Shown: positions 1 through 13,258, numbered from the stretch's first letter. The stretch is 13,258 nt of DNA from Candidatus Rifleibacteriota bacterium (GCA_051747585.1 JBNJGH010000090.1:1-13258); one strand, 5' to 3'. Made by a program: numbers and translations. Notes: generated from the sequence alone by a model not told the origin.

Positions 1-34
1 GCCCTCAGAAAAACACTGGTGTTTTTCTGAGGGC
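1..34. terminator. Perfect 16-bp inverted repeat, probably the intrinsic terminator of a gene upstream of the window
   Basis: GCCCTCAGAAAAACAC (1-16), TG, GTGTTTTTCTGAGGGC (19-34). Only a weak T-tract follows (TTGCTGTT), and the left context is cut by the window edge. Confidence 0.6.
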
Positions 35-78
35 TTGCTGTTGATGTGAACACTGGCTGAAAAAGATTAAAAAATCGT

Positions 79-105
79 CTCGGTGCACTCTGTGCTCTCT
101 GTGGT
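79..105. repeat. Three tandem imperfect 9-mers (CTCkGTGnn)
   Basis: CTCGGTGCA (79-87), CTCTGTGCT (88-96), CTCTGTGGT (97-105): a GC-rich patch in AT-rich intergenic DNA. Confidence 0.65.
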
Positions 106-214
106 TAAAATTCTATATTTGACAGAAAGAAATAATACCAGAACTTTTGGTAACCAGCTAATAATAATTGACCGAGAATAGTTGATAATTTGTCATATAA
201 AGTCAGAATTGTTC

Positions 215-243
215 CTGCAAATTTAATTTTGCTATGGTAAAAT
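215..243 (+). promoter_or_regulatory. Candidate sigma70 promoter (extended -10) for the hydrolase-nqr block
   Basis: TG-G-TAAAAT at 235-243, a weak -35 CTGCAA (215-220) 17 bp upstream, and GAGGAG (255-260) before ATG 272. Confidence 0.4.
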
Positions 244-271
244 CAATAAAACAAGAGGAGCATATAAAGGC

Positions 272-1114
272 ATGAGCATACTTGAGCAAACATCAGCAAT
301 TGAAATAAATAATACCAGAATTTCATATTCGGTATCGGGCAAAGGCGAAACAATATTGTTTCTCCATGGGAACCCCGGTAGTCGAAAAGACTTTACATCC
401 GTATGTGAAAAAGTGGCAGAAAAAGGCTTTAAATGTATTTTTCTCGACCGACCCGGTCATATGAACAGCGAAGAAATCATTTATGAAGAACCAGATCCCT
501 GGTATGAAACCGAGCTTTATTCGCGTTTGATTGACAGACTTGCAGACGAAAAAACCTGGATAGTCGGCTATTCTTTGGGATGTTTTACTGCTGCCAAAAT
601 TGCCATTAAATACCCCGAAAAGGTCAAGGGACTTGTTTTTCTTGCTCCTTATTTGACTCCCGACAACAAAAATGAAAAACCTTCAAGCATTCCGGAGCTT
701 GCCAAGGGTGCAATACTGGGAACCCTGCTGGGAGTAATGCTGCCAGCCTTGTCGCAAAATAAAATGGAAAAGCATCTTGAAAAAGTTTACGCTCCCGATC
801 GTTTGCCAGATAGTTATCTTGAAACCTGGTTGCCGAGATATACCAGATTTGAGTCTCTTCTGGCTACTATGAACGACAAAAACATGATGCTCGAAATATT
901 AGATGAAGTGCACGGCAAGCTAAGCGAAATTAAATGCCCGGTAATGGTTCTGGCCGGCAAAGAAGACAAGGTTTGCTCCAGCGAAAATCAGCTTGAGCTT
1001 GTTAAAGAAAAAATTAAAAATGCAAAAATTAAGATTCTAGAAGACGCTGGGCATGGGCTGCCTTTGGTTCATCCTTCAGAGTCTGCGGAGTTTGTAATTG
1101 AGTCGATAAAATAA
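272..1114 (+). CDS. Alpha/beta-fold hydrolase (Ser-Asp-His triad), substrate unknown
   Basis: Oxyanion motif FLHGNPGS, DRPGH, nucleophile elbow GYSLG, acid in AGKEDKV, His in AGHGL. No signal peptide. Confidence 0.9.
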   Translation: MSILEQTSAIEINNTRISYSVSGKGETILFLHGNPGSRKDFTSVCEKVAEKGFKCIFLDRPGHMNSEEIIYEEPDPWYETELYSRLIDRLADEKTWIVGYSLGCFTAAKIAIKYPEKVKGLVFLAPYLTPDNKNEKPSSIPELAKGAILGTLLGVMLPALSQNKMEKHLEKVYAPDRLPDSYLETWLPRYTRFESLLATMNDKNMMLEILDEVHGKLSEIKCPVMVLAGKEDKVCSSENQLELVKEKIKNAKIKILEDAGHGLPLVHPSESAEFVIESIK

Positions 1115-1145
1115 ATTATATTAGAATTTAATCTTATGAGGAATT

Positions 1146-2222
1146 ATGTCCAGTTTTCTTAAACCTTATATTCAATATCAAAAGCCACAGGTAAATATGT
1201 TGATTGCGCTTTGCTTTCCATTACTTGGCGCAATTTATAATTTTGGCTGGCGCGCTGCAGTTTATACTCTGGTAGCTATGTTTTGTTGCTGGCTTACCGA
1301 GTATCTGTTCACTCGTCGCGACAACAAGCCTGCCTCTGCAGCAGCTCTTGTTACCGGAATGTTACTTGCTCTGATAAGCCCGCCGAATGTGCCTTTCTGG
1401 CAAATCACCGTTGGTAGTATTTTCTGCATTGTTTTTGCTAAAATGGCCTTTGGGGGGTTCGGTAAAAATATATTCAATCCTGCCATGGTTGGGCGTTGTT
1501 TTTTATATATTAGTTTTCCCGCAGCCCTTGCTGCTACCTGGTATGCTCCCTTTCAAGGTGGTTTGGCAGGCTTTGCCAAATATACGCCTGATCCGGTAGT
1601 CGCCCGTACGGCTGATGTTGAATCAAGCATTTTCAACATAGATGCCATAACAAGCGCTACCACTCTGTCTTCAGTCAAAAAGCTACATTCATATTACCGT
1701 CAGGCCTTAAAAGATGATGATAAAGAGGCTGCGAAAAAAGCGCTGGATTCTTTTAACAGTATATCTCCGGGGCGGCTTGCCATCGGTAATATTAACGGCT
1801 CCATGGGAGAAACAAGTGTGATTCTGATCGTGATTGGCCTTATCTGGCTTCTTTATAATAAGGTCATTTTTATACCCCTTCTTGTTGGCCCTTTTATCGG
1901 CCTGCTGATTGCCAAGATTTTTCTAATTGCTGCCGGGCTGGACTTTTTTCCTTTAACGCAAAGCCTTTTAATTAATATTTTTGCGGGAGGAATGGTATTT
2001 GCCGCAACTTTTATGATTACTGAGCCTATTTCTGCTCCGACCAACAACAAGGCACGCTGGATATATGCCGGGTTAATCGGCTTTTTAGCAACCATAATCA
2101 GAAGTCTTTCGGTTTTTAATGCGGGCTTTATGTTTGCCATTCTTCTCGGAAACACTTTTGGTCCCTTGATAGAAATCGGCATAAAAGGATGGGAAGCGCG
2201 GGCAAAGGAGAAAGCGGCATGA
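1146..2222 (+). CDS. nqrB: NqrB/RnfD-family membrane subunit (covalent FMN, riboflavin)
   Basis: Polytopic membrane protein with ALVTGMLLALISPP, KMAFGGFGKNIFNPAMVGR, flavinylation-type motif DAITSAT(T172), GSMGETS, FMITEPISAP and FAILLGNTFGPLIE. RBS GAGGA before the ATG. Confidence 0.9.
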   Translation: MSSFLKPYIQYQKPQVNMLIALCFPLLGAIYNFGWRAAVYTLVAMFCCWLTEYLFTRRDNKPASAAALVTGMLLALISPPNVPFWQITVGSIFCIVFAKMAFGGFGKNIFNPAMVGRCFLYISFPAALAATWYAPFQGGLAGFAKYTPDPVVARTADVESSIFNIDAITSATTLSSVKKLHSYYRQALKDDDKEAAKKALDSFNSISPGRLAIGNINGSMGETSVILIVIGLIWLLYNKVIFIPLLVGPFIGLLIAKIFLIAAGLDFFPLTQSLLINIFAGGMVFAATFMITEPISAPTNNKARWIYAGLIGFLATIIRSLSVFNAGFMFAILLGNTFGPLIEIGIKGWEARAKEKAA

Positions 2223-2854
2223 TTGATAAAATCAAAACAGTTCTGTTTACTGTTGTTGTAACCGCAGTTTTTGCTTTGCTGGTTAGTGGTGTAAACGCTG
2301 CGCTTCAGGAAACTATAAACAACAACAAAGTTGCGGCCAGGCAAAAAGTAATTCTTTCGCTTTTTGGCTATGCATCTGAGACAGCCAAACTTTCAACTGA
2401 TGATCTTCAGGTTTTTTACAAAAAAAATGTAGATAACCATGAGGCTTTTACAGGCAAAAGCCTTCAAGGGTTCAAACTTAAAAGTTCTGACAAAGATATA
2501 GTAGTCTGTTCTTTTTCCGGGCAGGGCTTCTGGGATGTAATAAAAGGCTTTATTGCAATCGCTCCCAGGGCTCAGGTAATTAAAGGAATCGAGTTTACCC
2601 AGCATGGTGAGACTCCGGGACTTGGTGGTCGTATAAGCGAACCTCAGTTTAAAGCAAGGTTCGCCGACAAGCCAATACCGGCACCTGATAGCGAGGGCGT
2701 GAGGCTTGATTTTGTTCCGGAAGGCTCTGCAGACAAACCCAGAGAGATAGACGGCATTACCGGCGCTACCGGAACCACCTCTGCTCTGGAAACCATAATT
2801 AACAAATCAGTAAATCAGATTTTAACAACGCTTGAAAGGGGGGCTGAAAATTGA
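2219..2854 (+). CDS. nqrC: NqrC/RnfG-family membrane-anchored FMN-binding subunit (start revised from 2189 to 2219)
   Basis: ATG 2219 overlaps the nqrB stop (ATGA), with AAGGAG upstream. One N-terminal TM helix, GQGFWDVIKG, HGETPGLGGRI and flavinylation motif DGITGAT(T184). Confidence 0.88.
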   Translation: MIDKIKTVLFTVVVTAVFALLVSGVNAALQETINNNKVAARQKVILSLFGYASETAKLSTDDLQVFYKKNVDNHEAFTGKSLQGFKLKSSDKDIVVCSFSGQGFWDVIKGFIAIAPRAQVIKGIEFTQHGETPGLGGRISEPQFKARFADKPIPAPDSEGVRLDFVPEGSADKPREIDGITGATGTTSALETIINKSVNQILTTLERGAEN

Positions 2855-3474
2855 GTCCAGCCAATGGCCCTGTTAAGGGAACGGCCGCTTTCAAAAGAAT
2901 GATCTGGGAACAAAACCCGATTATAGGCCAGATTCTAGGAATTTGTTCTGCTCTTGCGGTTACCAATCTGGTTAAGAATACCCTGGTAATGTGTATTGGG
3001 CTGATTTTTACTCTAATGATGTCCTGCCTTACCGTTTCCTTGTTGAGAAACGCAATCCCCCGGCGGGTTAGAATGATTATTCAGGTTCTGATAATAGCGG
3101 CTTATGTAATAATTCTTAAAATTTTTCTAGACGCATATCTTCCGGAAATCAGCAATCAATTAGGGCCTTATGTAGGTCTTATTATTACCAACTGTATTGT
3201 TATGGGAAGAACCGAAGGCTATGCTATGGCTAATAAACCCTGGGACGCCGTTTTAGACGGTCTGGGGGGCGGCATCGGTTATTCAATGGTTCTTCTCCCG
3301 ATTGCAATGGTTAGAGAGCCTCTTGGGCTTGGCAGCTTTTTTGGAATCGAAATTATTCCCCGGGATTGGACCAAATGGAATTTAATGGTAATTGCCCCCA
3401 GCGGGTTCTTTGGTCTGGCAACCTATATATGGATTGCCCGCTCTATTAATAAATCGAACCGGGGGGGTAAATAA
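2851..3474 (+). CDS. nqrD: NqrD/RnfE-family membrane subunit
   Basis: TTG start overlapping the nqrC stop (TTGA), G-rich RBS. QILGICSALAVT, IPRRVRMIIQVLII and YVGLIITNCIVMGR carry both conserved Cys of the intramembrane Fe-S site. Confidence 0.92.
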   Translation: MSPANGPVKGTAAFKRMIWEQNPIIGQILGICSALAVTNLVKNTLVMCIGLIFTLMMSCLTVSLLRNAIPRRVRMIIQVLIIAAYVIILKIFLDAYLPEISNQLGPYVGLIITNCIVMGRTEGYAMANKPWDAVLDGLGGGIGYSMVLLPIAMVREPLGLGSFFGIEIIPRDWTKWNLMVIAPSGFFGLATYIWIARSINKSNRGGK

Positions 3475-4073
3475 TGGATATTCAAAGTATTAACCCCTTT
3501 ATTATATTTTTTGCAGCAATTACTACCAACAATATTCTTTTAACCAATTTTCTGGGAATGTGTTCTTATCTGGCTGTTTCCAAAGATCTTAAAAGCTCAA
3601 TCGGGCTAGGTGGTGCGGTTATTTTTGTTCTGACATGCACTGCCCCGTTAAACTGGCTGGTTTACTATAAATTGCTGGTACCCAACGAACTCGAATATCT
3701 GCAGTACATTGCTTTCATAATTGTAATTGCAGCATTCGTTCAGATAATAGAAATGATTATTGAGCGGGTCAGCACGGCGCTTTATTTGACTCTTGGCATA
3801 TTTTTGCCCTTGATAACCGTTAACTGCGCCATACTTGGAACATCACTTTTTCTGATAATCAGACAATATACCTTTTTACAGACAATTGCTTACGGTCTTG
3901 GTTCCGGAGTGGGCTGGGCCCTGGCAATAGCTGCCCTTGCCGGCATAAGAGTGAAAATGGAAAAAAGATCGAAGGTTCCACCCGAAATCGAAGGTGCCGG
4001 CATAGCTTTGATTATAACCGGAATTATGGCTATGGCATTTATCGGCTTTTCAGGAATTGTAAGAATTAACTGA
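3474..4073 (+). CDS. nqrE: NqrE/RnfA-family membrane subunit
   Basis: TAATG coupling with nqrD. FLGMCSYLAVSK, LGIFLPLITVNCAILG, GSGVGWALAI and ITGIMAMAFIGFSGI. Confidence 0.92.
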   Translation: MDIQSINPFIIFFAAITTNNILLTNFLGMCSYLAVSKDLKSSIGLGGAVIFVLTCTAPLNWLVYYKLLVPNELEYLQYIAFIIVIAAFVQIIEMIIERVSTALYLTLGIFLPLITVNCAILGTSLFLIIRQYTFLQTIAYGLGSGVGWALAIAALAGIRVKMEKRSKVPPEIEGAGIALIITGIMAMAFIGFSGIVRIN

Positions 4074-4086
4074 CACAGGGAATAAA

Positions 4087-5187
4087 ATGAATCAGATATT
4101 GACTGCAACTATTGTTTTAAGTGCTTTAAGCGGTGCTTTAACTGTTTTATTACTCATTGCCGAGTATTTTTTTGCTACCTATGGCGAATGTACTATTGAT
4201 GTCAACGACAAAGAAAAAGAATTCAAAGTTGAAGGTGGGGCCAGCCTTTTATCGACCCTGGCAGGCGAAAAGCTTTTTCTGCCTTCCGGTTGCGGCGGAC
4301 GTGGCAGCTGCGGAACATGCAAATGTAAGGTGCTCGATGGCGCTGGCCCGCTTTTGCCAACCGAAACACCTTATTTGAACGACGAAGAAATAAAAAATAA
4401 TGTTCGGCTTTCATGTCAGGTTAAGGTCAAAAATGATATAAAAATTGAAGTCCCCGATGAACTTTTAAGTATCAAGGAATTTGAGACCACAGTCGAAAAA
4501 ATCGAAGATTTGACTCATGATATCAAAGGGCTTCGCTTTAAGCTTTCTGAAAATGAAAAAATGAAGTTTAAAGCCGGCCAATACGTCAATTTGTTTAACA
4601 AGCCTTATGACGATGTCAAAGAAAGCACGTCCAGGGCATACTCAATAAGTTCACCTCCCTCTGATAAGGAAGCCATCGAGCTTGTAATTCGCTATGTACC
4701 CAACGGAATTTTAACAACCTATGTTTTTAATCATCTTAAAGAAGGCGATAAGGCTCGCTTGATCGGTCCATTCGGCGAATTTTATCTGCGCGATAGCGAT
4801 CGTGAAATTGTCTGTATTGCCGGCGGATCCGGTCTTGCCCCTATAAGAAGTATTATTTATGATATGATTGATCGTAAAATTAATAATCGCAAAACAACCT
4901 TCTTTTTTGGCGCAGTGACAACCAAAGACCTTTATTATGTAGAAGAATTTAAAAAACTGGAAGAGCAACACGACTGGTTTTCTTTTGTTCCGGCTCTTTC
5001 CGGTGATGATTCCGATCATCCTTACAAGAATGGTCTTGTTACCGATGTGGTTGCAGATAATTATGAAAGTCTTGCCGAAGCAGAAGGCTATCTTTGTGGC
5101 AGTCCCGGAATGATTGGTGCCTGCGTTAAGGTTTTGACCGGCAAGGGTATGCCTGAAGAAAGAATCTTTTTCGATAAATTTTCCTAA
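4087..5187 (+). CDS. nqrF: NqrF-like NADH-oxidising subunit (TM anchor, 2Fe-2S, FAD and NAD domains)
   Basis: N-terminal TM helix; 2Fe-2S motif PSGCGGRGSCGTCKC...RLSCQVKV; FKAGQY; FAD motif RAYS; GPFGEF; AGGSGLAP; YLCGSPGM; C-terminal FDKFS. Confidence 0.9.
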   Translation: MNQILTATIVLSALSGALTVLLLIAEYFFATYGECTIDVNDKEKEFKVEGGASLLSTLAGEKLFLPSGCGGRGSCGTCKCKVLDGAGPLLPTETPYLNDEEIKNNVRLSCQVKVKNDIKIEVPDELLSIKEFETTVEKIEDLTHDIKGLRFKLSENEKMKFKAGQYVNLFNKPYDDVKESTSRAYSISSPPSDKEAIELVIRYVPNGILTTYVFNHLKEGDKARLIGPFGEFYLRDSDREIVCIAGGSGLAPIRSIIYDMIDRKINNRKTTFFFGAVTTKDLYYVEEFKKLEEQHDWFSFVPALSGDDSDHPYKNGLVTDVVADNYESLAEAEGYLCGSPGMIGACVKVLTGKGMPEERIFFDKFS

Positions 5188-5205
5188 GAAAGGGGCTAGT
5201 AGAAC

Positions 5206-5661
5206 GTGAAACAGACCCCAGAACTCGATTGTATTCAGAGTAAGATGAAGGCGGGGGAACTTACACTTAAAGGTTTCCTTGGAAACGATGATCGAAAGCT
5301 GGCAGATATTCTTGCCGAAGATCAGAGAACTTTGCACCAGCTTGGTATAAGTGTCGATGTTATTTGCGACAAACTTCAAGACCTTACTGAAAAGGGTCGT
5401 GACTTAATGGAACAGGAAGTTAAAGTAGAAGACCGCTATTTAATAAAGGTTCGCGATGATCGCGGAAAAATACCAAGTCCCTGGGGAGACGGCCTTTTTG
5501 AAAAAGGCGACGTTGAATTAACCGATATTGAAAGTGGTAAAAAGCTGAAATGGAACCAGCTTACTCTCAGGCTGGCGCGTGCGCACGGCTTTTTCGGCGG
5601 ATACGGCAGCGAATACAGGCTTGATCCAAAAGAAGTTACCGAAATTCTTGAGCTAACCTGA
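5206..5661 (+). CDS. Uncharacterised soluble protein, last gene of the nqr-like operon
   Basis: GTG start with AAGGGG RBS, 18 bp after nqrF. 151 aa, charged, no TM segment. Motif-like segments GFLGND, RGKIPSPWGDG and HGFFGGYGSEYRLDP. Confidence 0.8.
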   Translation: MKQTPELDCIQSKMKAGELTLKGFLGNDDRKLADILAEDQRTLHQLGISVDVICDKLQDLTEKGRDLMEQEVKVEDRYLIKVRDDRGKIPSPWGDGLFEKGDVELTDIESGKKLKWNQLTLRLARAHGFFGGYGSEYRLDPKEVTEILELT

Positions 5662-5688
5662 CGCTCTAAAAGAATGATTGGTCATTAA

Positions 5689-5722
5689 AAAAGCCTTCTG
5701 TTATTAATAACAGAAGGCTTTT
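5689..5722. terminator. Bidirectional intrinsic terminator (perfect 34-bp palindrome)
   Basis: AAAAGCCTTCTGTTATT|AATAACAGAAGGCTTTT lies between convergent stops at 5661 and 5747, with an A-tract on the left and a T-tract on the right. Confidence 0.88.
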
Positions 5723-5746
5723 GCTTATAAACTGTTTTTGCCAGGC

Positions 5747-6643
5747 TTAAAAGTCAGAAATTCTTTCTACGAAGTCTGGTCTGTCAATAAAAGGATTTCG
5801 GTTGTGTTGGAAATTTTCGACTCGATCGTTTCTTGCTTTTTCAAGTTCGTCGACCGGATCGTTTTTATGCCATTCACGCAGCACTTTTTCCTGCCTGTCG
5901 CCAATATCCATGTTGTATCTGATTGAGAAGTAAAACATAGCTCTGGCAGTGTTTCCACGCTGAACCGGTCTAACTTCGAAAGTTCTATAGTCGGTGCAGC
6001 TTCCGCCTTTTGACCATTTTGGATTTGAAACATAACCGAAGGGGTTGTTGCCTCTGCGGCCATTTGTTTTTGAATCAGTTGGGAAAAGATGGTGCAGGTC
6101 ACTTTTTGCTATTCCTGAAGCTCCGAGAGACTGGGGCCAGGTATGCTCAATGTTCATATTCGAAGCATTGGGCTCGGTATTAGTTTGAAGTTTTCGTCCA
6201 GTATAGACGCATTCAACCCAACCGTCATAGTTGTCTAATTCTATGAATACCAGATCCTGGGCTCTTTGGTAGCCAACTGAAATATGATCTCTAACAATAT
6301 TGAGTAAAGCAGATTTTAAGCGCTCATCTTTCAGATTCTGACAGGGGTCATACAGATCGGAACCTTTTTCAAAATCAACCGAAACAAGGTTGCCGTTTTG
6401 ATCTACCGGGTCGGTTAGTTTGCCGCCGGTAACATGCGAGTATAACTCGGTGATCGAGGCACGTAACCTGAAAATCTGACTTTGAGCTTTTGGAGTTGTG
6501 TGTTCCAGCTCCTCTAGCTCGCGCATTAAATGCTTGTAAAGCTGTTCTGGAGTTCTAGCTGAAGTGTTGCCTGCGTATGCAGCCGTGTAAACAAATAAAC
6601 AACAAAAGACTACTGCTAGAAACTTGAAAGTACGTTTAGACAT
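5747..6643 (-). CDS. Secreted endonuclease I-family (Bsn/EndA-like, His-Me) nuclease (start revised from 6685 to 6643)
   Basis: ATG 6643 is preceded by GAAAGGGG. Sec signal MSKRTFKFLAVVFCCLFVYTAAYA. Motifs ECVYTG, NIEHTWPQS, SDLHHLFPTD..TNGRRGNNPFG, RGNTARAMFYFSIRY, WHKNDPVD and QHNRNPFID. Confidence 0.9.
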   Translation of the reverse strand: MSKRTFKFLAVVFCCLFVYTAAYAGNTSARTPEQLYKHLMRELEELEHTTPKAQSQIFRLRASITELYSHVTGGKLTDPVDQNGNLVSVDFEKGSDLYDPCQNLKDERLKSALLNIVRDHISVGYQRAQDLVFIELDNYDGWVECVYTGRKLQTNTEPNASNMNIEHTWPQSLGASGIAKSDLHHLFPTDSKTNGRRGNNPFGYVSNPKWSKGGSCTDYRTFEVRPVQRGNTARAMFYFSIRYNMDIGDRQEKVLREWHKNDPVDELEKARNDRVENFQHNRNPFIDRPDFVERISDF

Positions 6644-6801
6644 ACTTACCCCTTTCTCATACTCTATACTTATACAGGGTATCAAAATTATTTTGTACTG
6701 CTCCTGATTAAAGACTACACATTAATTATTACAAAAAATAACCATTTCCACAAGGGTAACCCCCAAAAAATGCTATTTTTTTTCTAATATTTTAAAGCTG
6801 A

Positions 6802-6830
6802 GGCTGTCTCATGTTTTAGATGAGACAGCC
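6802..6830 (-). terminator. 11-bp stem-loop just downstream of the peptidase stop
   Basis: GGCTGTCTCAT (6802-6812), 7-nt loop, ATGAGACAGCC (6820-6830), 12 nt after the stop at 6843. The minus-strand U-tract is weak (TCAGCTTT). Confidence 0.55.
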
Positions 6831-6842
6831 CCGAAAACAATT

Positions 6843-9701
6843 TTAAAATAGACTCATCTGATTTCTTTCAGGCAATATGCGGTCGAGTATCAAACCCATG
6901 AGCTTGTTACGTGCTTCAGTATCCGCTGCCGCTTCAAGCCTGAAACCAAGATAAACACCGGTATATCGTTTGCCTGAGCGTGATTTGTCAGACACTACAA
7001 TTCCCGCACCTCTTCCATCAGGCATGGTAATCATAAATTTCCCGGGATGACCGACTTTCATTATGGTTACATCAGAAGCCGTTTTTGCTGCGCCATCACC
7101 GTTAAGAACGATGTTAAATTTCTTGTCACCATCTTTGCAGACCAATTCGTCAAAATCTTTTTCATCGTCTACATAGGTGAACTTGAAGTATTTCTTCAGC
7201 AGATCACGGTGTATGTTGGACTGCTCAAAAGATTGAGCCGCAATCATCAGGCGTCCGCCATTATTGAGGTAATCCATCAGATCGTCGGAACTGGGTGACA
7301 GCTGTCCAAGACTGTTGGTGCTAACACTGTCAGTAATAACTGCGCCGGTTTTGGCAAATTTACGCAGAATGTCTTTGAATTTGAATCCAAATACCGATGG
7401 ATCCCATAATACCTGAAATTTAACATTGTTGGCTTTTAAAGCTTGAGCTATAACCGGTATTGTCATTGGATCCTGTACCATTTGTCCGCAAATGAGCACG
7501 TCAGCTTCTTTTTGAAATTCCGGTGTTGTTTCAAGAAATTCATCCCATTGTGTGTCACGGGCGAATTTCATTGCTTTGTAGCCGGTAGTGAATTTATAGG
7601 AAGGTGAATAGTAAATTGAAAGTCCGCGACTATCGCCCATGCCCTGAGTATGGCCTTCTATGACCATTGGTGAATTCTTTGGAAAATCAGAAACAATCAG
7701 ATATTCTTTAGATTGTTTAGCTCTTCTTTTATCGAGAATCTTTCCATCTTTTCTGATAATTTGATAGTTTATTTCGTCTACAAATACTCTTTTTTCAAGG
7801 GCTTCATCAATTACGGGCTTGAATGGACCGATTTTACAATAATATCCGCCACTGCGAAGTTTGCGCAGCGGTGTCATGGCTTTTCTTGACTGGAATATTT
7901 TTGTTCCTGCGGGCCAGAGTTCTCGTGGGGGCGTTCGCCAGCCATTGTAGCCCCAGACCACAACTCCTGGTTTTTCATGGGTTATCATTAAAGGTTCAGC
8001 AAGCTTGTCGTCTTTAACCGGATAACCAATTGTTTTTATTATATCGATACAGATTCCACGTATATCAGAAGGTGCGTCGGGCATACCGGCAAGCTTTATG
8101 GCGAAGTCGGTCAGATCAACAAGAGTTTCATCTGAATACCTTCTAACTGAACCAAACTTACCTGTTTCACTGATTAAAAGTTTTGCATAGACTTCGTGAT
8201 TATCGAGCAGAGCTCGTGCCAGGCTGTCGAATTTTTTTACCAGAGCGGGAATTTTGCTCAGATCTACTGCTGCTTTAGTTACCGGGGAACCCTGTATTAC
8301 ATGACTTGTGGCCGAACCACCTTTGGCATAAGAGTAAACATAGGTGCCAACCATTCTTTTGGTGAATTCTCGCGGAGAAAGCTTGGGGTTTCTTACCAGG
8401 GGCTCGAGGTAATCGGCATAAGGCATTCCCTGGCCTGGCTCGTTTTCTTCTGAAGCGACCATAAATTTCGAGCTGTCGGCGATTTCGTAGGCTACTTCTA
8501 TTGTGCCCATCAGACAGGCGTCAAAGTCAACAATATCAAACTTAGATGCTTTTTTGTTTACTTTTGATAAAGTTTTCTGGCCCTGGCGAAGTGCCCAGGC
8601 TACGTCCTGGACTCGCATGTATTCATGAGATTCCTGATCGTGAGCAATACCGGCCCAGCCCATACCATGATTCCATATAACTACGGCAACATTGTTTGCC
8701 GGATAGGTTTTTACACCCCACTGAAGAAAATCAGCCAGGGTTTTCTTGTTACCCATATTGGTTTCGCCAAGGTTCATAACCATCGGGCTCGTAATTTTGC
8801 TTTTTGTGTTGTCTCTTTTAATATAATATCTTCTGGTTCCAGTCCAGTTTCCATCCGCGATTGTGCTTCCCTGGCCACCATGAAGTCTGTCAATCTGAGC
8901 TACAATATTTACATCTTTGCTACTGCCAACTTCTTCCATTTCGTTGATATCTTGAAGGCCAAAGCGCTCAAGATCGTTGTCGGCACAGACGTAAACCAGA
9001 ACTGTCCATTTCTTTCTTTTCTTGGGACCCGGGGCTTCGGGATTGTTGCCTTCGGTAACAAATGCGACCGAGTGTTGCGCATCGTCATACCAGTGAATCG
9101 GGAATTCTTTAGGCCCGACATCGGCATACATTTGGGCTACAGCGTTGTATCGGTCTTTGTTCGCGTTTTGACGCATTTTGCCGTAAACGGTTTCCCAGTA
9201 TTTGCTTATTTTTGCCAGGTCTTTCTTGCCATTTGCGACCTGAAATTTTCTTCTATCGTGAACTTTTTTAACCAGATCATAAAAAGCAAGGTCCAAAGGG
9301 AACTTAGACTGTTTTAAAACTGCTCCCAATACACTGTCACAGGCAGGATTGTTTTTGAATTTTTTGAAGGCTTTATCTGAAACTTCGTCTGATTTTGCCG
9401 CATAATTGGCAAAAAACATTGCTTTGTAGTCGCCGCGAATGTTGTTGATGAAGTTTCTTTGCAGCTTTTTGGGAAAATCAGCAATGACCTGAGCAAAATA
9501 AGACTCGGTTTTTTTATCACCAAGATATTCCAGGGTGATTTTGCGGGTCCAAACTTCCTGGAGCATCGACAAATCTTGAATAAGTGCTTTCTGGTCAGCT
9601 TGGCTGAGCTTTTTTCCTGTAGCTGCTGTTGTACTTGTGAGCGGGCTGATTGCTATTAGCAGAGCCAGAATTAATATTGCCGGCAGAAACCGCTTTCTCA
9701 T
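6843..9701 (-). CDS. Secreted multidomain clostripain-family (peptidase C11) cysteine protease
   Basis: Signal peptide MRKRFLPAILILALLIAI and AAGGAG RBS. C11 motifs WTVLVYVCADNDLE, DINEMEEVGS, IWNHGMGW (His345), DFDACLMGTIEV (Cys396), VASEENEPG, RGLSIYY and TQWDEFL. Confidence 0.9.
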   Translation of the reverse strand: MRKRFLPAILILALLIAISPLTSTTAATGKKLSQADQKALIQDLSMLQEVWTRKITLEYLGDKKTESYFAQVIADFPKKLQRNFINNIRGDYKAMFFANYAAKSDEVSDKAFKKFKNNPACDSVLGAVLKQSKFPLDLAFYDLVKKVHDRRKFQVANGKKDLAKISKYWETVYGKMRQNANKDRYNAVAQMYADVGPKEFPIHWYDDAQHSVAFVTEGNNPEAPGPKKRKKWTVLVYVCADNDLERFGLQDINEMEEVGSSKDVNIVAQIDRLHGGQGSTIADGNWTGTRRYYIKRDNTKSKITSPMVMNLGETNMGNKKTLADFLQWGVKTYPANNVAVVIWNHGMGWAGIAHDQESHEYMRVQDVAWALRQGQKTLSKVNKKASKFDIVDFDACLMGTIEVAYEIADSSKFMVASEENEPGQGMPYADYLEPLVRNPKLSPREFTKRMVGTYVYSYAKGGSATSHVIQGSPVTKAAVDLSKIPALVKKFDSLARALLDNHEVYAKLLISETGKFGSVRRYSDETLVDLTDFAIKLAGMPDAPSDIRGICIDIIKTIGYPVKDDKLAEPLMITHEKPGVVVWGYNGWRTPPRELWPAGTKIFQSRKAMTPLRKLRSGGYYCKIGPFKPVIDEALEKRVFVDEINYQIIRKDGKILDKRRAKQSKEYLIVSDFPKNSPMVIEGHTQGMGDSRGLSIYYSPSYKFTTGYKAMKFARDTQWDEFLETTPEFQKEADVLICGQMVQDPMTIPVIAQALKANNVKFQVLWDPSVFGFKFKDILRKFAKTGAVITDSVSTNSLGQLSPSSDDLMDYLNNGGRLMIAAQSFEQSNIHRDLLKKYFKFTYVDDEKDFDELVCKDGDKKFNIVLNGDGAAKTASDVTIMKVGHPGKFMITMPDGRGAGIVVSDKSRSGKRYTGVYLGFRLEAAADTEARNKLMGLILDRILPERNQMSLF

Positions 9702-9750
9702 AATCTATTCTCCTTACGCTTTGTAAATACAATATGTACAATTTTACCTA

Positions 9751-9779
9751 ATTATAAGGATTTTCCAATCTTTCGTGAA
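9751..9779 (-). promoter_or_regulatory. Candidate sigma70 promoter for the peptidase gene
   Basis: Minus strand TTCACG (9779-9774), 17-nt spacer, TATAAT (9756-9751); RBS AAGGAG at 9715-9710. Confidence 0.55.
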
Positions 9780-9811
9780 CCCCCCCCCTTTTTTTCTCTT
9801 ATCTTTCTTAA

Positions 9812-9853
9812 TTGCAAAACTAAGTGCAGTTTGACCTGCGCTTAGTTCTGCAA
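9812..9853. repeat. 18-bp imperfect inverted repeat with a 6-nt spacer
   Basis: TTGCAAAACTAAGTGCAG (9812-9829), TTTGAC, CTGCGCTTAGTTCTGCAA (9836-9853); 16 of 18 positions complementary. Confidence 0.75.
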
Positions 9854-9957
9854 ATCCTATTTATTTTAGCAATCCTCGGTTAGCCACTATCAGCTTGCTT
9901 CAGAAAAAGGAAATCATTTTTATATTTTTTCTTATGTACTAAATTTGAGCATATCAA

Positions 9958-10028
9958 AGATTGCGTCGTCGCTACGCTCCTCGCAATGACAATTTGTGGC
10001 TGTCATTGCGAGCGAAGCGAAGCAATCT
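9958..10028. repeat. REP-like palindromic dimer (GTCATTGCGAG...GCAATCT units in inverted orientation)
   Basis: The left unit read on the minus strand is TGTCATTGCGAGGAGCGTAGCGACGACGCAATCT; the right unit is TGTCATTGCGAGCGAAGCGAAGCAATCT. A 9-nt spacer (9992-10000) separates them. Confidence 0.8.
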
Positions 10029-10086
10029 AAATGCCTTGAAACGGTTTCTATAAACAAATGAATAATTGCTTAGGTTTTGGGGTGAT

Positions 10087-10151
10087 TTGGGCAAAGAATA
10101 GGTTTTGTGCTATAAATACTACTTCCTGATTAAAGAAAATTCATGTATAAC
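10087..10151 (+). promoter_or_regulatory. Candidate promoter region for the ATP-grasp/esterase block
   Basis: TTGGGC-N18-TATAAA with an extended -10 TG (10087-10116); alternatively TTCCTG-N17-TATAAC (10123-10151). GGAG lies before ATG 10188. Confidence 0.35.
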
Positions 10152-10187
10152 TAATAAATTCAAACTACAGACGGAGTAAGAATACAG

Positions 10188-11345
10188 ATGAATCTTGTTT
10201 ACCTTTCACCACATTATCCGGCTCACTTTTCACAATTCGTCGAAAGTTTAGCGAAATATGGAGTTAAAGTTCTGGGAATTTCTGATTTGCCCGACGAAGC
10301 ACTTGGCGGCAATTTAAGATCTTGTCTGGCCGGCCATTATAAAGTCAGTCATATCGAGAACCGGGATGAAGTAATTAGAGCCTGCTACTTTTTTCGTGAC
10401 AATCATGGTTCAATCGACAGGGTTGAGTCACACCTCGAACCCTGGATCGAAATGGAAGCAGAAATCCGAGAAGAATTTAACGTTACAGGACCAAAACCCG
10501 ATGATCTTCAGTTTTTGAAACGTAAGTCAAAAATGAAGGATATTTTTACAAAAGCAGGGGTTCCTGTTGCCAAAGGTACCTTGGTAAAAGATATTGACCA
10601 GTGTCTTGATTTTATAAATAAAAATTATCCGGTATTTATAAAACCCGACATCGGAGTCGGAGCAGCAGACACTTACACAATACATAACCGCAAGGATCTT
10701 GAAGATTTTTTCAAGATTCGTCAATCCTACAATTATTTTATGGAAGAATATGTAAGCGGCGATATTGAATCTTTTGATGGCTTAACTGATAAAGATGGCA
10801 ATATAGTATTTTATACATCACATATTTTCAGTAATGACATACATAACCTGGTAAAAAATAACGAAAATGTCTGGTATTACTCGGTTAAAAAAATTCCGGC
10901 AGACCTCGAAAAATTTGGCAGAGAAGTTGTTAAGGCTGCTGGTATTAAAGAAAAGTTTTTCCATATTGAGTTTTTCCGTCTCTCAGATGGTTCATTAAAG
11001 GCTCTCGAAATAAATATGAGACCCCCGGGAGGCCTATCTACCCACATGTTCAATTACGCCTGTGATGTAGATGTCTATGACTGGTGGGCTTCTATAATTG
11101 CAGACAAAGATCCGCGCAGAAATTTTAAACGAACTTATCATTGTGGATTTGTTGGAAGAAAGCATGACCGACCTTATGAGCTTTCCCACGACGAGCTCTA
11201 CCAGAAATGGGGCGAAAAAATTGTTCATAGCCAGCCTATGAACCCGATAGAATATACGGTTATGGGTCATTGGGGCTATCTTCCCCGCACAAAAGACGAA
11301 AAAGAAATGCGTAAAATAATCGATGATATTGTGAGGGAAGCCTGA
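10188..11345 (+). CDS. ATP-grasp domain protein (putative carboxylate-amine ligase)
   Basis: KSKMKDIF, YPVFIKPDIGVGA, YFMEEYVSG, SFDGL, FFHIEFF and ALEINMRPPGG (ExNxR metal/ATP motif). Confidence 0.88.
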   Translation: MNLVYLSPHYPAHFSQFVESLAKYGVKVLGISDLPDEALGGNLRSCLAGHYKVSHIENRDEVIRACYFFRDNHGSIDRVESHLEPWIEMEAEIREEFNVTGPKPDDLQFLKRKSKMKDIFTKAGVPVAKGTLVKDIDQCLDFINKNYPVFIKPDIGVGAADTYTIHNRKDLEDFFKIRQSYNYFMEEYVSGDIESFDGLTDKDGNIVFYTSHIFSNDIHNLVKNNENVWYYSVKKIPADLEKFGREVVKAAGIKEKFFHIEFFRLSDGSLKALEINMRPPGGLSTHMFNYACDVDVYDWWASIIADKDPRRNFKRTYHCGFVGRKHDRPYELSHDELYQKWGEKIVHSQPMNPIEYTVMGHWGYLPRTKDEKEMRKIIDDIVREA

Positions 11346-12151
11346 TGAAAAGAGAATACAGAAAAGTAGACAGCCAGGCTGTGGGGCGCCCTATGGAAAT
11401 GCTGGTTTATGGTGAAAAAGGTAAACCTATGATGGTTTTTCCGTCGCAGGAAGGCAGATTTTTCGATTTTGAAAATTTTGGCATGATCGAGCCGATTGCC
11501 CCTTTTATAGAAGAAGGTAAAATTCAATTATACGCGGTTGACAGTATCGATCACGAAAGCTGGTTTTCAAGCGCCTCGCCAGAACAAAGGGCGCGGCGAG
11601 CTAACGATTATGACCATGCAATAGTAAATGATATTGTTCCGCATATACTTGAAGATGGGCATAAAGGTGCGGGAATAATCTTACATGGCTGTAGCTTTGG
11701 CGCTTTCCATGCAGTGAATTTTTATTTGCGACACCCGGAAGTTTTCGATTTGAGCGTAGCTTTGAGTGGTTGTTACGATATAGGCTTTACCATGGATGGT
11801 TTTTTTAATGATGATGTTTATTTCAATAACCCGATCATGTATTCAGAAGGCTTGAATCAGCCTGAAATAGTTAAGAAACTGCAGAAGAATCTTTTGATCG
11901 TATGCAGCGGTCAGGGGGCCTGGGAAGAATGGATAGACGAAGCAAGAACGCTTTGTAAAAACCTGCATGATAATGACATTCCGGTACTGCTTGATTTATG
12001 GGGCTTCGATGTTAATCATGACTGGCCATGGTGGAGAAAGATGATTGTTTACTTTCTTGGTAAATTTGACAGAGCAGGTTTCTTAAAGAGTAAGCACAGG
12101 CTTACGGCAAAAGAGAACAAAAAGTTTCTTAAAAACTTTCACTCAATTTAA
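11345..12151 (+). CDS. Putative esterase (alpha/beta fold)
   Basis: TGATG coupling to the ATP-grasp gene. YGEKGKPMMVFPSQEG, nucleophile GCSFGAFHA, ALSGCYD, GQGAWE and His motif WGFDVNHDWPWW. Confidence 0.88.
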   Translation: MKREYRKVDSQAVGRPMEMLVYGEKGKPMMVFPSQEGRFFDFENFGMIEPIAPFIEEGKIQLYAVDSIDHESWFSSASPEQRARRANDYDHAIVNDIVPHILEDGHKGAGIILHGCSFGAFHAVNFYLRHPEVFDLSVALSGCYDIGFTMDGFFNDDVYFNNPIMYSEGLNQPEIVKKLQKNLLIVCSGQGAWEEWIDEARTLCKNLHDNDIPVLLDLWGFDVNHDWPWWRKMIVYFLGKFDRAGFLKSKHRLTAKENKKFLKNFHSI

Positions 12152-12194
12152 CCTTCTTTCTAATTAATCCAGCAAAAGCGAAAGGATAAATGAG

Positions 12195-13258
12195 ATGAAC
12201 TCAAAATTACAGCCGGCAAAAAGAATTCTTGATTTGCCGCCTTATCTTTTCAAAGATATTGATGATAAAAAAGACGCTTTGGCAGAACGGGGTATTAGTC
12301 TGCTTAATTTTGGAGTTGGCGATCCTGACATACCAACTCCCGATTTTATAGTTGAAGAGCTCTGTAAACAGAGCAGATTGAACAACATGCAGAAGTATCC
12401 CGCTTATAATGGTAGCGCTGATTTTCGCCGGGCAGTTGCTGATTATATGTACAATAGATTCGGCGTTAAGTTTGACCCTGTCGTTGAAGTTACCTCTTTA
12501 ATAGGTTCAAAAGAAGGGTTGGCTCATTTTTCCTGGGCTTTTCTCGAAGAGGGGGATATCGCACTGATTCCGGATCCCGGCTTTCCCATGTATGCCAGTA
12601 CAGCAAAATTCTCAGGGGCTGAGGTTTATTACATGCCGCTCCTGGCCGAGAATAATTTCGTTCCTGTTTTATCTGAAATTCCTGAAGAAATTGCCATAAA
12701 AAGTAAACTTATGGTTTTGAATTATCCCCATAATCCAAGTGGGGCTGTTGCAACCCGCCAACAACTCCAGGAAATTGTCGACTGGTGCCTTAAATATCAG
12801 ATTATTATAGTCGCCGATGCGGCTTATGCCGAAATTGTCTTTAATGAAGAAGACAGAATGAGTATTTTCAATGTTCCGGGCGCAGAAAAAATTGCTATCG
12901 AGCTTCATTCGTTCAGTAAAACTTTTAATATGACCGGCTGGCGCCTTGGTTTTGCGGTTGGTCACAAAGACCTTGTCGATGGGCTTGTGCAAATGAAACT
13001 TAATGTTGATTCCGGTGTTTTTGATGCCATTCAGTATGCCGGCATCAAAGGACTGGAGCACTTGCCAGAAGTCGCACAAGAGCAGGTAAAGATTTATAAA
13101 GAACGTCTTGAAGCTTTGAAGGTGGTTCTTGAAAAGACCGGGCTGGAATATTTCGAGCCTGCAGGTTCATTTTTCGTTCTGGTAAAATGCCCCGAAGGTA
13201 GAACTTCAATGGAATTTACCATGGAATTGATGGATAAATGTGGAGTGGTAACTACTCC
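12195..13258 (+). CDS. dapL: PLP-dependent class I/II aminotransferase, LL-diaminopimelate aminotransferase-like (3'-truncated by the window end)
   Basis: Translated by hand: MNSKLQPAKRILDLPPYLFKDIDDKK...NFGVGDPDIPTP...LIGSKEGLAHF...PDPGFPMY...LNYPHNPSGAVA...DAAYAEI...ELHSFSKTFNMTGWRLGFAVG (PLP Lys). AAAGGA RBS upstream. Absent from the ORF track because there is no stop in the window. DapL specificity is inferred. Confidence 0.8.
   Translation, partial: MNSKLQPAKRILDLPPYLFKDIDDKKDALAERGISLLNFGVGDPDIPTPDFIVEELCKQSRLNNMQKYPAYNGSADFRRAVADYMYNRFGVKFDPVVEVTSLIGSKEGLAHFSWAFLEEGDIALIPDPGFPMYASTAKFSGAEVYYMPLLAENNFVPVLSEIPEEIAIKSKLMVLNYPHNPSGAVATRQQLQEIVDWCLKYQIIIVADAAYAEIVFNEEDRMSIFNVPGAEKIAIELHSFSKTFNMTGWRLGFAVGHKDLVDGLVQMKLNVDSGVFDAIQYAGIKGLEHLPEVAQEQVKIYKERLEALKVVLEKTGLEYFEPAGSFFVLVKCPEGRTSMEFTMELMDKCGVVTT

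Follow-up and report, generated by a model that had tools for sequence, protein, structure and literature searches.

An NqrA-less, six-gene operon of the Rnf/Nqr family in a Rifleibacteriota bacterium, tentatively read as an ion-pumping NAD(P)H:rubredoxin oxidoreductase

We tentatively propose that six genes of a Candidatus Rifleibacteriota bacterium represent a third lineage within the Rnf/Nqr family and that their products would form an ion-pumping NAD(P)H:rubredoxin oxidoreductase instead of a quinone-reducing complex, the acceptor being suggested by gene context. The six open reading frames, B, C, D, E, F and X, occupy positions 1146-5661 of the window (the whole stretch of 13,258 nucleotides that was analysed), all on the plus strand and free of internal stops (Table 1). 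An earlier note on this DNA had described five genes in nqr order, and reading frames and junctions are as it described them, with ATGA, TTGA and TAATG joining B to E and a gap of 13 bp between E and F; a further 18 bp separate F from X. It was also right that neither nqrA nor rnfC precedes B and that rnfB is missing from the locus: the upstream neighbour is an alpha/beta hydrolase gene, possibly co-transcribed with the operon, which is lineage-specific and stands outside the conserved system, being kept in close relatives and missing upstream of B in loci L013, L047, L048 and L059. The hairpin behind X (-20.6 kcal/mol, z -5.45, none of 200 shuffles equally good) is likely the terminator closing the operon and is not in the list from a consensus terminator scan. 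No site stood out in a promoter scan (23 sites, 13.8 expected). A single RNA run (share 0.06) yielded four short contigs of at least 99% identity, scattered over the hydrolase gene, D, F and the endonuclease gene, for which a DNA origin is possible, and gives no evidence of transcription. Viral contigs were searched for relatives of B and contained none.

Table 1. Genes and other features of the operon region, in window coordinates
Feature	Coordinates	Strand	Description
alpha/beta hydrolase	272..1114	+	PF00561; ends 31 bp before B
B	1146..2222	+	RnfD/NqrB-family membrane subunit, 358 aa
C	2219..2854	+	NqrC/RnfG-family FMN-binding subunit, 211 aa; PF04205; TGAT motif with Thr184
D	2851..3474	+	NqrD/RnfE-family membrane subunit, 207 aa, TTG start; [2Fe-2S] Cys32/Cys115; Asp136 (= NqrD D133)
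E	3474..4073	+	NqrE/RnfA-family membrane subunit, 199 aa; [2Fe-2S] Cys30/Cys118; Glu93 (= NqrE E95)
F	4087..5187	+	membrane-anchored [2Fe-2S]/FAD/NAD(P)H reductase, 366 aa; without the two inserts of canonical NqrF
X	5206..5661	+	conserved sixth gene, 151 aa, GTG start; no Pfam/NCBIfam match; predicted F binder
hairpin with U-rich tails on both strands	5689..5722	.	between X and convergent endonuclease gene

The cofactor motifs had been called intact, and the ligands could indeed be located in B, C, D, E and F; together with the missing NqrA, RnfC and RnfB they support the idea of an NADH module and a membrane wire without the usual terminal partner. The core cofactor ligands of Na+-NQR are present, namely the two FMN threonines (T172 in B, T184 in C), the four D/E cysteines and the riboflavin Asn/Asp pair, which B keeps as Asn111 and Glu293, the latter at the D346 position. 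All 45 X-type rows retain the FMN Thr, the riboflavin Asn and an acidic residue at the D346 position, as well as the four D/E cysteines, NqrE E95 and NqrD D133. F carries NqrF-type [2Fe-2S] (cysteines 69, 75, 78 and 110), FAD and NADH sites (FAD and NAD motifs at 183, 246 and 337) and a membrane anchor, and reaches 285 bits with TIGR01941 (cut-off 295), while C reaches 97 bits with TIGR01938 (cut-off 144). All subunits score below the Nqr HMM cut-offs; D, E and C score best with Nqr models.

The first gene had been named nqrB and does belong to the NqrB/RnfD family, but its product is RnfD-sized and not a full NqrB: TIGR01946 (rnfD) matches with 203 bits over residues 16-347, and NqrB HMMs align only from model position 125-126. 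The structural model of B (pLDDT 86.2) matches NqrB and RnfD chains in fold, with a best target-normalised TM-score of 0.78 to the RnfD chain D of 7ZC6. About 14 residues stand ahead of the first helix, against 55-58 in the three NqrB rows measured (seven in the B of Ilyobacter), and the N-terminal amphipathic quinone helices AH-I and AH-II of NqrB are missing. The quinone site, which the earlier note had put near the NqrA/NqrB interface, is described as lying in these N-terminal helices of NqrB (PMC10643135, PMC12174285), so that the telling loss sits in B itself, beyond that of NqrA. Any residue other than Gly at NqrB position 141 is described as blocking quinone (PMC10643135); Trp49 takes this position in B and Gly is found there in none of the 45 X-type rows, but Gly141 is not a strict NQR marker, since it occurs in three of four NQR reference rows and Prevotella NqrB has Leu. 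The N-terminal arm of RnfD, in turn, is buried in RnfC (PMC9588780; for the role of the arm see also PMC11889175). B lacks this SSPH arm and has instead a conserved, family-specific Gln motif (Gln12 here), found in 42 of the 45 X-type rows. Judged from these residues, X-type B has lost both the quinone pocket and the RnfC arm, yet keeps its flavins.

The earlier note had recorded 'one ORF' beside nqrBCDEF without dwelling on it; this ORF is a conserved sixth gene of the operon and encodes a candidate subunit. Of 68 informative metagenome loci, which outside the phylum are no unbiased B-side sample of X-type operons, 65 have X directly behind the NqrF-like gene; X is found in 20 of the 22 phylum genomes that hold the operon and in the same operon of the cultured Ilyobacter polytropus DSM 2926 (ILYOP_RS10220-10195). 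B-E are kept in 42 of 48 loci with readable layout, and six loci, from at least three origins, retain only F and X. X as a substitute for NqrA on B is disfavoured because it stays with F at these six loci. Neither Pfam nor NCBIfam matched X, Foldseek gave no E below 0.001, PDB sequences a best E of 0.15 and a fold search by VIA a best Z of 3.6 (rmsd 3.4, 60 aligned), and DUF7919 matched weakly in one X homolog and on 13% of one Atlas cluster; these null results do not prove a new fold. The F-X complex prediction places X in the nucleotide cleft of F with a score of 0.74 against 0.00 for the best control, a mark that 116 of 157 solved pairs, 2 of 215 mismatched pairs and 7 of 44 blind neighbour pairs attain, the model having been built without FAD or NAD and from our own alignments, and this calibration being only roughly valid for it. 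Between runs, 80% or more of the contacts recur, with a partner pLDDT of 90-91, the interface at residues 175-178 and 204-208 falls where canonical NqrF carries its two inserts, and the invariant Lys100 and the conserved Arg86 of X come to lie at the cleft. X is thus predicted to clamp onto the NADH-oxidising subunit as a lid. Cys91 (46/55), His122 (53/55) and His127 (55/55) of the X homologs are suggestive of a metal site, which is not essential in the X studied here, since Ser91 and Arg122 stand there.

The acceptor is suggested by the neighbourhood of related operons. A rubredoxin gene lies at most 150 bp behind X in 7 of 78 loci, is fused to X in one of the 78 and directly precedes B in two further loci; seven of these ten rubredoxin-adjacent loci sit in one subclade, so that few independent events are represented. 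Among 29 scanned matches, X fusions with rubredoxin, rubrerythrin, peroxiredoxin-like and nitroreductase domains were found. FprA, SOR, rubrerythrin, Tpx or rubredoxin genes occur in 14 of 35 non-redundant loci of at least 9 kb, compared with 1.3% of random 9.5-kb windows of the host genome, a control from a single genome with few oxygen-defence genes. The other 21 long loci contain no oxygen-defence gene, and none was found in the window or in the close relatives L010, L013 and L049. In C. ultunense, the rubrerythrin gene CUESP_0386 is reported near nqrBCDEF (PMC5924567).

F, whose motifs are in place, would oxidise NAD(P)H at FAD and pass electrons to its own [2Fe-2S] cluster, as NqrF does. 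X is predicted to cover the FAD/NAD cleft at its adenosine ends and to fill the space of the canonical NqrF inserts; a role in flavin retention or in the choice between NADH and NADPH is a guess. From there electrons would pass via the D/E [2Fe-2S] cluster to the FMN of C, the FMN of B and the riboflavin of B, a path whose ligands are seen and whose order is taken from NQR and Rnf structures, and Na+ or H+ would be pumped along it. The cytoplasmic face of the riboflavin, free of NqrA, RnfC and a quinone pocket, could then serve a small soluble carrier that takes one electron. Rubredoxin, with a potential of about 0 to -60 mV, is the most likely candidate and, judging by gene context, may feed flavodiiron protein, rubrerythrin and superoxide reductase.

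F-X may also reduce rubredoxin directly, without the membrane wire, since the fusion partner of rubredoxin is X, whose predicted place is on F and not on B, and since soluble F-X pairs exist. F-X would in this case itself be the reductase of rubredoxin or a similar carrier, the B-E wire would end at a periplasmic acceptor at the FMN of C or at flavodoxin or O2 at the riboflavin, and defence would be uncoupled from pumping; we regard this as rather unlikely, if the most serious competitor. Anchor-less F-X pairs in five loci of at least three origins, one of them (L094) in a full oxygen-defence island, speak for it, and a rubredoxin at the C-terminus of X (L112, P0164, P0174) would be kept close to F. 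However, the consistently kept FMN Thr and riboflavin residues of B argue for a cytoplasmic return path, most readable loci keep B-E, and electron transfer from NADH to rubredoxin requires no membrane part, which would leave the retention of the wire unexplained.

That the complex is a stripped NADH:quinone pump, using a scavenged naphthoquinone at a remodelled B site, appears improbable. It is conceivable because the host genome holds a MenA-like prenyltransferase gene (contig C37; 100 bits, below cut-offs) and because Prevotella NqrB also lacks G141, and the X-type core is nearer to NQR than to Rnf in the B+D+E tree. Against it, both amphipathic helices that close over the quinone are missing from B, menB, menD, mqn, PF02621 and cytochrome bd gave no match in the host genome, and menD was not over cut-off in five of five operon-bearing genomes.

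The genome search proposed earlier for RnfC and RnfB found neither at the locus, but all of rnfCDGEAB as an operon of its own on contig C97; the RnfB ferredoxin module and the RnfC NAD module are absent from the locus and from 81 related loci. A second RnfC_N match (contig C8), considered as a spare RnfC, was rejected as a permuted RnfC-like gene in a microcompartment cluster, which we take to be PduS-type. B could borrow RnfC from the rnf operon, giving an ion-gradient-driven NADH:NADP+ transhydrogenase with F-X as the NADP(H) end, and a full Rnf coexists in every species of the papers cited here for nqrA-less clusters (PMC4148951, PMC5924567, PMC6256511, PMC9558581). Glucose-6-phosphate dehydrogenase genes flanking four loci, Lys100 and Arg86 of X at the nucleotide cleft, and a sister operon (G002:C3) that includes an RnfC-like gene are in line with this idea. 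Nevertheless, we consider it quite improbable: X-type B lacks the RnfC-anchoring arm motif (PMC9588780), whereas a PH-type arm is retained in the sister operon that contains RnfC, F has no clear NADP signature compared with NqrF, and none of the 81 loci has an RnfC-like gene.

The earlier note had considered a partner encoded elsewhere; for NqrA or RnfC we disfavour this, as the N-terminal arm motif is missing from B. The orphan nqrA named there as the refuting case was searched for in the genome by HMMs and tblastn and not found: PF05896 and TIGR01936 gave no match, and three NqrA proteins matched only the RnfC of the rnf operon. Since the genome is 93.55% complete in 330 contigs, the absence of nqrA is likely rather than proven. 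An NqrM search is uninformative, as it gave no match in the controls either. An ordinary Na+-NQR with its nqrA in the unassembled part, to which this incompleteness and the best scores of D, E and C with Nqr models would lend themselves, is close to refuted, as nqrA is over cut-off in none of the 22 operon-bearing phylum genomes (one of them in two contigs), the six phylum genomes with nqrA over cut-off all represent another family without X, no nqrA-like gene precedes B in 34 loci with at least 1.5 kb of upstream sequence, and the operon forms a separate clade.

In the B+D+E tree (31 rows), X-linked operons stand on one side of a branch with 100/100 support, apart from NQR and Rnf, and the NQR rows form their own 100/100 clade, the references being four NQR and four Rnf rows only. 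The operon thus branches inside neither clade. The analysis supports the earlier suggestion that this may be a complex of its own, with another acceptor. In the F tree, the 28 X-linked rows all fall into one group (97/93). If the rubredoxin reading is true, oxygen detoxification and ion pumping would be coupled in fermenters with neither quinones nor cytochromes taking part, and the evolutionary model that derives NQR from Rnf (PMC4014512) would gain a sister lineage, in which NqrF-type input is combined with several different outputs.

The five-gene layout without nqrA is already published, so the system is not undescribed; the earlier remark that similar clusters occur in some anaerobes holds. 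Such clusters are reported for Thermotoga thermarum (Theth_1137-1141) and T. lettingae in 2014 (PMC4148951) and for Clostridium ultunense (CUESP_0375-0379) in 2018 (PMC5924567), the acceptor being given as unknown in both papers and thus since 2014, and Ca. Izimaplasma ZiA1 (PMC6256511) and Miniphocaeibacter halophilus (PMC9558581) are recorded as having NqrBCDEF or nqrB-F. By published description, these clusters share the order B-C-D-E-F, a genome without nqrA and a coexisting Rnf; the passages devoted to them mention no sixth gene, helix loss in B, separate clade or rubredoxin link. A literature search found no characterisation of NqrA-less nqrBCDEF complexes, and one on Ozemobacter physiology nothing relevant. 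What the present analysis adds is a candidate for a sixth subunit, together with the site at which it is predicted to bind, the outlet losses in B and a candidate acceptor. Na+-NQR (Vibrio cholerae NqrABCDEF; PDB 8A1T, 7XK3) shares with the operon the NqrF-type input, the D/E [2Fe-2S] cluster, the FMN threonines of C and B, the riboflavin residues and the gene order B-F, but differs in having NqrA, AH-I/AH-II and G141 in NqrB, both NqrF inserts and no X, and in its clade. Rnf (RnfCDGEAB; C. tetanomorphum 7ZC6, A. woodii 9ERI, A. vinelandii 8AHX) has the four-subunit core and the size of B in common with it, whereas here F takes the place of RnfB, RnfC is missing from the locus, B lacks the SSPH arm and the genome has a separate Rnf. 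The NQR/RNF-like systems of Meheust et al. (2021, PMC8238504) likewise combine partial Nqr/Rnf parts with NAD(P)H input and ApbE flavinylation, but are defined by an RnfD-NqrF domain fusion and one trans-membrane path, whereas B and F are separate reading frames here and both paths are kept. Soluble aromatic and alkene oxygenase reductases of the BenC and MmoC type, finally, share with F the [2Fe-2S]-FAD-NAD layout without NqrF inserts; F, with no oxygenase genes nearby, differs from them by its N-terminal membrane anchor and its partner X.

The ORFs B to F (nqrBCDEF-like) and X (151 aa) lie on one strand of the window, which is the whole of contig C90 in a genome of 4.14 Mb (93.55% complete); the named records nearest to its proteins belong to Ca. 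Riflebacteria. ORF coordinates and reading of the junctions confirmed the nqr gene order with overlapping junctions reported in the earlier note, and all core ligands of the cofactor motifs were found in B to F, again as claimed there. No subunit reached the cut-offs of the curated Nqr models in the profile search, B scoring best as RnfD, and the domain search of the window ORFs assigned X to no family. The neighbouring genes are ordinary (see table); intergenic repeats resembling the one at the contig start may recur elsewhere in the genome.

Features of the window and of related loci (G000, the window's own genome; other G numbers, compared phylum genomes; C, contigs; L, fetched loci)
Location	Strand	Feature	Remark
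window 1-34		inverted repeat, 15 pairs, perfect	contig start
window 1146-5661	+	B-C-D-E-F-X	B, PF03116; C, PF04205; D and E, PF02508; F, Fer2+FAD_binding_6+NAD_binding_1
window 5689-5722		strong hairpin	3' of operon; z -5.45
window 5747-6685	-	Endonuclease I family gene
window 6843-9701	-	clostripain-family (C11) peptidase
window 10188-12151	+	ATP-grasp plus esterase pair
window 12195-13256	+	LL-diaminopimelate aminotransferase-like gene
G000:C37:12850-13761 (L188)		MenA-like prenyltransferase
G000:C8:43920-49058 (L007)		bacterial microcompartment cluster
G000:C139:1581-3100; G000:C304:2-2199		second NqrA-less set
L055:6823-11811 (G018); L054:6692-11195 (G030)		second NqrA-less set	intact
L050:72-10279 (G002:C3)		RnfC-like gene with B-C-D-E-F
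L058:6443-9413 (G056); L052:5091-8130; L053:7349-10320		RnfD/NqrB-NuoF-like fusion	family f8 genomes
L094:6973-12270		oxygen-defence island with F and X

X is a conserved sixth gene tied to F. Among 67 genomes of the phylum, 20 contain an ortholog of B with at least 56% identity and two (G001, G002) a divergent B of the same clade, giving 22 operon-bearing genomes; X occurs in 20 of the 67, all within these 22, and in the two lacking it a contig end cuts the operon. It lies about 4 kb 3' of B on the same contig in 18 of the 20, the cluster being split across contigs in two. The only match in a plasmid collection, from Ilyobacter polytropus, has exactly the order B-C-D-E-F-X. A metagenome scan with an X-only motif, which covers the core subfamily, gave at least 120 matches, of which 80 were fetched and 68 were informative (X not called in one, no upstream room in 11); an NqrF-like gene stands immediately 5' of X in 65 of these 68 and is absent there in three. 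These 65 loci comprise 42 full operons, groups of nine and eight cut by contig ends, and six with F and X only. The wider X family has 1731 representatives, part of them in long repeat proteins. Long proteins without Pfam match carry two to four X-like domain repeats (P0105, P0152, P0191, P0120), and the X fold is therefore also used outside this operon. Atlas clusters indicate Planctomycetota, Fibrobacterota, Spirochaetota and Cloacimonadota, and named members include Sphaerochaeta. The predicted structure of X is confident (pLDDT 96.8) and found no match among solved folds in fold searches.

X-type operons form their own clade: in a concatenated B+D+E tree (LG+G4, 31 of 57 rows retained), X-type (19 rows), NQR (4) and Rnf (4) are each separated from all other rows by a branch supported at 100/100, the branching order of X-type, NQR and other NqrA-less operons not being fixed by this tree. 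All 28 X-linked F rows likewise group in the F tree (97/93).

Modelling of F (residues 32-366, ligand-free) with X predicts that X sits on the FAD/NAD cleft of F. The complex scored 0.72-0.75 (median 0.74) against 0.00 for three controls; the score mark, which 116 of the 157 solved pairs and 2 of the 215 mismatched ones reached, is calibrated only roughly here because analyst-made alignments were used. At least 80% of contacts agreed between runs, with a partner pLDDT of 90-91. The predicted interface on F (175-178, 183, 204-208, 211, 275-277, 305-306, 317, 319, 338-342, 345) is the rim of the cleft, and in the alignment the inserts of canonical NqrF fall exactly after 175 and before 204, i.e. 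at this interface. Of 44 metagenome F rows in which the first of these loops could be measured, 43 have a loop of 13 residues; it spans 39-44 residues in four NQR rows and 8-11 in four X-less NqrA-less rows, and it contains a Tyr that is invariant in X-linked rows (55/55). On the X side, Gly87 and Lys100 (each 55/55) and Gly23 (52/55) are among the interface residues.

In NQR, two N-terminal helices of NqrB close the quinone pocket and G141 is irreplaceable (PMC10643135, section 10; PMC12174285, section 16), while RnfD of the Rnf complex has its N-terminal arm buried within RnfC (available parts of PMC9588780 and PMC11889175). Judged from its sequence, B has lost both the quinone and the RnfC-docking features: in contrast to NqrB it lacks the two helices, and Gly occupies the G141 position in none of 45 X-type rows (a few of them near-duplicates), although Prevotella NqrB also lacks this Gly; its N-terminus differs from the RnfD arm, being often Lys/Arg-rich with Gln in 42 of 45 rows. 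The earlier note's missing terminal partner stands as far as NqrA, RnfC and RnfB are absent from the locus, but the loss lies also in B itself. In 45/45 rows B retains its FMN Thr, the Asn of the riboflavin site and an acidic residue at the D346 position, and NqrE E95 and NqrD D133, both named as ion-related (PMC7414866), are likewise kept in all 45; therefore, the wire through B to E likely still ends at the riboflavin, with an open face towards the cytoplasm.

Oxygen-defence genes occur in a minority of X-type neighbourhoods. Recurrent neighbours are flavodiiron protein (FprA), desulfoferrodoxin (SOR), rubrerythrin, ferritin, thiol peroxidase (Tpx), a Fur/PerR regulator, glucose-6-phosphate dehydrogenase and rubredoxin; of the 35 non-redundant loci that span at least 9 kb, 14 have one or more of FprA, SOR, rubrerythrin, Tpx and rubredoxin (9/21 at 60% clustering), against 1.3% of random 9.5-kb windows from a single genome, that of the window. 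Rubredoxin follows X within 150 bp in 7 of 78 loci with room, is fused to it in one of the 78 and directly precedes B in two loci, seven of these ten rubredoxin-linked loci falling in one subclade. The same defence genes adjoin X in G001 and G002; none were found at the X operon of the window's own lineage, although elsewhere its genome encodes rubredoxin (C44), superoxide reductase (C7) and thiol peroxidase (C87), together with an FprA-like gene truncated at a contig end (C43). One island (L094) combines rubrerythrin, thiol peroxidase, flavodiiron protein, desulfoferrodoxin and two ferritin-like genes with soluble F and X, without B-E.

Rubredoxin has a potential near 0 to -60 mV. Set against the -320 mV of NADH (available part of PMC5924567), this span would suffice for ion pumping, and we tentatively favour an ion pump with rubredoxin as acceptor. 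The clustering of most rubredoxin-linked loci in one subclade, the single-genome control and the lack of defence genes beside the operon in the window's own lineage speak against it. Somewhat less probable is direct reduction of rubredoxin by F and X, the wire having another outlet; the six F-X-only modules, five with an F missing its membrane anchor, are derived, since they nest within the X-linked F clade at three or more places.

Scavenged quinone is an unlikely acceptor: menB, menD, PF02621 and cytochrome bd gave no match within the genome, which has three UbiA-family genes (one MenA-like below cut-off, one decaprenyl-phosphate phosphoribosyltransferase, one not classified). The MenA-like gene (C37) is flanked by what we take, from sequence motifs, to be pyridine-nucleotide oxidoreductase-like and polyprenyl synthase-like ORFs. 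Marginally less likely still is a borrowed RnfC, which would make the complex a transhydrogenase; a complete rnfCDGEAB operon lies on C97, and NqrA-, RnfC- or RnfB-like genes were seen neither in the fetched loci, 34 of which offer at least 1.5 kb before B, nor in that of Ilyobacter. The microcompartment cluster on C8 contains aldehyde dehydrogenase-like and permuted RnfC-type genes. A hidden nqrA is highly improbable. Its absence from the locus, pointed out earlier, extends to the genome as assembled (93.55% complete), with no match to PF05896 or TIGR01936 and with the RnfC on C97 as sole tblastn match of three NqrA proteins; the orphan nqrA named beforehand as the refuting case was thus sought and not found. 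None of the 22 operon-bearing genomes has nqrA over cut-off; six phylum genomes do, all from another family and all without X. ApbE, which the earlier note had wanted checked, is encoded. What probability remains falls to an acceptor outside those considered.

The NqrA-less nqrBCDEF layout is already known, and the similar clusters that the earlier note mentioned for some anaerobes are indeed in print, as far as the available text of the sources goes: for Thermotoga thermarum and T. lettingae, with the other reactant unknown (PMC4148951), and for Clostridium ultunense, with an acceptor suggested to be more negative than quinone (PMC5924567); NqrBCDEF or nqrB-F is also given in parts of PMC6256511 and PMC9558581. 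The evolutionary study PMC4014512, in its available part, builds on six-subunit operons only, and no discussion of the variant was found in that of a 2025 review (PMC12174285). Literature outside subscription journals yielded no characterisation, sixth gene or rubredoxin link for the NqrA-less operon.

Related arrangements occur in the genomes compared. A second NqrA-less set without X (D/G/E/A-like plus NqrF-like) forms a long branch, its B-like subunit missing the FMN Thr motif in all three rows; in G018 the gene after F encodes a secreted multihaem cytochrome c, and the set may export electrons outward. The L050 operon, in which an RnfC-like gene with two [4Fe-4S] motifs precedes B to F and hdrC/hdrB/hdrA-like genes, is an Rnf-Nqr intermediate with both RnfC-type and NqrF-type NAD modules. 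Fusions of about 790 aa join an RnfD/NqrB domain to a NuoF-like FMN/[4Fe-4S] domain, with a [2Fe-2S]/[4Fe-4S] protein gene 3' of the fusion. Compared with NQR and Rnf, the X-type complex, as read from its genes, would work like a pump of this kind while belonging to neither.
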